Below, piece by piece: positions 1 through 64,000 of a stretch of 64,000 nucleotides of DNA (within the stretch, counting starts at the first letter, position 1; every line of letters starts with the position of its first letter). The position numbers and the translations under genes were made by a program. Origin of the DNA: Candidatus Angelobacter sp. (GTDB lineage: Bacteria; Acidobacteriota; Terriglobia; Terriglobales; Acidobacteriaceae). Where the stretch lies: positions 7,896 through 71,895 of the forward strand of contig DATDGL010000059.1 in the NCBI GenBank assembly GCA_036522115.1, written 5' to 3'. Below the pieces are notes generated by a model, which was not told where the DNA came from, made no database searches, and saw nothing but the letters and a program-made list of their open reading frames with translations.

Positions 1-1490
1 GCCATACCGCACTCCTCGCCGCAGCCCTCAGAGGGTATGCGGAGTTTTGCTCGCCGATCTTGGCTCACCTTAACTTTCAGGCAGATAGACGCCGAAATGG
101 GCTTGGGCTTATCTGCGCAGCCGCTTTGGGGGACCTGGAACTCGTCGACCGGCTTGTGGCTAAGATTTCACCAGATTTTACTTCGGAAGACGGCTGGCGG
201 CCGCTTTCAGCGGCCGCCCTTAGGGGCCAGTCTGAGACAGTTAGCCGACTCCTGGAAGCTGGTGCCAACGTAAATTGGAGAGCTGGAGTACCCACAGCAA
301 TGTGCTGCGCCGCCGGTCAGGACGATATCGAGATCGTCCGCCGGTTGCTAGCCTCGAACGCCGATCCCAATGCGCCTGCCACCAAAGGAAGCGTGCCGAT
401 GCACTTTGCTGCAGCGTCCGGCAATGGCGATGTACTACGGGAACTCATCAGTGCCGGTGCGTTTGTCGATGCGCGTGACCAAGACGGCGTAACGGCGCTT
501 CATATCGCCGCTTGGGCGAACAACGATGCTGTCGCCAAGACTCTTATTCAGGCGGGCGCAAATATCGAGGCGCTGGACAAGAAAGGAAATGCGCCACTCC
601 ACTTGGCTGTTGCCGAGGAGTCCTGGGGTGTTGTCCGCATGCTCTTGAGCGCAGGCGCCCAGGACAAATTGCTGAATGCCGAGGGTCGCCATGCAATCGA
701 GTGCGTAAGTGACGGGTCGCTCGAAACGGCCAGGGCACTCTTTAGCGAGATGGGTCGTGATCCCGGTCCCGCACGGCCAGCCCGCCGGGCCACTGGTCTC
801 GCTCGATTCCTGGACTGGAGAATGCCCACAAAATCAGAGTGTGATTTATTGGCCAAGTTCCCAAAGATCGCCGAGATCGTGCGAAAAGCCGGGGAGGATA
901 TTCTATGTGCAGATTTGGCATTCCTCGACCAAACCATCATCTTCGCAGCAGGAGACCCTAGCCGACGTGAACCGCCAAATCAACGGTTCTGGTTGTGCTC
1001 TAGCTCCCGAGGTGAAATATGCCAGATGGACTGGACGAACGAGCCGATTTACGCTGCCAATGAGAGGTTCGATTTCAAGATTACGACAGACACGCCCGTC
1101 GAACTGATCCGTCAATATGCTATTTTCTTTTTCTTCTTCGTGCGTGGAGAGCTTGGGAGATTCACTATTGTCGAAAAGCGAACGCCTGTTCCGTGGCGAT
1201 CGGTTCCGCCCCCAGAGGATCAAGAGAACGAAGTCGCCAATCAACTCATTGATATTGGGTTCACACATGAGCAGATCCCGAACACAGTGACAATAACCGC
1301 GACGGTATTGTTTAAGAACGCCCTCTTCAAGACTAATGTGTTGTTCTCTCTGCGTAAGCAAGATCTAAAGATCGGATCCGATGAAGAACCTGAGTACTTT
1401 ACGATTGGGCAAGCCAAACTTTTCGGTGAAGAGCTCCTCTCCGAATACCTGGACGTATATATTGATCCCTCGCCCGGTGAGTTCGGCTGA
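1..1490 (+). CDS. Ankyrin-repeat protein with unrecognised C-terminal domain (5' end probably outside window)
   Basis: ORF 60..1490. The same frame stays open back to nt 3 and still reads like an ANK repeat (HTALLAAALRGYAEF...). Several ANK units are present, e.g. GWRPLSAAALRGQSETVSRLLEAGANVN and TALHIAAWANNDAVAKTLIQAGANIEALDKKGNAPLHLA. The last ~230 aa match no family I recognise. Confidence 0.75.
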   Translation, partial: HTALLAAALRGYAEFCSPILAHLNFQADRRRNGLGLICAAALGDLELVDRLVAKISPDFTSEDGWRPLSAAALRGQSETVSRLLEAGANVNWRAGVPTAMCCAAGQDDIEIVRRLLASNADPNAPATKGSVPMHFAAASGNGDVLRELISAGAFVDARDQDGVTALHIAAWANNDAVAKTLIQAGANIEALDKKGNAPLHLAVAEESWGVVRMLLSAGAQDKLLNAEGRHAIECVSDGSLETARALFSEMGRDPGPARPARRATGLARFLDWRMPTKSECDLLAKFPKIAEIVRKAGEDILCADLAFLDQTIIFAAGDPSRREPPNQRFWLCSSSRGEICQMDWTNEPIYAANERFDFKITTDTPVELIRQYAIFFFFFVRGELGRFTIVEKRTPVPWRSVPPPEDQENEVANQLIDIGFTHEQIPNTVTITATVLFKNALFKTNVLFSLRKQDLKIGSDEEPEYFTIGQAKLFGEELLSEYLDVYIDPSPGEFG

Positions 1491-2132
1491 AGGATAGATT
1501 CGCTAGCTATGCAGAGGCTCGGTGTTTTGGGTCGAGCTTAAGGCGAAGGCTGGTTAAAGACTAGCAGTCTGTTCTCTACAACAACGATGTGGTGTGTAAA
1601 ACGCATGTTTGCGTGTCTCAGACTTCGTTTGCATGTGAACAAAATCTGTCAGACCCTTGATTGTTGGTTCATTTTGTCGTCAGGCATCCACGCCAACCTT
1701 TGAAGCTGAGGCGCTAACTCGACGCTAGGGATTCAATAGAATGCTTAGGGGGTGAGTTGGTGGGATTGCTAATGGCCCGTTCAACAGGCGAGCGGCACGT
1801 GACCGTTGTGCCGCCCATGAACAACCTTCCGGTTGGCTCATAAGTTGGCTCCCCGGGGCAAAAGATGCTCGAATAAAGATCACGCTAAGTCGATGCATGG
1901 ATGCCGATCGATATCCAGCGATGAAAGCGAGGGCCGAAAGAGGTGGCTGAAATACATCGGCAACCCCTTTTCTATGAATGAGATATACCTGTTTCAGGAC
2001 GCGACAGCAGCACCGTGGCCAGCGGGAACCCCTGAGTGTAATTTAGTCCAAAACCGTCCCTGGCCACCATTCATTTCGACTCTTCGTCTCTTGATTTCAA
2101 CCGTTCACCGTATTGATCTCACGTTTACACTT

Positions 2133-2159
2133 AGTACCCATTTCAGGTACTATCGTACC
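2133..2159. promoter_or_regulatory. Candidate operator: AGTACC-N7-GGTACT plus a third GTACC half-site, directly upstream of the wHTH-NTase gene
   Basis: AGTACC at 2133-2138, its perfect inverted partner GGTACT at 2146-2151, and GTACC at 2155-2159. The site ends 4 nt before the ATG at 2164. Confidence 0.3.
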
Positions 2160-2163
2160 TAAT

Positions 2164-2775
2164 ATGAGTTCAGGCGCAGTCCGCTCCGCAGGCCCCAGTC
2201 TATTCGGCCAGACGCGTGGCGCACTGTTGGCTCTGCTTTACGGTCATATTGACCAATCTTTCTATCTGCGCCAGCTTGTCCGGGAAGTTGGCGCCGGACA
2301 TGGCGCGCTTCAGAGGGAACTTAAACACCTGACGGATTTGGGCTTGCTAGTTCGCAGAATGCAGGGCAATCAGGTTCTCTACCAGGCAAATTCTCAGAGC
2401 CCGATCTTTCCTGAAATTAGGAGTCTGATCGCGAAGACCGTGGGTGTGCATGATGCCATTCGTTCGGTTTTAGCGCGCCTGGGTTCAGAAATTCAGATTG
2501 CTTTTATCTACGGCTCGGTGGCCCGTCAAATGGAGAGGGCAAACAGCGATGTGGATTTGATGGTCCTGGGGAACGTATCCTTTGGCGACGTCGTCACATC
2601 TCTTGCAACAGCACAGAAAAACATCGCCAGAGAAATCAACCCAGCAGTTTCTTCACTACCCGAATTTCAGTCAAAATTGAAGTCAGGAAACCATTTCATC
2701 CTCAATGTTATGAAGGAAAAGAAGCTCTTCGTCGTAGGAACCGAGCATGACCTTGCACAATTGGTTTCAAAATAG
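2164..2775 (+). CDS. Winged-HTH + nucleotidyltransferase-domain protein (MNT-type partner of a HEPN protein)
   Basis: ORF 2113..2775; the first ATG is at 2164. The N-terminus is ArsR-like (LRQLVREVGAGHGALQRELKHLTDLGLLV). The NTase signature is IYGSVARQMERANSDVDLMVLG (GS...D.D). Confidence 0.7.
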   Translation: MSSGAVRSAGPSLFGQTRGALLALLYGHIDQSFYLRQLVREVGAGHGALQRELKHLTDLGLLVRRMQGNQVLYQANSQSPIFPEIRSLIAKTVGVHDAIRSVLARLGSEIQIAFIYGSVARQMERANSDVDLMVLGNVSFGDVVTSLATAQKNIAREINPAVSSLPEFQSKLKSGNHFILNVMKEKKLFVVGTEHDLAQLVSK

Positions 2776-3196
2776 TTGGCTCGTCCAGCACACGACTGGC
2801 GCACAGGAGATTGCCAATCTCTTGGAGCTTTCAGATCGCGATTTAAGAGCATGCCAATTACCGGGGCTTCCTGCCGACTGGCGATTTTCCATCGCCTACA
2901 ATGCAGCCCTGCAAGCAGCAACTGCTGCCCTGGCCGCTGCAGGTTACCGAGCGGCACGGGACAATCATCATTATCGAATAATCCAATCTCTGGAGTTCAC
3001 GACAGATCCAGGCGAAAAAGTGATTGATACTTTTGACGGTTTTCGCAAAAAGCGTAACATCAGCAGCTATGATCTTGCAGGGTCCGTCTCCGATAAGGAG
3101 GCGGCCGAGATGCTCAAACTCGCCAGGGGCCTTCGTGCCGACGTGCAAAAGTGGATCCGAACGACTCGCCCGGAACTGCTCAAGTCCAAACCATAG
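2747..3196 (+). CDS. HEPN-like domain protein, putative toxin partner of the upstream NTase
   Basis: Overlaps the NTase gene by 29 nt. AGGA lies 8 nt before the ATG. The protein is helical with an FRKKRNISSYD motif (R-x2-RN-x3-Y type HEPN-like signature). The family assignment is tentative. Confidence 0.5.
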   Translation: MTLHNWFQNSWLVQHTTGAQEIANLLELSDRDLRACQLPGLPADWRFSIAYNAALQAATAALAAAGYRAARDNHHYRIIQSLEFTTDPGEKVIDTFDGFRKKRNISSYDLAGSVSDKEAAEMLKLARGLRADVQKWIRTTRPELLKSKP

Positions 3197-3254
3197 GGGC
3201 AGATAGATTCTACTGACATAATCGGCGAAGTGCGAGTCATGACATAGAAGCGAG

Positions 3255-3287
3255 ACGAAGCAGGTTCGATTCCTGCATCCTGCACCA
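3255..3287 (+). other. Orphan tRNA 3'-end fragment (T-arm GCAGG-TTCGATT-CCTGC, acceptor 3' strand, ACCA)
   Basis: GCAGGTTCGATTCCTGCATCCTGCACCA ends at 3287. No matching 5' acceptor strand, D-arm or anticodon arm could be folded from the ~90 nt upstream. Confidence 0.6.
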
Positions 3288-3297
3288 ATTTTCGTTT

Positions 3298-4326
3298 ATG
3301 CTGACAGGAGCAAATGTGGGCCTTCCCGCAAAGTTAGCCGAGGGGTTAGTCCTTCCGGTGGTTGGGGCGCCGATGTTCATCGTCTCGACGCCGGACTTGG
3401 TAATCGCGCAGTGCAAAGCAGGGATCGTCGGCAGCTTCCCTTCCCTGAACGCTCGTCCTGCCGAAGAATTGGAAGTCTGGCTCAAGCGTATTGGGGACGA
3501 GCTTGCCGCGCACGGCCGCGAGCTTTCCAGTGGCGGTCCTCGAATAAGCGGCAATCGCTCCACCCCTTTCGCGGTCAACTTGATCGTGCATAAATCCAAC
3601 GATCGGCTGCAATACGACCTGGATCTGTGTGTTCAGTACCACGTGCCCATCATCATTACCTCTTTAGGAGCGCGCGAGGATGTGAACCGGGCAGTGCATG
3701 CCTACGGTGGAATCGTGCTCCACGACGTGATTAATAATGTCTTTGCCCGCAAAGCCATCGACAAAGGCGCCGACGGCCTGATTGCTGTCGCTGCCGGAGC
3801 CGGGGGCCACGCAGGAACCACCTCGCCATTTGCCCTGGTGGAAGAGATTCGTGAATGGTTCACCGGTCCGCTGGCGCTTTCCGGGGCTATCGCCACCGGC
3901 CGCGGCGTTGCCGCCGCGCTCGCCCTCGGGGCCGATCTGGCTTACGTAGGTTCGGCCTTCATTGCCACCCGCGAAGCCAATGCTCCCGAAGGCTATAAGC
4001 AGATGATCGTAGACTCCACGGCTGCGGACATTGTTTACAGCAACTACTTTTCCGGAGTGTACGGCAATTATCTGAAGCCTTCCATTCAGAACGCCGGCTT
4101 TGATCCTGAGAATCTCCCCCAGGCCGGTCCCGCCAAGATGAATTTTGCCAACACCGATGGCAAAGTAAAGGCTTGGCGCGACATCTGGAGTGCCGGCCAG
4201 GGCGTGGGCGCGGTGAAGGCCGTCGTCAGTGTGGCGGAATTGGTAGCGCGGCTCAAACGTGAATACCAGGAAGTTCTGGAAACTAACAGCAAAACCTTTC
4301 ACCCCAGCGCGCCAAGCCGCACATAA
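3298..4326 (+). CDS. Nitronate monooxygenase / NAD(P)H-dependent flavin oxidoreductase (NMO family)
   Basis: 342 aa with typical NMO blocks: PVVGAPMFIVSTPDLVIAQCKAGIVGSFP, GADGLIAVAAGAGGHAG, GADLAYVGSAFIATREA. Confidence 0.9.
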   Translation: MLTGANVGLPAKLAEGLVLPVVGAPMFIVSTPDLVIAQCKAGIVGSFPSLNARPAEELEVWLKRIGDELAAHGRELSSGGPRISGNRSTPFAVNLIVHKSNDRLQYDLDLCVQYHVPIIITSLGAREDVNRAVHAYGGIVLHDVINNVFARKAIDKGADGLIAVAAGAGGHAGTTSPFALVEEIREWFTGPLALSGAIATGRGVAAALALGADLAYVGSAFIATREANAPEGYKQMIVDSTAADIVYSNYFSGVYGNYLKPSIQNAGFDPENLPQAGPAKMNFANTDGKVKAWRDIWSAGQGVGAVKAVVSVAELVARLKREYQEVLETNSKTFHPSAPSRT

Positions 4327-4332
4327 AACCAC

Positions 4333-4393
4333 GAGCAGGATCGCAGCCGCCGGGGTCCCCAGCGCACGCCGCTTTTGCGTGTGATGGGGTGGA
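4333..4393 (+). repeat. Solitary copy of the 'B' hairpin module that also occurs in the 5986-6660 array
   Basis: gcaggatcgcagccgccggggtCCCCAGCGCACGCcgcttttGCGTGTGATGGGGtgga. The 13-position stem (12 pairs) spans 4357-4369 and 4377-4389. Near-identical sequence occurs at ~6059-6106 and ~6303-6349. Confidence 0.8.
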
Positions 4394-4548
4394 CGCTTGG
4401 GCTGATAGCCATGACCCTGATGTCCCGGTCCTCTCTGACGAAGCCATGAGCCGACAGAGCATCTATCCAAACCTGGCATAAGGCTCTTCTCGCTCCTTCA
4501 TACCAGCCATACTTCTCCGATTGCGTTTACTCTCAATTGCGCATCGGC

Positions 4549-4974
4549 TTATATTGTGTTCCAAGGATTAATCACTGACACGCCAGCCTTGTCATAGTCC
4601 CTTCGATCACGCGTAACGACCGTAAGGCCATATTGAATGGCCGTTGCGGCAATGAGAATTTCTGGTTGAGAGTATGTGTGTCCAACTTTTCGTCCTTGTT
4701 CGACAAGAGTTCGCCATTTCAGCAGAATGTCCTCTGTCACTTGGAGAATTCGCTGGCTAAACATCGGACGAATATCATTTGTCAGCCAATGATTCAGGTC
4801 CGCACGTTGGGCGGGGTCACTGACTTGATCAATGCCAAAGCGAATCTCAGCGAGGGTTACTGAACTGATATAAGCTTGGCCGAGGGGAAGTGAGGAAATA
4901 AAAGCCACAACCCGTGCTTCGGGTCTTGGCTTTTTCAGCTCTGACAAAACATTGGTGTCGAGTAACCACGTCAT
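4549..4974 (-). CDS. vapC: PIN-domain toxin VapC
   Basis: 141 aa with LLDTNVLSE, TLAEIRFG, EILIAATA and VVTRDRRDY (PIN acidic residues). The start overlaps the upstream antitoxin stop (TAATG). Confidence 0.9.
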   Translation of the reverse strand: MTWLLDTNVLSELKKPRPEARVVAFISSLPLGQAYISSVTLAEIRFGIDQVSDPAQRADLNHWLTNDIRPMFSQRILQVTEDILLKWRTLVEQGRKVGHTYSQPEILIAATAIQYGLTVVTRDRRDYDKAGVSVINPWNTI

Positions 4975-5213
4975 TAGAACGTGACATCACGCGTCGGCAT
5001 CGTGATTTTTTTAGGCTCCAAGTCAATATCCTTGTAAGGACAAGCCTGCATGGCGGCTACAAGGTCCGCCCCTGTGCGGGTTTCTTTTGTCGCTGGAACC
5101 GCCGAACCCCGGAGGGCTTGCATGAGCACGTCTTCAACATCCTCGAATGCCCCGCTCCGCAGTCGCTCATTAATGAGGGCTTCAAGCTCTGGTCTGTGGA
5201 TTTCTATTGTCAT
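4974..5213 (-). CDS. Type II antitoxin (VapB position)
   Basis: 79 aa with a GGAGG SD. It lies immediately upstream of the PIN gene and overlaps it by 1 nt. The assignment rests on position and size. Confidence 0.65.
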   Translation of the reverse strand: MTIEIHRPELEALINERLRSGAFEDVEDVLMQALRGSAVPATKETRTGADLVAAMQACPYKDIDLEPKKITMPTRDVTF

Positions 5214-5628
5214 TTTGTGACCTCCGCTTGACTAATTTCGCCTCAGCTAAGACTACTGAAAACATCCACAAGAAGCAATCGTGAGAAATTCACGGCCCGA
5301 ATGGGATGTTCTCCTGCCTCTTATATAGAGAGGACAGTAGGAAGAAAAATTCTTCGATGCTGAGAATCTTATAATTGTAATTGGCTCAGTAAAGGCTTTC
5401 ACGTGAGAAGGCTGCGTCGGGTGTAATTAAAAGTGAGAGTCACTATTTGCGAAGGGCCCCCCAACATGGTTCGTCATCCCGACGGTTTACCCACGCGCCA
5501 GCGGGGGTAAAGCGGAGGGACCTTGCGTTCAGCCGTTAACTCAAAAGCTTCCGAAGTGAACAGTATTGCGGCTAAATGGCTTTGCTTTTGGTGTGGATTT
5601 TCCTCTTGCCTATGGCCTGTTCCCTGGC

Positions 5629-5985
5629 CTACAGCTTAATTCTTTTCATCTTGAGCACTTTCATGCAGGCGGCAATGACCTGCCCGGTGTCGTAGCCGTA
5701 TTTCAACTCGGAAAGCTCGCGGATCAATTCATAAGTGCGCTTGCGCAGACGCATGCTTACCCGCACCACTTCCCTGTCTTTCGTCTGCGGTTCGGGCGCA
5801 GGAGGGTCTTCCATGCGGATGAGCATCTCCGTGGCTACCTGCAAGGCCCGGCCCTGTGAGCCGTAGGTCGGCACAGATTTCTTGATGGCCTTGGCCGTGT
5901 CCACGCTGATGGTGTACTTGGTGATGACAACGTCGGCAGAGTCACCGCCTTTGCCGATGCCCTTCTTTTGCTTCCAATCGCGCAT
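5629..5985 (-). CDS. Hypothetical protein (118 aa)
   Basis: The track ORF 5629..6180 runs into the repeat array, so I take Met66 (ATG at 5985, MRDWKQKK...) as the start. No recognisable family. Confidence 0.4.
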   Translation of the reverse strand: MRDWKQKKGIGKGGDSADVVITKYTISVDTAKAIKKSVPTYGSQGRALQVATEMLIRMEDPPAPEPQTKDREVVRVSMRLRKRTYELIRELSELKYGYDTGQVIAACMKVLKMKRIKL

Positions 5986-6660
5986 GGTGTCAGGGGATGT
6001 TGGGCATTGTGTGTACAGCGCGGCTGCGCCGCAAGAAAACAAATTCAGGACCGCAGCCCCCGGGGTCCCCAGCGCACGCCGCTTTTGCGTGTGATGGGGT
6101 GGAGGCGCCCTCGGCTGCGTCTTGTTTCGAGCAGGACCGCAGCCGCCCTCGGCTGCGTCTTGTTTTGAGAATGTTGCCACAGCATCGTAGACAGGTCAAC
6201 CGTCGCAACCCGCACTCCTGGCTCTCCACGAGGTGTCAGGGGATGTTGGGCATTGTGTGTACAGCGCGGCTGCACCGCAACACAACAAATTCAGGACCGC
6301 AGCCCCGGGGTCCCCAGCGCACGCCGCTTTTGCGTGTGATGGGGTGGAGGCCGCCCTCGGCTGCGTCTTGTTTCGAGCAGGACCGCAGCCGCCCTCGGCT
6401 GCGTCTTGTTTTGAGCAGGACCGCAGCCGCCCTCGGCTGCGTCTTTCGAGAATGTTGCCACAGCATCGTAGACAGGTCAACCGTCGCAAACCGCACTCCT
6501 GGCTCTCCACGAGGTGTCAGGGGATGTTGGGCATTGTGTGTACCGCGCGGCTGCGCCGCAACACAACAAATTCAGGACCGCAGCCGCCCTCGGCTGCGTC
6601 TTGTTTTGAGAATGTTGCCACAGCATCGTGGACAGGTCAACCCTCGCAAACCGCTGCACA
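5986..6660 (+). repeat. Composite tandem repeat, ~2.7 units of 246-281 bp, each ending in 1-3 terminator-like hairpins
   Basis: Unit starts (GGTGTCAGGGGATGTTGGGCATTGTGTGTAC) are at 5986, 6232 and 6513. The hairpin module CGCAGCCG-CCCT-CGGCTGCG plus TCTTGTTTTG occurs intact at e.g. 6138-6167. The long ORFs here (5997..6770, 6233..6676 etc.) are repeat artefacts. Confidence 0.9.
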
Positions 6661-6771
6661 ATCCCGTGTGCATTAAGCTGATTTCACCAGCGTCCCCCGG
6701 GAAAACCGCTATCCTCTTTGACGTGAATGGATTGGGTGTTGCTAACACCATTCCACGAAGGGAGAAATGAA

Positions 6772-6897
6772 ATGCAAAGGATCATCATCAGGATAGCTGT
6801 GGCTCTGCTGTTATTGGTGGCCGGCGGTTCCACGGCGGTGGTCGAGGATACGTGCCCCGTACCGCTCTGCTACCCAAACCCCTGCACTGGCAATTGA
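6772..6897 (+). CDS. Small hydrophobic-leader / Cys-loop peptide, tandem copy 1 (41 aa)
   Basis: MQRIIIRIAVALLLLVAGGSTAVVEDTCPVPLCYPNPCTGN. The SD GAAGGGAGA sits 6-7 nt upstream of the ATG. Below the 60-aa cut-off of the ORF track. Confidence 0.5.
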   Translation: MQRIIIRIAVALLLLVAGGSTAVVEDTCPVPLCYPNPCTGN

Positions 6898-6958
6898 CTT
6901 TCTCTGACATGAACTGCTTGCACGTCTGAATACAAATTTTTATGAAGGGAGAAATGAA

Positions 6959-7084
6959 ATGCAAAGGATCATCATCAGGATAGCTGTGGCTCTGCTGTTA
7001 TTGGTGGCCGGTGGTTCGACGCCGGTGGTCGCGGACGGCTTTCCCGTGCCTCTCTGCTACCCCAACCCCTGCACTGGCAATTGA
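6959..7084 (+). CDS. Small hydrophobic-leader / Cys-loop peptide, tandem copy 2 (41 aa)
   Basis: MQRIIIRIAVALLLLVAGGSTPVVADGFPVPLCYPNPCTGN, with the same SD. It starts exactly 187 nt after copy 1. Confidence 0.5.
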   Translation: MQRIIIRIAVALLLLVAGGSTPVVADGFPVPLCYPNPCTGN

Positions 7085-7145
7085 CTTTCTCTGGCATGAA
7101 CTGCTTGCACGTTTGAATACAAATTTTTATGAAGGGAGAAATGAA

Positions 7146-7247
7146 ATGCAAAGGATCATCATCAGGATAGCTGTGGCCCTGCTGTTATCGGTGGCTGGCG
7201 GTTCCACGCCAGCCGGACGACTGGGAGCGCATTCCCCCACCCGTTGA
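7146..7247 (+). CDS. Small peptide, tandem copy 3 with divergent C-terminus (33 aa)
   Basis: MQRIIIRIAVALLLSVAGGSTPAGRLGAHSPTR. It starts exactly 187 nt after copy 2 with the same SD and leader. The Cys-loop part is lost at the end of the array. Confidence 0.35.
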   Translation: MQRIIIRIAVALLLSVAGGSTPAGRLGAHSPTR

Positions 7248-7577
7248 CGAGGGGTATTGCCTACTTGGCAAGCGTTCGTGGTGCCGACGTGATAGCCAAC
7301 AAATTATCAACGTGAGTGCTCAGTTCCACCACCATCTGATAATCGCGAACAGTAGATTCCCCAAATCTGTTAAGCACCCCTGCGTTGCGGCCTGGTCCCG
7401 CTTGCTTTTGTGGTGGCCCGAATGGTCGTTGCATTCTATTTTCCTTTCCCAAATTGGCTTACTGAGCACATCCTAAACTAAGACAAGGTGTAACAAATTT
7501 GTAGCTGTCCAAAACCTCTGGGAATCTAAGGTTTCAATATGTCGGTGGCGCTGTCACCGGCGGCAAGGCGGATGTAT

Positions 7578-8000
7578 TTAAATGGGAACTCTCTCAAGCG
7601 GAACGATGAACTGAATGCCATCCACCTTTTTTCTCTGGAGTCTGGCATCGTTGGTGACGAAAAGGTCAATGCCAGCGTCGGCAGCGCAGGCAAGCTGAAT
7701 GGCATCGGGCGGGCGAAGAGCACGGTCCGAGCGGAGCGAAGCGTAAATCCGCGCCGCTTTTGTATCGAAGGGAAGGATGAGTGCGGCGGCTGTAATAGCT
7801 GTCTCATACCGCGAGCATAGTTGCATGTCTCCCTGTTCCGTTGGCTTGACGAGGATCTCTCCCAACGTGAGCGTGGACGTCAGCAACTGGTCGCCGCGCG
7901 CCAACATTTTCGTGCGGAGAGCTGCTGTTGCCTTCGATAGCGGGCCATAGTCTTCAAACAAGTAGATGAACAGATTGGTGTCCCAGAAGATGCGGCTCAT
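7578..8000 (-). CDS. vapC: PIN-domain toxin VapC
   Basis: 140 aa with FWDTNLFIY, TLGEILV, PPDAIQLACA and FVTNDARL. There is an ATGA overlap with the upstream gene. Confidence 0.85.
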   Translation of the reverse strand: MSRIFWDTNLFIYLFEDYGPLSKATAALRTKMLARGDQLLTSTLTLGEILVKPTEQGDMQLCSRYETAITAAALILPFDTKAARIYASLRSDRALRPPDAIQLACAADAGIDLFVTNDARLQRKKVDGIQFIVPLERVPI

Positions 8001-8497
8001 TCCCAGCCCTCGCGGAGCCGGCGCACATAGTCGTCCGCATGTTCATCCGCCCACAGGTGCTTGCCTGAGCCACGCAAGGCGAGCAGCGGATCGGCCTTGG
8101 CGGCAGCCCTGGCCGCGGCCGCAGACCATCCTTCATACCAGTTCAACAGGCCGTCGTAGCCATAAGGCATGTCTTCCCGACGCGGCGTGATCTTGGCATC
8201 GTCACGTCCAGGATGATACGAATCGCCTTTGCGGAAGAGGCGGCGTCGGCCCGCAGCGGTTTCAAACAGCATCCGGTACCGCCCGGGGTTGGGTGGGCGG
8301 TTGGCAACGCAATGTTGCACCACGTGAACGTACACGCCGGGGCGGAAGGGAAGGTTGCGGGCTTCCCGCTTTGCACGATCGACGATCTCTTCGATTGTGA
8401 AATCTCCACGCTCAGGATGCTCCCGGTGAAGTAGAGCAACAGCAATCCAAACTTCGTCGGCGACTTTAATGGCCGTCTTTGCAATGACTGGTTTCAT
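7997..8497 (-). CDS. Unrecognised ~166-aa protein in the antitoxin position of a PIN module (paralogue of 55112..55615)
   Basis: The track ORF is 7997..8638; I take Met48 (ATG at 8497, MKPVIAKTAIKVADEVW...) as the start. It shares IKVADEVW.A..LLHRE.P.R.DF...EIV.RA, HCVA...PNP.R.RML.ET..GRRRLFR.GD and WYE with the second copy. Confidence 0.6.
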   Translation of the reverse strand: MKPVIAKTAIKVADEVWIAVALLHREHPERGDFTIEEIVDRAKREARNLPFRPGVYVHVVQHCVANRPPNPGRYRMLFETAAGRRRLFRKGDSYHPGRDDAKITPRREDMPYGYDGLLNWYEGWSAAAARAAAKADPLLALRGSGKHLWADEHADDYVRRLREGWE

Positions 8498-8546
8498 GAT
8501 TATTTCATGATTACTAAGTAAAAATGAATTGTCAATAATAGTATAA

Positions 8547-8804
8547 TTGGTCCCTGTCGCCAACGCGGTGCAGATTTCCAGGGTTATTGATGCAAGAGGA
8601 CTGACCCAGGTTGAAGCGGCGGCGGTGCTGAAAGTCAATCAGCCTGAAATATCCGATCTCCTGCGTGGACGCCTTAAAGGTTTTTCGACAGAACGACTTT
8701 TTCGTTTTCTAAATTTGCCTGGTCAAGACGTGAACATGGTGATCCGTGAAAAACCAGCGCGCCGCTCTCATGCTCATGTTAGTGTGGCCGTTCAGTCCAT
8801 CTAA
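8547..8804 (+). CDS. XRE-family HTH protein (HigA/HTH_37-like), apparently short at the N-terminus, no toxin partner
   Basis: GLTQVEAAAVLKVNQPEISDLLRGRLKGFSTERLFRFLNLPGQDVNMVI is typical of the family. Only a non-ATG start is available, and the usual N-terminal helix looks missing. Confidence 0.5.
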   Translation: MVPVANAVQISRVIDARGLTQVEAAAVLKVNQPEISDLLRGRLKGFSTERLFRFLNLPGQDVNMVIREKPARRSHAHVSVAVQSI

Positions 8805-10031
8805 GATATTGCAGTGCCGAGAATTACCGTTCAACCGGGACGACCTTCGCCAGGACCTGACAACACCAAGCTCAAGTCCACTGCTGAGCTTGTTCCCCTT
8901 CTCGCATTGCTTTCACCGCCATCACGAAAGACGCTTTCGCTTCAGCAGTTTCTCAGTATCTCTGGATTGGCAAGTCGATCTGAGTCACCTTTGTGGGATG
9001 ACAGGACGGTAGGGAAAAGAAAGATAGTTCTGGCAGTCTCTTATTCCACAGTCACTACTCTTTGGTAGTGGGCTATTTTGGCTTTATGGTGACCATGCAG
9101 CTTCTCCTTGTCATTCTGAGCCGAAGCGTAGCGCAGGCGAAGAATCCCACAACCGCATCCAGGAATCACGCGGCATTCGACGTATTCATCTCACTCCCTG
9201 AAAGTGCATGCAGTTTGACTTTTTGCCCACAAAATATCTTTGTTTGCGGTCCAAGTAGCCCACTACCGAATATCACGCTCGATTGAATACAAACTGAGAA
9301 GAGGGTCTGGCATGGAAAAGATCAAATAGGAACTGTCTATCATCTTCGCGATGCGCTAAAAGATGAATATCAGCATCCCAATCGCCCGGAATGGCACTCC
9401 AACAGCCCGCAAAAAGTGACAAAACATTGGCTTTTTTGCAAAAAAGTGCTGTCACTCTGACAGCATTGTGACAGCACTTGATTGACTCTCATACCCCCTG
9501 GTGCAATTCTGGAAATGTAGGGACCGTGTCAAAGGTTGTTGGGCGAAAGGGGTTTCAGATCACCCGATGAACCGGATGACCCGATTTCCAGGCTGTTCCC
9601 CCAGGGGTCAACAGTCGCAAGACGTGATCTTTGACAACTGAATATTGAGGCGTTCAGCGGGCAGGCGTGAACGAAGCGAATGAGTAGCGCAGTGGGGGCC
9701 TTCTGCCGAAAATCCCGGCTTGCCGGGGGAAAGCAGTGCTGCGCTGATAAAACCGCAAGCGCCACCGGCTCTCGCTCTGGCGAGAGGTGGATTTCTGCCG
9801 GGAGGAAGAATCTAAACCCTTCTTCCTTTTGCAGCCGGAGCGGAGGGGCGGGCGGGGAAGCGCAACCGGCGCTCGCAGCGAGTCACGAGCGCCCCGGAGA
9901 GAGGTGTGTGTTGAATGTGTTTCGAGTCAGTCCGGCTGCCAAAGTCCGGCGGCCTCCGTCTTTTGCCGTGGGAAAGTGCTCTGTTCCACGGCGGGAGGTC
10001 ACGGCAAACTCTTGCGCTCACCCTCAGTCAT

Positions 10032-10221
10032 CCGCAACGAATATCTGCTTGGTTTTCAATGGCTTTTGCGGATCAGGGGATCCCAAGAGCCTGCGCAGGA
10101 GTCGATCCGCAACGAAAAAGTCATTTGTTTTCAACAACCTTTGCGGTAACGCGAATGGAGGAAAGGCGGTTTTAGGCCTATCCGCAACGAAAAAGTGCTT
10201 TGTTTTCAATGACCTTTGCGG
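10032..10221 (+). repeat. Three imperfect 40-nt repeats separated by two unrelated 35-nt spacers (period exactly 75 nt)
   Basis: R1 10032-10071 is CCGCAACGAATATCTGCTTGGTTTTCAATGGCTTTTGCGG. R2 10107-10146 is CCGCAACGAAAAAGTCATTTGTTTTCAACAACCTTTGCGG. R3 10182-10221 is CCGCAACGAAAAAGTGCTTTGTTTTCAATGACCTTTGCGG. Each has CCGCAA...TTGCGG inverted termini. Confidence 0.7.
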
Positions 10222-10429
10222 CAGTGCGGCAATACTGGTGATTTTTCAATTTCCAGCACTTTTGTGAGAATTTTGGAGGTAATTGCACCATCAATAGTGC
10301 AGTCGGATTCCGGTTTTTGAAAACTCTCTCTCGAATGTCGAGCTGGTTAATCCGATCTCCTGTTGAGGTGGCTTATGATCTCGGTTTTGACTCCATGTCA
10401 AAACTACTATGATGGTCAGGGAGGCAGCC

Positions 10430-11233
10430 ATGCAGAGTGCGTTAGAAAACCAAGTCAAAAAATATGAGAGTTTGTGCCTTGAGTTCGAGGGGGACCTTGC
10501 CATCATCACGCTGAACCGGCCCAATCGACGCAATGCTCTGTCCCTCGAGCTGATGCTGGAACTCATCGAGTGCCTGGACCAGATCGGGAAAGACCGAAGC
10601 GTGCGGGCCGTGGTTTTGGCTGCCGCCGGCAAAGTCTTTTCTTCCGGGCATGATCTGAGCGAGATGGTGGGCCGTGATCTGAATGAGTATCGGCGTATCT
10701 TCGATGTGTGTTCGGAATTGATGAAAAAGATTCAATCCATCCCCCAGCCGGTTATCGCCCGGATCCAGGGAATGGCCACGGCCGCCGGATGTCAACTGGT
10801 AGCCGCTTGCGATCTGGCTGTGGCCTCCGATCAGGCTGCGTTCGCTACTCCAGGCGTGAAAATCGGCCTGTTCTGCACTACGCCCATGGTTGCACTCAGC
10901 CGTGCCATAGGCCGGAAACGGGCCTTGCAAATGTTGCTTACAGGAGAGATGGTGAATGCCGTTACCGCCGCTGAGTGGGGCTTGGTCAACATGGTCGTCC
11001 CGGCTGAGGAACTCGCGGACGCGGCCAGGAAACTTGCAAAGCAGATCGCCGATGCGAGTTCGCTGACTGTGGCCCTGGGCAAAGAGGCTTTCTACGCGCA
11101 AATTGACCTGGACCAACCCAAAGCCTACGCCTATGCCAAAGAGGTGATGAGCATGAACGCCCTTGCGGTCGATGCCCAGGAGGGAATTTCAGCGTTCCTG
11201 GGAAAACGACAACCGTGCTGGGTGGGGAAATGA
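10430..11233 (+). CDS. Enoyl-CoA hydratase/isomerase (crotonase) family protein
   Basis: LNRPNRRNALS, VVLAAAGKVFSSGHDL, ARIQGMATAAGCQLVAACDLAVA, EGISAFLGKRQP. ATG at 10430 (MQSALEN). Confidence 0.9.
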   Translation: MQSALENQVKKYESLCLEFEGDLAIITLNRPNRRNALSLELMLELIECLDQIGKDRSVRAVVLAAAGKVFSSGHDLSEMVGRDLNEYRRIFDVCSELMKKIQSIPQPVIARIQGMATAAGCQLVAACDLAVASDQAAFATPGVKIGLFCTTPMVALSRAIGRKRALQMLLTGEMVNAVTAAEWGLVNMVVPAEELADAARKLAKQIADASSLTVALGKEAFYAQIDLDQPKAYAYAKEVMSMNALAVDAQEGISAFLGKRQPCWVGK

Positions 11234-11499
11234 TTCACGGCGATTCGCTTCTGGCTGACGCGTTCGCACTATGACCTCTGGTAAAATCGCAAACGCGCTT
11301 TTAATCTATGCTGCGACCCCGGCTTGATCATGGCTGTAGCTTCCTGGGTGTCTGGGACTGGAACGCGAAGAGACGGAGAAAACTCCCAACCCTGGGCTGC
11401 GACTATTCCATCCAGCCTGATTCTGGGTCGCCTGCGTATCCGAGCGTTGGACCGGCGCTTCCTCAACCATCGAAGCGGACGGAATGCCATGGAGTCAAG

Positions 11500-12174
11500 A
11501 TGTTTTGTGGCACGCTGCTCGCCGCTATCGCGCACGCAGTTTTCTTCTGCCCGAGTGTGTACCCACAGCAGGCTGGCGCGGCGAAGCCGGTTGTGGTGCA
11601 GCCGGGTGCGCCGGGTAAGCCGAGCAGGACACTGCCACCGTCGACACCGGCCACGCTGCCGCCGCTGGCGCATGCGGATGTGGAGTTCATGCACGGCATG
11701 ATCCTGCATCATTCCCAGGCGGTCGAGATGACGGCGCTGATGGAGTCGCACACGGAGAACAAGGCCTTGCGCCTGCTAGGGGCGCGAATCAGCCGTTCGC
11801 AGTCGGACGAAATTAAGTTTATGCAGCGCTGGCTGGCGGCCCGGAAAGAGCCGCTTCCCGCGGCCATGCCGGGAATGGCGGGCATGGACATGGCGCGTGG
11901 ACCGATGGCGCTTATGCCCGGCATGCTTACGCCGGAGCAGATGGAGGCTTTGCGCAAGGCTAAGGGCGCCGGGTTCGACCGCTTATTCTTGACCGGGATG
12001 ATCCAGCATCACAACGGCGCATTGACCATGGTGAAGGATTTGTTCGACACCGCAGGCGCGGGGCAGGATGCCGAACTGTTCGACTTTGCAACCGATGCGG
12101 ACAATACGCAAAGAGCCGAGATCAGGGTTATGCAGACTATGTTGGAGAAAAACTTTCCAGAGGAGAAACAATGA
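11500..12174 (+). CDS. DUF305-family protein, secreted
   Basis: I take the ATG at 11500 (GGAG SD; MFCGTLLAAIAHAVFF signal-like). There are two HH..A..M repeats: MILHHSQAVEMT and MIQHHNGALTMV. Confidence 0.8.
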   Translation: MFCGTLLAAIAHAVFFCPSVYPQQAGAAKPVVVQPGAPGKPSRTLPPSTPATLPPLAHADVEFMHGMILHHSQAVEMTALMESHTENKALRLLGARISRSQSDEIKFMQRWLAARKEPLPAAMPGMAGMDMARGPMALMPGMLTPEQMEALRKAKGAGFDRLFLTGMIQHHNGALTMVKDLFDTAGAGQDAELFDFATDADNTQRAEIRVMQTMLEKNFPEEKQ

Positions 12175-14162
12175 ACCGAGTAGCCAGTTTTGTCTTTTCC
12201 GTGGCGGTCGCCGCGATCTTTTTATTTCCTGCTGCGAACCGCCTGCAGGCACAGGCGCAGACGCCCGCAGCAGAAGAGCGGGACCCGTTTGCTCCGGAGC
12301 CCGCTGCTCCGCTGCCACCGGGCATGACCGGGTCGGATGTAAACGATCCGCGGGCAAAGCTGGCTCCGGGCCTCTATGACGCCGGTGAAGCAGCCATGGG
12401 GATGAAACACCTGGTCCTGCTCAGGAAGCCTGCCGCATTTCAACTCGGGACCTCTGATGCTGATGATCCCAAGGTGCAGAAGACGCTGGGCCAGATGGGC
12501 GCGACGAACATCTCCAAGATGCCAAAGCCGGTACAGTTGGTGCGCGCGCAGCTTGCTTTCGCGAACTCGGACCTTGCGTTTCAGGGCAACCATCTGTTTC
12601 AGGGGAATTTTTATGGCGTGAATATCTATGACATTTCCCATCCGGCGCAGACCAGGTTGCTCACTTCGCTGGTGTGCCCTGGCGGCCAGGGTGATGTATC
12701 CGTCTATAAAAACCTGCTGTTCATGTCAGTGGAGGCGACGAACGGGCGCATCGATTGCGGCGCCGAGGGATTTCCGCCTGAGCCTCCGCCGCCCGCAGGA
12801 GCCGAAAGAGAAAAAAGAGGACGTCCTGTGCCGGCGGCACAAAAGGACCGTTTCCGCGGCGTGAGGATCTTCGACATTTCCGATATCCGGAATCCGAAGC
12901 AGGTGGCTGCGGTGCAGACGTGCCGGGGATCGCACACGCATACCCTGGTGGTCGATCCCAACGACAAAGACAACGTTTATATCTACGTGTCAGGCACGTC
13001 GTTTGTGCGCCGTCCGGAAGAACTTCCCGGATGCTCCGGGGAAAAGCCGGACAAAGACCCGAATACAGCGCTGTTTCGCATCGAGGTAATCAAGGTTCCG
13101 CTGGCAGCGCCGCAGGACGCGAAAGTGGTGTCCAGTCCTCGGGTATTCATCGACGCCCGGACAGGCGCGATGAACGGCCTGAACAACGGCGGCACCCACG
13201 GCAAGACCGGCGCAGAGAAGCCCAAGGACACGGACCAGTGCCACGACATCACGGTGTATTCGGCGATCGGCTTGGCCGCGGGCGCGTGCTCCGGAAATGG
13301 AATCCTGCTCGACATCAGGGACCCCGTACATCCGAAGCGCGTGGACGCGGTGAACGACCCGAACTATTCGTACTGGCATTCAGCATCGTTCTCGAACGAT
13401 GGCGACAAGGTCGTGTTTACCGACGAGTGGGGTGGCGGCTTGGGGCCGCGGTGCCGTCCCAACGACCCGAACAAGTGGGGCGCGGATGCGATCTTTGATG
13501 TGAAGGACGACAAGCTGAATTTCCAGAGCTATTACAAGATGCCGGCTGCGCAGAGTGACACGGAGAATTGCGTGGCGCACAACGGCTCGCTGGTTCCCGT
13601 CCCGGGCCGCGATATCGAAGTGCAGGCCTGGTACCAGGGCGGCGTCTCCGTGGTAGATTTCACTGACCCGGCGAAACCGTTCGAGATTGCTTACTTCGAC
13701 CGCGGGCCGATTGACGCGAAGATGATGGTTTTGGGCGGTGAATGGTCGGCCTATTGGTACAACGGCTACATTTACGGTTCGGAGATTGCGCGCGGCCTGG
13801 ACGTCTTTGAACTGAAGCCGACCAGGTTTCTGACGCAGAACGAAATCGACGCAGCGAAGACGGTGCAGGTAAATGAGCTGAATGTGCAGAACCAGCAAAA
13901 GATCGAGTGGCCGGCGCACATGATCGTGGCGAAGGCGTACCTGGACCAGTTGTCGCGGTCGCAGGCATTGCCGGCAAACCAGATCTCAGATCTGCGGAAG
14001 GCGATCCAGGGCGCGGAGAGTTCGCACATGAGCCAGGAGAAGCTGGCAAAGTTGAAGAGCATGGCGCCGTCGTTGGAAGAGAGCGCTGCCACGGCGAAAA
14101 GCCCGGCTGACTCGACAAGGCTGCATGCTTTGGCGGAGATCCTGAAGCATCCTTCAGCGTGA
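12171..14162 (+). CDS. Secreted LVIVD-repeat beta-propeller protein
   Basis: N-terminal signal peptide. Recurring propeller blades end in VNIYDISHP, VRIFDISDIRNP, ILLDIRDPVHP, VSVVDFTDPAKP and GLDVFEL. ATGA overlap with the DUF305 gene. Confidence 0.75.
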   Translation: MNRVASFVFSVAVAAIFLFPAANRLQAQAQTPAAEERDPFAPEPAAPLPPGMTGSDVNDPRAKLAPGLYDAGEAAMGMKHLVLLRKPAAFQLGTSDADDPKVQKTLGQMGATNISKMPKPVQLVRAQLAFANSDLAFQGNHLFQGNFYGVNIYDISHPAQTRLLTSLVCPGGQGDVSVYKNLLFMSVEATNGRIDCGAEGFPPEPPPPAGAEREKRGRPVPAAQKDRFRGVRIFDISDIRNPKQVAAVQTCRGSHTHTLVVDPNDKDNVYIYVSGTSFVRRPEELPGCSGEKPDKDPNTALFRIEVIKVPLAAPQDAKVVSSPRVFIDARTGAMNGLNNGGTHGKTGAEKPKDTDQCHDITVYSAIGLAAGACSGNGILLDIRDPVHPKRVDAVNDPNYSYWHSASFSNDGDKVVFTDEWGGGLGPRCRPNDPNKWGADAIFDVKDDKLNFQSYYKMPAAQSDTENCVAHNGSLVPVPGRDIEVQAWYQGGVSVVDFTDPAKPFEIAYFDRGPIDAKMMVLGGEWSAYWYNGYIYGSEIARGLDVFELKPTRFLTQNEIDAAKTVQVNELNVQNQQKIEWPAHMIVAKAYLDQLSRSQALPANQISDLRKAIQGAESSHMSQEKLAKLKSMAPSLEESAATAKSPADSTRLHALAEILKHPSA

Positions 14163-14434
14163 GGACATCACGGCAGCCAAATCAAGCAAAACGGCGTGGA
14201 ATCGCGGTTGTTTCCGCAGGCGACGGACTCATTCCGCCGCCTTCGCCGCCAAGGCCTCGACTACCGCGATGTTGGCCAGCAACTCCTGTGGCAGCCCAAC
14301 TGTTTCATCCACTGAATGATGGCTGGGTTTGCTGATGATTCCGCTGGCTGATAGAGCTGTCATACGCGAATCCTTACTGTTTGTAGATTACGAATGAATG
14401 GAACTGCCTCTCAGTCGCGCAAAGATTGCCGGGC

Positions 14435-15358
14435 TCAGGCCACTTTTTTTGCTTCGTAATACCTACCGTTCACTTCACTGCCCATTACCGCGAAATCGGT
14501 GCTGGAGGCCTCCAGCGGATCCGTTTTGAAGATGAAGTTGATGGAAGGCACGCGAATAGCGGCTTCGAGTTGTCCATTCGCCTTAAAGCCTTCAAATCTA
14601 TATTGCCTTGTTGGATCTTCGTACTTCACCGGCTCATCCGTTGCTTTCAAGACCAGCTTGAAATCCATAAATGCTGGAATCGTTTCGGCTTCCATATCCG
14701 GCCAGCGCGACTGATCAATGATGGGCACGTCAGTCATCTGGAGGGTAGCCGTTTTGCCATCCGCACTAAAAGTAAGCCCAGTCGCGGGCACAGGAGTGAC
14801 CCAGTACAGGCCCTCGGGCGAGATGGGCGGATGGAAATCATGGACCTGATTCGCAGGGACCGCCGGTCCCTTGAATACTGTGAGTCAGGTGTGAGCCAAG
14901 ATCGCCTGATGCGCCTGGCGCCCAGCCCAGTACTCGCCCGCCATGTAGCTGTAATCTGTGGTGGGCGTGCCCCAGGCGAGCCGGTTACCCTTATTATCTG
15001 TGCCCATGCCATGGAAGCCGTTACAGCGCGCCAGCTTGCCTTGGAAGTGGTAGATATTCGAAAGTTCGACGTTTGGCGCCGCAGCCTGATTGTGATTTCC
15101 ATTCTTATCGAGCCAAGGAATGGGATACGGACACGGGCCACCATTGGCTGGCGCGTGGTCCTGCGGAATGGGAGGCGCACAACTCTGCGTTGCAGATTGT
15201 GCGCGAATCAACTGACCTGGAAGCGAAGCGGCAAAGACGGACCCAATACCAAGCCCCAACAAGGTGCGGCGGTTCATCTGCAATCCCGAACTGCGATCAG
15301 TTGACCGCGCCTGGTCGGCCATGTGCGCCGCCGGTTTAGCATTGAGAGCAAAATCCAT
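14435..15358 (-). pseudogene. Tat-signal protein of unknown function interrupted by a single in-frame TGA (14885-14887)
   Basis: Track ORFs 14885..15391 and 14435..14791 are in the same frame, and the 31 codons between them contain no stop. AAGGAGG lies 5 nt before the ATG at 15358. Twin-arginine signal: NRRTLLGLGIGSVFAAS. Confidence 0.5.
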
Positions 15359-15409
15359 AAATGCCTCCTTGCATTTCAACTCCAAGTGCAATTTGATTGA
15401 GCGTAACTT

Positions 15410-16324
15410 CTACTTATGCCCGGCCTCTCTCAGAAACGTGCCCTCGCGGAGTTCTGTGAATGCCTGGCGGAGCTGCTCCTGCGTGTTCATCACGATAGGT
15501 CCGTACCAGGCGACCGGCTCTTCGAGCGGCTTACCTGAGACCAGCAGAAAGCGGATTCCTTCGTCGCCGGCCTGGACCATAAGCTCGTCGCCTCGATCAA
15601 AGAGCACGAGCGAACGGTTCTCTGCCTGTGCGGGAGGCGTTGTGTCCAGCCAGCCAACGGGTTCCGTCGGCACAGCAAGCGGGCCGGACGCGTTGCAGAA
15701 CTTCCCTGCACCGGAAAAGACGTACGCAAAGGCGTGGCGAGTGATCTCGACAGGAAGAGTCTTCCTGCGGCCGGGCGGCACCATCACGTCAAGGTAAATG
15801 GGATCGGCAGCGATTCCATCCACCGGCCCCTTCTTGCCCCAAAAGCTGCCGCAGACAATGCGAACCTCGGCGCCGTCATCGTCCTTCACCACGGGGATTC
15901 CATCCGACTTGACTTCCTGGTAGCGCGGAGCCGTCATCTTGAGCGACGAGGGAAGGTTAGCCCACAACTGGAAGCCATGCATGCGGCCACTATGATCGCC
16001 TTTCGGCATTTCCTGGTGGATGATCCCGCTGCCCGCGGTCATCCATTGCACATCGCCGGCCGCAATGGAGCCCCTGTTCCCCATGCTGTCGCCGTGCTCC
16101 ACCGTTCCGGCAAGGACGTATGTGATCGTCTCAATTCCGCGGTGAGGGTGCCAGGGAAAACCTGCCAGATAATCTTCCGGAATGTCATTGCGGAAGTCAT
16201 CGAGCAGGAGAAAGGGATCAAAATCAGAAGTATTACTAAAGCCGAAGGCCCGGCGTAGGTGCACCCCAGCGCCTTCCAGAGTCGGCTTGGAAGAGATGAT
16301 TCGTTTAACAGGCCGGAGAGACAT
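15410..16324 (-). CDS. Pirin family protein
   Basis: FPWHPHRGIETITYVLAGTVEHGDSMGN and QWMTAGSGIIHQEMP (bicupin pirin signatures). Confidence 0.9.
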   Translation of the reverse strand: MSLRPVKRIISSKPTLEGAGVHLRRAFGFSNTSDFDPFLLLDDFRNDIPEDYLAGFPWHPHRGIETITYVLAGTVEHGDSMGNRGSIAAGDVQWMTAGSGIIHQEMPKGDHSGRMHGFQLWANLPSSLKMTAPRYQEVKSDGIPVVKDDDGAEVRIVCGSFWGKKGPVDGIAADPIYLDVMVPPGRRKTLPVEITRHAFAYVFSGAGKFCNASGPLAVPTEPVGWLDTTPPAQAENRSLVLFDRGDELMVQAGDEGIRFLLVSGKPLEEPVAWYGPIVMNTQEQLRQAFTELREGTFLREAGHK

Positions 16325-16440
16325 GCGTAGTTCCTTCTACTTCTGTGCGAACAGCGGCTGCTGCCAGCATCGAGAACCCTCACTCGTTCGGCAATGCGCC
16401 GACCAGAGTTAGTGGTTTAGTCTGAGGGTGCAAGCGTGTG

Positions 16441-16950
16441 TCATCGCCTGCTCCCGGCAGCTCGGACGGGCTCGTGAAATTTTCTGACCGCTAAAATGGT
16501 GAGCACGATGAAAAGCACTAGCACGGTGAGCTGCGCCACCAGGAATGGCGGCTCAGATTGAGTGGGCGCTGCCGCCTTCAGGGCCGGCACTTTCAGGAAG
16601 CCCTGAAATACCAGGACGAAAACATTCAAGTAGAGAGCAAGCGTGGCGCTCATCACGTAAAGCCAACGCCAGGCGCCGGCAAGACGGAAAGTGTATCGGG
16701 CCAGCATCGCAATCAACAGCACCACCAGACAGATGGCGCCGATGATGTGCGACGGCAGGAGTTTATGAAAAGGAAAGGCGTATCCGCCCGCGCAGGTCAA
16801 CACGGTAGTCACCAGAAACAGTGCTGTCCAGCCATCGAGACGTTTTCCGGCGAGCAATCCGAACAGGACGATGAATCCTGCAACGATTGCCACCAAACTG
16901 ATCACCACGTGGATCAAAGTGTATGTTTCTAACGAAAGGCCGAAGACCAT
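16441..16950 (-). CDS. Integral membrane protein, unknown function
   Basis: 169 aa with about 5 hydrophobic helices. No family recognised. Confidence 0.55.
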   Translation of the reverse strand: MVFGLSLETYTLIHVVISLVAIVAGFIVLFGLLAGKRLDGWTALFLVTTVLTCAGGYAFPFHKLLPSHIIGAICLVVLLIAMLARYTFRLAGAWRWLYVMSATLALYLNVFVLVFQGFLKVPALKAAAPTQSEPPFLVAQLTVLVLFIVLTILAVRKFHEPVRAAGSRR

Positions 16951-17152
16951 ATTCCACCATCCCTTTCAGGCCGTTATGCCAGCGACTAGCGAGATTTCTG
17001 TTCTCGTTGCGGTAGACACGGCCTGGTTTTTGCCGAGGAGTTGGTAATTGGGTAAGTTGGTAAGTTGGTGATTTTGAAAGTCAAAATCAAAACCTCATCA
17101 TGTGTTCAACGGACTAACTACAGAATCGATTACTAAGTTTTTATCCGTGAGG

Positions 17153-18544
17153 CTACTGCTCCCATCCGCCGCCCAAGCTTCTATAAAGCTGAACAAATGC
17201 CAGCAGCTCATCGAGCTGGGCCTGAACCAATCCCAATTCGGCAGAGAAATAATTGGTGTCGTTGGTGAGGACCTCAAGATAGCTTGCAGCGCCACCTTTA
17301 TAGCGCATTTGGGAAAGCCGCGTCGCATCTTTTGCGGAATCCACCAGGAGTTGTTGTTGTACGCGAAATTCCTGGGTCTTGCGATAGGCAATCAGAGCGT
17401 CAGAAACATCGCGAAAAGCACCCTGAATGGTTTGCTGGTAAAAAAGCACGGCCTCCTGCTGTTGGGCCTGCGCCAGCCGGACATTGGACCGCAGTCTCCC
17501 TGCGGTAAAGATCGGCTGCGTGAGATTCGCGCCAAAGTTCCACAATCCGGCGGGGCCGGTGAACAAACTGGTCAGCGCCGAGCTTTGAAATCCGGCTGTT
17601 CCCGTGAGCGAGATGTCAGGGAAGTAAGCGGCCCTGGCTACTCCGATTTGAGCATTAGCGGAGATCAGTTGCGCCTCAACCTGGCGCACGTCGGCTCGGC
17701 GCTCCAGCAGCGAAGATGGAAGTCCGGCGGGAACTGCCGGCGGATGTTCTTGTTCGGTCAATGCTTTCCCACGCGGGACGGGGCCGGGATTTCTTCCCAG
17801 CAGAATGCTGATGAAATTCTCCTGCTGTTCAATCTGTTGTTCCAGGCTCGGGACCTCTGAAGCTGCGGTAAAAACGAGCTGCTCCGCCTGACGAACATCA
17901 AGCAAGGAAGTGGCGCCGCCCTGAGCCAACACCTGCGTCAAATGAAGCGAGTTCTGGCGCGTTCCCAGGGTCCGTTGTGAAATCTCAAGTTGCAGGTCAA
18001 GAGCGCGCAGGCGGAAATAAGCTCCCGTCAGGTTCGCGATCAACTCCGTGATGACCTCGCGTCGCGCCCATTCCGTGGCTACAAGATTTGCGCGGGCGGC
18101 TTCCGTAGCGCGGCGAAATCTTCCCCAAAAATCCAGGTCCCAGTCCAGGCCCAGCGTAGCGCGATGAGTGTCTGTCTCGACCGCAGGTAGGAAGCTCTGT
18201 TGGGCTGAGCGTGCATTGCTGGTTCCTGCCCCAGCCACAATCGTAGGAAACTGGTCAGCACGGGTTATGCCGAGCCGCGCCTGCGCCTCAAGAATCCGCG
18301 TTGCCGCAATGCGCACATCGTAATTCTGTTCCAACGCGGTCTTGATCAGCTCTTTCAATTGCTCATCTTGAAAAACTTCCCACCACTTCTCGTCAGCAAA
18401 GGACTTGACGTCGCTTTGGGCCGCTTCTTCCGGCGTTAGCCCGCGATAGGTCTGTGGAGTCTCAACTTTGGGTCGCTTGTAATTGGGCCCGACTGCACAG
18501 CCGCACACAAGAGCGATGACCACAGTAAGAACAGCAAGCTTCAT
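17153..18544 (-). CDS. RND efflux outer-membrane factor lipoprotein (NodT family)
   Basis: I take the start as MKLAVLTVVIALVCGCAVGPNYKRP (lipobox; AGGAG 9 nt upstream). An alternative ATG is at 18553. The protein has typical OMF repeats. Confidence 0.9.
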   Translation of the reverse strand: MKLAVLTVVIALVCGCAVGPNYKRPKVETPQTYRGLTPEEAAQSDVKSFADEKWWEVFQDEQLKELIKTALEQNYDVRIAATRILEAQARLGITRADQFPTIVAGAGTSNARSAQQSFLPAVETDTHRATLGLDWDLDFWGRFRRATEAARANLVATEWARREVITELIANLTGAYFRLRALDLQLEISQRTLGTRQNSLHLTQVLAQGGATSLLDVRQAEQLVFTAASEVPSLEQQIEQQENFISILLGRNPGPVPRGKALTEQEHPPAVPAGLPSSLLERRADVRQVEAQLISANAQIGVARAAYFPDISLTGTAGFQSSALTSLFTGPAGLWNFGANLTQPIFTAGRLRSNVRLAQAQQQEAVLFYQQTIQGAFRDVSDALIAYRKTQEFRVQQQLLVDSAKDATRLSQMRYKGGAASYLEVLTNDTNYFSAELGLVQAQLDELLAFVQLYRSLGGGWEQ

Positions 18545-18545
18545 C

Positions 18546-21500
18546 TTAGTCATCTCCTGATTGTGGATTGTGGGAAGGCAGAGGTAAGACACCAGCGGGA
18601 TTTGTTTCGGCGGGTCGAGCCTTGGAGAGCTTCTCCACCACGACAAATACTGCCGGGACAAAGAAAATTCCGATCGCGCTTGCCGCCAGCATCCCGCCGA
18701 TCACCGTGGTGCCCATAATTTGCCGCGCTACTGAGCCGGCGCCAGAGGCGATCCACAGCGGCACGCAGCCCAGGATAAACGCAAAAGAGGTCATCAGGAT
18801 GGGCCGGAGACGAAGCCGAGCTCCTTCCAGTGCTGCATCCACCAGGGATTTACCCTTTTCGTACTCGTCCTTCGCGAATTCGACAATCAGGATCGCGTTT
18901 TTCGCCGCCAGTCCGATCAGCATGACAAGCCCGATCTGGGAATAAATGTCGGCTTCGATCTGCACCATGTAAGGCGGGTAAAACACACTCACCAGCAAAC
19001 GCCGCAACAATAAGACCGCAAAAGCGCCAAACACAGCGACCGGCGTGCTCAACAAGACAGTGAACGGCAGGCTCCAACTCTCGTAGAGAGCCGCGAGAAT
19101 CAAGAACACAAACAGCAACGACAAACCGAAGATTACTGCCGGCGGCACGCCTTCCTGGGCCTTCTTCTCCTGAAATGAAATGCCCAGGTAGTCATAGCCC
19201 ATTTCCGGCGGCATGGTCTGGGCAAAGACCTCTTCCAGCGCGGCCATGGCTTGATTGGAGCTGTAGCCAGGCGCCGCGCTGCCATTGATTTGCGCGGAAC
19301 GAAAGAGGTTATATCGCATGGTGAATTCGGGCCCCGGACGCGATTCAAATCTGGTTAGTGCAGAGAGCGGCACCATACTGCCGTTCTGGTTCCTGACATA
19401 AAACTGGCCCACGTTCTCCGCGTTGGTCCGATATTCTCCCTCGGCTTCGATGTAAACTTGCCATTGCCGCCCGAAGCGATTGAAATAATTAATGAACAGG
19501 CCACCCATAAAGGCCTGGATGGTGCGATACACGTCGTTAATCGCCACACCCTGCTTGATCACTTTGTCGCGATCAACATCAATGAATTGCTGCGGAACGC
19601 TGCCCAGAAACGTGGTGTTAATGTTTGCGATCTCAGGACGCTTGCGCGCCGCCGTAAGGAAGGTATTTAAGTTCGAGGCCAGAAACTGGATTTCCCTGGC
19701 CGCGCGGTCCTCCAGCACAAAAGTAAATCCGCCGGAGGCGCCGACGCCCGGAATGGCCGGCGGTGAAAAGTCGAATGCAACGCCTTCCGGAAGCCGGCTG
19801 AGTTGCCCATTCAATCGCGCCTTGATCTCTTGAAACTGTTCTGCCCTGCTCCCTCGCTCACCCCATGGTTTCAGCGTTACAAAGAAGAAGGCGTTGTAGG
19901 TGGAGCGGGTGAAGCTAAGTAGACTGAAGCCGACAACACTGGTAGTCGATTCAACTCCCGGAGTGTGCGCCAGAATGTTCTCAATCTGTTGCGCCACGTG
20001 GTCTGTACGCTCACTGGAAGCAGCGCTGGGGAGTTGCAGGTTGACGTAGAGATATCCCTGGTCTTCATCGGGGAGAAAGCTGGAGGGCACTTTGCTGCTC
20101 AGGAAACCGGCCGCGACGCCAAAGGCAACCAGCAAGATCACGGCCAGGGCGCCTCTGCGAACCAGCATTCCACAAACCTTCACATAGGTGCTGGTGGCCC
20201 GGGTAAACACCCGATTGAACCAATCAAAGAATTTTCTGAGCAGGCCCTTGCTGGTTTTTCTCGGCCGCAGCAGCAGAGCAGCCAGCGCAGGACTCAGCGT
20301 GAGCGCGTTGAATGCCGAAAGCAGAACTGAAATCGCAATTGTCAGCGCGAACTGCTGATACAACCTTCCTGTGATCCCCGGGATAAAAGCTGTGGGCACA
20401 AAAACCGCCGACAACACCAGGGCGATTCCCACCACAGGGCCGGAAATCTCCTCCATGGCCTTGAACGCTGCAGCCTTGGGAGCCATGCCGTCTTCAATGT
20501 GGCGCTCCACCGCCTCCACCACAACAATGGCGTCGTCCACGACCAGACCGATGGCCAGTACCAAGCCAAAAAGGGAAATTGTATTAACGGAAAAACCGAA
20601 CAGGGGAAAGAAAATGAACGTGCCGATGAGCGAAACGGGGACTGCCAGCAGCGGAATTAAAGTCGCGCGCCATCCCTGAAGGAACAAATAGACCACCAGG
20701 ATCACAAGGACAATGGCAATACCCAACGTGACCACGATCTCTCGGATGCCCTCCACTACTGACCGCGTAGTATCGAGTGCGATGGTGTAATCAACATCCG
20801 TGGGGAAACGCTTCTTCATTTCCTCCATCAGTTTCTTCACGCCATTGGCGGCATCCACGGCGTTAGAGCCGGGAAGCTGATACACGGCGATAATGGCGCT
20901 TGGCTTTCCATTCAACCGCCCGGCAATGGTGTAATCCTGTGCCCCTAATTCCACCCGGGCAACGTCCTTTAATCGCACTACGCCGCCTGCGGGCGATTCG
21001 CGCACCACGATCTCGCCGAACTCCTCGGGCGAAGCCAGCCGGCCCTGCGCACGAACAGCATAGGTGAACTGCTGCCCTGGCGGGACAGGCTGGCCGCCGA
21101 TTTGTCCCGCGGGATTGACGGTATTCTGGGCCTGCACGGCGTTCACAATCTCCGGAACCGTGATGGCCAGCTTGGCCAGCTGGTCGGGCCTTACCCAAAG
21201 CCGCATGGCGTATTGGCCTGCTCCGAACACCTGCACCTGACCGATGCCGGGTGAGCGCGTGACAGAATCAACCAGGTTGATGTAGGCATAGTTGGCCAGA
21301 AACTTTGCGTCGTAGGTGCTCTTGGGTGAATAGACCGCCACCAGCATGAGCGGCGCGGTGACGGATTTGCGCACTGTGATTCCCAAATTGGTAACGTCAA
21401 CCGGAAGCTGGGAGGCTGCCTGCGTCTCCCTGGACTGAACAAGAATCAGGTCGGTGTTGGGATCAGTCTTGACGTCGAAATCCACTACCAGGGTGGTCTG

Positions 21501-21761
21501 TCCGTTGCCGGTCGCGTTCACGGAGTACATATAATTCGCATTGTCCACTCCGCTCATTTGCTGTTCGATAGGAGTGGCGACCGATTGTTCCAGCGTCTGT
21601 GCGTCGGCGCCAACGTAGGTTGCCAGTAACTGGATCTCCGGAGGCGCTATGCTGGGAAATTGCGAGACCGGCAGGCTGATGATGGTGACCGCTCCAACGA
21701 TCACCATCACAATGGAGATCACCATGGCGACAATGGGGCGATTGATAAAGAACCTGGACAT
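18546..21761 (-). CDS. RND multidrug efflux permease (AcrB/MexB family)
   Basis: 1071 aa. [23 protein letters not shown], 12-TM architecture, [10 protein letters not shown] motif. Confidence 0.95.
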
Positions 21762-21762
21762 G

Positions 21763-22995
21763 TCAGTTGCCCTCTGCTGACACGGTTACGAGTGTCGGTT
21801 TGACAACTACTCCATCTCTGACCTTTTGCACACCCTCAACCACAACCCGCTCTCCTGGCTTCAGCCCGTCCTCAACAATCCACAGCGCGCCGGCACGTTC
21901 TCCCATCTTCACTGTTCTCATCGTCACTTTGTTGTCGTTACCCACCACTGCGATCAAATAGTTTCCCTGCAGCTCCACCACAGCTTTCTGGGGAATAAGC
22001 AGCGCGCCCGGCCTTACATAACTGACAAAGCGGACACGGCCATATTGACCGGGACGAAGAACACTGTCCGGATTGGCGAACAGGCCCGCCAGCCGAATCG
22101 CTCCTGTCTGAATGTCCACCTGGCGATCAACCGCGTAGAATTTTCCCTTTCGCGGATAAACGGAACCATCAGCAAGCACCAGTTCCAAGTCAAGCTGACG
22201 CTCCGTTTTTTCGCGGGCTGCGGCAGTGGGATTTCGTTTCACGAAAGCCAGGTATTGCTGCTCACTCGCCACAAAGTAAGCTTTAATGGGATTGAGCTGA
22301 GAGACTGTGGTGAGCACAGTTTGCGGACCCACCAGGTTCCCCACCTGGCCATTGGCGATTCCGGCAAAACCATCAATCAGCGAGCGCACGTTGGTGAATT
22401 CCAGATTCAATTCCGCCTGCTCCACAGCAGCTCTTCCGGCCTGGACGGTGGCCTTGGCGGCTAAGTAGGCTTGCTTATCGTTATCGAGCTGGCTTTGCGC
22501 AATTGCCTGTTCCCTGGCCAGCGGCGTATCGCGCTGCACATCCAGCTCCGTCTTTCCGAGCTGCGCCTCCGCTTGCGCGAGCTGCGCTTTGGCCTGATCC
22601 AGCACCGCTTCAAAGGGCCGGGGATCGATTTTGAAGAGTATCTGGTTCTTGCTTACCAGAGCGCCTTCCTGGTAGTTCTGCTTGATGAGGTAGCCGGAGA
22701 CCTGCGGCTGAATTTGGGCGTTCACAAAACCATCCAGTGTCGCCACCCATTCGTGATAGACCGGAACGTCTTTCTGGATGACTTCCGCCACCTGGACACT
22801 CGGCGGCGGAGCGGAGGCCGATGCTGACACGCCCTTACTGCTACATCCCTGCGTTGATATAAGGCAAGCAATAAAACCAAAAATAAAAAACATGGCGCGG
22901 AAATTCGCTCCGCCGCAACTTCCGGAACCGTTGCAGGCGTTCCGGTCAACAGAGGATTTGAGTGTGTGCTTTCGAGATTGCCGATGCGTCCGCAT
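21763..22995 (-). CDS. RND efflux periplasmic adaptor (MFP)
   Basis: HlyD/AcrA-like coiled-coil and barrel regions. The start is uncertain (ATG at 22995 or 22893, the latter giving lipobox [17 protein letters not shown]). The stop abuts the RND gene start. Confidence 0.88.
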
Positions 22996-23243
22996 GGCCT
23001 TTCCTTTCTCTCTCTCCACTAATTGCTCGCCAAACTGTTTGGAATCAGTGGGCGCTTAACGTAGCGAAGCATTGGGCTGTCTTCCGATGACCCGATGCAC
23101 CGAGCCGGCCCTCGAGGCGAGCTTGCGTAGCCGAAGGGACCCGATGACCCGATTGCGTACACAACCAAAATGCCGGAAAGCAGTCAGTGGCTTTTATGAA
23201 CTGCGCTCTCAGCGCAGCGACCCCGCTGATTGCTGACTGCTAA

Positions 23244-23513
23244 TTATTGTTCACTGCTCTTCTGTTCCCTGAAGATCCACTCCCGGATGTAGGGTGGGCA
23301 ACGACGGAGTTCGATGCCTTTTCCCTCGGAGGTTCTCAAGAAGCGGATGACATCCACATCCACAAGCGTTACTTCGTCCAGATCCAGCACAATGGTTGGC
23401 CTGCCTTCTCCCATTTGGGTCTTCAATTCCTCAAGATGCTCGGAACGAATTCGACCGATCAGCCGAATCACGGTGTTGGACCCTTCCCAATCCTTCTCAA
23501 GCTTGAACGTCAT
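23244..23513 (-). CDS. STAS-domain protein (anti-sigma-factor-antagonist-like)
   Basis: MTFKLEK...TVIRLIGRI...IVLDLDEVTLVDVDVIRFL. ATG at 23513; the track starts at a TTG at 23519. Confidence 0.65.
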   Translation of the reverse strand: MTFKLEKDWEGSNTVIRLIGRIRSEHLEELKTQMGEGRPTIVLDLDEVTLVDVDVIRFLRTSEGKGIELRRCPPYIREWIFREQKSSEQ

Positions 23514-23538
23514 TTTCAATCCGTCTTGTCAGCTAGAG

Positions 23539-23554
23539 TGCAAGAAGCGGGCCA
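23539..23554 (-). promoter_or_regulatory. Sigma-54 (-24/-12) promoter upstream of the STAS gene
   Basis: The minus strand reads TGGCCCGCTTCTTGCA (GG and GC with canonical spacing). The flanking GTTGTGAA and CT are identical to the ADH promoter at 24738-24753. Confidence 0.55.
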
Positions 23555-23665
23555 TTCACAACTCGCTCAATCACAGATAGTTACTCTCGTCTGTGACTGC
23601 TGAACTCTCAGCAATTGCTGAAGACTTGGCATGACATTTACATTAACTTTCTGTTCTCGAAGCAG

Positions 23666-24670
23666 TCACATGGTAAGGACAACGCGGAATTCCGCTTTCC
23701 CGCTCATCATGCGGGCGTAGGCCTCCGCGGCTTTTGCGAGCGGGTACTTTTCGATCATGGGCCGGACGCCAGTCATCTCCGCGAAGCGCAGCGTGTCCTC
23801 TGAATCCGTGGGGATTCCGGAGGGCCAGCCTTGAAGGCTCCGCCGCCCGAAGATCAGTGCCGCCGCCGGCACTTCCATAGGTTCGGACGGCGCACCCACT
23901 ACCATCATCCTTCCATTACTTCCCAAGCCGGCGACCAGTGAGGACATGGCTTTCGCGTTTGGCGCGGTGGCCAGAATCACGCGCGCTCCGCCGAGTTTCT
24001 GCAGCTCGGACGCGGCGTCGGCAGCGCTGCTATCAATGTAGGCGTGCGCGCCGAGCTTTTTCGCCAGCGCAGCGTTCTCCGGCCCGCGCCCCACCGCCGC
24101 AACGCGATAGCCGAACTTATTTGCGAATTGAATTCCGAGGTGGCCAAGCCCGCCGATTCCCTGGACCGCAACCAAATCGCTTGGCAGCGCGCCACTGTGA
24201 CGCAACGCATTGAACGTGGTGATGCCCGCGCACATCAATGGCGCGGCTTCTGCTGTATCCCAGGATTCCGGCATCTCCGCCAGCGCTTCCACCGGCGCCA
24301 CCATGTATTCCTGGTAGCCACCGTCGTAGCTGATACCGCAAATCTTCAGGTTCGCGCAGTTGGCAAAATCGCCGCGCCTGCAAGCCAGGCATGTGCCATC
24401 CTGTCCGCCGTGCCAGCCGACGCCCACGCGCTGTCCTTTCTTCCACTGCGTAACAGCTGTCCCCACCTCATCAATCACGCCGGCCACTTCGTGTCCCGGA
24501 ACGCGAGGGTACGTAATGTTGGGGAAGATACCCTCCTTGGTGATCACATCGCTGTGACATACACCACATGCCTGCACGCGAATCCTCACGTGTCCCGGTC
24601 CGGGCTGAGGAATCTCGCGCTCAACAATTTCGAAGTCTGCTCCTGCCTTGGGCACTTGCACTGCTTTCAT
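23666..24670 (-). CDS. Zinc-dependent alcohol dehydrogenase (MDR family)
   Basis: MKAVQVPKAG...ACGVCHSDV...PRVPGHEVAGVI...GIGGLGHLGIQFA. A GTG at 24679 has better SD spacing (AAGGGAGAG) and is an alternative start. Confidence 0.9.
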   Translation of the reverse strand: MKAVQVPKAGADFEIVEREIPQPGPGHVRIRVQACGVCHSDVITKEGIFPNITYPRVPGHEVAGVIDEVGTAVTQWKKGQRVGVGWHGGQDGTCLACRRGDFANCANLKICGISYDGGYQEYMVAPVEALAEMPESWDTAEAAPLMCAGITTFNALRHSGALPSDLVAVQGIGGLGHLGIQFANKFGYRVAAVGRGPENAALAKKLGAHAYIDSSAADAASELQKLGGARVILATAPNAKAMSSLVAGLGSNGRMMVVGAPSEPMEVPAAALIFGRRSLQGWPSGIPTDSEDTLRFAEMTGVRPMIEKYPLAKAAEAYARMMSGKAEFRVVLTM

Positions 24671-24737
24671 TTTCGCCACTTGTTTTCTCTCCCTTTGCTC
24701 CCGAATACTTTCGGTTGACACTTCCAGACTGTTGCAG

Positions 24738-24753
24738 TGCAAACGATGGGCCA
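24738..24753 (-). promoter_or_regulatory. Sigma-54 (-24/-12) promoter upstream of the ADH gene
   Basis: The minus strand reads TGGCCCATCGTTTGCA, matching TGGC-N8-TTGCA. It lies ~70-85 nt upstream of the ADH ATG, with a sigma-54 activator gene further upstream on the same strand. Confidence 0.65.
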
Positions 24754-24824
24754 TTCACAACGCCTCTCAAATGGGGCCGGATCCGCACATTCTGCGCATG
24801 TGATTCAGGATTAAAGGGAAAAGT

Positions 24825-24866
24825 CGTTGCAGAATCCGTTGCAGATGCGTTTTTCGTTGCGGAATC
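24825..24866. promoter_or_regulatory. Candidate upstream activator sites: three CGTTGC(A/G)GA(A/T)(T/G)C repeats
   Basis: CGTTGCAGAATC at 24825-24836, CGTTGCAGATGC at 24837-24848, CGTTGCGGAATC at 24855-24866. They also contain the inverted pair GCAGAT...ATCTGC and lie ~70-115 nt upstream of the -24 element. Confidence 0.35.
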
Positions 24867-24941
24867 TGCCAGCAGCGGCAGGGTGACGGTCCCAGGCCTG
24901 GTTAATTCCTCCTCTGCGGCCACCTATGCGCAGCCAGGGGA

Positions 24942-25199
24942 ATGCGGGCTGGATTCGCCCAATTCACCGCGTTTTCTCAGGATGCGGCGGACAATAAAAT
25001 CTTCGAGCAGGTCAAGCTGACTATGCCCGTACTCGCTGTCGGCGGAGAGAAGTCATTCGGTCCGTTGCAGGCCGTGATCATGCGCAACGTAGCGACAAAT
25101 GTTCAAGAGGCGATTGTCCCAGGCTCCGGACATTGGTTAATGGAAGAGCGGCCCGCCTATACAGTCAACTTGATTCGCAAGTTTATTGACTCCCCGTAA
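24942..25199 (+). pseudogene. 3' fragment of an alpha/beta-hydrolase gene
   Basis: Only the C-terminal ~85 aa are present (PVLAVGGEKSF...VPGSGHWLMEERP, the catalytic-His region). No nucleophile-elbow region appears upstream in any frame. Confidence 0.6.
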
Positions 25200-26670
25200 A
25201 CTTGAATCGATGTTTGTTAATTTGCAGCGCTTTAATTTTTGAGTCAAGAGTCTGGCGCGGAACCCCCAGCCTGGCGGCCGCACCTGCCGGGCCGGAAATC
25301 CTCCCCTGGCACTTCGCCAATGCCGCTTCTATGATTCCCTTTTCGCTCCGGATAAACTCTCTGTCGCGCTCGACCAGAGTACCGGCAGCAAAGACGACTA
25401 ACTTAGGCGGCTGGCTGGACTCTGGCTTCAGCCAGGTTTCGTCAACCGAGAACGTTTCCCCATCGCACAGTATGACGGCCCGCTCGATCACATTCTGCAG
25501 TTCACGAATATTTCCCGGCCAATCATAGGCCTGAAACAGTTCCAACGTCTTCTTCTTGATATTTCTGATCTTCTTTCCGGATTTTTTGGCATAGCGCTCA
25601 ATGAAGTATTCCACCAACAAAGGAATATCATCCACTCGTTCGCGCAGCGAGGGCATTTGAATGGGGAAGACATTCAGCCTGTAGAAGAGGTCGGCCCGGA
25701 ATGTGCCCGCGGCCACAGCCGCCTTCAGGTCGCGGTTCGTGGCAGTGAGCACTCGCACGTCCACGGAGATCGGCTGGTTGCTCCCAATGCGTTCAAATTC
25801 CCGCTCCTGCAGCACCCGCAACAGGGCGAGCTGGGTCTCTGCCGGGAGTTCGCCAATTTCGTCCAGGAAGATGGTTCCACCATTGGCTGCTTCAAAACGG
25901 CCTGGACGCCGTTGCAGTGCTCCCGTGAATGCGCCTTTCTCGTGTCCGAAGAGTTCAGAAGCGATCAACGAAGAAGGGATGGCGGCGCAATTCACGCGAA
26001 TAAAGGCCCGCATGGAGCGGCGTGACTGTCTATGAATGGCGCGCGCAATCAGTTCTTTTCCAGTTCCCGTTTCACCGAGAATGAGCACCGTGGAATCCAC
26101 GCGCGCTACTTTCCCCACTTCCGAAAGTACGCGGCGCAGCGGCCCTGAGGACCCCACGATTTCCTCGAACATCGAAGAGCGATCGATTTCTTCGCGCAGC
26201 GCCAGATTTTCGTTGCTCATCCTCTCTTCCGCCTGCTTGCGGTCCTCAATGTCGGTTCCGGTCGCATACCAGCGAACAATTCGGCCTTGTTCATCCCGCA
26301 ATGGCTTATAGTGGACAAGCAACCAGCGGTAACTCCCGTCTTTATGCCGGGCCCGCTGTTCGTTCTCAAATGGAACTCCGCGGGCCAGCGCCTTCTGCCG
26401 CTCCTTGCGCAGCCTCTCTACATCTTCCGGATGAAAGACCCGTTCACGAAAGTCCGGCGCCATTACCTCTGCCATGGCGAGGCCGGTGTACTCCAACACC
26501 GCTTGGTTCGCGTACAGGGTTTTTCCATCAGGCGAGAGCACAGTGATGAGATTGGGAATGGCATCCACGATGTGCCAATGTTCAGCTTCCGATTTCTCGA
26601 TAGCATCAAGCGCGGGTTGAAGAGTCAACTCCGGGTCGATCATAACTTCCTCGGCTGAAATCGCGTCCAC
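25183..26670 (-). CDS. Sigma-54-dependent transcriptional activator with N-terminal PAS domain
   Basis: PAS region, AAA+ GETGTGKE, the EKGAFTGA sigma-54 contact motif, and a C-terminal Fis-type HTH (AAARLGVPRQTLDSKIKAL). Confidence 0.92.
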   Translation of the reverse strand: MDAISAEEVMIDPELTLQPALDAIEKSEAEHWHIVDAIPNLITVLSPDGKTLYANQAVLEYTGLAMAEVMAPDFRERVFHPEDVERLRKERQKALARGVPFENEQRARHKDGSYRWLLVHYKPLRDEQGRIVRWYATGTDIEDRKQAEERMSNENLALREEIDRSSMFEEIVGSSGPLRRVLSEVGKVARVDSTVLILGETGTGKELIARAIHRQSRRSMRAFIRVNCAAIPSSLIASELFGHEKGAFTGALQRRPGRFEAANGGTIFLDEIGELPAETQLALLRVLQEREFERIGSNQPISVDVRVLTATNRDLKAAVAAGTFRADLFYRLNVFPIQMPSLRERVDDIPLLVEYFIERYAKKSGKKIRNIKKKTLELFQAYDWPGNIRELQNVIERAVILCDGETFSVDETWLKPESSQPPKLVVFAAGTLVERDREFIRSEKGIIEAALAKCQGRISGPAGAAARLGVPRQTLDSKIKALQINKHRFKFTGSQ

Positions 26671-26926
26671 AGCAAGAACGCTCGTTTGAAGATACTGTCA
26701 GGATACGCAGGAGCTCCCGACCGATGCTGGAAGCCGGATACCCGGGTGGGAGCAAAACCTTCAGCACTCTTGGATGTGCAACCAGGCCGATAGGTTTCAG
26801 AATTTGGTAAATGGGTAAGATCCTTCGGCTTGGCTCAGGATTTCGCCCTTTGGGCGCAGATGCCCGCAGACGGCTCAAGTGACAAAATGCTGTACCATAC
26901 TTCGGGAAAGAAAGCCGGGTCGCGGC

Positions 26927-27901
26927 ATGAAGGCAGTTTACATCCAGAAACATGGCGCCATCGATGATCTCAAGGTTAGCGAGACGCCGGCGCCATCGAT
27001 CAAACCCGGTGAAGTGCTGGTGAGAGTGGATGCAGCGGGCATTAACCCGAGCGATCTGGGAAGCGTGCAGGGACGCTTTCCGCACGCGGTACTTCCACGC
27101 ATCGTTGGCCGGGATTTTTCAGGCACGGTGGTTGACGGCCCGGCAGAACTCGTGGGAAACAACGTCTGGGGTACGGGCGGTGACCTGGGGATCACACGCG
27201 ACGGCACCCACGCGGAATACCTGGCTCTCCCAAAGCAAGCCGTGACCCGCCGACCGGGAAACCTCTCGACGGAGCAGGCCGCTACCGTCGGAGTTCCGTT
27301 CATCACAGCTTTTTCGGCGTTAGTGAGTCTTGGCCAGGTGAAAGAAGGAGAGTGGGTGATTATTTCCGGCGCAGCAGGAGCGGTAGGACAAGCGGCCATG
27401 CAGTTGGCGCACGCCCGGGGCGCACGCGTCATCGCCCTGATCAAGCAGGCCGGCGACAGCCGCATACTTGAATCGGAGGGCGCCAAGGCAATCGCCCAAT
27501 CGAACCAGGAAGACCTGGAGTCTGTAGTGCGAGAAGCCACCGCCGGCAGGGGAGCCAACCTGGCGTTGAATGGAGTGGGCAGCAGTATCTTTGGATCGCT
27601 CATGGCTTCGCTCGCCGTAGGAGGAAGACAGGTTGTCTATTCGGCGGTTGGAGGGCGAGAGTCCAATCTAGATATTTTCTCATTCTATCGAGGTGAGTTC
27701 GCGCTGTTTGGATTGGATACACAAAAGCTGGATGCCTCACAGTGCGCCACCATCCTGAATCAACTTGCGCCGCTGTTTGAGTCCGGCGCCGTCAAGCCGC
27801 CTGCCATTGGCGAGCGATACCCGCTGGCTGAGGCGGCACAGGCCTATGGCCGTGTAGCTGCAGGCGGGGCGGGCAAGGTTGTGCTGATTATGGGTTCCTG
27901 A
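26927..27901 (+). CDS. NADPH:quinone oxidoreductase / MDR-family zinc-binding dehydrogenase
   Basis: MKAVYIQKHG...VLVRVDAAGINPSD...ISGAAGAVGQAAMQLA. Confidence 0.85.
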   Translation: MKAVYIQKHGAIDDLKVSETPAPSIKPGEVLVRVDAAGINPSDLGSVQGRFPHAVLPRIVGRDFSGTVVDGPAELVGNNVWGTGGDLGITRDGTHAEYLALPKQAVTRRPGNLSTEQAATVGVPFITAFSALVSLGQVKEGEWVIISGAAGAVGQAAMQLAHARGARVIALIKQAGDSRILESEGAKAIAQSNQEDLESVVREATAGRGANLALNGVGSSIFGSLMASLAVGGRQVVYSAVGGRESNLDIFSFYRGEFALFGLDTQKLDASQCATILNQLAPLFESGAVKPPAIGERYPLAEAAQAYGRVAAGGAGKVVLIMGS

Positions 27902-27990
27902 AGAAGTAGCGAAGGTGTCGGAAAAGGCCTCAGCAAAATGAATCTCTGGCTGCATAAAAGCAATCTATGAGTTGAATAAGGAGACGTGCA

Positions 27991-28617
27991 ATGGCGAAAA
28001 AGCAAAATGATTCCCACACCACTGAGAAGATCAGCGCCCAGCCCCGCCTTCATCAACGTGCTGGTGAAATCCAGCGCTACGGAACTGTAAACCACCTGTT
28101 GCCTCTCGAACTCGAGGAGCCAGTACGACTGGAGATGACGGAGCAATTGAACCAGATGCTGGCCGATACCATGACGCTTCGTGACCTGTACAAGAAATCT
28201 CACTGGCAGGTTGCCGGGCCCACGTTCTACCAACTCCATCTGCTCTACGACAAGCACTTTGACGAACAGGTTGAGCTGGTGGATTCGATTGCCGAGCGGA
28301 TCCAACTGCTGGGCGGCGTCAGCATAGCGATGGCGGCGGATGTTGCCGAGACGACCCAGATCGAGCGCCCTCCTCGCGGCCGCGAAGAAGTTCCTGTTCA
28401 ATTGTCACGGTTGCTGGATGCTCATCAGGTCATTATCCGTCAAAGCCGCGTCCTGGCACGCCGCGCGTCCACACTTGGCGATGACGGCACCAACGATCTG
28501 GTAGTCAGCGAAGTGCTCCGCACAAATGAGCTTCAAGTCTGGTTTTTGAGTGAGCATCTGGTCAACGTACCGTTGGTCAAGGCGCAAGAGCCGTCACCTG
28601 CCGCGGGCGCAGCATAA
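27991..28617 (+). CDS. dps: Dps-family ferritin-like DNA-protection protein
   Basis: LNQMLADTMTLRDLYKKSHWQVAGPTFYQLHLLYDKHFDEQVELVDSIAERIQLLGG. Confidence 0.85.
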   Translation: MAKKQNDSHTTEKISAQPRLHQRAGEIQRYGTVNHLLPLELEEPVRLEMTEQLNQMLADTMTLRDLYKKSHWQVAGPTFYQLHLLYDKHFDEQVELVDSIAERIQLLGGVSIAMAADVAETTQIERPPRGREEVPVQLSRLLDAHQVIIRQSRVLARRASTLGDDGTNDLVVSEVLRTNELQVWFLSEHLVNVPLVKAQEPSPAAGAA

Positions 28618-28650
28618 GTCAGGCGGCGCCTTTAGTTCAGATCAGAACCA

Positions 28651-30342
28651 ATGGGGAAAACTATGTCTACCTACCCAATACCCAGCATGCTGGACGCGAA
28701 CACTCAGACTTTCCCGGTCTTAACCTCTGCACAGATCGAACGCGCCCGCCCTTATGGCCAGGTGCGCAAGGTCGAAGGCGGGGACATTTTGTTTAAGCCC
28801 GGCGACATGGCTGTGCCGTTCTTTGTCCTGCTCTCCGGCAGCATGGAGATCATACAACCGGCTCTTGCCGGTGAGCGGCTGATAACGACGCACGATCCCC
28901 GCTCCTTCACGGGCGAACTCAGCATGATTTCCGGGCAGCGATGTCTGGTGCTTGGGCGAGTAACGGAAGCGGGCGAGTTCCTTGAGATCAGCTCAGATGG
29001 CTTACGCTCCCTGATAGCGCGGGACGCTGACCTCAGCGAGATCATCATGCGGGCGTTCATCCTCCGGCGGCTGGCGCTCATCACCAACCACCTGGGCAAT
29101 ATGGTCCTGCTGGGCTCGCGCCATTCCGCCGCCACGCTGCACCTTCGTGAGTTCCTCGGCCGCAATGCGCATCCTTATATTTATGTGGATCTCGATGCGG
29201 ACAAGATGTCACAGGAACTTCTGGACCGTTTCAAGGTCAAACTGGACGAGATTCCAGTTGTGATCTGTGAAGAGCGCAACGTTCTGCGTAATCCCTCGAT
29301 TCAGAAACTCGCAGACTGCCTGGGACTGAACAGCAACATCGACAATGCTCAGGTGCGCGATTTGATCATCGTGGGGGCCGGACCTTCCGGACTGGCAGCG
29401 GCAGTATATGCTGCTTCAGAAGGACTGAATGCTCTGATGATCGAAACCGAGGCCCCTGGAGGTCAAGCAGGATCGAGTTCCAAGATCGAAAACTACCTGG
29501 GTTTTCCAACGGGAGTTTCCGGACAGGAGCTCGCATCCCGCGCGATCAGTCAAGCGCAGAAGTTTGGGGCGAAGATGATGGTGGCGCACAGCGTAGTAAA
29601 ACTGAACTGCGAGCGCCGTCCCTACCAAATTGTATTGGACGATGGCAATGTGCTCTCGACAAAAACCATCATCATTGCAACCGGGGCCCAGTACAACAAA
29701 CCGCCCATCGACAACCTCAAAAAATTTGAAGGCCAGGGCGTCTACTATGGCGCAACATACATTGAATCGCAATTTTGCAACAATGAAGACGTGATCGTCG
29801 TGGGCGGCGGGAATTCCGCCGGCCAGGCAGCGGTGTTCTTGTCGCAAACAGCGCGCAAGGTCCATATGCTGGTGCGTTCGGATGGACTGGCGGATACGAT
29901 GTCCCGTTATTTGATCCAGCGAATTTTGGAGAATCCGGCAATCGAACTGCACACCAACACTGAAATCGTGGGTCTTTGTGGTGAAGCGGAACTACAATCC
30001 GTCACCTGGAAGGACAAGGTTACCGGACAAAGCTCAGACCATGAGGTTCATCATGTTTTCATTATGGCTGGAGCATCACCTCGGACCGAGTGGCTGCACG
30101 GTTGCCTCGCGCTGGATGACAAAGGTTTCATCCTTACGGGACGCGACCTGGAACTTGCTGCGGTACCCCTCGCGTCTTCCAATTGGCCGCTTACCCGCGC
30201 TCCTCTGATGCTGGAGACCAGCCTGCCTGGCGTGTTTGCCGTGGGTGATGTTCGATCAGGGAATGTAAAGCGCGTTGCCTCGGCAGTGGGCGAAGGAGCA
30301 ATTTCGGTGCATCTTGTGCACCGCACCCTGGCGGAAGCGTGA
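28651..30342 (+). CDS. Cyclic-nucleotide-binding-domain protein fused to a thioredoxin-reductase-like flavoprotein
   Basis: N-terminal cNMP-binding-like barrel (GDILFKPGD...FTGELSMISG). The C-terminal TrxR fold has IIVGAGPSGLAAAVYA and VVGGGNSAGQAA. The position of the TrxB CxxC reads ATYIESQF. Confidence 0.8.
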   Translation: MGKTMSTYPIPSMLDANTQTFPVLTSAQIERARPYGQVRKVEGGDILFKPGDMAVPFFVLLSGSMEIIQPALAGERLITTHDPRSFTGELSMISGQRCLVLGRVTEAGEFLEISSDGLRSLIARDADLSEIIMRAFILRRLALITNHLGNMVLLGSRHSAATLHLREFLGRNAHPYIYVDLDADKMSQELLDRFKVKLDEIPVVICEERNVLRNPSIQKLADCLGLNSNIDNAQVRDLIIVGAGPSGLAAAVYAASEGLNALMIETEAPGGQAGSSSKIENYLGFPTGVSGQELASRAISQAQKFGAKMMVAHSVVKLNCERRPYQIVLDDGNVLSTKTIIIATGAQYNKPPIDNLKKFEGQGVYYGATYIESQFCNNEDVIVVGGGNSAGQAAVFLSQTARKVHMLVRSDGLADTMSRYLIQRILENPAIELHTNTEIVGLCGEAELQSVTWKDKVTGQSSDHEVHHVFIMAGASPRTEWLHGCLALDDKGFILTGRDLELAAVPLASSNWPLTRAPLMLETSLPGVFAVGDVRSGNVKRVASAVGEGAISVHLVHRTLAEA

Positions 30343-30355
30343 CAAGGACAGATCA

Positions 30356-32017
30356 ATGAAAATAGACCCTTTGGCGGGAACAGTTCCGGAGGCTTCCAGG
30401 CTGGTAGACATACCGAAGCTGCTGACCGCTTATTACGCGCAACACCCCGATCCTGCTGTTCCCCAGGAGCGCGTCCGCTTTGGTACGTCCGGTCACCGCG
30501 GGTCTGCTTTCCATAGGAGCTTCAATGAGGCGCACATTCTGGCAACCACTCAAGCCATTTGCGGCTATCGCAAGCAGGCAAAAATTCGCGGACCCCTATT
30601 TCTGGGAAAAGATACCCATGCACTCTCTGAGCCGGCTTATGCCAGCGCTCTGGAGGTCCTGGCAGCGAACAAAGTGGAGGTGATGATCGCCGACAACGAG
30701 GAGTACACCCCTACTCCCGCACTTTCACACGCCATCCTCACTTACAACCATGGCAAAAAATCAACGCTTGCCGACGGAATCGTGATTACGCCTTCCCACA
30801 ATCCTCCGGAGGATGGTGGATTCAAATACAATTCGTCGAATGGCGGGCCGGCAGACAAGGAAGCAACGAGTTGGATTGAGACAAAGGCAAATGAATATCT
30901 CGCAAATGGTCTGCGCCGGGTCAAACGCGTCTCAATCGAGCAAGCGTTGCGATCATCTACAACGCACAAACACGATTACGCCGGTGGGTACGTCAGCGAT
31001 CTGGAAAATGTTCTGGACATGGATGCGATCCGGGGCGCGGGCCTGAAACTGGGCGTCGATCCCATGGGCGGCGCTGGAGTTCACTACTGGCAGCGAATCG
31101 CTGAACACTACCGGCTCGACCTTACCGTGGTGAACGCCGGGGTGGATCCCGCATTTCGTTTCATGACGCTCGATTGGGACGGAAAAATCCGCATGGACCC
31201 CTCCTCTGCTTACGCCATGCGGGCGCTGGTTGGGCTCAAAGACAAATTTGATGTGGCATTCGCCTGCGATCCTGACCACGATCGCCACGGCATTGTGACC
31301 AAAAGCACCGGCCTTTTGCCGCCCAATCACTATCTTGCGGTTTGCGTTCACCACCTTTTTTCCAATCGAACGCAGTGGGCTCCTGGCACCGCAATTGGCA
31401 AGACGCTGGTCAGCAGCAGCATCATCGATCGCGTTGCGGCCAGGCTGGGCAAGAAGCTGCATGAAGTTCCCGTGGGCTTCAAATGGTTCGTCAAAGGCCT
31501 GCTGGAGGGATGGCTGGGTTTTTGCGGCGAAGAGAGCGCCGGAGCCACATTCTTGCGCAAGGACGGAACGGTTTGGACCACGGACAAAGATGGCATGATC
31601 GCCGCCTTGCTCTCGGCCGAAATCACCGCCCGGTCGCAACGCGATCCCGGTGAACTTTATCGGGAACTCACGCGCGAACTGGGCGACCCGGTTTATGAAC
31701 GGATTGACGCGCCTGTCAAATTGGAGGACAAGGCCGCTCTGGAAAAACTTTCGCCGGAACACCTGCAGATCTCCGAACTTGCCGGAGAACGAATTGAGCA
31801 AATCCTCACCACAGCGCCGGGAGATGGGGCGCCCATTGGAGGGGTCAAGGTAATTGCGGAAGGCGGATGGTTCGCCGCCCGGCCATCAGGCACGGAGGAG
31901 ATTTATAAAATCTACGCCGAAAGTTTTCGCGGGAATGACCATCTCCACCGGATTCAGAAGGAGGCGCAGGAGATCGTCCGCAGCGCCATCGCCGCAGCCC
32001 GCCGGACCGCGGCTTAA
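30356..32017 (+). CDS. pgm: Phosphoglucomutase, alpha-D-glucose phosphate-specific
   Basis: FGTSGHRG, the active-site loop TPSHNPPEDGGFKYN, GVDPMGGAG, CDPDHDRHG. ATG at 30356 (MKIDPLAG). Confidence 0.92.
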   Translation: MKIDPLAGTVPEASRLVDIPKLLTAYYAQHPDPAVPQERVRFGTSGHRGSAFHRSFNEAHILATTQAICGYRKQAKIRGPLFLGKDTHALSEPAYASALEVLAANKVEVMIADNEEYTPTPALSHAILTYNHGKKSTLADGIVITPSHNPPEDGGFKYNSSNGGPADKEATSWIETKANEYLANGLRRVKRVSIEQALRSSTTHKHDYAGGYVSDLENVLDMDAIRGAGLKLGVDPMGGAGVHYWQRIAEHYRLDLTVVNAGVDPAFRFMTLDWDGKIRMDPSSAYAMRALVGLKDKFDVAFACDPDHDRHGIVTKSTGLLPPNHYLAVCVHHLFSNRTQWAPGTAIGKTLVSSSIIDRVAARLGKKLHEVPVGFKWFVKGLLEGWLGFCGEESAGATFLRKDGTVWTTDKDGMIAALLSAEITARSQRDPGELYRELTRELGDPVYERIDAPVKLEDKAALEKLSPEHLQISELAGERIEQILTTAPGDGAPIGGVKVIAEGGWFAARPSGTEEIYKIYAESFRGNDHLHRIQKEAQEIVRSAIAAARRTAA

Positions 32018-32020
32018 GAT

Positions 32021-32506
32021 TTAGCTGTCCTTGTCCAGATATTCTCCAGGAATATCGTCCTCAGAAACCTCATGCGTTCGAACTGGTTGCTCATCCGCGT
32101 TGTCCGCAGCTTCCACACCGCTCACGGCGTCGGCCTCAAATGAGTTTCCTTCCTCCAGCAATTCTTCAACACTCTCTGAATCCGGGCCTCTGCGCCGGGA
32201 CAATCCCTGAAGGTCTCCTGATTGTCCGCCGACATCTGATCCGAGCCCTCGGCGTGATGACGGTCTGCCTACGGGAAAGCTTTTTTCGCGAACCTGTCTG
32301 GTCGGCGCGGTTGCAGTCCTGTTTATAGCTGTTTTCCCGCTGGCCATGGTCTTCTTTTTGGCTGTTACCTTCTTCGGGGCCGGTTTCTTTTTCGACGACT
32401 GTTTTTGCGCAGCCGCCTTTTTCAAAGCCGGTTTCTTCCTGGCTGTACTCTTTCGGGGAGTGGTCTTCGACGGTTTCTTCCTGGTGATTTTCTTCTTAGC
32501 AGGCAT
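32021..32506 (-). CDS. Lys/Ala/Pro-rich histone-H1-like basic protein with an acidic C-terminal tail
   Basis: The N-terminal ~55 aa are KKKITRKKPSKTTPRKSTARKKPALKKAAAQKQSSKKKPAPKKVTAKKK. The C-terminus is rich in E/D. Low-complexity, so coding status is less certain. Confidence 0.5.
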   Translation of the reverse strand: MPAKKKITRKKPSKTTPRKSTARKKPALKKAAAQKQSSKKKPAPKKVTAKKKTMASGKTAINRTATAPTRQVREKSFPVGRPSSRRGLGSDVGGQSGDLQGLSRRRGPDSESVEELLEEGNSFEADAVSGVEAADNADEQPVRTHEVSEDDIPGEYLDKDS

Positions 32507-32633
32507 ACCGGAAGTCTACCACCGGTATACGTGTTTCAGTAAAGCGGCTGGACCCTTACCAAAAAACGCGAAAATGGCCACTCTTTCCCGCGGGTGCGGT
32601 CTGAGTGGCCGTCGGCAATTTACAGGGAATTGG

Positions 32634-32822
32634 CTACCCGATGCAGTTGACCTCGGGAGGCTTGCACGGAAAAGGGCCGTCCAACTGGCAGGTTAATGGA
32701 TTGAAACTGCACACCGGGAGATTGCTGCGTTGGAACGAGCCGCTCACGCATTCCAGTTCCTGCGGACTCAACTCCCGCGCGCCCTTGCGGCTCAGCACTC
32801 TGTCGTCGTTTGGGTTCGACAT
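32634..32822 (-). CDS. 62-aa peptide with a double-glycine-type leader-like N-terminus and a 4-Cys C-terminal region
   Basis: AAGGAGG lies 4 nt before the ATG. The leader is MSNPNDDRVLSRKGARELSPQELECVSG, followed by SFQRSNLPVCSFNPLTCQLDGPFPCKPPEVNCIG. Confidence 0.5.
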   Translation of the reverse strand: MSNPNDDRVLSRKGARELSPQELECVSGSFQRSNLPVCSFNPLTCQLDGPFPCKPPEVNCIG

Positions 32823-32959
32823 GGTCCCTCCTTGACTCGAAGAAATGGTCTACGCCGATCTGTTTCTGATGTCGACGCGGAGGCAGTATAACACGGTGCC
32901 GCCGACATTCCGGTACGACTCAAAACCACACTGATCCGGACAACCCATAATTTAGCTGG

Positions 32960-33511
32960 CTACTTAGAGTTTCCAACCACCTGAAGGTCATTGGTCACGG
33001 AGAAAACACCCGGAACTCCATTAGCCGCGATATTGGCCGTGTTCTTGTCCGTCGGGTTATCGACCACACCCTTCAGAGTGACTCTTCCGCTATCAACAAT
33101 GATGTGAATAGGAGGCACCGCTGACCAGGAGTATTTGGACAAACCATCAACACCAAAGATTGCGCGGGCTTCACGCCGCCGGATTTGATCGTCCATGGAA
33201 GATGGTGGCAGTACCTTGATTTGGTTGATGACTTTGTCCACGCCTTCAATCTTTTTCACCACGGCTTCAGCATCCGACTTCGTGCCTGGGGTTACCACCG
33301 CTCCCACCAACGTGACTGTGTCTCCGTCCACCTTGTATTCCAAGTCGTCGAACAGGGAGTAGTAAGGCAACATGAGCAATTCGTGCCGCACTTCCCTGGC
33401 GATCCGCTGCTCGGTTACGTTTGCATCTGCCGGCCGCGTGGCCATTTGAGGTTTTGACGTCTGGGCCCATGCCAAAGTTCCTATTACGAATAGAGCTGCC
33501 AGGGTTTTCAT
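32960..33511 (-). CDS. Secreted BON-domain protein (two BON domains)
   Basis: Signal peptide MKTLAALFVIGTLAWAQ (ATG at 33511, AGGA 9 nt upstream). BON blocks: VTLVGAVVTPGTKSDAEAVVKKIEGV and VTLKGVVDNPTDKNTANIAANGVPGV. Confidence 0.8.
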   Translation of the reverse strand: MKTLAALFVIGTLAWAQTSKPQMATRPADANVTEQRIAREVRHELLMLPYYSLFDDLEYKVDGDTVTLVGAVVTPGTKSDAEAVVKKIEGVDKVINQIKVLPPSSMDDQIRRREARAIFGVDGLSKYSWSAVPPIHIIVDSGRVTLKGVVDNPTDKNTANIAANGVPGVFSVTNDLQVVGNSK

Positions 33512-33686
33512 TTTGTGCATTCCTTTTTTTAATTGCGGCGGCAGGACTAATTGGAGTTGATGCAAGCTCCAAGTGTGAAGTTGCCGAGATACACCCTAAC
33601 CCTTTTCAAAAACGCGGGCCAATGCGACTGACGAGGTTAGCAGGGACCTGCCGCTTCGCTCCAGAGGCAAACTAAGAAGGCATGGC

Positions 33687-35948
33687 TCACTCCCAGTGGA
33701 GCTTCACGCCGGCACGAGCGAAGATCGGCGGTCCCACGTTCAAGGTGGGAGTCTTAGCAACCTGGATCCGCGAATCGAACAGGTTCTCGACCGCCGCAAA
33801 TACGTCTATTCCGGAGCGCAGCCGCTTGGAGACGTATGCGTCGAGTTGGAAAAACGAATCAAGTGAAAATTGATTCAGATCGTCATCAAACTGATGGCTC
33901 GAAGCCCTGGCTTGCGTCGCAAACGTCCAGTCGCCGGAAATGCTGTAGCGGGTCTGGAGCGTGAATTGATGAGGCGCCACCTGCGGTACTTCCAGGCCCA
34001 CGAGCACCGGATTGGCAGAGAAGCTGGTCACCGCAGCATCCACAAACTGATATCCGGCGATTACGTCCAGCCGGTGAAAGCGCCAGCTCACGTCTGCCTC
34101 GACGCCCCGCGAACGCGTTTGACCCAGGTTTTCCCGCTCACGCGTGATGAGGGCCGGTGTGGTAGTCAGCGTCACATTCGCAACCGGGTCAGAGACCTGC
34201 ATCCAGAAGAACGCAGTATGAACACGTGTGCCACCCAGAAAAAAGTTCGCCCCTGCTTCCGCTCCTGTCAGGTGTTCCGCCTGGAGTTGGGCATTAGCCA
34301 GAGTGAGAACGTTCCCCAGACGGAACGAGCGATAGAGTTCATTGAGCGTAGGCGCACGGAAGGAACGGTAGGCAGAAGCAGTGAGGGTAATGCGATTGCC
34401 GGCGCGGAACAACAGGGCAGCCCGGGGACTAAAAACGTGGTCGCTCTGATCAGGGAACGCAGTGAAGCTGCGCTTAACTGAAGCTACCAGAGGCGTGGTG
34501 CTGGTATGCGCCTGATAGTTGTCCCAATTGTCGTAGCGCCCGCCAAGCGTGAACAGCAAACGAGGATGGAGGCGGAGGGAATCCTGGAGAAAAGCCCCAA
34601 AACGCTGCTGACGGCCTCCCGAATCCACCAGGGACGTGGCCAGCGACGCAGAGAAAGCCGTCTCGTTGCTGAAACCTCGCACGAAGCGGTCATCCAGGCC
34701 ACCAACCAGGAGATTACGGGGCCCTGCCTGCCGGGAAAAAGTCATGCTGCCGCCGACCTGTTGTGCAGGAACGTGCTGGCCACGGGTCAAGGCTTCACTA
34801 TTGCGATCAAGGGCAACCGAGGAAAACGTCTGGTTGTAACTCTGTCCGGAGCCATAACCCCGCAGCTCAATGCTGGCCAGAGGAGTCAACAGGTTCAGGC
34901 CTCCACTCAGTTGCGCAATCTGGGTGTCATTGGTGGTGAGTGGAGTTCCATTGTTGCGGGCTTCATCGTAGAAATCACCGCTCAGGAAAAAATCTCCCAC
35001 ATTCAATTTGCGTCTCACGGTCAAAAACCCGGTGCCGTGATAAGAGTTGGCTGGCGTGTCCACAGCCCCACGCTGGTCCGATGGGACCAAAATATATCCC
35101 TGGGTACGAAAGAACTCGCCCGAAGTTGCCAGCGTCCACGACTTGAATAACCAGGAAGTGGCCACAGACGCATCAGACGTGGACTCCGATCCCGCTGAGA
35201 GTTCGGCAGAGATCAGGTTGCCGGGAGTTCTTTGCGGCGTCACGTTCAACACGCCGCTCAAGGCATCACTGCCGTACAAACTGGAACCGCCACCGCGCAA
35301 CACTTCTATGGAGCTCACGTCTTCACGCGGGATCCTTCCCCAATACACCCAGCCGCCGAATGGATCATTGAGAGGAATGTCATCGAAGAGAACTACTGCC
35401 CTGCTCGCGCCGTTGCCGCCAATGCCGCGCAAGGATGCACCCTGGGAGGTGGGGTTCGCAGTACGGCTGTCCGAGCGCCGGAACAAAGTAAAACCTGGCG
35501 CCTGCCGCAGCACCTGGTCGACGGCTTCGGTTGCGGCGCTCTGCATCTCCTGACGCGATAGCACTTCCACACTTTCCGCCGTCTCATCCAGAGGCGTATT
35601 CACACGGTTGGCAGTGACATTGATCTCCTGGGAAATTGATGCCGGCCGCAGCAGAACGTCGACTCGGTCACTATCAGCAGCCAGAGACGCAGTGAAATAA
35701 GAGAATCCCGGCGCATCCACAAACAGGATTAGTCGTGCGCGAGGAACTCCTTCGATCTGGAACACGCCATCTGAGCCGCTGGTGGTTGCATGCTCATACC
35801 CGGCCCCGTGCAACGTGATGTGGGCGCCGGTCACCCCATATCCTTGCGGATCGTGGACTGTGCCTTGTATCGTACGGCCACCTTGAGGCCATGCCAGCGC
35901 AGCGCAAAGCAGCAAAATAGCCAAAAAAACAATTTTAGGACGAATCAT
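33687..35948 (-). CDS. TonB-dependent receptor with N-terminal carboxypeptidase-regulatory-like domain
   Basis: Signal MIRPKIVFLAILLLCAALAWPQG, CarboxypepD_reg-like GTVHDPQGYGVTGAHITL...SDGVFQIEGVP, a plug region, and a long beta-barrel. Confidence 0.85.
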   Translation of the reverse strand: MIRPKIVFLAILLLCAALAWPQGGRTIQGTVHDPQGYGVTGAHITLHGAGYEHATTSGSDGVFQIEGVPRARLILFVDAPGFSYFTASLAADSDRVDVLLRPASISQEINVTANRVNTPLDETAESVEVLSRQEMQSAATEAVDQVLRQAPGFTLFRRSDSRTANPTSQGASLRGIGGNGASRAVVLFDDIPLNDPFGGWVYWGRIPREDVSSIEVLRGGGSSLYGSDALSGVLNVTPQRTPGNLISAELSAGSESTSDASVATSWLFKSWTLATSGEFFRTQGYILVPSDQRGAVDTPANSYHGTGFLTVRRKLNVGDFFLSGDFYDEARNNGTPLTTNDTQIAQLSGGLNLLTPLASIELRGYGSGQSYNQTFSSVALDRNSEALTRGQHVPAQQVGGSMTFSRQAGPRNLLVGGLDDRFVRGFSNETAFSASLATSLVDSGGRQQRFGAFLQDSLRLHPRLLFTLGGRYDNWDNYQAHTSTTPLVASVKRSFTAFPDQSDHVFSPRAALLFRAGNRITLTASAYRSFRAPTLNELYRSFRLGNVLTLANAQLQAEHLTGAEAGANFFLGGTRVHTAFFWMQVSDPVANVTLTTTPALITRERENLGQTRSRGVEADVSWRFHRLDVIAGYQFVDAAVTSFSANPVLVGLEVPQVAPHQFTLQTRYSISGDWTFATQARASSHQFDDDLNQFSLDSFFQLDAYVSKRLRSGIDVFAAVENLFDSRIQVAKTPTLNVGPPIFARAGVKLHWE

Positions 35949-36071
35949 TTTTACTTCCCCGGACGCCCGTCCGGCCCAGCTACGAGTATGATCTGTGCCA
36001 CTCTGCATGTCTTGGTTGCATTCGCCTTCTGGATGGTTGTGAGTTCCCGGATTGATAGCATAGCGCCTGCG

Positions 36072-37055
36072 TTAGACGACGGATGACCCGGCGGCCTGGC
36101 GACCCGATGACCCGACAGCTTCCGTCCGATACCAATCTACGGTTCTCTGCAAACCCTCCCTGAACTCCACCAGGGTCTTGTAGCCCATGGCCGTCTCGGC
36201 CGGAGTAATGTCCGCCAGCGAATCGTGGACATCACCCGCTCTCGCAGGAGCGTACAAGGCAGGCTTGGAAAAGCCGATGAGTTCCTGAAGCATCGCGTAA
36301 AGCTCATTGAGGCTGAAACTTTTTCCCGTAGCAACGTTGAACACGCGTCCGCTCACCTTTTCTGCGGGCGCATGGCAGGCAAGCAGGTTGATGGAAATCA
36401 CATTTTCGATGAAGGTAAAATCCCGTGTCTGCATGCCATTGCCAAAGATTGTGGGCTGCTCTCCATCCAGCATTTGCCGGACAAACTTAGGGATCACCGC
36501 AGCATACTCAGAACTGGGATGCTGCCGCGGACCAAAGACATTGAAGTAACGCAGGCTCACCGTCTCCAATTGCATCAGCCTGGAAAAGGTCTGAGCGTAC
36601 AGCTCGCCCGCATATTTCGAAACCGCATAAGGAGAGATAGGTTCAGCGGGCATGCTTTCCCGCTTGGGCAACGTGGGAGTGTCACCGTAAACCGAGGATG
36701 AGCTGGCGTAAACAACACGCTTGACTCCCTTCTCCCGTGCAGCCTGAAAGACTGTAAGCGTGCCGGCTACGTTGGAATGGTTCGTGCCGATTGGATCGTC
36801 AATGGAACGCGGCACCGAACCTACCGCGCCCTGATGCAATACAAAATCCATACCTTCACAGGCAGAACGCATTGCATTCAGGTCAGTAACATCGGCCTCA
36901 CGAAAATCGAACTTATCCAGAATCCCGGCATAGTTCTCGTAGCGGCTGTGGGAAAGATTGTCCAGTCCGCGCACCTCTTCCCCGCGCGCAACCAGATGGT
37001 GGACTATATTGGAGCCAATGAACCCCCCAGCTCCTGTGACAAGATACTTAGCCAT
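36072..37055 (-). CDS. NAD-dependent sugar epimerase/dehydratase (UDP-hexose 4-epimerase-like)
   Basis: MAKYLVTGAGGFIGSN and the YAVSKYAGE catalytic YxxxK motif. ATG at 37055. The last ~14 codons are encoded by a GATGACCCG-type repeat. Confidence 0.9.
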   Translation of the reverse strand: MAKYLVTGAGGFIGSNIVHHLVARGEEVRGLDNLSHSRYENYAGILDKFDFREADVTDLNAMRSACEGMDFVLHQGAVGSVPRSIDDPIGTNHSNVAGTLTVFQAAREKGVKRVVYASSSSVYGDTPTLPKRESMPAEPISPYAVSKYAGELYAQTFSRLMQLETVSLRYFNVFGPRQHPSSEYAAVIPKFVRQMLDGEQPTIFGNGMQTRDFTFIENVISINLLACHAPAEKVSGRVFNVATGKSFSLNELYAMLQELIGFSKPALYAPARAGDVHDSLADITPAETAMGYKTLVEFREGLQRTVDWYRTEAVGSSGRQAAGSSVV

Positions 37056-37390
37056 TTTTATGAGAATAACATGCCCCGCTGACCCAATCGCTGTCATGGG
37101 TGATGGCGCGTGATTAAAAAATTGAACGCGCGCTCCTGACGCTCTGCCGGAATGCGAGCGGCTAAAAGCATGGACGGCATGGCCCTTGGTGTAACCGGAC
37201 ATCAGGCACCGTATTTTTCCTTTGCGGGCTACCGGCGCTGTTTACCATACGGTAGACCCTAGAAAAAATGGTGGTTTCGCCGCTACATTCTTTGTAAATG
37301 ATTGAAAAATAAAAGAAATCTGCGTAGCGGCAGCCGTAGCGGGAGCGGTTTTTATAATATTTTGAGGTTTTTGTTGGCCGGAGGGCTTTT

Positions 37391-39103
37391 TCAGCGGCTG
37401 GCCCTTTTCAATTTCCCCAGCCGATTCAAAATCCGCCGCACTTTCTTAGGCGAAATGGAGAGGCGCCGGGCAACGCGCTGCACTTTCTTCCCTTCTTTTT
37501 CCCAGACTCGTGGAATCACCAGCTCGGCAAATTGTTCGGTCATCTGTTGAAAGGTCTTTTCGCCGGTAACACCCTGGGTCCAGGCGCGGAGCATGGGATC
37601 AACACTGCCCCTGGGCGCCACTTTCTGCTTGAGGGTCTGCAGCGCTTCGCCCAGGTCGTCAAAGTCAATCGAGCGGAGGAAGGAGGTGGCCGCATCGCAG
37701 CAGTGTTTCGCATCCTCCAGGTCATTGAAGAATGGATTGCAGGAGGTGAGGCCCCGCCAGATGTAGGCCCGCGCCAGCAGACGCTGATTTTGCGTGTGCT
37801 TTGCCGCCTCCACCGCGTCCCGTGAATATTCTCGCGCTGATTGCGAGTGCTCCCAGGACTCTTCGCTGCCTTCGATCTCCTCTTCTATCTTTGCATTCTC
37901 GATGCTGCACTGGAGCAGGCGGGTCCGCGCCATCAGGATGGCATCATTTTCTTCCCTGGCCAGAAGGAAGGCCTGCGCGGCTTGCGCGCCGGCCTGGTCC
38001 AGTTCGCCGCTATCCAGATACAGCAAGCCTCGATTTTCATACACGCTGCCGATTCCGTGGTGGTGATTGTGATGGCGATAGATTTTTTCCGCCTGGTCAA
38101 GGTTGGCAAAGGCCTGGGCGCGATGGCCTTCATAGGCTTCCCGCTGCGCCTGTTTTTTCCCTTTGGCGGCCCCACCATCACCGCTCTTGCGACGGTGCGC
38201 CGCCTCAACGTCCATTTGTTTGCTGATGTTCCTGGCGATCAGCCGCTGGACATAGGCGATGTTGACCAGCGAGCGGGCCAGATTGCGGTGCTGTGGATTG
38301 CGCCTCTCAAATACTTCAATTGCCTTACTGAAGAACTTGAGCGCATCGGTGTAGCGTCCCTGACGTCGAATCATTCGGCCATGCGCGGAGTAGATATTGC
38401 CTAGGGTAATGTCATCATCCGTATGGCGCAGAACCTGTTCGGCCTGATCCAGAATCCTGCTTGCCTCCCGAGAATGCCCCTTCTGGAAGTGCAGCCAGCT
38501 TTCCAGCACGCGCATAACCGCGGCCATCTTCTCGAATCCCAGTTTCATGGCCAGGTCGCGGCCGCAGGCTGCGTGCTGGATAGCCTTGTCGTACTCTCCT
38601 TTTTTGCGATGGCAGCGTGCATTCCAGAACTCGGTGATGGCCACCAGTTCCTTGTCTTCAATTTCTTCCTGCATGGAGAGCACCAGATCGAAGTGCAGGA
38701 GAGCCTTGTCCGGTTCGTCGTGCAGAAGCGCCAGCAATCCCTCCGCCGAGCGCAGGTGCAGGTAGTCGCGGACCGGCAGGCGAGCGCGTACAGGTTGGGG
38801 GAAGCGCTTCAGCAGATCTTCCACCAGCGCAGGCTCGCGATAACCCATATCTACCCACTGCGCGACATAGCCGACAAAGGCTGCGGCATTCTTCTGCTCC
38901 GGGTCCAGAGCAGCGAACAGGTGCGCATCTGCATCCAGCAAAGCAATGCCCTGGCTGACCCGCCGGGAAGCGACGTTCTCTTTCATCTCCTGCAAAAGAG
39001 AGTCTGAAATATCGTTATTTTTCTTCATTTGCGTGTAGTCGCGTTCCTTCGCGGCTACTAAAGGGTTGGCCCCTGGTTTTGCCTTCCTGTCCTTTTTGTC
39101 CAA
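37391..39103 (-). CDS. TPR-repeat protein with C-terminal Fis-type HTH
   Basis: 570 aa. Multiple TPR-like helical pairs. The C-terminus VQRVARRLSISPKKVRRILNRLG is a Fis-family HTH. Confidence 0.7.
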   Translation of the reverse strand: MDKKDRKAKPGANPLVAAKERDYTQMKKNNDISDSLLQEMKENVASRRVSQGIALLDADAHLFAALDPEQKNAAAFVGYVAQWVDMGYREPALVEDLLKRFPQPVRARLPVRDYLHLRSAEGLLALLHDEPDKALLHFDLVLSMQEEIEDKELVAITEFWNARCHRKKGEYDKAIQHAACGRDLAMKLGFEKMAAVMRVLESWLHFQKGHSREASRILDQAEQVLRHTDDDITLGNIYSAHGRMIRRQGRYTDALKFFSKAIEVFERRNPQHRNLARSLVNIAYVQRLIARNISKQMDVEAAHRRKSGDGGAAKGKKQAQREAYEGHRAQAFANLDQAEKIYRHHNHHHGIGSVYENRGLLYLDSGELDQAGAQAAQAFLLAREENDAILMARTRLLQCSIENAKIEEEIEGSEESWEHSQSAREYSRDAVEAAKHTQNQRLLARAYIWRGLTSCNPFFNDLEDAKHCCDAATSFLRSIDFDDLGEALQTLKQKVAPRGSVDPMLRAWTQGVTGEKTFQQMTEQFAELVIPRVWEKEGKKVQRVARRLSISPKKVRRILNRLGKLKRASR

Positions 39104-39206
39104 GTCGTCCGAATCGGACTACCTAGTTTGATGCACATAGTCTACTCCACATCCAATGATGTCGCGTGGCTGATGTAAGCACTAATAATCTCTGGAGGCT
39201 TAAATC

Positions 39207-40517
39207 GTGCAGCAACTCAACGAAAAACAACTTGAGACCATGTGGGCCGGCGACCCTCGCTGGGAAGGGGTAACCCGGCCCTATTCCGCAAAAGACGTAG
39301 TGCGTCTGCGCGGCAGCATTCACATCGAGCATTCCCTGGCCCGGCTGGGAGCCGAGCGGCTGTGGGATCTCCTGCACACCGAAGCATTTGTCCCCACACT
39401 CGGAGCTATGACCGGTAACCAGGCCATTCAACAGGTCCAGGCGGGACTCAAGGCCATTTATATGAGTGGCTGGCAGGTGGCGGGCGATGCCAACCTGGCC
39501 GGACAGATGTATCCCGACCAAAGCCTCTATCCCAGCAACAGCGTTCCCGTCCTGGTACGCGCCATGAATAACGCTTTGCTTCGCGCCGACCAGATCCACC
39601 ACTCAGAAGGCAAAAACGGCGTTCATTGGTTCGCTCCCATCGTCGCCGATGCCGAAGCAGGATTTGGCGGCTCGCTGAATGCCTTTGAACTGATGAAGTC
39701 CATGATTGAAGCCGGCGCCGGTGGAGTCCATTTCGAAGACCAACTGGCCTCGGCCAAAAAATGCGGCCACCTGGGCGGCAAAGTTCTGGTACCGGCGCAG
39801 GAGTTTGTGCAGAAGCTGGTGGCCGCTCGCCTGGCAGCCGACATCTGCGGCGTCCCCACCGTGCTGATCGCACGAACGGACGCCAACAGCGCCAAGCTGC
39901 TGACTACGGACAGCGACATTCGCGATGTTGAGTTCCTGAGCGGCGAGCGTACCAATGACGGCTTCCTCGGCTACAAAGGGGGCCTGGAGGCAGCCCTTGC
40001 CCGCGGCCTGATCTATGCTCCTTACGTCGACATGTTGTGGTGCGAAACTTCCGAGCCCGATATCGACGAGGCGCGGCGCTTTGCTGAAGGCATTCACGCC
40101 AAGTTCCCCGGCAAGCTGCTGGCTTACAACTGCTCACCATCATTCCGCTGGACGCGCAAGTTGGACCCAGCCTCCATCGCCCGCTTCCAGCGTGAACTCG
40201 GCGACATGGGCTACAAGTTCCAGTTCGTGACCCTGGCCGGATTCCATGCACTCAATCTCACCATGTTTGAGCTGGCGCACGACTATGCCACCCAGGGCAT
40301 GACCGCGTATGCGCGTCTGCAGGAAAAAGAGTTCGAACTGGCGGAATCTGCCGGATACGGCGCCGTGCGTCACCAGAGATTTGTAGGCACCGGCTACTTC
40401 GACGAAGTAGCTCAAGCCATAGCCAGCGGCCAGTCGTCTACAGTGGCTCTATCCGGGTCAACCGAAACGGAACAGTTCTACTCAGCACCGGAAAAGGCAT
40501 TCGTTAGTAATCAGTAA
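39207..40517 (+). CDS. aceA: Isocitrate lyase
   Basis: GTG start with a GGAGG SD. Catalytic [25 protein letters not shown], and conserved length. Confidence 0.95.
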
Positions 40518-40560
40518 TTGGTAGCTAGTAGTCAGCAAAGTCAAGACCAACAGCAGAAGC

Positions 40561-40600
40561 AAAGGCCTTCCTGCCACGCGCAGAGAAGGCCTTTTATATT
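40561..40600 (+). terminator. Rho-independent terminator after aceA
   Basis: AAAGGCCTTC (40561-40570) pairs with GAAGGCCTTT (40585-40594) and is followed by TATATT. Confidence 0.6.
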
Positions 40601-40691
40601 GCTGATTGCTAATAGGTAATAATTTCAAGCGCAAATTTACTTGTCATAGAGCAGTTTTTCCAAGCTTACAATTTGCTTGGAGGGTAACTAT

Positions 40692-40925
40692 ATGGGTTGG
40701 ATGCCAGTAGTCTCGGAGGACAACGCCAAGGGCGGCGACATCTTCATTGGAGTGATCATCGCCGTTGGTACGGCTTTCATGATCGTAGCTGGTATTCCCT
40801 GGATCCGTTCATTTCTTTACTGCGTTCCTGCAGCCGTTGTGATAGCGCTGGGACTGCGCTACTGGTACAAGCGGCACCCTGTGGACCTGATCCAGCTTGG
40901 ATATAAGGACTACCCCAAAACGTGA
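40692..40925 (+). CDS. Small membrane protein (77 aa, 2 TM)
   Basis: GGAGGG lies 7 nt upstream of the ATG at 40692. Two hydrophobic helices. No family recognised. Confidence 0.5.
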   Translation: MGWMPVVSEDNAKGGDIFIGVIIAVGTAFMIVAGIPWIRSFLYCVPAAVVIALGLRYWYKRHPVDLIQLGYKDYPKT

Positions 40926-40952
40926 CTCCGTAGCGTCGAGGCAACTTCTGCT

Positions 40953-43628
40953 CTAGTGAAAGTCACTCATCATTACTACATCCGTTTTGCGCTGGCCGCG
41001 CGAGAATGCCAATTGTTTGCCGTCCCTGGACCACGTAAATGCGAACATGTCGCCGCCGGTGAAGTGAGTAAGCTGCACCAGTTCACCCCCATTCAATGGC
41101 TGTAACCAGATATTGGTAGCGCGGCTACGAGTAAGCAGAAAAGCAATGGCCTTGGTGTCCGGGGTGAAGATCGCACTCTGCACGCCAAAGGGAGTGCTAA
41201 AGGTGAACAGAGGCGCGCCACCCCCGGCCGGAGCCACGACCATCTTCGATTGCATCTGTCCGTTTTCTATCTTCTGCGAACCGTACAGCATCAGCTTTCC
41301 GTCCGAGGAGTATCGGACGAGACCAGGGGCCGGATTTGTCCGCTCCGGAGTTCCACCCTGGATGGGCATACGAAAGATCGCATCGCCAGACGCATAGAAG
41401 ATTGATTTGGAATCATAAGAACAAACCGCACCTCCAAGAATGCCGGGTGACGGAAGCCTTGTCGCATTGGAACCATCGGCATCGGCCCGCCAGATTTCAA
41501 ATTTCCCATCCTGCCAGGTTGTGTAGACCACATAACTCCCATTCGGACAGGCGGAAAGGCTCAAATGAAGCTTGCGATCATTAATCAACGGCGCCTGATT
41601 CGTCCCATCAGGATTTAACAAGACCCACTGAGTACGGTAATTGGAGGCTGCGATCCGGTTGCCCACCCAGTCCAATCCCTGTCCCAGCACATCGCCGGAG
41701 GTGATTTGTTTAGCTTCCGAGCCATCTCCCCGGGCCACCCAGATGTCACTCGAGACCGTATTTTGCAGGGTAACCAGCGCGTTGCCGTCGCGGGCGATGT
41801 GCAGGCAGCACAGATCGTAATTGGTTAGATCATTGGTGAATCGGGATAGCTCACCATCGGGATAGCTCACAAACCATATCTGCCCCAGGCCAGTTTGCTC
41901 ATCCATTGCCACCACCAGGATGCCGTGCCCATCGGGCAGCCACGCCGCCGCTCGCGCCCCCGCGCGGAAGGATTGCAGGTCACGCACCTCGCCGGTCTTC
42001 ACGGAAATTGTTTCCAGCATCCATTTACTCTCGTTGTTGCGCGTCTCAGGCGACACAAAGGCCAGAGTCTTGCCATCAGCGGACCATGAAACTGCGGCTG
42101 CACCCGCCCCAAAGGTGTTGCGCGTGGCCAGCACGCGCTCGCCGCTGCCGTCCGCGTTGGCAATCAGAATCGAATTGGCTTGCTGCGGTTGCAGGATGCC
42201 GCGCACGTAAGCGATCTGCTGGCCGTCCGGTGAAAACGTCGGGGCCGAATCCACATCCCGGACCAGTTGTTGCGGCGTTCCTCCCAACGCCGGAACGCGG
42301 TACAGATAGCGAAAATTGACGGTGGACTTGTCCGAGCGGACGAACATCACATAGTTGCCATCAGGGGTGAAGTTCAGCGCTATAAAACGCGCCTGTTCCG
42401 GCGGCAGAATCTGGATGTTACTGCCCGTAGCCAACTGTTGCACCCATAAGCTTTCCAGCGCTCCATCGTGCAACACGTATACGATGTAGCGGCGATCCGG
42501 CGACAGCGCCGACGCACCGGCGTTGCCGGTGGTGGTGACTTGCGTGATCTGCATGTGCTGCAAGTCGAAGCTGTGGCGGGTTTTGCTGGAGAAGTAATAG
42601 GCACCGGCAATCAGCGCCAACGCAACCAGGCTTGCCATCACGATCAAGTATGCCGGCACCCTGCGGCCCTTGACCGGAGGAACTGCGGTTGCGCTCGAGG
42701 CCGCTGCCACTGCGCGGCTGGCGGAGGCCACCGTCAACTTACCCGAACTGGTAGCGCGCTTGAGCCGCTTCAGTTCAGCGCGCATGTCTGCCGCGCTCTG
42801 GTAGCGCAGATCGCGGTCTTTCTCCAGGGCGGTGCGGATAATCTCATCCAACTTGGGCGGCAGTTGCGGATTAATCTGGATGGGCGGGACCGGATCGCGG
42901 TTCAGAATGCCATCGAAAATCACGGCTGCTGTTTCTCCATCAAAGGGCAGCTTGCCGGTAGCCGTTTCGTAGAGCACGGCGCCAAAGGAAAAAAGGTCGC
43001 TGCGCGCGTCCAACTCTTTCCCTCGCGCCTGCTCCGGGGACATGAACGCCGTTGTGCCCACCGCCATGCCGGGCGATGTCAGGTGCTCTGAAGAAGGCGC
43101 CATCGTGGCCCCGGCATAGGTCGGCTGCTCGGCAGCGCGTCCCGCGGCCATCAGCTTGGCCAGGCCGAAGTCAAGAATTTTCACCTGTCCGCGCGGCGTA
43201 ATCAGCATGTTGGCGGGCTTTATGTCGCGATGCAGCACGCCTTTGCTGTGTGCCGCGTCCAGAGCATCGGAAATCTGGATGGCGAGATCGAGCAATTCGT
43301 CCAGTTCCAGCTTGTGCCGGCCCATGTACCGGTCCAGCGGTTCGCCCTCGATGTACTCCATGGCGATGAAATACTCGCCCTCGGCCTGGCCAATCTCATA
43401 AATAGTGCAAATGTTGGGATGATTGAGTGAAGACGCAGTACGGGCCTCCAGTTTGAATCGCTCCAGCGCCGCCTGATGCTGGGCCATCTCATCCGAGAGA
43501 AACTTCAGCGCCACGCGGCGGCCCAATTGCAGATCTTCAGCTACCCAGACGGTCCCCATGCCGCCCGATCCGATGCGCTCCAGCACTCGATAATGTGAAA
43601 CCTGGCGAATGATCTTCACCTCTTGCAA
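40953..43628 (-). CDS. Ser/Thr protein kinase with TM segment and C-terminal TolB/WD40-like beta-propeller repeats
   Basis: [35 protein letters not shown]. These are followed by one TM helix and repeated PD..(I/V)(A/V)(Y/F) propeller blades. Confidence 0.92.
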
Positions 43629-43738
43629 GGACTATATCCGCCACTTCGAACGCTGGTCAATGTGTATCAATCGGGCCATCGAGTTATTGGGTCATCGGAA
43701 AAACCTCTCAGCGTAGTAAAATGTGCGTACTCCATCTC

Positions 43739-44560
43739 ATGCGCAGATCATCTCGATTCCTTACATTCGCTGCCCTAAGCCTAGCCTGTTTTGGCTGTAG
43801 CAAGCCGGCCCTAGACTTCCACCTGAAGCTTGACGCACCCACCTCAGATGCCTTCAGCCAATACAAGCTCGTAGTAGATGGAGCGCCGGCCGGTCCCCTA
43901 TCCTCTTCGCAGCCATATGAATCTACCGTCCACGCCCATAACGCGGATAGTCCGCAAGACATGCTGCCGCACATCGAAGCCAGTGTTCTCTCCGTTTGCG
44001 GATGGCAACCGGCAAAGGTGGAAATTCATCCGCCCAGCCAGTCTGCCATCGATCAGGCCCGCAAGGACCGCCAGAGCATTCCCATCTTTATGTATCTCGA
44101 CTACGAGCGTCCCACCTGGCAGCAAGTTACGGTGCTGGTGGACAACCGAAATGGTCCGGCAGGCCGCCTGGCTGTAGGAGAATACGAGCAGCCCTTGGCG
44201 GCAGGCGCCGGCAGCAAGATGACTTTCCCTTATTGGCCGCATTGCGAGCAAGCTAGACAATTGCGTTTGAACGGTGAAACCATCGGCAACCTTGAGGAAG
44301 ATCCCAATTCACCCGGAACCGCTCTGCCCCTCTTGCTCGATACCAGCGGAGCCCGTTGCTATCGCTACGAATGGCAAACCTATGGCCACTCTTCCGGCTT
44401 CGGTGGCAGCGGCAGCAAGACTTTCACAGCACAACGCCTGCTCGTGCTTTCCAGCAGCGTCGACTATTTTCTCCACCCGCTGTTGAGCACGGAATATTCG
44501 ACGGAGGGCGTAGCACAGAAGAGCTCTTTGAACGAGATCGCGTGCAAAGAGGTAAAGTAA
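43739..44560 (+). CDS. Lipoprotein, unknown function
   Basis: MRRSSRFLTFAALSLACFGCS lipobox (ATG at 43739; the track start is 43721). No family recognised. Confidence 0.55.
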   Translation: MRRSSRFLTFAALSLACFGCSKPALDFHLKLDAPTSDAFSQYKLVVDGAPAGPLSSSQPYESTVHAHNADSPQDMLPHIEASVLSVCGWQPAKVEIHPPSQSAIDQARKDRQSIPIFMYLDYERPTWQQVTVLVDNRNGPAGRLAVGEYEQPLAAGAGSKMTFPYWPHCEQARQLRLNGETIGNLEEDPNSPGTALPLLLDTSGARCYRYEWQTYGHSSGFGGSGSKTFTAQRLLVLSSSVDYFLHPLLSTEYSTEGVAQKSSLNEIACKEVK

Positions 44561-44669
44561 AGCTGGCCGCTTTACTCTGTCTACACCTCTGTACTATGAG
44601 CCAAATTCTATTCTATTCAGTCACGCCCGAAGGGTCGCCGCCCGAACCGAGCTTATAATTTCAAGCCAT

Positions 44670-45884
44670 ATGCGCAATCGTGGCTGTGTCCTCATCTTCC
44701 TGCTCACTCTCGGTCTTCACGCTTGCTTTTCACAGGCATCGGCGGCGGAGACCTCACACTCTTCCTGCAACGCTCCTCCACAGGAAGCGATTGGCTACGT
44801 CTCTCTTCCCGGACGCCCGTTTGGAATCGCAGTAACCAAAGATGGCTGCCATCTGCTTGTGGCCGTTATGGGCAAGGGGCGGGTGTCGAGCAGCGGAATC
44901 GCGGTCCTGCGCCGCTCCCAGGGAAAGACCACGGTGGAAAAGTTTTTCTCGCTGGAAGGCGGAGCCACTGACATCGTGCTCACGCACGACCAGAAAATGC
45001 TGATCGTGGCCGGAGGCCAGGATGTGGCCTTTATGGATGTAGAGCGCATGCTGTCGCAGAAGGGCGATCCCGTCCTTGGATACCTGAAGGATGCTGGCGC
45101 CCTCGGCAGCATCAATGTAAACGTTACCCGCGACGACAAATTCCTCTTCATCAGCGATGAAGGATCAGAAAGCATCCGCGTGATCGATCTGGAGAAAGCA
45201 CGCAGCCGGAAATTCTCCTCGGATGCGCTGATCGGTAAAATTCCCGTCGGCATCGCGCCCATCGCGCTCGTCTTCTCGCCCGATGAAAAGCTCCTGTATA
45301 ACACGGCGGAGATGTCACAGCCGAGCCTTGGCTGGGACAGAAAGTGCAAGCCAGAAGGCAATGCAAACGGCGGGCAGTCCTCGCTTCCGGAGGGAGCGGT
45401 GATCGTGGTGGATGTGGAGAAGGCAAAGACTGACCCTGAGCATTCCGTCCTGAAATGGTTGGCCGCCGGATGCAGCCCGGTGCGCGCGGCTGTCTCGCCC
45501 GGAGGAGATTTTCTCTACGTCACCGCGCGCGCCAGCGATGCCGTCCTGGTGTATGCCACGGCAAAGATGCTGAGCGATCCCGGTCATGCCCTGGTGGCCA
45601 CAGTGCCAACGGGCAAGGCCCCGGTAGGAATCACTCTTGCCGATGGCGGGAGAAAGCTGCTGGTGGCCAACTCCAATCGCTTTGGCGGCAGTGGAAATCA
45701 AACCGTCACGGTGATTGACGCGACCAAGGTTTCCAGCGGGCAAGCGGCAGTTTTAGGAACAATTCCAGCACAATCTTTTCCTCGCGAATTCGCTTCTTCT
45801 CCCGACGGGAAGACGATTTTCCTTTCTAACTTCAGTTCCAGTTCGCTGGAAGTGATTGATATAACTCGGGTGGAAATGAAGTAA
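44670..45884 (+). CDS. Secreted YVTN/YncE-like beta-propeller repeat protein
   Basis: Signal peptide. Repeated blades with P.G(I/V)A(V/L)..DG..L(L/Y)V(A/T), e.g. GRPFGIAVTKDGCHLLVA, PVGIAPIALVFSPDEKLLY, PVGITLADGGRKLLVAN. Confidence 0.7.
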   Translation: MRNRGCVLIFLLTLGLHACFSQASAAETSHSSCNAPPQEAIGYVSLPGRPFGIAVTKDGCHLLVAVMGKGRVSSSGIAVLRRSQGKTTVEKFFSLEGGATDIVLTHDQKMLIVAGGQDVAFMDVERMLSQKGDPVLGYLKDAGALGSINVNVTRDDKFLFISDEGSESIRVIDLEKARSRKFSSDALIGKIPVGIAPIALVFSPDEKLLYNTAEMSQPSLGWDRKCKPEGNANGGQSSLPEGAVIVVDVEKAKTDPEHSVLKWLAAGCSPVRAAVSPGGDFLYVTARASDAVLVYATAKMLSDPGHALVATVPTGKAPVGITLADGGRKLLVANSNRFGGSGNQTVTVIDATKVSSGQAAVLGTIPAQSFPREFASSPDGKTIFLSNFSSSSLEVIDITRVEMK

Positions 45885-46024
45885 CAGCAAAATTCGATAG
45901 CCGTGAATTAACGCGCATGGACGCGAATCCGTAAAAGACCCAGGGCGCCAGGAATCCCAGGCGCGAAATCAAGCCTTTATTAATCAATGGCTTAGGAGAA
46001 CACCATTTCCCCTGCCGATTTCTC

Positions 46025-46065
46025 TTGACATATATTGCAGATTGGAATATCAATATTGCTGATTG
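46025..46065 (+). promoter_or_regulatory. Candidate sigma-70 promoter and direct-repeat operator for the XRE-NfeD-flotillin-PspA cluster
   Basis: TTGACA (46025-46030), a 17-nt spacer, then TATCAA (46048-46053). ATATTGCAGATTG (46032-46044) and ATATTGCTGATTG (46053-46065) are direct repeats overlapping it. Confidence 0.35.
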
Positions 46066-46071
46066 CGATAT

Positions 46072-46572
46072 ATGAGACTAGGCGAAAAATTACGCTATCT
46101 GCGGCTGATGGAAGGCAATCTTCGCGGGCTCAGTCATGAGATGACGCAGCAGGAAGTGGTGCGAGCCATCCGGCGTGAACTGGGCGAGGGAATCAGCCAA
46201 TCTTATTTGTCGCAGATTGAAAATGGCGCGCGTCCGCATTTGACCACCAAGACGCGTTCCCTGCTCTCAAGGTTCTTCAAGGTCCATCCTGGATATCTGG
46301 TGGACGACCCCGAGGGCTTTCACACCGAACTGCTGTCTGATGTGAGCGCGCTGGAAGACAAGCTCGATTTATGGCTGATCCAGGGAGCGGAGCGTTTCCG
46401 CAGTGATCCGGCAGTAAGCCGGGCGCTGCTGAACGTGGCCAAGCACGAGAATTCAAGGCGCTGCCTGGTGCTGCTGGATGCCATCCTGGAGACGCCTCAG
46501 TTGGTGGAGAGATTGCTGAACGTCTTGCGTCCACAGGAAGAGAAAAGCGTGCCGGAACTGCTGGAGGCTTAA
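46072..46572 (+). CDS. XRE-family HTH transcriptional regulator
   Basis: MRLGEKLRYLRL...SQSYLSQIENGARP (Cro/C1 HTH). The stop is immediately followed by the NfeD start codon. Confidence 0.75.
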   Translation: MRLGEKLRYLRLMEGNLRGLSHEMTQQEVVRAIRRELGEGISQSYLSQIENGARPHLTTKTRSLLSRFFKVHPGYLVDDPEGFHTELLSDVSALEDKLDLWLIQGAERFRSDPAVSRALLNVAKHENSRRCLVLLDAILETPQLVERLLNVLRPQEEKSVPELLEA

Positions 46573-47247
46573 ATGGGCTGGGAACTCTTCTATCTCATTT
46601 GTTTCGCTGTAGGTTTTCTGTTCAGCGTGCTCTCGTTTCTGGGCGGGACGCTGCACTTGCACGTTCCCAGGCATTTTCATTTTGGCGGAATGGGCCACGC
46701 TCCCGCAACCGGATCTGTGGCCGGACATTCTCACGCCGGCCATGGCGTCAGTCATGGAACGGCAGCCAAAGGTCATGGAGCCAAAGGCCCGCATTTCTCG
46801 GTTTTCAATCCCATGACGTTTGCCGCATTTCTTACCTGGTTTGGAGGAACCGGCTACCTGCTGGAACATCTGCGCCACATCTGGGTCTTTGCCGGGCTTG
46901 CTCTAAGCACAGGAGCAGGCCTGATTGGAGCCGCGATTGTGTTTTGGTTTGTCGCCAAGGTTTTAATGGCCAATGAGCGGGCGCTCGATCCGCTGGACTA
47001 CGAGATGGTGGGAGTGTTGGGCAAGGTAAGCAGTTCGATCCGCACGGGCGGTACGGGCGAGATCATCTTTTCCCAGGAAGGGGTGCGCCGCCCATGCGCC
47101 GCTCGCTGTGAAACCAGTGAATCGCTGCCCAAGGGCGTGGAAGTGGTAGTTACCCGTTATGAACGCGGCGTAGCCTACGTTCGGCCGTGGCAAGAACTGG
47201 CCGATTCGGCGGGAATAACGGCAACGCAGGAACAGACGAAATACTAA
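46573..47247 (+). CDS. NfeD-family membrane protein
   Basis: TM helices, then a C-terminal OB-like GVLGKVSSSIRTGGTGEIIFSQEG...VVVTRYERGVAYVRPW. It is in the classical position upstream of a flotillin/SPFH gene. Confidence 0.75.
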   Translation: MGWELFYLICFAVGFLFSVLSFLGGTLHLHVPRHFHFGGMGHAPATGSVAGHSHAGHGVSHGTAAKGHGAKGPHFSVFNPMTFAAFLTWFGGTGYLLEHLRHIWVFAGLALSTGAGLIGAAIVFWFVAKVLMANERALDPLDYEMVGVLGKVSSSIRTGGTGEIIFSQEGVRRPCAARCETSESLPKGVEVVVTRYERGVAYVRPWQELADSAGITATQEQTKY

Positions 47248-47268
47248 CCTCGGAGGGGGGAGGACCGT

Positions 47269-48729
47269 ATGGAAGGGATAGCAACTGTCTGGATTATCGT
47301 TGGATTAAGCGTGGTGGCAGTCATGGCTTTGCTGGGAATGTTCGCCAGGCTGTTCCGCAAAGCAGGCCCGCACGAGGCACTCATCGTTTACGGCTTCAGG
47401 GGCACGCGCACGGTGATCGGGCGAGGCACTGTGATTTTCCCCATGGTGGAAAGTTATCGCCTGCTTTCGTTGGAGTTGATGTCATTTGACGTGGCCCCGC
47501 AGCAGGACCTCTACACCAACCAGGGCGTGGCGGTCACGGTGGAAGCGGTGGCGCAGATCAAGGTGAAATCGGATCCGGTATCCATCCAGACTGCCGCCGA
47601 ACAATTCCTTACCAAGACCCCGGATGAGCGCGAAGGACTGATTCGGTTGGTCATGGAAGGCCACCTGCGCGGGATCATCGGCCAGCTTACGGTGGAACAG
47701 ATTGTGAAGGAACCGGAGATGGTGGCAGATCGTATGCGCTCCACCTGTGCCGATGACATGAGCAAGATGGGACTGGAGGTCATTTCCTTCACCATCAAGG
47801 AAGTCCGCGACAAGAACGAGTACATCGCCAACATGGGCCGGCCGGACGTGGCGCGCATCAAGCGGGACGCGGATGTAGCCGCAGCCGAAGCCGAGCGCGA
47901 TACCGCCATCAAGCGGGTGGAAGCGCAACGGGCATCGGCCATCGCCAAAGCCCAGGCTGACCAGGAGCGAGTGCTGGCGGAAACACTATCACTGGCCAGG
48001 CAGTCTGAGGCGCAACGCGACCTGGAAGTCAAAAAAGCCCAATACGCAGAACTGGTGAAACGCCAGCAGGCCCAGGCCGATAAAGCGTACGAACTGCAGC
48101 AGAACATCACCCAGCAGCAGGTGGTTGCCGAGCAGGTGAAGGTGCAGCAGATCGAAAAAGAACAACAGATCAAAGTGCAGGAAGCCGAGATCACACGCCA
48201 CGAGAAAGAGCTGATTGCCACAGTCCTTAAGGGGGCTGAAATTGACAAGCAGCGCGTGCTCAACCAGGCGGATGCGGAGCGGCAGCGTTTGATCGCCCAG
48301 GCTGAAGGCCAGGCGCAAGCCATCCGGCTGCAAGGTGAAGCTGAGGCCGACATCATCTTCAAGAAAGGCGAAGCTGAAGCCAAAGCCATGAACGTGAAGG
48401 CGGAGGCTTACCAGGAGTGGAACCAGGCGGCCGTCGTGGACAAGCTTATGACCAACATGCCTGAAGTGGTACGAGCCATGGCAGCCCCGCTGGCCAATGT
48501 GGACAAGATCACCATCGTATCCACCGGCAACGGGACCTCAGCCGGCGTCAGCAAGATCACCGGCGACATGGCGCAGATCGCAGCGCAGGTGCCGGCGCTC
48601 TTTGAAGCGCTTTCCGGAATGTCGATTCCTGATCTGCTCTCCAAAGTGAAGGGCTTCGGCGATAAAACAACCCAGCCTGAGGTCATCGATGGCGATGGCG
48701 CAGCCAAGGCCAAGAAGGCGGCCCAGTGA
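47269..48729 (+). CDS. Flotillin (SPFH/band-7 family, YqiK/FloT-like)
   Basis: N-terminal TM, an SPFH domain, then a long A/E/Q/K-rich coiled-coil flotillin region. Confidence 0.9.
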   Translation: MEGIATVWIIVGLSVVAVMALLGMFARLFRKAGPHEALIVYGFRGTRTVIGRGTVIFPMVESYRLLSLELMSFDVAPQQDLYTNQGVAVTVEAVAQIKVKSDPVSIQTAAEQFLTKTPDEREGLIRLVMEGHLRGIIGQLTVEQIVKEPEMVADRMRSTCADDMSKMGLEVISFTIKEVRDKNEYIANMGRPDVARIKRDADVAAAEAERDTAIKRVEAQRASAIAKAQADQERVLAETLSLARQSEAQRDLEVKKAQYAELVKRQQAQADKAYELQQNITQQQVVAEQVKVQQIEKEQQIKVQEAEITRHEKELIATVLKGAEIDKQRVLNQADAERQRLIAQAEGQAQAIRLQGEAEADIIFKKGEAEAKAMNVKAEAYQEWNQAAVVDKLMTNMPEVVRAMAAPLANVDKITIVSTGNGTSAGVSKITGDMAQIAAQVPALFEALSGMSIPDLLSKVKGFGDKTTQPEVIDGDGAAKAKKAAQ

Positions 48730-48827
48730 GCTAGTCCTGTCACCGATTTGAACCGGATTGAATCATCTGTGACTTACGGCTGGAACTCATCGTGGCGGTA
48801 ATCGGTGCATCGGGTTCATCGGGGCAT

Positions 48828-49064
48828 ATGAAGAGAAAACCGATGGCTCGATGCACCAGTAGAGAGGAGAACGCCGTGAAAGGCAAAATTTCTCTTCCGG
48901 GTTTGTTGTTGGGGGCAGTGACTGCCCTGATTGCGGGACTGCTGGTTAGCCACTACTCGTTTGCGTGGCTGATTCTGGGCGTGGCCCTGGGAATGTTGAT
49001 GGGCTCTGCCCTGGGGCAGCGTGATCAAATCAACGTCGCCGAGCCGAAAGGAGGCCAGCAATGA
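48828..49064 (+). CDS. Small 2-TM membrane protein
   Basis: Hydrophobic core LPGLLLGAVTALIAGLLVSHYSFAWLILGVALGMLMGSALG. An alternative GTG start at 48876 has a better SD (GGAGAA). The stop overlaps the next ATG (ATGA). Confidence 0.45.
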   Translation: MKRKPMARCTSREENAVKGKISLPGLLLGAVTALIAGLLVSHYSFAWLILGVALGMLMGSALGQRDQINVAEPKGGQQ

Positions 49065-49255
49065 AAGCTGAGACAAAAACCGGGTTCAAGTACGGCCTGA
49101 TTCTGGGATTGGTGATTGGCGGAATGATCGGCTATTTCATCGCCCATTTTTGGACCTGGGTTTTCCTGGGTGTCGCTGTCGGAATCTGGACCATGGTGTG
49201 GCGATTGAAGCGCCCGAAACTTGCTCAAACCCCACCGCGAGCTGTCGGGCAATAA
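49061..49255 (+). CDS. Small 2-TM membrane protein
   Basis: 64 aa: GLILGLVIGGMIGYFIAHFWTWVFLGVAVGIWTMVW. Translationally coupled to the preceding ORF. Confidence 0.5.
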   Translation: MKAETKTGFKYGLILGLVIGGMIGYFIAHFWTWVFLGVAVGIWTMVWRLKRPKLAQTPPRAVGQ

Positions 49256-49274
49256 AGTTAAATTTGGAGGAGAT

Positions 49275-49940
49275 ATGTCATTAATGGAAAGGGTAGCAAC
49301 TTTAATCCGCGCAAATTTGAACGATCTGATCGACAAGGCGGAAAATCCGGAAAAAATGATCAAGCAGGTCATTCTGGACATGGAGAACCAATTGCTGCAG
49401 GTAAAAACCCAGGTCGCCATTGCCATTGCCGACCAGCATCTGCTGGAAAAGAGGCAGAAAGAGAACGAAGACAAAATTGCCGAGTGGAACCGTAAGGCCG
49501 AGCTGGCAGTGGGCAAAAGCCAGGACGACCTGGCGCGCGCCGCCATTGAGCGCTCGTTGCAATACAAACAACTGCTGGCCAGCTTTGCCCAGCAGGTGGC
49601 CAATCAGAAGCTTCAGGTGGACACATTGAAGAACGCACTCAACAAGCTCCAGCAGAAACTTGAGGAAGCCCGTGCCAAGAGTGATGTCTTGCTGGCCCAG
49701 CACCGGCGGGCGCGCACCCTGATGAAAGCGGCGGACGCCCACACCCAGATGGGAAACGGCAGCTCTGAGGCCAGTTTTGAGCGCATGCAGCGCAAGGTGA
49801 TGCGGAGCGAAGCCATTGGCCAGGCCAAGACCGAACTTCTGGTCGAGGAAGATAATCTGGAAGAGCGGCTGGCAAAACTGGAGAAGGAAGACGAGATCAA
49901 CCGGATTCTGGGCGAGCTGAAAGCGAAAAAAGGAGCCTAG
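49275..49940 (+). CDS. pspA: PspA/IM30 (Vipp1) family membrane-stress protein
   Basis: GGAGGAG SD. MSLMERVATLIRANLNDLIDKAENPEKMIKQVILDMENQL is the canonical PspA N-terminus. The protein is coiled-coil throughout. Confidence 0.9.
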   Translation: MSLMERVATLIRANLNDLIDKAENPEKMIKQVILDMENQLLQVKTQVAIAIADQHLLEKRQKENEDKIAEWNRKAELAVGKSQDDLARAAIERSLQYKQLLASFAQQVANQKLQVDTLKNALNKLQQKLEEARAKSDVLLAQHRRARTLMKAADAHTQMGNGSSEASFERMQRKVMRSEAIGQAKTELLVEEDNLEERLAKLEKEDEINRILGELKAKKGA

Positions 49941-50033
49941 TATCTTCGCCGCGGATCTGCACTGATTCCCGCGCGGATTGTTAGACTTACTTCTGCGTTG
50001 ATCTGCGCAAATCTGCGGCGAAACTGAACCGGA

Positions 50034-50822
50034 ATGAGGGCCAGGACGCTAATCATCTATGGCGTGCTTCTCTGGAGCACAGTTGCCTCGGCACAGGCCG
50101 GCCTGTCTTCCGACGAACTCAAACTGTTCAACCTGCTCAACCAGGAGCGTGCCAGGGCCGGGCTGTCCTCGTTTCAATGGAACTATCAACTGGCTGAATC
50201 GGCGCGCACTCATACCCAGCTTCAGGTGAACCGCGACGCGTTGACCCATCAGTTCCCGGACGAGGCAATTCTAGGCGACCGCATCGGCGCGACCGGACTG
50301 CGCTTCGACGTAGCGGCTGAGAATGTGGCTGCGGGCGACTCCCTTGAAGATATCCACTCGCACCTTATGAAGTCGCCGCCGCATCGCGCCAACATTCTCA
50401 GTCCCAGCTACAATTCGGTTGGCTTGGCCGTGATTCCACGCGGGGATGAGTTGTACGTGACCGAGGATTTTGCTCACACCCTCCCTTCATACTCGGAAGA
50501 AAAATTTCGCGCGGAGGTGGTCGCGGCATTTAACCATGCCAGAGCGGCCAATGGGATCGCATCCATTGCCGCCAAGGTAAGCCCGCAACTGCATGAGTTG
50601 GCGTGTTCTGACAGCCATGATGCGGAGCACATGATTCAAAGTCTTCCGGGCGCTCTTACCCTGGTAATATTTACCGCTCCAGACCCTCAAAAGCTATCAC
50701 CAGCCATGCAAAAAGCCGCGGCTGACCGGTCCTTGCACCGTATGGAGATCGGCGTGTGCTTCAGTCCGGGAAAAGAACGTGGATACGGGAGTTTCAGGAT
50801 CTTGGCAGCGTTTTACCAGTAG
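50034..50822 (+). CDS. Secreted CAP/SCP-domain protein
   Basis: Signal peptide. LLNQERARAGL...AENVAAGDS...HLMKSPPHRANILSPSYNSVGLAV. Confidence 0.8.
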   Translation: MRARTLIIYGVLLWSTVASAQAGLSSDELKLFNLLNQERARAGLSSFQWNYQLAESARTHTQLQVNRDALTHQFPDEAILGDRIGATGLRFDVAAENVAAGDSLEDIHSHLMKSPPHRANILSPSYNSVGLAVIPRGDELYVTEDFAHTLPSYSEEKFRAEVVAAFNHARAANGIASIAAKVSPQLHELACSDSHDAEHMIQSLPGALTLVIFTAPDPQKLSPAMQKAAADRSLHRMEIGVCFSPGKERGYGSFRILAAFYQ

Positions 50823-50917
50823 GCTATGCTTTTTGATCTACCTCGAAGCGAAATGCCTCTTAATCGCTTCGGGCTGCATTTTTGAACAGTCACATTCTTT
50901 CTGAAAACAATAAAACT

Positions 50918-51412
50918 ATGACCAGAAGCAGCAGCAACTCGCTCGTACTCACTGCCGTGGCTGTTGCCGCTCTGGGGGTGCTGTTGCTCACCGCCGGTGC
51001 TCAATCCGCGAGTCCTCAGCCGGGGCAGACGGCGCCCGTAGAATCACATTCTGTCTGGGATGGCGTGTATACGCAAACGCAGGCCCAACGTGGCCAGGCC
51101 CTCTACGGCCAGCAGTGCTCTTCCTGTCACGGTGAAAAACTCACCGGCAAGGAAAGCGAGGATTCGCCTGCTCTCACCGGGCGAGACTTCGAAACCGAAT
51201 GGAAAGGACGCACGGTAGGAGACCTGTTCAGGAAGATTCTGCGGAAAATGCCGCAAGACAGTCCTGGGCAGTTAACTCCGCAGCAGAGCGCTGACTTGGT
51301 GGCGTTCATTCTCAGCTTCAACGCCTTTCCCACCGGCAAAACAGAGCTGCCCCCGCAGAATGAAGCCCTGGTGGGCATTCGCTTCGACGACAAAAAGCCG
51401 GAGCAAAAATAG
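50918..51412 (+). CDS. c-type cytochrome (monoheme)
   Basis: Signal peptide MTRSSSNSLVLTAVAVAALGVLLLTAGAQS and the heme motif CSSCHG. Confidence 0.75.
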   Translation: MTRSSSNSLVLTAVAVAALGVLLLTAGAQSASPQPGQTAPVESHSVWDGVYTQTQAQRGQALYGQQCSSCHGEKLTGKESEDSPALTGRDFETEWKGRTVGDLFRKILRKMPQDSPGQLTPQQSADLVAFILSFNAFPTGKTELPPQNEALVGIRFDDKKPEQK

Positions 51413-51414
51413 AC

Positions 51415-51972
51415 TTATTCCTGTGCGCCTTCCTCTTGCAAAACTGCCAGCAGCTCGTCATCCACCTCCCAGTTCTTCAGGATCTTGATGGCCACGCCGG
51501 AGCGGAAGCCGGCGCGCATCAATGCGCGAAAAATCCTGGCCGCTTCCCGATCCGTGGCAGGTTTGTTCATCCTCTTGCGTTTCAGGAAGGCCCGCGCCTG
51601 GCCCTCTTCGTTCACGCCCGAATAGGCATGCGTTACCGCCTTTTCGATCACCTCTGAATGCACGCCTTTGACCTTCAGGTCTGTGATCACCCTCCGCGGG
51701 CCCAGTTTTTCGTTGTCGCGGCGGAAAGCCGAATAGGTGGCCGCGTAATTGGAATCGTTCAGGTACTTGTGCTCTTTTAATCGCAGGATGATCATCTCAA
51801 CCAGGATTTCTCCCGCCTCATCGCGTGGAACCCGGTTGCGCAGCAGGCGCTTCATCTCCGCCACGGTGCGCATTCTGCGCCCCAGCGCGCCAATGGCGTA
51901 CTCATAGAGTGCGGCCTCGTCATCGATCTGTTTTGGACGGTTGAAGGACAACGTGAAAATGCTCCAGCTCAA
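51415..51972 (-). CDS. recX: RecX-like regulatory protein
   Basis: Three-helix repeats typical of RecX (ALGRRMRTVAEMKRLL..., LKEHKYLNDSNYAATYSAFRR, RRVITDLKVKGV). No recA is adjacent. Confidence 0.7.
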   Translation of the reverse strand: MSWSIFTLSFNRPKQIDDEAALYEYAIGALGRRMRTVAEMKRLLRNRVPRDEAGEILVEMIILRLKEHKYLNDSNYAATYSAFRRDNEKLGPRRVITDLKVKGVHSEVIEKAVTHAYSGVNEEGQARAFLKRKRMNKPATDREAARIFRALMRAGFRSGVAIKILKNWEVDDELLAVLQEEGAQE

Positions 51973-52113
51973 TGATAGCCGGAACTGATTGAGTAATTGG
52001 GTAATTTGGTAATCGGGTAATTGAAAAACTACCTAAGGCGAACTAGACCTAAGAGCCAACAGCCAAGAGCCAAAAGCCAAATTATGGCAATTTCGGCGAT
52101 TTTGGCAATCTTC

Positions 52114-53244
52114 CTAGATTCTTCCGCTGGAAAATCCTGCCTGTTCCATCTGCTCGCGCGCTGCGTCTGCGGTAGAGGCGATGCCCTGGACTTTGAGCTT
52201 GAAGTCGTCGGGATTGCTGGCATTCTCCAAAGCGGTTTCGTAGGTAATCAGCCCTTGCTGGTACAGGTCATACAAAGACTGGTCAAAGTTCTGCATGCCA
52301 TACTGGGAAGTTCCCACCGCAATGGCTTCACGGATCAGCCGGGTTTTTTCCGGGGTCATGATGCACTCGCGCACGAACGCCGTAGAGATCAGGATTTCCA
52401 CTGCGGGTACGCGTCCGGCTCCGTCGGCGCGCTTGACCAGGCGCTGGCTGATGACGGACCGCAAGGTTGCCGCCAGTTGCATGCGAATCTGCTTCTGTTC
52501 CGGCGGTGGAAAAACGGCAATGATGCGGTTGATAGTCTCCACCGCATCCAGGGTGTGCAGGGTGGAGAAGACCAGGTGGCCGGTTTCAGCGGCATGAAGC
52601 GCGGTGGAAATGGTTTCCAGGTCGCGCATTTCGCCCACCAGAATTACGTCCGGGTCCTGGCGCAGGCTGGCGCGCAGCGCGGATGCGAATGAGGGCGTGT
52701 CCACCTCCACTTCGCGCTGATTGACAAAGCCTTTTTTATCGCGATGCAGAAATTCGATTGGGTCTTCAATCGTAATGATGTGTTCCGGACGTCCGGAGTT
52801 GATGCGGTCCACCATGGCAGCCAGGGTGGTTGATTTACCGGAGCCGGTGACGCCCGTCACCAGCACCAGGCCGCGTTGCTCGTCGCAAATGTGCTCGATA
52901 ATCTTGGGCAGATAGAGCTCTTCCAGCGCCCGGATCTTGGTAGGAATCACGCGCAGCACCAACCCGACGTTGCCGCGTTGCTGAAAGACGTTGACGCGGA
53001 ACCGGCCCAGCCCGGCCACTCCGTACGCCATGTCCAGCTCGGCTGCTTCCTTGAACTTCTGCTTTTGCCGGTTGGACATCATGCTGAACGCCATGTTCAG
53101 CATCTCTTCGGCGGAGATGCGGGGCTGATCGGTAAGCGGGACCAGTTCGCCATCCACCCGGACGTGGGGGTAGTTCCCCACCTTCAGGTGCAAGTCGGAA
53201 GACTTGCGGTCCATCGCTATTCGCAGCAGATCGTCAATATGCAT
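52114..53244 (-). CDS. pilT: Type IV pilus retraction ATPase PilT
   Basis: SDLHLKVG..P..RVDG, Walker A GVTGSGKSTTLAAM, the ITIEDPIEF Asp box, and the AHLVFSTLHT-type His box (GHLVFSTLHT). Confidence 0.92.
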   Translation of the reverse strand: MHIDDLLRIAMDRKSSDLHLKVGNYPHVRVDGELVPLTDQPRISAEEMLNMAFSMMSNRQKQKFKEAAELDMAYGVAGLGRFRVNVFQQRGNVGLVLRVIPTKIRALEELYLPKIIEHICDEQRGLVLVTGVTGSGKSTTLAAMVDRINSGRPEHIITIEDPIEFLHRDKKGFVNQREVEVDTPSFASALRASLRQDPDVILVGEMRDLETISTALHAAETGHLVFSTLHTLDAVETINRIIAVFPPPEQKQIRMQLAATLRSVISQRLVKRADGAGRVPAVEILISTAFVRECIMTPEKTRLIREAIAVGTSQYGMQNFDQSLYDLYQQGLITYETALENASNPDDFKLKVQGIASTADAAREQMEQAGFSSGRI

Positions 53245-53412
53245 ATGGAGCTTTTAAGCAACTCAGTCCCAGGAAACCGGCCTCTAATGAACTGCGCTCT
53301 CAGTGTCGCGACCCCCGGCTGAGTGCAACCTATCATGCTGTTATCCGGAAAACAATCGGGTCATCCCCGATGTTACTTACCATCAGTGTAAGGGCGAACC
53401 TCTCTAGCTACA

Positions 53413-54696
53413 ATGTTACCGATGGCACAGCAGGAGACTTGGCCTCACGTAGTCATTATCGGCGGTGGCTTTGCCGGAATTAATGCCGCCAAGGCCCTGG
53501 CCCGGGCCCCGGTCAGGATCACAGTCGTGGACCGCAAAAACCACCACACATTCCAGCCCTTGCTGTACCAGGTGGCGCTGGCGGTGCTTTCGCCGGCAGA
53601 GATAGCCTCGCCCATCCGCGCCATTCTGAAGCGGGCCGGAAACGTCCAGGTGCTGCTGGGAGAGGTGACCGGCTTCGATTTAGAGAAGCGCCTGGTCAGG
53701 ATAGGGAGCATCGAACTGGGCTACGACCACCTGATCATCGCGGCCGGCGCTACTCATGCCTACTTCGGCCATCCCGAGTGGGAGAAGATTGCCCCGGGCC
53801 TCAAGACCCTAGAAGATGCCGTCGAGATTCGTCGCCGGGTCCTGCTGGCATTCGAAACTGCCGAACGCGACGCCATCACCCAGGGAATCCATCATGATTT
53901 GAATTTCGTGGTGGTTGGCGCCGGCCCTACAGGCGTGGAGTTGGCGGGCGCCATTGCCGATATCTCCAAACGCTATATGGAGCGCGATTTTCGCGCCATT
54001 GATACCAGGCAGGCAAGAATCATCCTCCTGGAAGGCGGTCCCAGGGTCCTGCCTGCATTTCCTCAAGACCTTTCCACCAGCGCTCAGAAACAGCTCACCG
54101 ATCTGGGTGTGGAAGTTCGCACCCATGCCATGGTCACCCACGTTGAGACGGGGTGTGTGACGGTGGGAGAAGAGCGGCTGCCGGCAACAGTGATTCTCTG
54201 GGGCGCAGGCGTCTCGGCTTCACCTCTGGGTAAAATGCTGGGCGCTCCAACGGACCGGGCAGGCCGCGTCCTGGTGAGCCCTGACTTGAGCGTGCCCGGA
54301 CATCCGGAGGTGCTGGTGATTGGAGATCTGGCGGCGGTAAAGATGAAAGACGGAAAGTTTGTTCCGGGCCTGGCCCCCGCAGCCATCCAGATGGGCAAAT
54401 TCGCCGCCCGGCAGATCAAACGGATTCTGCACGGCAAATCCCGCGAAGACTTTCGCTATGTAGATAAAGGCACCCTGGCAACCATCGGCCGCTCCAAGGC
54501 CGTTGCCGATCTGGGCAGGCTGCATTTTTCAGGCTATCTGGCCTGGCTGGCGTGGCTGTTTATCCACCTGCTGTTTCTGATCGGCTTCAGAAATCGCTTT
54601 ATGGTGATGGCGGAATGGGCCTGGGACTACATTACCTATAACCACAGCGCGAGGTTAATCACGGACTCAAATAGCAAGGACAGGGCGCGCCACTGA
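53413..54696 (+). CDS. ndh: Type II NADH dehydrogenase (NDH-2)
   Basis: VVIIGGGFAGINAA, VVVGAGPTGVELAGA, IGDLAA. Conserved length, and the C-terminal membrane-anchoring helix is present. Confidence 0.9.
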   Translation: MLPMAQQETWPHVVIIGGGFAGINAAKALARAPVRITVVDRKNHHTFQPLLYQVALAVLSPAEIASPIRAILKRAGNVQVLLGEVTGFDLEKRLVRIGSIELGYDHLIIAAGATHAYFGHPEWEKIAPGLKTLEDAVEIRRRVLLAFETAERDAITQGIHHDLNFVVVGAGPTGVELAGAIADISKRYMERDFRAIDTRQARIILLEGGPRVLPAFPQDLSTSAQKQLTDLGVEVRTHAMVTHVETGCVTVGEERLPATVILWGAGVSASPLGKMLGAPTDRAGRVLVSPDLSVPGHPEVLVIGDLAAVKMKDGKFVPGLAPAAIQMGKFAARQIKRILHGKSREDFRYVDKGTLATIGRSKAVADLGRLHFSGYLAWLAWLFIHLLFLIGFRNRFMVMAEWAWDYITYNHSARLITDSNSKDRARH

Positions 54697-54714
54697 TTAG
54701 ACGAGTTGACGTGA

Positions 54715-55122
54715 TTACCACATTAGAAGCGACAGAAAATCGATGTACTGGAAATGACTGTCCCGGGTGATTAAGGTCAGGTGCCGCTGATGGGCAATGG
54801 CAGCGATCCAAACGTCATTCTCAGGGATTGGCCTGCCTTTGTTTAATAGGTAGGCATGCAAGACACCGTATGCTTCAGCGGTTCCGCTATCACAAGACAG
54901 GGTAGGAAACATTTTGGACAAGGCTTTTATTGCTTCAAAATTCTCTCGAACACGATCCGAGCGGTGAGCACCGGAGAACATTTCTCCTAAGCCTATGCTG
55001 GGCAGATACAAATCCATTTCAGGCGTAATGCGTTGCGTGATCGACCTGTCGCGGTTTCGCAAGCCGACCATGACGTTGGTGTCCAATAGAAATCGGCGGG
55101 GGATGAGAAGGCTACCATTCAT
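54715..55122 (-). CDS. vapC: PIN-domain toxin VapC
   Basis: FLLDTNVMVG, LGEMFSG, NDVWIAAIA, LITRDSHF. Overlaps the upstream gene by 11 nt. Confidence 0.85.
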   Translation of the reverse strand: MNGSLLIPRRFLLDTNVMVGLRNRDRSITQRITPEMDLYLPSIGLGEMFSGAHRSDRVRENFEAIKALSKMFPTLSCDSGTAEAYGVLHAYLLNKGRPIPENDVWIAAIAHQRHLTLITRDSHFQYIDFLSLLMW

Positions 55123-55615
55123 TTGGGTCTACCTTCTCAAAATCCTCCTCTATAGCAGCCGCTATTTTTTCCCAATCGCTTACCGAAATCATATCCACAA
55201 ATTTCATCAGATCTGACAGCTTGCCTGGAGGGGGAAGCGGATCCTCATCTCCATTGCCATTGACAAAATCATGCTCGTACCAGTCGACTAGATGGCGATA
55301 CTTTGGAGGAAGTTCCTCAGCAACAGGATGGGTCTTGCCCTGTTTTCTATCACGATGAAACTTGTCACCATCGCGAAACAACCTGCGGCGGCCCCGTCCG
55401 GTCTCGCTCAGCATTCGATGACGCGCGGGATTGGGTGCTTTAGAGGCAACACAGTGGGTCGAGGCGTGGATTTGCAATCCCGGTCTGTAGCCTCCAGCCA
55501 GTTTTTCCTTGATTGCCCGCTCGACAATTTCAGCTACTGAAAAATCAGTGCGCCCCGGCCTTTCTCGATGAAGCAAAGATGTGGCTACCCAGACTTCATC
55601 CGCAACCTTAATCAT
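55112..55615 (-). CDS. Unrecognised 167-aa protein in the antitoxin position of a PIN module (paralogue of 7997..8497)
   Basis: MIKVADEVWVATSLLHRERPGRTDFSVAEIVERA...HCVASKAPNPARHRMLSETGRGRRRLFRDGD...WYE. These are the same conserved blocks as in the 8-kb copy. Confidence 0.6.
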   Translation of the reverse strand: MIKVADEVWVATSLLHRERPGRTDFSVAEIVERAIKEKLAGGYRPGLQIHASTHCVASKAPNPARHRMLSETGRGRRRLFRDGDKFHRDRKQGKTHPVAEELPPKYRHLVDWYEHDFVNGNGDEDPLPPPGKLSDLMKFVDMISVSDWEKIAAAIEEDFEKVDPNEW

Positions 55616-55616
55616 G

Positions 55617-55639
55617 TATGTATGTTAAAATCATACATA
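55617..55639. promoter_or_regulatory. Perfect 8-bp inverted repeat TATGTATG-N7-CATACATA immediately upstream of the PIN-module operon
   Basis: TATGTATG at 55617-55624 and CATACATA at 55632-55639. It begins 2 nt beyond the start codon (55613-55615). Confidence 0.3.
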
Positions 55640-55839
55640 AACCTCTGTCAAGACCGCGAGGGCGTCAATTGGCTATTGCAGTCAGGAATACTGTCGAAGG
55701 CAAGATTTGCTCGGCATGCCGAGTATGGAAGCCCCTCAGCGACTTCTACCGTGATTCCAGCCATGGGCGGTTGCCAGGATACCGGCATTGTCGTTGCAAG
55801 GACTGTTATCGAGACGGCAAGAAAACCAAGATCAAGTGA
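55618..55839 (+). CDS. Possible small zinc-ribbon protein (73 aa)
   Basis: KICSACRVWKPLSDFYRD...GYRHCRCKDCYRD resembles the C-x2-C...KPL..F...C-x2-C finger seen at the N-terminus of some phage/HNH proteins. No convincing SD. It overlaps a terminator on the other strand. Confidence 0.3.
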   Translation: MYVKIIHKPLSRPRGRQLAIAVRNTVEGKICSACRVWKPLSDFYRDSSHGRLPGYRHCRCKDCYRDGKKTKIK

Positions 55840-55865
55840 AAAACCGCAGCCGAGGGCGGCTACGG
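55836..55865 (-). terminator. Rho-independent terminator after ilvE (member of the GCAGCCG-N4-CGGCTGC hairpin family)
   Basis: The minus strand reads CCGTAGCCG-CCCT-CGGCTGCGG followed by TTTTTCAC, ~45 nt downstream of the ilvE stop. Confidence 0.55.
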
Positions 55866-55909
55866 TCCAAACTCCATTTCGTTTTTCAATTACCCAATTA
55901 CCCAATTTC

Positions 55910-56866
55910 TTAGGCGACTACCGGCTGCTTGGCTAGTTCTCCCACCCGCACTTTGGTAAACCAGTCATGGCGGTCGGGCATGGAGCCATTCACAATTCCG
56001 AAGAACTCATGCTGCAAAGCCAGGGTGACAGGGCCGGTCTGGCCGTTGTTGACGGCGATCCTGTCAATGGAACGGATGGGTGTGATCTCTGAAGCGGTGC
56101 CGCAGAAGAATACTTCATCGGCCACATAAAGCATCTCCCGCGGAATCATCTGCTCAATCACCGGGACGCCAATATCTTCCGCCAGCTTGAACACCGCGTC
56201 ACGGGTAATACCGGGCAGGATCGAGTTGCCCAGCGGCGGTGTAATCAATTTGCCCTTGCGGTGAATAAAGATGTTGGCTCCGGAAGCTTCGCACACGTAG
56301 CCGTTCACGTCCAGCGCAATTCCCTCGACGTATCCATTGACCACGGCCTCCATCTTGATGAGCTGCGAATTCATGTAATTCGCCCCCGATTTGGCCATGG
56401 TGGGCATGGTGTTGGGAGCGATCCGGGTCCAGGAAGAAACACAAACATCCACGCCGTCCGTTACTCCGCCTTCCCCCAGATACTTGCCCCAGGGATAGTT
56501 GCACATGTACACCTCGATGGGCGAGTGAAAGGGATCTACACCCACCTCACCGTATCCGCGCATCACCACCGGGCGCAGGTAGCATGGCCATAAGCGATTC
56601 ACCGCCACCAGATGGCAGGCGGCATCGCATAGCTGCTCCAGGCTGTAATCCAGATCAATGCGGTAAATCTTGGCAGAGTCCAGCAGGCGGCGCATGTGCT
56701 CGCGAAGGCGGAAGATGGCCGGTCCATCCGGGCCGACGTAGCAGCGGATGCCCTCGAACACACTCGATCCATAGTTCACTACGTGGGACATAATGTGGAT
56801 TTGAGCGTCGTTCCAGGGAATGAATTTTCCGTTATGCCAGATCTTCTCTGTCGCTTGAATGGACAT
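55910..56866 (-). CDS. ilvE: Branched-chain amino acid aminotransferase
   Basis: 318 aa. IWHNGKFIPW, SHVVNYGSSVFEGIR, GANYMNSQL, EASGANIF and GITRD are class IV aminotransferase blocks. Confidence 0.93.
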   Translation of the reverse strand: MSIQATEKIWHNGKFIPWNDAQIHIMSHVVNYGSSVFEGIRCYVGPDGPAIFRLREHMRRLLDSAKIYRIDLDYSLEQLCDAACHLVAVNRLWPCYLRPVVMRGYGEVGVDPFHSPIEVYMCNYPWGKYLGEGGVTDGVDVCVSSWTRIAPNTMPTMAKSGANYMNSQLIKMEAVVNGYVEGIALDVNGYVCEASGANIFIHRKGKLITPPLGNSILPGITRDAVFKLAEDIGVPVIEQMIPREMLYVADEVFFCGTASEITPIRSIDRIAVNNGQTGPVTLALQHEFFGIVNGSMPDRHDWFTKVRVGELAKQPVVA

Positions 56867-57057
56867 GCCTTGATCTCCTTCGATCTGAGAGTCTTGATTT
56901 CAAGGGTGCTTGCACCTTTGCGCGCGGCCTCTAAAACCGAAACTCCTGATGAACATGTAATCTTAGATTAATTTCTTAGGGCGGACGGCAGATTATATCG
57001 AAAATATTTCTCAGGCCAGGTTTTTATAACTCTTTATTTCGAAAGATGAGATTTCTT

Positions 57058-58509
57058 TTATTTTGTCGCCCGTTCCGGTTTATTTTCCGGGGCTTTTTCA
57101 GCCGTCGCAACCGGTTGGGTGGTCTTCAAATAGACCTGGGGATGAGTCATCATCGTCGGCATGGCAGCCAGCGGTTTGGAGTAATCATTCCCGGCATTCC
57201 AAAACAAGAAGCCGATCCCGCCGTGTTCCCTGGAGGCGCTCACCTGCTTCAGGATGTATTGCGGGGAATAACTGGGCGTCCGCCAGCGAAAGGCCTGCAG
57301 CCACGGGCGCACGACCACGCCTGAATCGCGGGTGATTTTGTGGAATCGATCCATGGAGGCGCTGATAAAGTGCTCGGGCGCGTCTCCCGGCACTTTGTAG
57401 CCGTCCATGCCAAAGAAGTGCGAAGGATAAATCATGGGTGATAGCACATCGCAATGTTTCGCCATCTTCACGATGTCCTGGCCGGTGTGATTCAAATCCA
57501 CCGAGCGCTGCCAGGCCATGATGCCGAACACGTCGAGCGAGAGCAACACGCCCATGGGATGGACCTGGTCGTAAGCCCGAGCGAGAAAGCCGGCAATCAC
57601 GTCATCGCGGTGCATCTTGGGGTCCGACTGGAAGGCAAACATTGCATCTTTCTGGTCGCCTTCAGCGGGAAAGCGGACGTAATCAAATTGGATCTCGTCG
57701 GCCCCCGACGAGGCAGCGTACTTTGCCAGCGCCAGGTCGTAATCCTGGACTTCCCGGCGCGATGGGTCCGTCCACACCAGCTTTCCATTCTCCCGCCATG
57801 GCTGGTGCGTTCTGCGGGACTGCACCGCAAGGTTGCTGTGGTGCTGGGCGATGTTGTTATCGCGAAAAAGCGCGATTCGCGCGATCGCGTGCATGTCCTG
57901 GGAATGTACGTAGCGGACGAACTTGGGCAGGTTGCTGAGGGGATGGTTTTTCTGTACCGGCGCCAGGGGGTGATCAAATGGCACATTCACCGTGCCGTCG
58001 CTGTCTTTGATATCGAATACCACGGCATTTCCACCAGCCTCTTTCCAGCGTCGAATTAACTCGATTCCGTGTGCGCTCCCCGCCGTCGATCCGGTCAGGT
58101 AGACCGCCCGTATCTCTTCATCTCTGGGGAATGGCCGGTTTTTTTCCACAACCGGCTGTGGCTCGATACCCGGAACCAGGACCTCTTCATCCTTCTTGAA
58201 GCTGGCTTTCCCGCCATTCGCGTTGCGGATGGCCGTTTCATATTCGGGTACGGTCATGTACGTGGAAACCGTCAGGTACTTGCGCGCCACAGTCACAGCC
58301 AGAGTGGCTGCTTTCGGAACAAAAGAAATGGTTCCCGGCGGCAATTCCTGCTTATTCGCCGCACTCCCGGAGGCCGGAGCAGATGCTGTTTCCGCCTTCG
58401 CCGGGTTTTGCGTCACGGCGGCGGCATGGCGGGTCAAGAAATAGCTCGCTGCGGCGAGCACCACAATCGCAGTAAGCGCGCTGAAGATGAGGTGGAGTTT
58501 CCTGGACAT
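57058..58509 (-). CDS. Membrane-anchored putative glycoside hydrolase (DUF4015-like TIM-barrel)
   Basis: N-terminal TM anchor. IRAVYLTGSTAG...GGNAVVFDIKDSDGTV...ADEIQFDYVRFP resembles the DUF4015 family. Confidence 0.6.
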   Translation of the reverse strand: MSRKLHLIFSALTAIVVLAAASYFLTRHAAAVTQNPAKAETASAPASGSAANKQELPPGTISFVPKAATLAVTVARKYLTVSTYMTVPEYETAIRNANGGKASFKKDEEVLVPGIEPQPVVEKNRPFPRDEEIRAVYLTGSTAGSAHGIELIRRWKEAGGNAVVFDIKDSDGTVNVPFDHPLAPVQKNHPLSNLPKFVRYVHSQDMHAIARIALFRDNNIAQHHSNLAVQSRRTHQPWRENGKLVWTDPSRREVQDYDLALAKYAASSGADEIQFDYVRFPAEGDQKDAMFAFQSDPKMHRDDVIAGFLARAYDQVHPMGVLLSLDVFGIMAWQRSVDLNHTGQDIVKMAKHCDVLSPMIYPSHFFGMDGYKVPGDAPEHFISASMDRFHKITRDSGVVVRPWLQAFRWRTPSYSPQYILKQVSASREHGGIGFLFWNAGNDYSKPLAAMPTMMTHPQVYLKTTQPVATAEKAPENKPERATK

Positions 58510-58779
58510 GATTGGTTCCCTGCAATTTTTTCGCCGGTATCAAGGCATCTTAACACGGGCCGCAGCTACTCTCATGTTACTGATGTGCACACACGGGTGC
58601 GGGGTTTCTCCGATCTTGATCCAAGAGCATCGTATGTTTTCCCAATCCAGCATCTAACGAACAGGTGGAGTGAAGGAAAGCCAAAGTGAGTGACAACTCA
58701 GCAGCTTACTCTTCCATCTCAGCTTCTATCCTCCCCTTTGCGGGGGAGTTTGGTCGGAAAATAAGGGGACAGGGATTTT

Positions 58780-59955
58780 ATGAGGACCGGTCTTAATACT
58801 GCACTTGATCCCACCCGTCGCAGCTCAGATGCGCAGGACTTCGAGATGGCGCTGCGGCGCAAGATAGTAGGCCAGGACCAGGCCGTAGAAAAGGTTGTTG
58901 AAATCTACCAGATGTTTCTGGCCGGATTGAATGCTCCATCACGCCCCGTCGGTAACCTTCTTTTCCTCGGTCCGACAGGTTCCGGCAAAACACGTGTCGT
59001 GGAAGCCATGGCGGAATCCCTCTTCGGCGATCCCAAGGCGGTGATCAAAATCGATTGCGCCGAGTTTCAGCACAGCCACGAGATCGCGAAATTGATTGGG
59101 TCGCCGCCCGGATACCTCGGCCATCGCGAGACCCACCCGTTGTTGACCCAGGAGGCGCTCAATCAGTGGCATACGGAAAAAGTCAAGCTCACGCTCCTGC
59201 TCTTTGATGAGATCGAGAAAGCCAGTGACGCCCTGTGGCAGCTTTTACTCGGCATTCTGGATAAAGCCACACTCACCCTGGGTGACAACCGCCGCGTCGA
59301 CCTCTCTCAATGTCTTATCGTAATGACCTCAAACCTTGGCGCGTGCGAGATGAATGAACTCATGAACGGTAGTTTGGGCTTTGCCCAATGCCATGCCCGG
59401 GAGCAGATCGATCCCCGGCTGGACGAAAAGATTATGCGCACTGCCCAGGAAGCTGCCCGCCGCAAGTTCTCGCCTGAGTTCATGAACCGCATCGATAAGA
59501 GCGTGGTCTTCAAGACCCTCAAGCCTGAGCACCTCGAGCAAATCCTGGAGATCGAGTTGGGGATGGTCCAGCAACGCATCCTCCAGGCAACCGGCAACAG
59601 TCAGTTCGTGTTTAGCTGCACTCAGAGGGTAAAAAGATTTCTGCTGGACGAAGGGACTGATCCAAAATATGGGGCTCGTCACCTCAAGCGGGCCATTGAA
59701 AAGAACATTGTCTTCCCGCTGGCCAACCTGGTGGCCACTAGCCAGATTAAACTCGGCGATTTCATTCGCATTGACCGTCAGGAGAGCCAGCTTACCTTCA
59801 CCAAGGAAGCGGAAGGCGCGCTGGTTCCCGTCTTGATGGAAAAATATGGTGATTTGAGCGGGACCTCCACCGCCGCGGCCAAGGCCGGTCGTGGAAGCGG
59901 CGCCAAGCAGCGTGAATTTGGAGGAATTGCCCCTTTAGTCGATCACAATCGATGA
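58780..59955 (+). CDS. Stand-alone Clp/Hsp100-type AAA+ ATPase (single D2-like module)
   Basis: IVGQDQAVEKV, Walker A FLGPTGSGKT, GSPPGYLGH, Walker B LLLFDEIEKA, sensor/arginine region FSPEFMNRID, and YGARHLKRAIE. It has no N-domain, D1 or middle domain. Confidence 0.85.
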   Translation: MRTGLNTALDPTRRSSDAQDFEMALRRKIVGQDQAVEKVVEIYQMFLAGLNAPSRPVGNLLFLGPTGSGKTRVVEAMAESLFGDPKAVIKIDCAEFQHSHEIAKLIGSPPGYLGHRETHPLLTQEALNQWHTEKVKLTLLLFDEIEKASDALWQLLLGILDKATLTLGDNRRVDLSQCLIVMTSNLGACEMNELMNGSLGFAQCHAREQIDPRLDEKIMRTAQEAARRKFSPEFMNRIDKSVVFKTLKPEHLEQILEIELGMVQQRILQATGNSQFVFSCTQRVKRFLLDEGTDPKYGARHLKRAIEKNIVFPLANLVATSQIKLGDFIRIDRQESQLTFTKEAEGALVPVLMEKYGDLSGTSTAAAKAGRGSGAKQREFGGIAPLVDHNR

Positions 59956-60219
59956 ACGAATGAGTGGGTAGTTGATCATTCTCGGAATTGCTTCTGGGAT
60001 TTTCAATTACCCACTCGCCAGATTGGGCGTTTTTACTTCACCCTCGAATCCCGCGTAGCAGGCGAGAGGCTCCCATCGCCTTATAAACCGCATCGGGCTT
60101 GCGATGTCGAGGTTTACCCATTTTTGAAAACGCCATAGTGGACGAGCCATCCAGACACTTGAGAAACACCGGGACCTTCCGATGGACCTATATCCCAATG
60201 CCCCGATATCCCGATTGCT

Positions 60220-60804
60220 TCAACCCTTTTTAAGCTCAATCAACACCTGGCGGGCAATCTCTTTGAGTGTCTCAAAAACCCCCTTGCCTTGAAACGCCAC
60301 AGCTTCAAATGTCGCCTCGGACTTCCGAGTCAGTTCCCGTTTGAGGTCTTCCACGGGCATGGCGGTAGGCAGGTCGCGCTTGTTCAACTGCAACACATAA
60401 GGGATCTTGGTAAAGTCGTAGCCGTGTTCTTTCAGGTTGTCCTGCAGGTTTTCCAGCGCTTCCACGTTGGCGTCCATGCGTTCTCCCTGCGAATCCGCCA
60501 CGAACACCACTCCATCCACGCCCCGCAGAATAAGCTTGCGGCTGGCATCGTAAAACACCTGTCCTGGAACCGTATAAAGGTGGAAACGGGTCTTGAACCC
60601 ACGCACTGTACCCAGATCAAGAGGCAGAAAATCGAAGAAAAGCGTCCGGTCGGTCTCCGTCGCCAGTGAAATCATCTTGCCTTTTTGTTTTTCGCCGGTC
60701 TTATCAAAGATGTATTGCAGATTAGTGGTCTTCCCGCCAAGACCAGCTCCGTAATAGACGATCTTGCAGTTAATTTCGCGGGCGGCAAAATTGATGAAAC
60801 TCAA
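60220..60804 (-). CDS. mglA: Ras-like GTPase MglA
   Basis: [32 protein letters not shown]...[10 protein letters not shown]...LNKRD. I take a TTG start at 60804 (GAGGA 7 nt upstream), which reproduces the canonical MSFIN N-terminus. The track ORF extends to 60861. Confidence 0.88.
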
Positions 60805-61268
60805 AACCCCATCCTCACATTCGGTCTCGGCGCGCGGAGTCCCTCGTGCGAGTTTGTCCATGAGGGGATTCCGGACATGATTGTCGCTTTGATGCCTTTC
60901 TTATATCACATCAACATCTGGATGAATTGATTCTAATGGTTCCATCGACTGTGCGAGTCAGCTCTTTTGCGGAACGAAAATTACCAAAGTGGCCGCACTT
61001 TAGAGAGCCTGCCCATGGCCTCAACATAAGATGGCAACGAGCTTGGCAGCGAAGCGGCTTTAAAAAATAACGATTTTGCACGCTGTTTACAAAGTTTTAA
61101 GGTTTTTACGGAAAACACATCAAGGGGTTGAGCATGATCACGCGCGACCACTGACCTTTGGAGTGAGGTTTTGATTTTGAATTTGATTTTCCCAAATTTT
61201 TTTTCCGTGTCTCCGTAATACTATTCGCTGAATTCTTTGTGTTTCGCAACGATTTTCGAGGGCCACCC

Positions 61269-61296
61269 GTGAAAGACGCAGCCGGGGGCGGCTGCG
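61269..61296 (-). terminator. Possible terminator after the VWA gene (same hairpin family)
   Basis: The minus strand reads CGCAGCCG-CCCC-CGGCTGCG followed by TCTTTCAC, ~100 nt downstream of the stop at 61394. Confidence 0.4.
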
Positions 61297-61393
61297 CTCC
61301 CGATTTGTTTGGCTGCGGCTTGCCGCGCCGTGCCTCCGTGGCAGGTGTGGGTCCTTGGTTGTGGCCCCGCTACATCGTGTAGGCGTAGAAACT

Positions 61394-62650
61394 TCAGTGT
61401 GCCGAAGGCGCCGGCGGCAACGGATAGTAACCGCTCTTGGCCGTCACCTTCAGGTCCGGATGGTGTACATGCACGTCAATGGAGCGGTAGTTCCCGGAAA
61501 GGTTCGCCTTGGTGTTATAGCCCAGCAGGTATTGATTGCGGGCGACTCCGGTGATCCGGCTATAGGCCTGTTCGATTGATCTCTGGTCAAACTCGGCGAA
61601 CACATCTCCTCCGGTATCGCTCGCGTACTTGCCCAGGATGTCCCCGTAGCCGAAACCGGGGAGTCGAACGCGATTTAACTTGTCATACACCGGCATGGCG
61701 GCCGTATCCACGCCCAAAGCATAGACTGAAATGTCCTGGGAAAGCAGGAACTTGCGCACCTCATCATAGCGGGCCGTGCTGCCATATTCGCGACCGTCAC
61801 TCACCACAAAAATGATTCGCCTGCGAACGCCCTTTTGCCGCCGGCTCAGGTCCTGTGCAGCCCGCAGGATCGCGTCATTCAGAACATTCGAATCCTGTGG
61901 AGCGGTATAAACCTGCGGCATGCTGGGGTCAACCGGCCGTCCATTTATGGATGGCCCCTGCGGTCCCATTGGACCACCCAGCACCGGCACGCCGCCCTGC
62001 TTGCCCGTACGTTTCAAATGTTCAAGTGAGGCGCTGGAAAGATCGCCGGATACCGTAAACCCAGCAACCTGCTGCACCGAGCTGCCATAGCGATACAAGG
62101 CCACCTCATCGAACTGGCTGAATGCCCCCGTCAGGGCCGGTAAGGTGTCATTTACCTTCTTCATGGTTTGCGATGGCAGATTTGTGTCCACAACCACCGC
62201 AACAGACAGCGGGAAGGGATCGCTGGAAAAATAGCTCAGCCTCTGCGGTACCCCATCCTCGTAAACCGTGAAATCCTGCGATTGCAGTCCCTCTACCATG
62301 CGGCCAGACTGATCTTTTACCGTCACCGGGACCTCGATAAAAGTGACGTTGGTTACAATTTTGAACAAATCGTCCCTGGTGCCGGCAATGGTCCCCGGTT
62401 GTTGTTTTTGCGTGGGAGGGACCTGCGCAGGCACGGTTGCCGGTTCATCCGGCGGATGGTTGTTTTTGGGCGCGGGAGGTGCATCGGGGAAGGGATTGGT
62501 TTGCGGCGGAATCTTGGGCTGAGGCGCATCAGGAATGTTCTGTGCTGCTCCTAAGCCGGCCAGCGCTACCCCGAGGCAAACCACTCTTCTCACCCTAAGC
62601 AAAAACCCTGACATTGATGCGCCTCCTAAAAAGTTAGACGCTCCGGACAT
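61394..62650 (-). CDS. VWA-domain protein, 'VWFA-related acidobacterial domain' type
   Basis: Signal peptide, a Pro-rich linker, the hallmark DFTVYEDGVPQRLSYFS, a VWA core (VAVVVDTN...), and the C-terminal YRSIDVHV...GYYP. Confidence 0.85.
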   Translation of the reverse strand: MSGASNFLGGASMSGFLLRVRRVVCLGVALAGLGAAQNIPDAPQPKIPPQTNPFPDAPPAPKNNHPPDEPATVPAQVPPTQKQQPGTIAGTRDDLFKIVTNVTFIEVPVTVKDQSGRMVEGLQSQDFTVYEDGVPQRLSYFSSDPFPLSVAVVVDTNLPSQTMKKVNDTLPALTGAFSQFDEVALYRYGSSVQQVAGFTVSGDLSSASLEHLKRTGKQGGVPVLGGPMGPQGPSINGRPVDPSMPQVYTAPQDSNVLNDAILRAAQDLSRRQKGVRRRIIFVVSDGREYGSTARYDEVRKFLLSQDISVYALGVDTAAMPVYDKLNRVRLPGFGYGDILGKYASDTGGDVFAEFDQRSIEQAYSRITGVARNQYLLGYNTKANLSGNYRSIDVHVHHPDLKVTAKSGYYPLPPAPSAH

Positions 62651-62711
62651 TGCCTGCGGAAGCTACAATAGATATTAAACACTACGGCACAGAAAGGCAG
62701 TGTAAAAAATC

Positions 62712-63686
62712 ATGCGTATCCCGGCGATGTCCACTGTGCTCCTGGCACTTTTACTTCCAGTCTCCGGCCAGAATCCGGCCAACAGCCAGTCCACCAGCCA
62801 ACAGGATGAGATTCCCACGTTTCGCAAGAACGTGAATATAGTGAACGTTTATTTCACGGTAAAAGACCACCATGGAGCTTTGGTCCCCAATCTCAATAAG
62901 GATGAATTTGACGTCTTGGAGAATGGCAAACCTCAAGCCATCAAGTATTTCAATGCGGAAACCAACCTGCCGTTGACCCTGGGACTCCTGATCGATTCCA
63001 GCGGCAGCATGCAGCGCATGCTCGATGAGGAGAAGATCGTAGCCAGTGATTTTCTGCGCCAGGTGGTCACCGAAAAAGACCTGGGATTCATCATCAGTTT
63101 CGATATCAGCGTAGATCTCCTGCAAGACCTGACCGCCGATATCCACCTGCTGGACTCAGGCCTCAAGCAGGCCAAGATCAACGTCGGCGGAGGCAGCAGT
63201 GGAATTCCCGGTCTCGGCCAGGGCCCGGTGCCCATCTCCAATCCCAAGGGCACCCTGCTCTACGACGCTGTTTATCTGGCATCCAATGAGGTTCTGGGCA
63301 AACAGGTAGGGCGCAAAGCTATGGTCATCCTCACCGATGGCGTGGATGAAGGCAGCAGGCTCAAGCTCAGAGATGCTGTGGAAGCTGCTCAAAAAGCTGA
63401 TGCCATCTGTTACGTCCTTCTCCTGCACGATCCCCAGTTTGGCTCTGGCGCCAGCGAAATGCGGCAGCTCACTGAGGCCACAGGCGGCAGAATGATTGAA
63501 GTGAACAACCCCAACAAGATCGGTGACGCCTTCCGTCAGATTTCCAGCGAACTGCGCAGCCAGTACAGCTTGGGTTACTCTCCTGACGACCCAAAGCGTG
63601 ATGGATCTTTCCGGAAAATTGAGGTCAAATCCAAAAACGGCTTCAAGGTCCAGGCCCGCAAGGGTTATTACGCGCCCGCAAGTTAG
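62712..63686 (+). CDS. VWA-domain protein, 'VWFA-related acidobacterial domain' type (paralogue, divergent)
   Basis: EFDVLENGKPQAIKYFN, LGLLIDSSGSM (MIDAS-like), and FRKIEVKSKNGFKVQARKGYYAP. Confidence 0.85.
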   Translation: MRIPAMSTVLLALLLPVSGQNPANSQSTSQQDEIPTFRKNVNIVNVYFTVKDHHGALVPNLNKDEFDVLENGKPQAIKYFNAETNLPLTLGLLIDSSGSMQRMLDEEKIVASDFLRQVVTEKDLGFIISFDISVDLLQDLTADIHLLDSGLKQAKINVGGGSSGIPGLGQGPVPISNPKGTLLYDAVYLASNEVLGKQVGRKAMVILTDGVDEGSRLKLRDAVEAAQKADAICYVLLLHDPQFGSGASEMRQLTEATGGRMIEVNNPNKIGDAFRQISSELRSQYSLGYSPDDPKRDGSFRKIEVKSKNGFKVQARKGYYAPAS

Positions 63687-63888
63687 GGCGTCTCAAAAAG
63701 TATGTTTCAAGAAAATTTCGCCGTGGCCCCGCTACACTGTGAACCACGCTCTGGGCCTGGCAACCGCAACTTTTCCATTACCAAGGTGTTTGTCTCGAAA
63801 GTGCGGGAATAGGGTTATTTCTCGATTCCCCTCACCCGTATTGGCTCGGTACCATCGAGAGTTGCCACTAATCCAGGACAGGTAAACA

Positions 63889-64000
63889 ATGCGAATCAAA
63901 GCCCTTCTCTTCTCCCTTTTGGTAATGCTTGCGCTTCTTGTGACCCCAGTGATTTCGAGCGCGCAGGTTTCGGTGGGAATATCGGTTCGTATTGGCCCGC
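63889..64000 (+). CDS. Start of a secreted protein (3'-partial)
   Basis: MRIKALLFSLLVMLALLVTPVISSAQVSVGISVRIGP. A clear signal peptide; the rest is outside the window. Confidence 0.4.
   Translation, partial: MRIKALLFSLLVMLALLVTPVISSAQVSVGISVRIGP

Follow-up and report, generated by a model that had tools for sequence, protein, structure and literature searches.

A tandem array of genes for small, putatively exported Cys-loop peptides in Candidatus Angelobacter, and the 7-TM gene that accompanies its relatives in other Terriglobia

Three very short open reading frames, following one another at a fixed interval in DNA of Candidatus Angelobacter sp., raise the question of whether such small repeated units are genes and, if they are, what their products might do. 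They lie in a 64-kb stretch of sequence, henceforth the window, by which we mean the whole stretch analysed. Tandem Repeats Finder reported one array in it, at 6757–7210 (period 187, 2.4 copies, 92% matches, no indels, score 782), and the ATG codons at 6772, 6959 and 7146 are spaced by exactly 187 nt, in agreement with the initial annotation. Its description of three exact 187-bp units holds for the spacing but not for the sequence, given that units 1 and 2 have 15 mismatches in 187 nt (92% identity) and that unit 3 is homologous over only ~78 nt, within which it is 96–97% identical. The ribosome-binding motif (SD) claimed for each copy, GAAGGGAGA, was found before all three start codons, and GAAGGGAGAAATGAA precedes every ATG. 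The translations given earlier for copies 1 and 2 were reproduced exactly. Copy 3 does keep the leader and end differently: 21 leader codons are retained, with four synonymous changes and one L-to-S replacement relative to copy 2, and unrelated sequence then completes a 33-aa ORF. An out-of-frame FPHPL in copy 3 was considered as a frameshifted continuation and put down to chance, as no Cys loop follows it and it has no similarity to any locus. The features of the array and of the DNA just 3' of it are:

6757–6765, + strand: SD GAAGGGAGA of copy 1 (SD-like motif in 69 of 70 unique family genes)
6772–6897, + strand: peptide gene copy 1, 41 aa, MQRIIIRIAVALLLLVAGGSTAVVEDTCPVPLCYPNPCTGN (HMM E 6e-19)
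6944–6952, + strand: SD of copy 2
6959–7084, + strand: peptide gene copy 2, 41 aa, canonical, predicted signal peptide ending ...STPVVA↓DG, then DGFPVPLCYPNPCTGN (HMM E 4e-22; the arrow marks the cleavage site)
7131–7139, + strand: SD of copy 3
7146–7247, + strand: copy 3, truncated remnant, 33-aa ORF with no Cys (HMM match to the leader only, E 5e-6)
7209/7210, no strand: breakpoint, where homology to the repeat unit and to all related loci ends (no blastn match beyond 7208)
7409–7433, + strand: terminator-like hairpin 3' of the array (consensus scan only)

The array is made of two intact genes and one truncated tandem gene, each with its own SD, of a conserved and unannotated small-protein family of Terriglobia (Acidobacteriota). 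A search for homologues had been suggested in the initial annotation; an exhaustive HMMER profile search found 126 representative clusters of ~40-aa proteins at E<=1e-3, most of them 39–46 aa long. At the DNA level, a pattern for PxPLCYPxPC returned 120 loci, 51 of which were true family loci and the remainder chance matches. Loss of the reading frame or of the SD in relatives, named at the outset as an argument against coding, was not seen in the 70 genes checked. Comparing synonymous with non-synonymous change across homologues, also suggested earlier, gave a dN/dS of 0.30 overall and 0.43 for the signal part; the lower value of the mature region, 0.16, is biased downward because most loci were retrieved with a pattern that fixes eight core residues. 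Scans against Pfam, NCBIfam, PADLOC and PHROGs found no match for the peptide or for the three kinds of protein encoded beside it in relatives (RHH, 7-TM and 194-aa, see below), and a full-text literature search on the core motifs and on acidobacterial secreted peptides returned nothing relevant. Standard annotation misses such peptide genes. The copy 2 protein is identical to a database entry (P0001, NCBI VI636_07080, Candidatus Angelobacter sp.); copies 1 and 3 have no protein database entry, and for most of the related contigs the gene calls leave the peptide gene out entirely. Arrays of 2–7 peptide genes occur in relatives (L029, L052, L054, L056, L060, L061, L126 and L132), other members are multi-core precursors with repeated (L/F)(A/F)-D-G junctions, and in L001 the leader DNA is 90% identical to that of the window and the core is different.

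The nature of the product was examined in 133 unique peptides by a rule-based count, mostly scored over 130 of them. The N-terminus has the anatomy of a Sec signal, with 2–3 K/R in the first 8 residues and an uncharged run of median 18, and it ends at a recognisable cleavage site: position -1 is A in 108/130, -3 is V in 82/130 and +1 is D in 103/130. By the more general small-residue rule, A, G or S occupies -1 in all 130, and V, A or L occupies -3 in 110. After this V-x-A↓D-G site (commonly V-L-A↓D-G) comes the proline-rich core motif P-x-P-L-C-Y-P-x-P-C. The mature part is short (median 17 aa), of net charge ~0, hydrophilic (GRAVY -0.39) and 28% proline, and it contains two Cys in 126 of the 130, spaced as CX4C in 62 cores, CX5C in 50 and CX6C in 25. 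Neither the Cys pair nor the aromatic residue next to it varies in the family, and the core columns have the lowest entropy of the alignment, making the core the most conserved part of the peptide. One of the two readings first offered for the array, secreted disulfide-loop peptides or RiPP-like precursors with a conserved leader and a variable core, therefore divides: the three-region Sec N-terminus, the -3/-1 rule and the paired Cys support its secreted part, and the RiPP-like part finds no support as far as known RiPP classes go, the leader being a Sec signal and not one for enzyme recognition, and the core the most conserved segment. Within the window, copy 2 fits the cleavage rule (VVA↓DG), and copy 1 is atypical in two respects that are unique to it within the family, an E at -1 (in family numbering) and a third Cys; it fits only at STA↓VV, a possible alternative cleavage site. 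A lipobox-like Cys is present in about 20–28% of family members, some of which may thus be lipoproteins and not free peptides; at this position the window copies have G.

The differences between copies 1 and 2 had been described as concentrated in residues 22–28. All four amino-acid changes do fall there, but 13 of the 15 nucleotide differences are spread over codons 18–35, and six of the ten changed codons are synonymous. For the window copies pS is 0.24 against a pN of 0.059, and in the mature region, counted from the family's D at +1, the figures are 0.52 and 0.09. Diversifying selection on the variable patch was ruled out, synonymous divergence being even higher there. Because pS exceeds pN in this way, the cluster of differences is better read as an older diverged patch between homogenised flanks, and the near-identical leaders and spacers on either side of it indicate an older duplication that was later homogenised by gene conversion.

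Upstream of the array lie a divergent regulator-like gene and an unusually long intergenic region:

5632–5985, - strand: 118-aa tandem ribbon-helix-helix (RHH) protein, 61% identical to the syntenic gene in L002
5986–6660, no strand: control region, tandemly triplicated, units of ~246–281 nt (repeat comparison)
6163–6205, + strand: conserved intergenic element, copy a, palindrome GATGTTG-N3-CAGCATC (85–91% identical in L061, L054, L029 and L015)
6444–6486, + strand: conserved intergenic element, copy b
6604–6642, + strand: conserved intergenic element, copy c, closest to the array

The 118-aa protein, divergent from the array, is likely a local transcription regulator, judging from its AF2 model (pLDDT 84), in which two beta-alpha-alpha units can be recognised (E19-27/H28-41/H44-57 and E73-81/H82-95/H100-115). 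Its best Foldseek matches were F-plasmid relaxosome accessory chains, DndE and AvtR (E 2e-3 to 0.3); it has no Pfam sequence match. The 183-aa version at NCBI (P0143) probably over-extends the start into the repeats. We found 78 homologous clusters of this protein. Its relatives were found by a genome scan with the hand-made pattern YGSQGRALQVAT, and a genome scan with patterns from its variable N-terminus gave no true relative. A divergent RHH gene stands upstream of the peptide genes in 31 of 38 loci, with a TetR gene instead in some. The regulator-to-peptide distance in relatives is only ~200–470 nt; in the window the region has been enlarged by repeats (families D1–D6), positions 5986–6304 and 6232–6585 being 88% identical over 355 nt. 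The alignment of the intergenic element has 30 invariant columns, and its conserved palindrome, GATGTTG-N3-CAACATC, is a candidate operator.

It is in the relatives that the peptide genes show their usual company. In 57 of the 58 loci with enough flanking sequence, a gene for a 7-TM membrane protein starts 15–140 nt 3' of the last peptide gene, and a gene for a ~194-aa protein with an N-terminal TM segment comes after it in 38 of 48. The divergent and multi-core members retain the peptide-then-7-TM order, even with a TetR regulator, and across ~50 related loci the conserved neighbours are the RHH, 7-TM and 194-aa proteins only. The initial statement that no modifying enzyme or dedicated transporter gene is adjacent is thus true of the window, but elsewhere the family has the 7-TM gene as a constant neighbour. 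A structural model of the 7-TM protein (pTM 0.67) has seven helices and a short cytoplasmic helix at the C-terminal end; loop charges predict an N-out/C-in topology, with conserved predicted periplasmic loops HPPIQA and LRSxFG. Its top 50 Foldseek matches were all GPCRs, the peptide-binding ones best (E 8e-3 to 0.1), at weak scores (overall E 8e-3 to 0.17, TM-score 0.3–0.56, rmsd 6–14 Å), and they may reflect only a generic 7-helix bundle. Sequence-profile searches of the PDB yielded no meaningful match for the RHH, 7-TM or 194-aa family. Motifs of a catalytic type (HExxH, GxSxG) are not conserved in the 7-TM alignment, no output domain (kinase, cyclase, DNA-binding) can be recognised in the 7-TM or 194-aa protein, the module proteins have no match to HisKA/HATPase, LytTR or AgrB, and no known maturase (radical SAM, YcaO, lanthionine synthetase LanB/C/M, prolyl oligopeptidase) is encoded in the window or in the ~50 related loci.

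The window is the clear exception to this linkage. It retains the regulator and 2.4 peptide genes, the array ending inside copy 3, and it lacks both the 7-TM gene, with no 7-TM hit anywhere in the 64 kb, and the 194-aa gene. We propose either that the array was left behind as an orphan or that it is an additional set of copies acting in trans; the MAG contains another RHH paralogue, VI636_09010, which is a hint of a further, possibly complete locus. Further downstream, 7578–8000 has a PIN match, the only match of the family scans, and the VapC-adjacent 166-aa ORF has none. The surroundings of the locus are variable and contain many toxin-antitoxin genes.

The best explanation of the whole, to which we assign a probability of about 0.6, is an exported Cys-loop peptide family linked to a 7-TM protein, with its array in the window orphaned. 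The precursor would leave the cytoplasm via Sec, signal peptidase I would cleave it after VVA, and in the oxidising periplasm the two Cys of the released ~16-aa peptide, DGFPVPLCYPNPCTGN, would close a CX4C loop by a disulfide; arrays and multi-core precursors would raise the peptide dose. The 7-TM protein would then pass the signal on by way of its cytoplasmic tail and the 194-aa protein, and the RHH protein would control the operon at the conserved palindromic operator. That the peptide is a ligand or modulator of the co-encoded 7-TM protein we put forward tentatively, at somewhat worse than even odds. We are more doubtful still about the full extension of this idea, a new bacterial peptide-sensing system widespread among soil Terriglobia, in which a Sec-exported disulfide oligopeptide, encoded by multiplied genes or multi-core precursors, would act on a stand-alone GPCR-like 7-TM sensor with a membrane-anchored helical partner. 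If that were true, all four components would be new families and a peptide-hormone/7-TM-receptor pairing would exist in a two-membrane bacterium. Acidobacteria have two membranes and the module encodes no outer-membrane export route, so that the peptide may stay periplasmic, which weakens a reading as cell-to-cell signalling. Likewise, the interchangeability of RHH and TetR means that the regulator may be a plain local repressor and not the end of a signalling chain.

Other explanations concern either the state of this locus or the nature of the family. It is possible though doubtful that the array no longer functions or is a product of assembly, the partners of copies now decaying having been lost through a deletion or through a mis-join within a longer array. 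The source is a short-read MAG, in which such a mis-join among repeats could look like the truncation at 7209; the window breaks the 57/58 linkage with copy 3 truncated, no other family member shares the E at -1 or the unpaired Cys of copy 1, and the control region is abnormally enlarged by repeats. On the other hand copy 2 is intact, as are the regulator gene, the operator elements and all three SDs, pN is well below pS between the copies, and this explanation bears on the state of the locus, not on the nature of the family. As to the latter, we consider it unlikely that the peptides are Sec-dependent and bacteriocin-like, immunity being provided by the 7-TM protein, alone or together with the 194-aa protein, and the window holding an orphan toxin array. 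Tandem arrays of slightly varied peptides, a multi-TM gene directly 3' in nearly every locus, membrane partners devoid of a signalling output domain and a variable, toxin-antitoxin-rich surrounding would all suit this idea; yet the mature peptides, short, neutral and rich in proline, are unlike pore-forming class II bacteriocins, their core does not diversify but is the segment best conserved between diverged lineages, no export route across the outer membrane is encoded, and an orphan toxin array without immunity would harm its producer unless a second locus provided it.

It is quite unlikely, in our view, that the product is a periplasmic thiol peptide serving as a metal-binding or redox buffer, with the 7-TM and 194-aa proteins in uptake, export or sensing and a stress-responsive regulator. 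On this view the Cys-Tyr-Pro-x-Pro-Cys site would take up a soft metal or alternate between dithiol and disulfide, for which its invariant Cys pair and aromatic residue would be apt, the dosage given by arrays and multi-core precursors suits a stoichiometric role, and Sec export without an outer-membrane exporter would keep the peptide in the periplasm. RHH and TetR regulators often control metal or efflux genes, and an RND efflux operon adjoins the RHH gene in L010–L014, but this neighbour is not conserved in other loci, no known metal-handling family is matched, and tight CX4C thiols flanked by proline are more typical of a structural disulfide. Improbable, too, is a precursor of a new RiPP class whose modifying or processing enzyme is the 7-TM protein, the 194-aa protein or both, for example by cutting before each D-G. 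The regular (L/F)(A/F)-D-G junctions of multi-core precursors argue for it, because signal peptidase could not cut them and another protease would be needed, as do arrays with shared leaders (the L001 leader being nearly the same as ours at the DNA level, with a different core) and membrane partners of unassigned function. Against this, the leader is a standard Sec signal, the ~50 loci encode no known maturase, which also told against the RiPP part of the initial reading, and the 7-TM alignment has no conserved HExxH- or GxSxG-type motif. The second reading first offered, small membrane peptides in a tandem array of the type I toxin kind, taken here with an antisense RNA as repressor, did not survive and is highly improbable. 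Small tandem ORFs, a hydrophobic N-terminal stretch and toxin-antitoxin genes nearby had recommended it, but that stretch ends in a conserved signal-peptidase site and is followed by the most conserved part, a short, hydrophilic, roughly neutral and proline-rich loop, and the linkage to a 7-TM gene is constant. There was moreover no Rfam match and no promoter-like site on either strand inside the array (consensus scan). The antisense ORF of the window was rejected as a conserved gene: no more than 4% of the family genes keep its frame open.

The Acidobacteriota count among the most abundant bacteria in soil, and, to our knowledge, almost nothing is known of how they communicate or compete. The analysis defines a four-part module of uncharacterised families (Cys-loop peptide or peptides, 7-TM protein, 194-aa anchored protein, tandem RHH protein), with near-absolute linkage and a peptide dosage that has been amplified repeatedly. 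As the peptide is short enough for synthesis, with a predicted mature form and a candidate operator at hand, functions as signal, toxin or buffer are directly testable.

Several known systems share part of this arrangement. RiPP arrays such as those of prochlorosins and cyanobactins also have multiple precursor genes with similar leaders, some multi-core, whereas our family has a Sec-signal leader, a conserved and not hypervariable core, and no known maturase nearby. Class II Sec-dependent bacteriocins resemble it in the Sec leader, the disulfide of the mature peptide (predicted for ours), the tandem genes and the multi-TM gene directly 3', but the mature part here is far shorter, has no net charge, is rich in proline and lacks amphipathic character, conservation of the core is strong, and the module lacks an ABC transporter or accessory gene. 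The entericidins A/B of Enterobacteria (41–48 aa) are likewise tandem paralogous genes of ~40-aa exported peptides, and the lipobox-like Cys of a minority of our family recalls them; however, there was no match to the Pfam entericidin family at E<=10, the window copies have no lipobox Cys, and the mature part of an entericidin is an amphipathic helix, with neither a Cys loop nor a 7-TM partner.

The Agr and Phr systems of Firmicutes, where a small processed or cyclised ribosomal peptide is found beside a multi-pass membrane protein and a local regulator, offer another likeness. Agr comprises the AgrD peptide, AgrB and the multi-TM sensor AgrC, Phr precursors are Sec-exported, and some peptide signals are multi-copy. 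The acidobacterial module differs in having no sequence or family match to them, in a ring predicted to be a disulfide instead of the Agr thiolactone, in Sec export without an AgrB-like protein, in a 7-TM protein without a histidine-kinase domain, in a tandem RHH or TetR regulator instead of LytTR or RRNPP, and in a two-membraned host. With eukaryotic hormone systems there is only analogy, the fold matches being weak (E >= 8e-3) and sequence similarity absent, and we know of no G proteins in bacteria. Within these limits, eukaryotic hormones and the yeast alpha-factor also derive from signal-peptide precursors, sometimes with repeated cores, and are paired with a 7-helix membrane protein, and the CX4C nonapeptides oxytocin/vasopressin (CYIQNCPLG) are, like our predicted mature product, short, with a Cys-Tyr-x-x-x-Cys ring and a 3-residue tail.

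The segment 6757-7210 is a tandem repeat with a period of 187 nt (2.4 copies, 92% matches, zero indels), in which the start codons at 6772, 6959 and 7146 are spaced 187 nt apart and each follow GAAGGGAGAAATGAA, as described in the initial annotation. Translation of copies 1 and 2 returned the two 41-aa peptides reported there, but the units, which had been called exact, differ in sequence, and the third is incomplete. It is homologous over just the unit's first 78 nt, and its ORF (33 aa, zero cysteines) ends differently, as had been noticed. Between units 1 and 2 there are 15 differences, 13 of them within 6825-6876 (codons 18-35); codons 1-17 are identical and the 61-nt spacer has two differences. 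Ten codons are changed, six of them synonymously, and pS exceeds pN (Nei-Gojobori) both overall (0.24 vs 0.059) and in the mature part (0.52 vs 0.09). The clustering of changes that had been pointed out is therefore an old diverged patch between homogenised flanks; positive selection on the leader/core junction was rejected, since pS is the larger. The window's gene 1, spacer and gene 2 are colinear with metagenome arrays (L061, L054, L052, L029) whose first two peptide genes lie 185-188 nt apart, which fits an old duplication with later gene conversion. In a soil-metagenome relative (L001, 15-102), the Shine-Dalgarno (SD) and leader DNA is 90% identical to window 6748-6835 and the core differs from the window's (GPGMPPTCPPGEVCK), a hint that loci with unlike cores may have recombined or undergone conversion at the level of the leader.

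A word-indexed search identified copy 2 as a database entry (P0001, 'hypothetical protein VI636_07080', Candidatus Angelobacter sp., 73.7-kb contig) together with two further, distant relatives that keep the frame; copies 1 and 3 have no entry in the protein database. Profile searching with HMMER, exhaustive over 1.84 billion representatives, recovered 126 clusters at E<=1e-3, mostly of 39-46 aa. SD-like motifs precede 69 of the 70 unique genes recovered from the loci, and over 214 gene pairs dN/dS was 0.30 for the whole gene and 0.43 for the signal part; the mature-part value of 0.16 is biased downwards, as the pattern that retrieved most loci fixes eight core residues. Clusters, SD motifs and dN/dS establish the ORFs as real genes, and the comparison of synonymous and non-synonymous change across homologues that had been proposed as a check revealed purifying selection. 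Only 4% of family genes are open in the frame that holds the window's 58-aa antisense ORFs, and an Rfam scan of 5400-7700 gave zero matches. The peptide had been said to match no known family; Pfam and NCBIfam indeed hold no model for it, and full-text literature searches with the core motifs returned nothing relevant. It represents a large unannotated gene family.

The consensus starts with M-K-K-T-I-V-R-I and ~12 hydrophobic residues and ends in G-S-T-P-V-L-A-D-G-(G)-x-P-x-P-[LIF]-C-[YWF]-P-x(1-3)-C plus a tail of 2-4 residues. Among 133 unique single-core peptides (130 for cleavage-position and cysteine counts), residues 1-8 include 2-3 K/R, and the median length of the uncharged run is 18 residues. 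Around the putative cleavage site, 108/130 peptides have A at -1 (the others G or S), 82/130 have V at -3 and 103/130 have D at +1. The predicted mature part (median 17 aa, net charge ~0, GRAVY -0.39, proline 28%) has exactly two cysteines in 126/130 peptides, with CX4C spacing in the window. To judge from these sequences, the anatomy is that of a predicted Sec signal peptide, with a signal peptidase I site, ahead of a small putative disulfide loop. No family member but copy 1 has E at -1 or a third cysteine; this copy may use an alternative cut, STA|VV, or be decaying. In about 20-28% of members, which could be lipoproteins, a lipobox-like cysteine precedes the A|D site by eight residues; in the window copies this position is Gly.

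Divergent from the array, a minus-strand ORF (5632-5985) is 61% identical to the equally placed gene in contigs carrying P0003, a distant peptide relative. Scanning one genome per species for the motif YGSQGRALQVAT of this 118-aa protein yielded seven loci, every one from a MAG of Terriglobia, Ca. Angelobacter or Acidobacteriaceae, and a metagenome scan with a DNA pattern for PxPLCYPxPC gave 120 loci, 51 of them with true family genes by HMM. Counted over all loci, which are partly redundant, a ~252-aa membrane protein gene starts 15-140 nt past the last peptide gene in 57 of the 58 loci whose downstream flank reaches at least 500 nt, a near-obligate linkage, and the divergent 118-aa gene is present in 31 of 38 with at least 900 nt upstream. 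A ~194-aa gene follows the membrane protein gene in 38 of 48 non-redundant loci, the remainder mostly stopping at a contig edge. Divergent and multi-core members retain this order (peptide, membrane protein, 194-aa protein) even next to a TetR regulator, so that peptide and membrane protein are the core pair. In L139, L140, L143 and L141, where the peptide-to-membrane-protein order is kept, a TetR-family or an unrelated 139-aa protein replaces the 118-aa regulator. One lineage, L010-L014 (e.g. L011, 1376-9469), has an RND efflux operon after the regulator gene on the same strand, comprising one membrane-fusion protein and two 1044-aa pumps, a neighbour that other loci do not conserve.

The membrane protein has zero sequence matches in Pfam, NCBIfam, PADLOC, PHROGs and PDB. 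Its AlphaFold model (14 sequences; pLDDT 70, pTM 0.67) shows seven transmembrane (7-TM) helices and a C-terminal amphipathic helix. Arg/Lys-rich loops 1-2, 3-4 and 5-6 and tail would place the N-terminus outside, and hence the conserved motifs HPPIQA and LRSxFG in periplasmic loops. Foldseek against PDB ranked peptide-binding and adhesion GPCRs at the top (7wuq_R, PTH1R, neurotensin and calcitonin receptors), with weak matches (E 8e-3 to 0.1, TM-score ~0.5, large rmsd; zero at E<=1e-3) that we read as a predicted seven-helix bundle of GPCR-like topology and nothing further. The 118-aa model (pLDDT 84) has two consecutive beta-alpha-alpha units, as in a single-chain tandem ribbon-helix-helix (RHH) protein, its best fold matches being F-plasmid relaxosome accessory chains, DndE and the tandem-RHH regulator AvtR. 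NCBI annotates this gene as 183 aa (P0143, 5629-6180, minus strand); this start probably reaches too far into the repeats, because homologues are 115-120 aa and begin at the Met at 5985. The 194-aa protein, with zero matches to known families, has an N-terminal hydrophobic segment and then a positively charged stretch.

Peptide dosage is amplified repeatedly within the family: 48 loci have one gene, nine have two, six have three, and the largest arrays hold four (L029) and seven (L061). Other precursors contain two to five cores (P0012, P0018, P0045, P0051, P0058, P0072, P0104, P0112, and L009 at 3190-3000, minus strand), and P0096 is two whole tandem genes fused in frame. This recurrence suggests a repeated gain from making peptide in excess over the membrane partner, which argues for a released product and against a stoichiometric subunit. 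Each core in multi-core precursors follows an (L/F)(A/F)-D-G junction resembling that of the signal peptide, which implies a second protease cutting before Asp.

Regulator and array are ~790 nt apart in the window vs ~200-470 nt in relatives, the excess being a tandem triplication (5986-6660, units of ~246-281 nt; 5986-6304 matches 6232-6585 at 88%). The repeats found here and elsewhere in the window are:

6138-6157, 6384-6403 and 6579-6598, plus strand: REP-like G+C hairpin CGCAGCCGCCCTCGGCTGCG with a T-rich tail, scoring as an intrinsic terminator
4336-4396; 55845-55868, minus strand; 61273-61331, minus strand: related REP-like hairpin copies, dispersed
4354, 6064 and 6309: identical copies of a second dispersed element of 39 nt, GGTCCCCAGCGCACGCCGCTTTTGCGTGTGATGGGGTGG

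Each triplicated unit also carries one 35-41-nt element, ~90% conserved in L061, L054, L029 and L015 amid non-conserved intergenic DNA. It holds the palindrome GATGTTG-N3-CA(A/G)CATC (GATGTTG-N3-CAGCATC in the window), and we take it to be a candidate operator. The triplication multiplies this palindrome three-fold in the window, and in L054 both members of a tandem pair of RHH genes have an element copy of their own.

The window is the exception to the rule that the 7-TM gene follows the peptide genes, its array being cut inside copy 3. No sequence past 7208 is shared with any related locus, and a homologue of the 7-TM or the 194-aa protein is absent from the whole 64 kb. The genes around it are:

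7578-8000, minus strand: PIN/VapC gene (Pfam E 1.6e-14), just past the array breakpoint
7997-8497, minus strand: 166-aa ORF upstream of the PIN/VapC gene, zero matches in Pfam, NCBIfam and PADLOC
2113-3196, plus strand; 4549-4974, minus strand; 8547-8804, plus strand: further toxin-antitoxin-like genes, judged by eye

By eye, the last three are a nucleotidyltransferase/HEPN-like pair, a second PIN-like ORF and an XRE-type helix-turn-helix ORF, and they suggest a variable, accessory region. As a partner of a VapC toxin, the 166-aa ORF would be atypical. The window's MAG encodes a second RHH paralogue (P0146, 87% identical), which suggests a second locus. Elsewhere, a Ca. Angelobacter MAG with an intact module (L006) has a degraded second copy (L008, DASUBD010000510.1, 2743-3436) with a split RHH gene, a partial 7-TM gene and zero peptide genes detected; decay of extra module copies is therefore recurrent. 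That the window copy is a relic without function, or a product of misassembly, we consider unlikely, if well worth keeping in mind.

In the mechanism we propose, Sec would export the precursor, copy 2 would be cleaved after VVA to release DGFPVPLCYPNPCTGN, a Cys33-Cys38 disulfide could form in the periplasm, and regulation may act at the palindrome. Tentatively, with a probability of roughly 35-40%, the peptide serves the co-encoded 7-TM protein as ligand or modulator: the two remain inseparable over deep divergence, the exported loop is the peptide's most conserved part, the conserved periplasmic loops offer a candidate binding site, and dosage amplification and multi-core precursors typify peptide signals. 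Against it count membrane proteins that lack a recognisable output domain, a cluster that lacks an outer-membrane route for a 1.7-kDa peptide, and the interchangeable type of regulator. The same genes could instead encode a bacteriocin with its immunity function, which we judge improbable; a periplasmic metal or redox peptide is less probable again, a new RiPP class would be quite a surprise, and a type I toxin is hardly credible.

All four components of the module are families without names in the libraries searched, and the window array is best regarded as an orphaned instance of a putative exported peptide with a membrane partner. Were the receptor reading true, a dominant soil phylum would have bacterial peptide sensing of a new type. 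Features that define Agr systems, known RiPP classes, type I toxin-antitoxin loci and entericidins are lacking in the module. In its proposed working it is most like peptide-signal/membrane-sensor pairs such as Agr or Phr, and in shape it resembles CX4C peptide hormones with their 7-TM receptors.

Follow-up and report, generated by a model that had tools for sequence, protein, structure and literature searches.

The 62-codon reading frame at positions 32634-32822 (minus strand) of the window, by which we mean the whole 64,000-nucleotide stretch of Candidatus Angelobacter DNA that was analysed, probably encodes a trans-encoded orphan of a graspetide-type precursor family of this genus, predicted to be matured by an ATP-grasp ligase and an exporter and to end as a disulfide-knotted peptide; we put the probability of this reading at roughly 0.6. 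At the genomic level, the family as a whole is linked with a single dedicated C39 exporter and with ATP-grasp ligases of the microviridin type. Neither graspetides nor double-glycine peptides are new as classes; what is new is the family itself, which has no Pfam or NCBIfam profile and no name in the databases.

The gene consists of 62 codons followed by a TAG stop, as given by the list of open reading frames and by the sequence, and its product reads MSNPNDDRVLSRKGARELSPQELECVSGSFQRSNLPVCSFNPLTCQLDGPFPCKPPEVNCIG. A Shine-Dalgarno sequence, AAGGAGG, can be read directly at 32827-32833 (minus strand), where the 4-nt spacer GACC separates it from the ATG at 32822, and in this respect the stand-alone frame with a near-perfect ribosome-binding site described in the original prediction was found as described. 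Just past the stop codon, the computed fold contains a terminator-like hairpin (32559-32610, minus strand; GGCCACUC...GAGUGGCC, then AUUUUCGCGUUUUUU), made up of a stem-loop at 32610-32576 with a G+C-rich stem of 8 bp and an inner stem of 4 bp, followed by a T-run at 32575-32559. Its centroid energy is -26.8 kcal/mol with a z-score of only -1.8, and it was not picked up by a consensus terminator scan because its loop is long. At the other end, about 60 nt 5′ of the ATG, a sequence reading points to a possible extended -10 element, TGTTATACT (TGnTATACT; 32885-32893, minus strand), which may be the sole promoter-like feature of the gene; a consensus scan found no full sigma-70 promoter upstream. 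A sigma-54 promoter was also considered and rejected by eye, as GGCAC is there and the -12 GC is missing.

The gene lies mid-contig, more than 30 kb from each contig end, flanked upstream by genes for a BON-domain protein and a TonB-dependent receptor, and downstream by those for a Lys-rich H1-like protein and a phosphoglucomutase. No processing gene was found among these immediate neighbours and no exporter or modifying enzyme within the window. The H1-like protein directly downstream (32021-32506, minus strand) is Lys/Ala/Pro-rich with an acidic tail, and its gene is kept in 49 of the 79 genus genomes at 44-76% identity, in differing neighbourhoods and without conserved synteny; in an empty-site comparison at the peptide locus, the contig of the closest relative stops inside this gene. 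The peptide itself matches no Pfam profile at E up to 1 and no NCBIfam profile at E up to 10. A database search nevertheless returned 13-14 orthologues at 65-85% identity, and comparison with the two for which DNA was at hand gave a dN/dS of 0.18-0.24 (Nei-Gojobori), or 0.09-0.30 for the leader part alone. The orthologues are stand-alone genes in unrelated neighbourhoods, with no adjoining enzyme in any of three contexts, and the peptide gene is therefore an autonomous unit. Searching with the core alone recovered orthologues in just two other species of the genus, so the exact core is rare. The frame is thus confirmed as a real, conserved gene that looks translated, its translation signal being joined by purifying selection.

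The leader (residues 1-29; 32736-32822, minus strand) was delimited by position-specific conservation in 126 unique family members taken from public data. Its C-terminal block, L18 S19 x x E22 L23 x x V26 x G28 S29, has the form of a canonical double-glycine export signal (L-12, S-11, E-8, L-7, V-4, G-2, S-1), with hydrophobic residues at -4, -7 and -12 (V26, L23, L18), glutamate at -8 (E22), glycine at -2 (G28) and a small residue at -1 (S29). The proposed resemblance to leaders of the LS..EL..(I/V).GG type is accordingly borne out at positions -12, -11, -8, -7, -4 and -2. Across the 126 members, position -12 is Leu in 123, -11 is Thr or Ser in 114, -8 is Glu in 124 (with a hydrophobic residue at -7), -4 is Val or Ile in every case and -2 is Gly in 125, while -1 is Gly in 69, Ala in 36 and Ser in 13, which makes the G-S that had been remarked upon in place of G-G a regular variant of the cleavage site. 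G-S cleavage sites are documented among double-glycine peptides (PMC12219008). As far as sequence can tell, the likeness of this leader to double-glycine signals is beyond chance. Upstream of the export signal lies a second, family-specific block, R8-V-L-x-R-x-G-A-R-E17 (R-22 to E-13), which is essentially invariant across the 126 members and fully kept in the peptide and its orthologues; Cys25 of the leader is not conserved. The consensus register puts G28-S29 at -2/-1, and the predicted cut therefore falls after S29, which leaves a predicted core, F30-G62 (32637-32735, minus strand), that is further delineated by invariance in the 14 orthologues and by homology to ligase-adjacent cores. This core is 33 residues long, and not 34 as first proposed.

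Paralogous leaders of this kind, which the original prediction had suggested looking for, were found at every level of comparison. In the peptide's own 6.2-Mb assembly, tblastn and regular-expression searches followed by an HMM gave 30 family members with the leader pattern M..N..NRVLxRxGARELTxEExxxIxG(G/A/S), each 45-62 aa long and with hypervariable cores; all score at least 51.7 bits against the family HMM, the next match falling to 17.9 bits, and the peptide was the second-best match to the leader search. Purine-rich, Shine-Dalgarno-like sites precede all of the 29 paralogues listed. A different double-glycine-like leader, GIEELSEEELxAVAG, occurs in two reading frames of the same genome (C28:7001-7045 and 7573-7617); at only 17-18 bits against the family HMM, these are probably members of a different peptide family. 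Genus-wide, 878 leader genes were counted in 79 species genomes, 64 of which carry the leader in 1-34 copies (median 12.5), and 542 database clusters are related to the peptide family, the best 120 of these relatives having no Pfam domain and nearly all being unnamed or called "hypothetical protein". Of 119 other genera in the same taxonomic family, none yielded the leader, and among 228 genera of the phylum it turned up in one genus other than Ca. Angelobacter.

No processing or export gene had been expected nearby, and the machinery does lie elsewhere: the C39 and ATP-grasp matches are all on other contigs. Three C39-domain matches were found in the genome (on C19, C66 and C36), none of them on the peptide's contig, C59. 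The one on C19 (C19:29612-31786) is a 724-aa PCAT with Pfam C39, ABC_membrane and ABC_tran domains, in which Cys24 and His97 take the positions of the catalytic C21 and H99 in an alignment with PCAT1 (E 1e-94); it appears to be the cognate exporter, with a C39 peptidase domain predicted to be active. The PCAT-type exporter that had been proposed as a target of search is thus present, and it is followed by 11 tandem family genes (C19:27727-29625), the first of which overlaps its stop codon, and these in turn by a microviridin-type ATP-grasp ligase (C19:26549-27742). The ligase matches the profiles TIGR04187 (E 5e-46), MvdD (E 9e-37) and MvdC (E 2e-32), and its closest solved structures in the PDB are CdnC, AMdnB, MdnC/MdnB and PsnB; it scores under all curated NCBIfam cut-offs and is therefore no named equivalog. 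No second ligase of this kind was found in the assembly, a MAG of 252 contigs; since 5 of 19 dispersed paralogues are located within about 1 kb of a contig end, the MAG may lack further ligase genes. The peptide gene (C59) and the ligase gene (C19) do not cluster in the manner of a graspetide locus. No membrane-fusion or outer-membrane partner was found next to the C19 exporter. After the ATP-grasp gene and on the same strand come genes for a BlaI-type repressor, a 978-aa BlaR1/M56 sensor-peptidase and a DUF4097 protein (C19:22026-26342; L004 26-4342).

Lanthipeptide and radical-SAM enzymes, which had been named as candidates, do exist in the genome (on C66, and as four LanC-like genes), but the partner of the family is an ATP-grasp ligase instead. 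The C66 cluster (C66:18000-32145; L005) is a second, unrelated RiPP-type cluster with a radical-SAM/SPASM protein, a tryptophan halogenase and an NHLM-type HlyD fragment, together with a full-length C39 PCAT, a second ABC protein and a DUF7005 protein. The LanC-like genes lie at C114:53687-57004, C43:6417-9632, C65:28116-33001 and C102:45202-47610; two of them are LanM-sized, and one class I-like LanC locus has a 58-aa candidate precursor (MEAKPKKLVLNQETLRNL...CPNGVCPSHHPPHC).

Across the 79 genus genomes, leader and ATP-grasp ligase, each present in 64, agree in 77 (Fisher p 2e-13, relatedness ignored), and an orthologue of the PCAT (at least 69% identity, typically one intact copy per genome) occurs in 58 of the 59 genomes with at least two leader genes and in none of the 20 others (agreement 78/79, p 8e-18, relatedness again ignored). 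No phyletic association of the leader family with LanC-like enzymes was found in these 79 genomes: LanC-like genes occur in 44, including 5 that are leaderless, and are absent from 25 of the 64 that bear the leader, among them the leader-rich G150, G180, G163, G165, G182 and others. G180 and G186 have no LanC-like gene, yet carry four-Cys orphans. Since leader, ATP-grasp ligase and exporter co-occur and no LanC link is seen, the family is best described as one of graspetide precursors with a double-glycine leader. The same conclusion is suggested by gene order in relatives, where family arrays stand immediately 5′ of one to three ATP-grasp genes, sometimes with the PCAT gene first.

Genomes that have the ATP-grasp ligase and lack a PCAT orthologue carry one precursor each, of the "..ILGKGN..SPDE" type, in which RVLxRxxAR is kept and G-K replaces G-G. 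This pattern suggests that the leader is divided between the two proteins: the N-terminal block is a putative docking element for the ATP-grasp enzyme, and the C-terminal block probably serves the exporter. The single-copy variant, ..RVLGRRxARxLSxEExQKxLGKGNQxTxHMTSxxxPDE, is found at G191:C2:3204933-3206308 (L016) and also in L020-L030, directly 5′ of ATP-grasp in genomes without a PCAT orthologue; another instance, in OY970299.1, carries the label Verrucomicrobiae, although a genome search places a matching genome in the same acidobacterial family.

The core of the peptide is built on the scaffold C38-S-F-N-P-L-T-C45-Q-L-D48-G-P-F-P-C53-K-P-P-E-V-N-C60. The four cysteines to which attention had been drawn are invariant in the 14 orthologues, as are S39, F40, N41, T44, D48, G49, P52, K54, P55 and P56, and the core as a whole (LPVCSFNPLTCQLDGPxPCKPP..C) is conserved more strongly than the leader. 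It is homologous to the CTFDP..T...DGD..C cores that adjoin ATP-grasp genes, whose common pattern, hT.hC(T/S)F(D/N)P...DGD...C, comprises a pair each of hydroxyl residues, Asp and Cys. The genome's own C19 operon encodes ..HTFNCTFDPRTRNFDACDV, with 50% identity to the peptide over 48 aa, and two cores bridge the remaining distance: TLCSFNPITRKIDGDLHEC, of the Cys type, sits inside a ligase cluster, and TNVCSFNPITCQIDGDCIVPPACGS has four Cys and keeps the DGD. The arrangement of reactive side chains fits that of a graspetide, with Thr/Ser toward the N-terminus of family cores (mean relative position 0.38) and Asp/Glu toward the C-terminus (0.74), and with at least one acidic residue in all 126 cores and at least two in 122. 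In the lineage of the peptide, the upstream Thr has been lost along with the second Asp of the canonical DGD (DGP instead), and single-acid cores occur within the family only in the four-Cys subfamily. What is left is S39, T44 and D48, invariant in 17 of 17 four-Cys members, D48 being the only acid invariant throughout the subfamily, and at most one ester is therefore possible. With K54 also invariant in the orthologues, the sequence offers conserved candidate donors (S39, T44, K54) and a candidate acceptor (D48) of the kind that graspetides have.

In an alignment of 24 related cores, C38 and C53 are invariant (24/24), and C45 and C60 covary perfectly, both being present in 17 and both absent in 7, which argues for disulfides C38-C53 and C45-C60; an even number of cysteines is found in 111 of the 126 family cores (88%). 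Between the two disulfides and the thioether-type cross-links that had been offered as alternatives, this covariation and the even-number bias favour the former, and the absence of LanC-like genes from many leader-bearing genomes tells against the latter. An AlphaFold2 model built on the 24-sequence alignment reached a pLDDT of 59.5 and contains only a leader helix (20-26) and a small hairpin; it is a weak model, so the disulfides are not assignable from it.

Isolation from enzyme genes is not peculiar to this one gene. In two well-assembled genomes whose family genes were sorted by position, orphans account for about 15-25% of them (3-4 of 21 and 8 of 34). The four-Cys core ACNYDPVTCRVISGDCSDVPPACLGQ stands alone in 4 of 6 well-assembled genomes sampled. 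On these counts, the four-Cys, single-Asp subfamily, the peptide included, would typically be encoded away from the enzymes. Searches by tblastn and blastp found no ATP-grasp or PCAT homologue near the four-Cys paralogues on the genome's own C4 and C129 or on G132:C159. The last of these (G132:C159:3746-7544; L036) holds three family genes of the Cys type, including two four-Cys ones, beside a 421-aa reading frame, and no ligase lies near them on the 12 kb read.

The maturation pathway that we propose can be outlined as follows. The precursor would be made from its own transcription unit, and its RVLxRxGARE block would dock on the ATP-grasp ligase encoded at C19:26549-27742, which may add a single omega-ester from Ser39 or Thr44 to Asp48. 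The exporter (C19:29612-31786) would then recognise LSxxELxxVxGS, cut after Ser29 and move the 33-aa core across the inner membrane, where the four cysteines would oxidise to the interlocked disulfides C38-C53 and C45-C60 that covariation suggests. This would give a compact, Pro-rich, knotted peptide that works outside the cytoplasm, and by analogy with other graspetides and double-glycine peptides, its most likely role is that of a protease inhibitor or of a peptide in interbacterial competition or signalling.

A point against the ester in this outline is that the upstream Thr and the second Asp are gone, so that the ATP-grasp enzyme may no longer act on this peptide at all. Carried to its end, this counterpoint yields a disulfide-only peptide resembling a class II microcin or bacteriocin, in which the family leader is kept just for cleavage and export and a second disulfide has replaced the esters. 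Such a peptide would have precedent, since class II microcins with both double-glycine signals and disulfides are known (PMC12219008), and it would account for a subfamily whose members have the family's only single-acid cores and are usually encoded apart from ATP-grasp genes. Against it stand Ser39, Thr44 and Asp48, invariant in every four-Cys member, and the RVLxRxGARE block, which tracks the ATP-grasp ligase even in genomes that have no exporter and which the peptide and its orthologues have retained in full under the low leader dN/dS given above. We regard the disulfide-only reading as a serious minority possibility, and a graspetide-type orphan as the better account.

A peptide whose cysteines are held in thioether cross-links (lanthionine or sactionine), installed by some lanthipeptide synthetase or radical-SAM enzyme from another locus, is far less plausible. 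The genome has the four LanC-like genes and the C66 radical-SAM/SPASM cluster with a PCAT of its own, and class II lanthipeptide precursors also carry double-glycine leaders. However, LanC-like genes are missing from leader-rich genomes, the two with four-Cys orphans (G180 and G186) included, and occur in five without leader genes; no LanC-like contig carries a family gene, the lanthipeptide locus on C65 has a different precursor of its own, and the strong bias toward even cysteine numbers fits disulfides. A lanthipeptide precursor was rejected on the phyletic pattern, since 25 of 64 leader genomes do without the LanC/LanM enzymes on which it would depend, and lanthionine-type thioethers are disfavoured for the same reason. 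Equally improbable is a leftover of a duplicated precursor gene, decaying or silent and with no functional product, which the isolation from every processing gene and the want of a sigma-70 consensus promoter might suggest, but which an intact frame with a strong Shine-Dalgarno sequence and a terminator after it, an almost invariant core in 14 orthologues, a dN/dS of about 0.2 and the retention of related four-Cys orphans in several genomes make very unlikely, purifying selection being hard to square with silence.

How the peptide, read as a graspetide-type orphan, relates to established systems can now be considered. With the graspetides (microviridin MdnA with MdnB/MdnC, marinostatin, chryseoviridin CdnA/CdnC, plesiocin PsnA/PsnB), it shares a ribosomal precursor made up of leader and short core, a conserved leader motif 5′ of that core, Thr/Ser ahead of Asp/Glu within it, and a partner ATP-grasp ligase homologous to CdnC, AMdnB, MdnC/MdnB and PsnB; C39/ABC exporters are also the family most often linked to graspetide loci (PMC8939145). 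It differs in that the Angelobacter leader has RVLxRxGARE in place of the PFFARFL and Phhx(1,2)h motifs, the ligase lies below every curated NCBIfam cut-off, the peptide gene is unclustered, its core has four Cys and one invariant acid, and the family runs to as many as 34 genes per genome. The leader of the Xanthomonas citri "cluster 208" (Makarova et al. 2022, PMC8939145), ..GRVLARVLSRDEVGQVAGG, resembles RVLSRxGARELSxxExxxVxGG, a likeness of a short motif only, and this cluster comes from ATP-grasp loci that also encode a double-glycine peptidase (PMC8939145); its cores are unrelated, and it is a small, single-copy family of Gammaproteobacteria. The Angelobacter family goes unmentioned in the papers searched, among them the graspetide survey (PMC8939145) and the description of the genus.

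With the double-glycine peptides exported by PCATs (PCAT1, ComA/ComC, CvaB/colicin V, class II microcins), the family shares the leader register LSxxELxxIxG(G/A/S) and an exporter with catalytic Cys and His, whereas its leader, with a further module at the N-terminus, is about 29 aa long instead of 15-18 aa, no membrane-fusion or immunity gene is adjacent, and the family is tied to a modifying ligase. Class II microcins in particular are unmodified or siderophore-tagged peptides of 5-10 kDa with a 15-18 aa GG signal and genes for a PCAT, a membrane-fusion protein (MFP) and immunity; here the GG signal and the PCAT are present, but the leader is longer, the mature peptide would be about 3.5 kDa, and MFP and immunity genes are not adjacent. 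A parallel in genome organisation is found in the prochlorosins of Prochlorococcus and Synechococcus, where many ProcA precursors with double-glycine-type leader removal are served by a single lanthipeptide synthetase, ProcM. Both systems have a conserved leader, hypervariable cores and many genes per genome for few enzymes, some clustered and many dispersed. The differences lie in the chemistry (predicted ATP-grasp esters and disulfides, not lanthionines, with no LanM association), in the leader family, which is not Nif11/NHLP, and in the phylum.

This parallel leads to a broader and more tentative suggestion, which we consider possible though on balance doubtful: that Ca. Angelobacter makes combinatorial graspetides in the manner of prochlorosins, with one exporter and one to six ligases for dozens of cores from genes in arrays as well as from single, scattered ones, and that the four-Cys subfamily represents a stepwise exchange of esters for disulfides, in which enzyme-made ester staples would be replaced by disulfides formed spontaneously or by Dsb proteins. 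If few enzymes do mature dozens of cores, the result would be a natural library of constrained peptides held by esters and disulfides, and the promiscuous pair of ligase and exporter would be of practical interest. At issue are about 878 genes, spread over 79 species of a single abundant soil genus whose biosynthetic richness has been remarked on before, and an annotation that starts from enzymes would miss those family genes that, as is the case for this peptide, lie far from any biosynthetic enzyme. The graded series from two esters and one disulfide to one or no ester and two disulfides makes the switching of RiPP cross-links testable, and, if the suggestion is true, the four-Cys peptides would represent an RiPP scaffold that is evolving away from its modifying enzyme while keeping the leader that docks on it.
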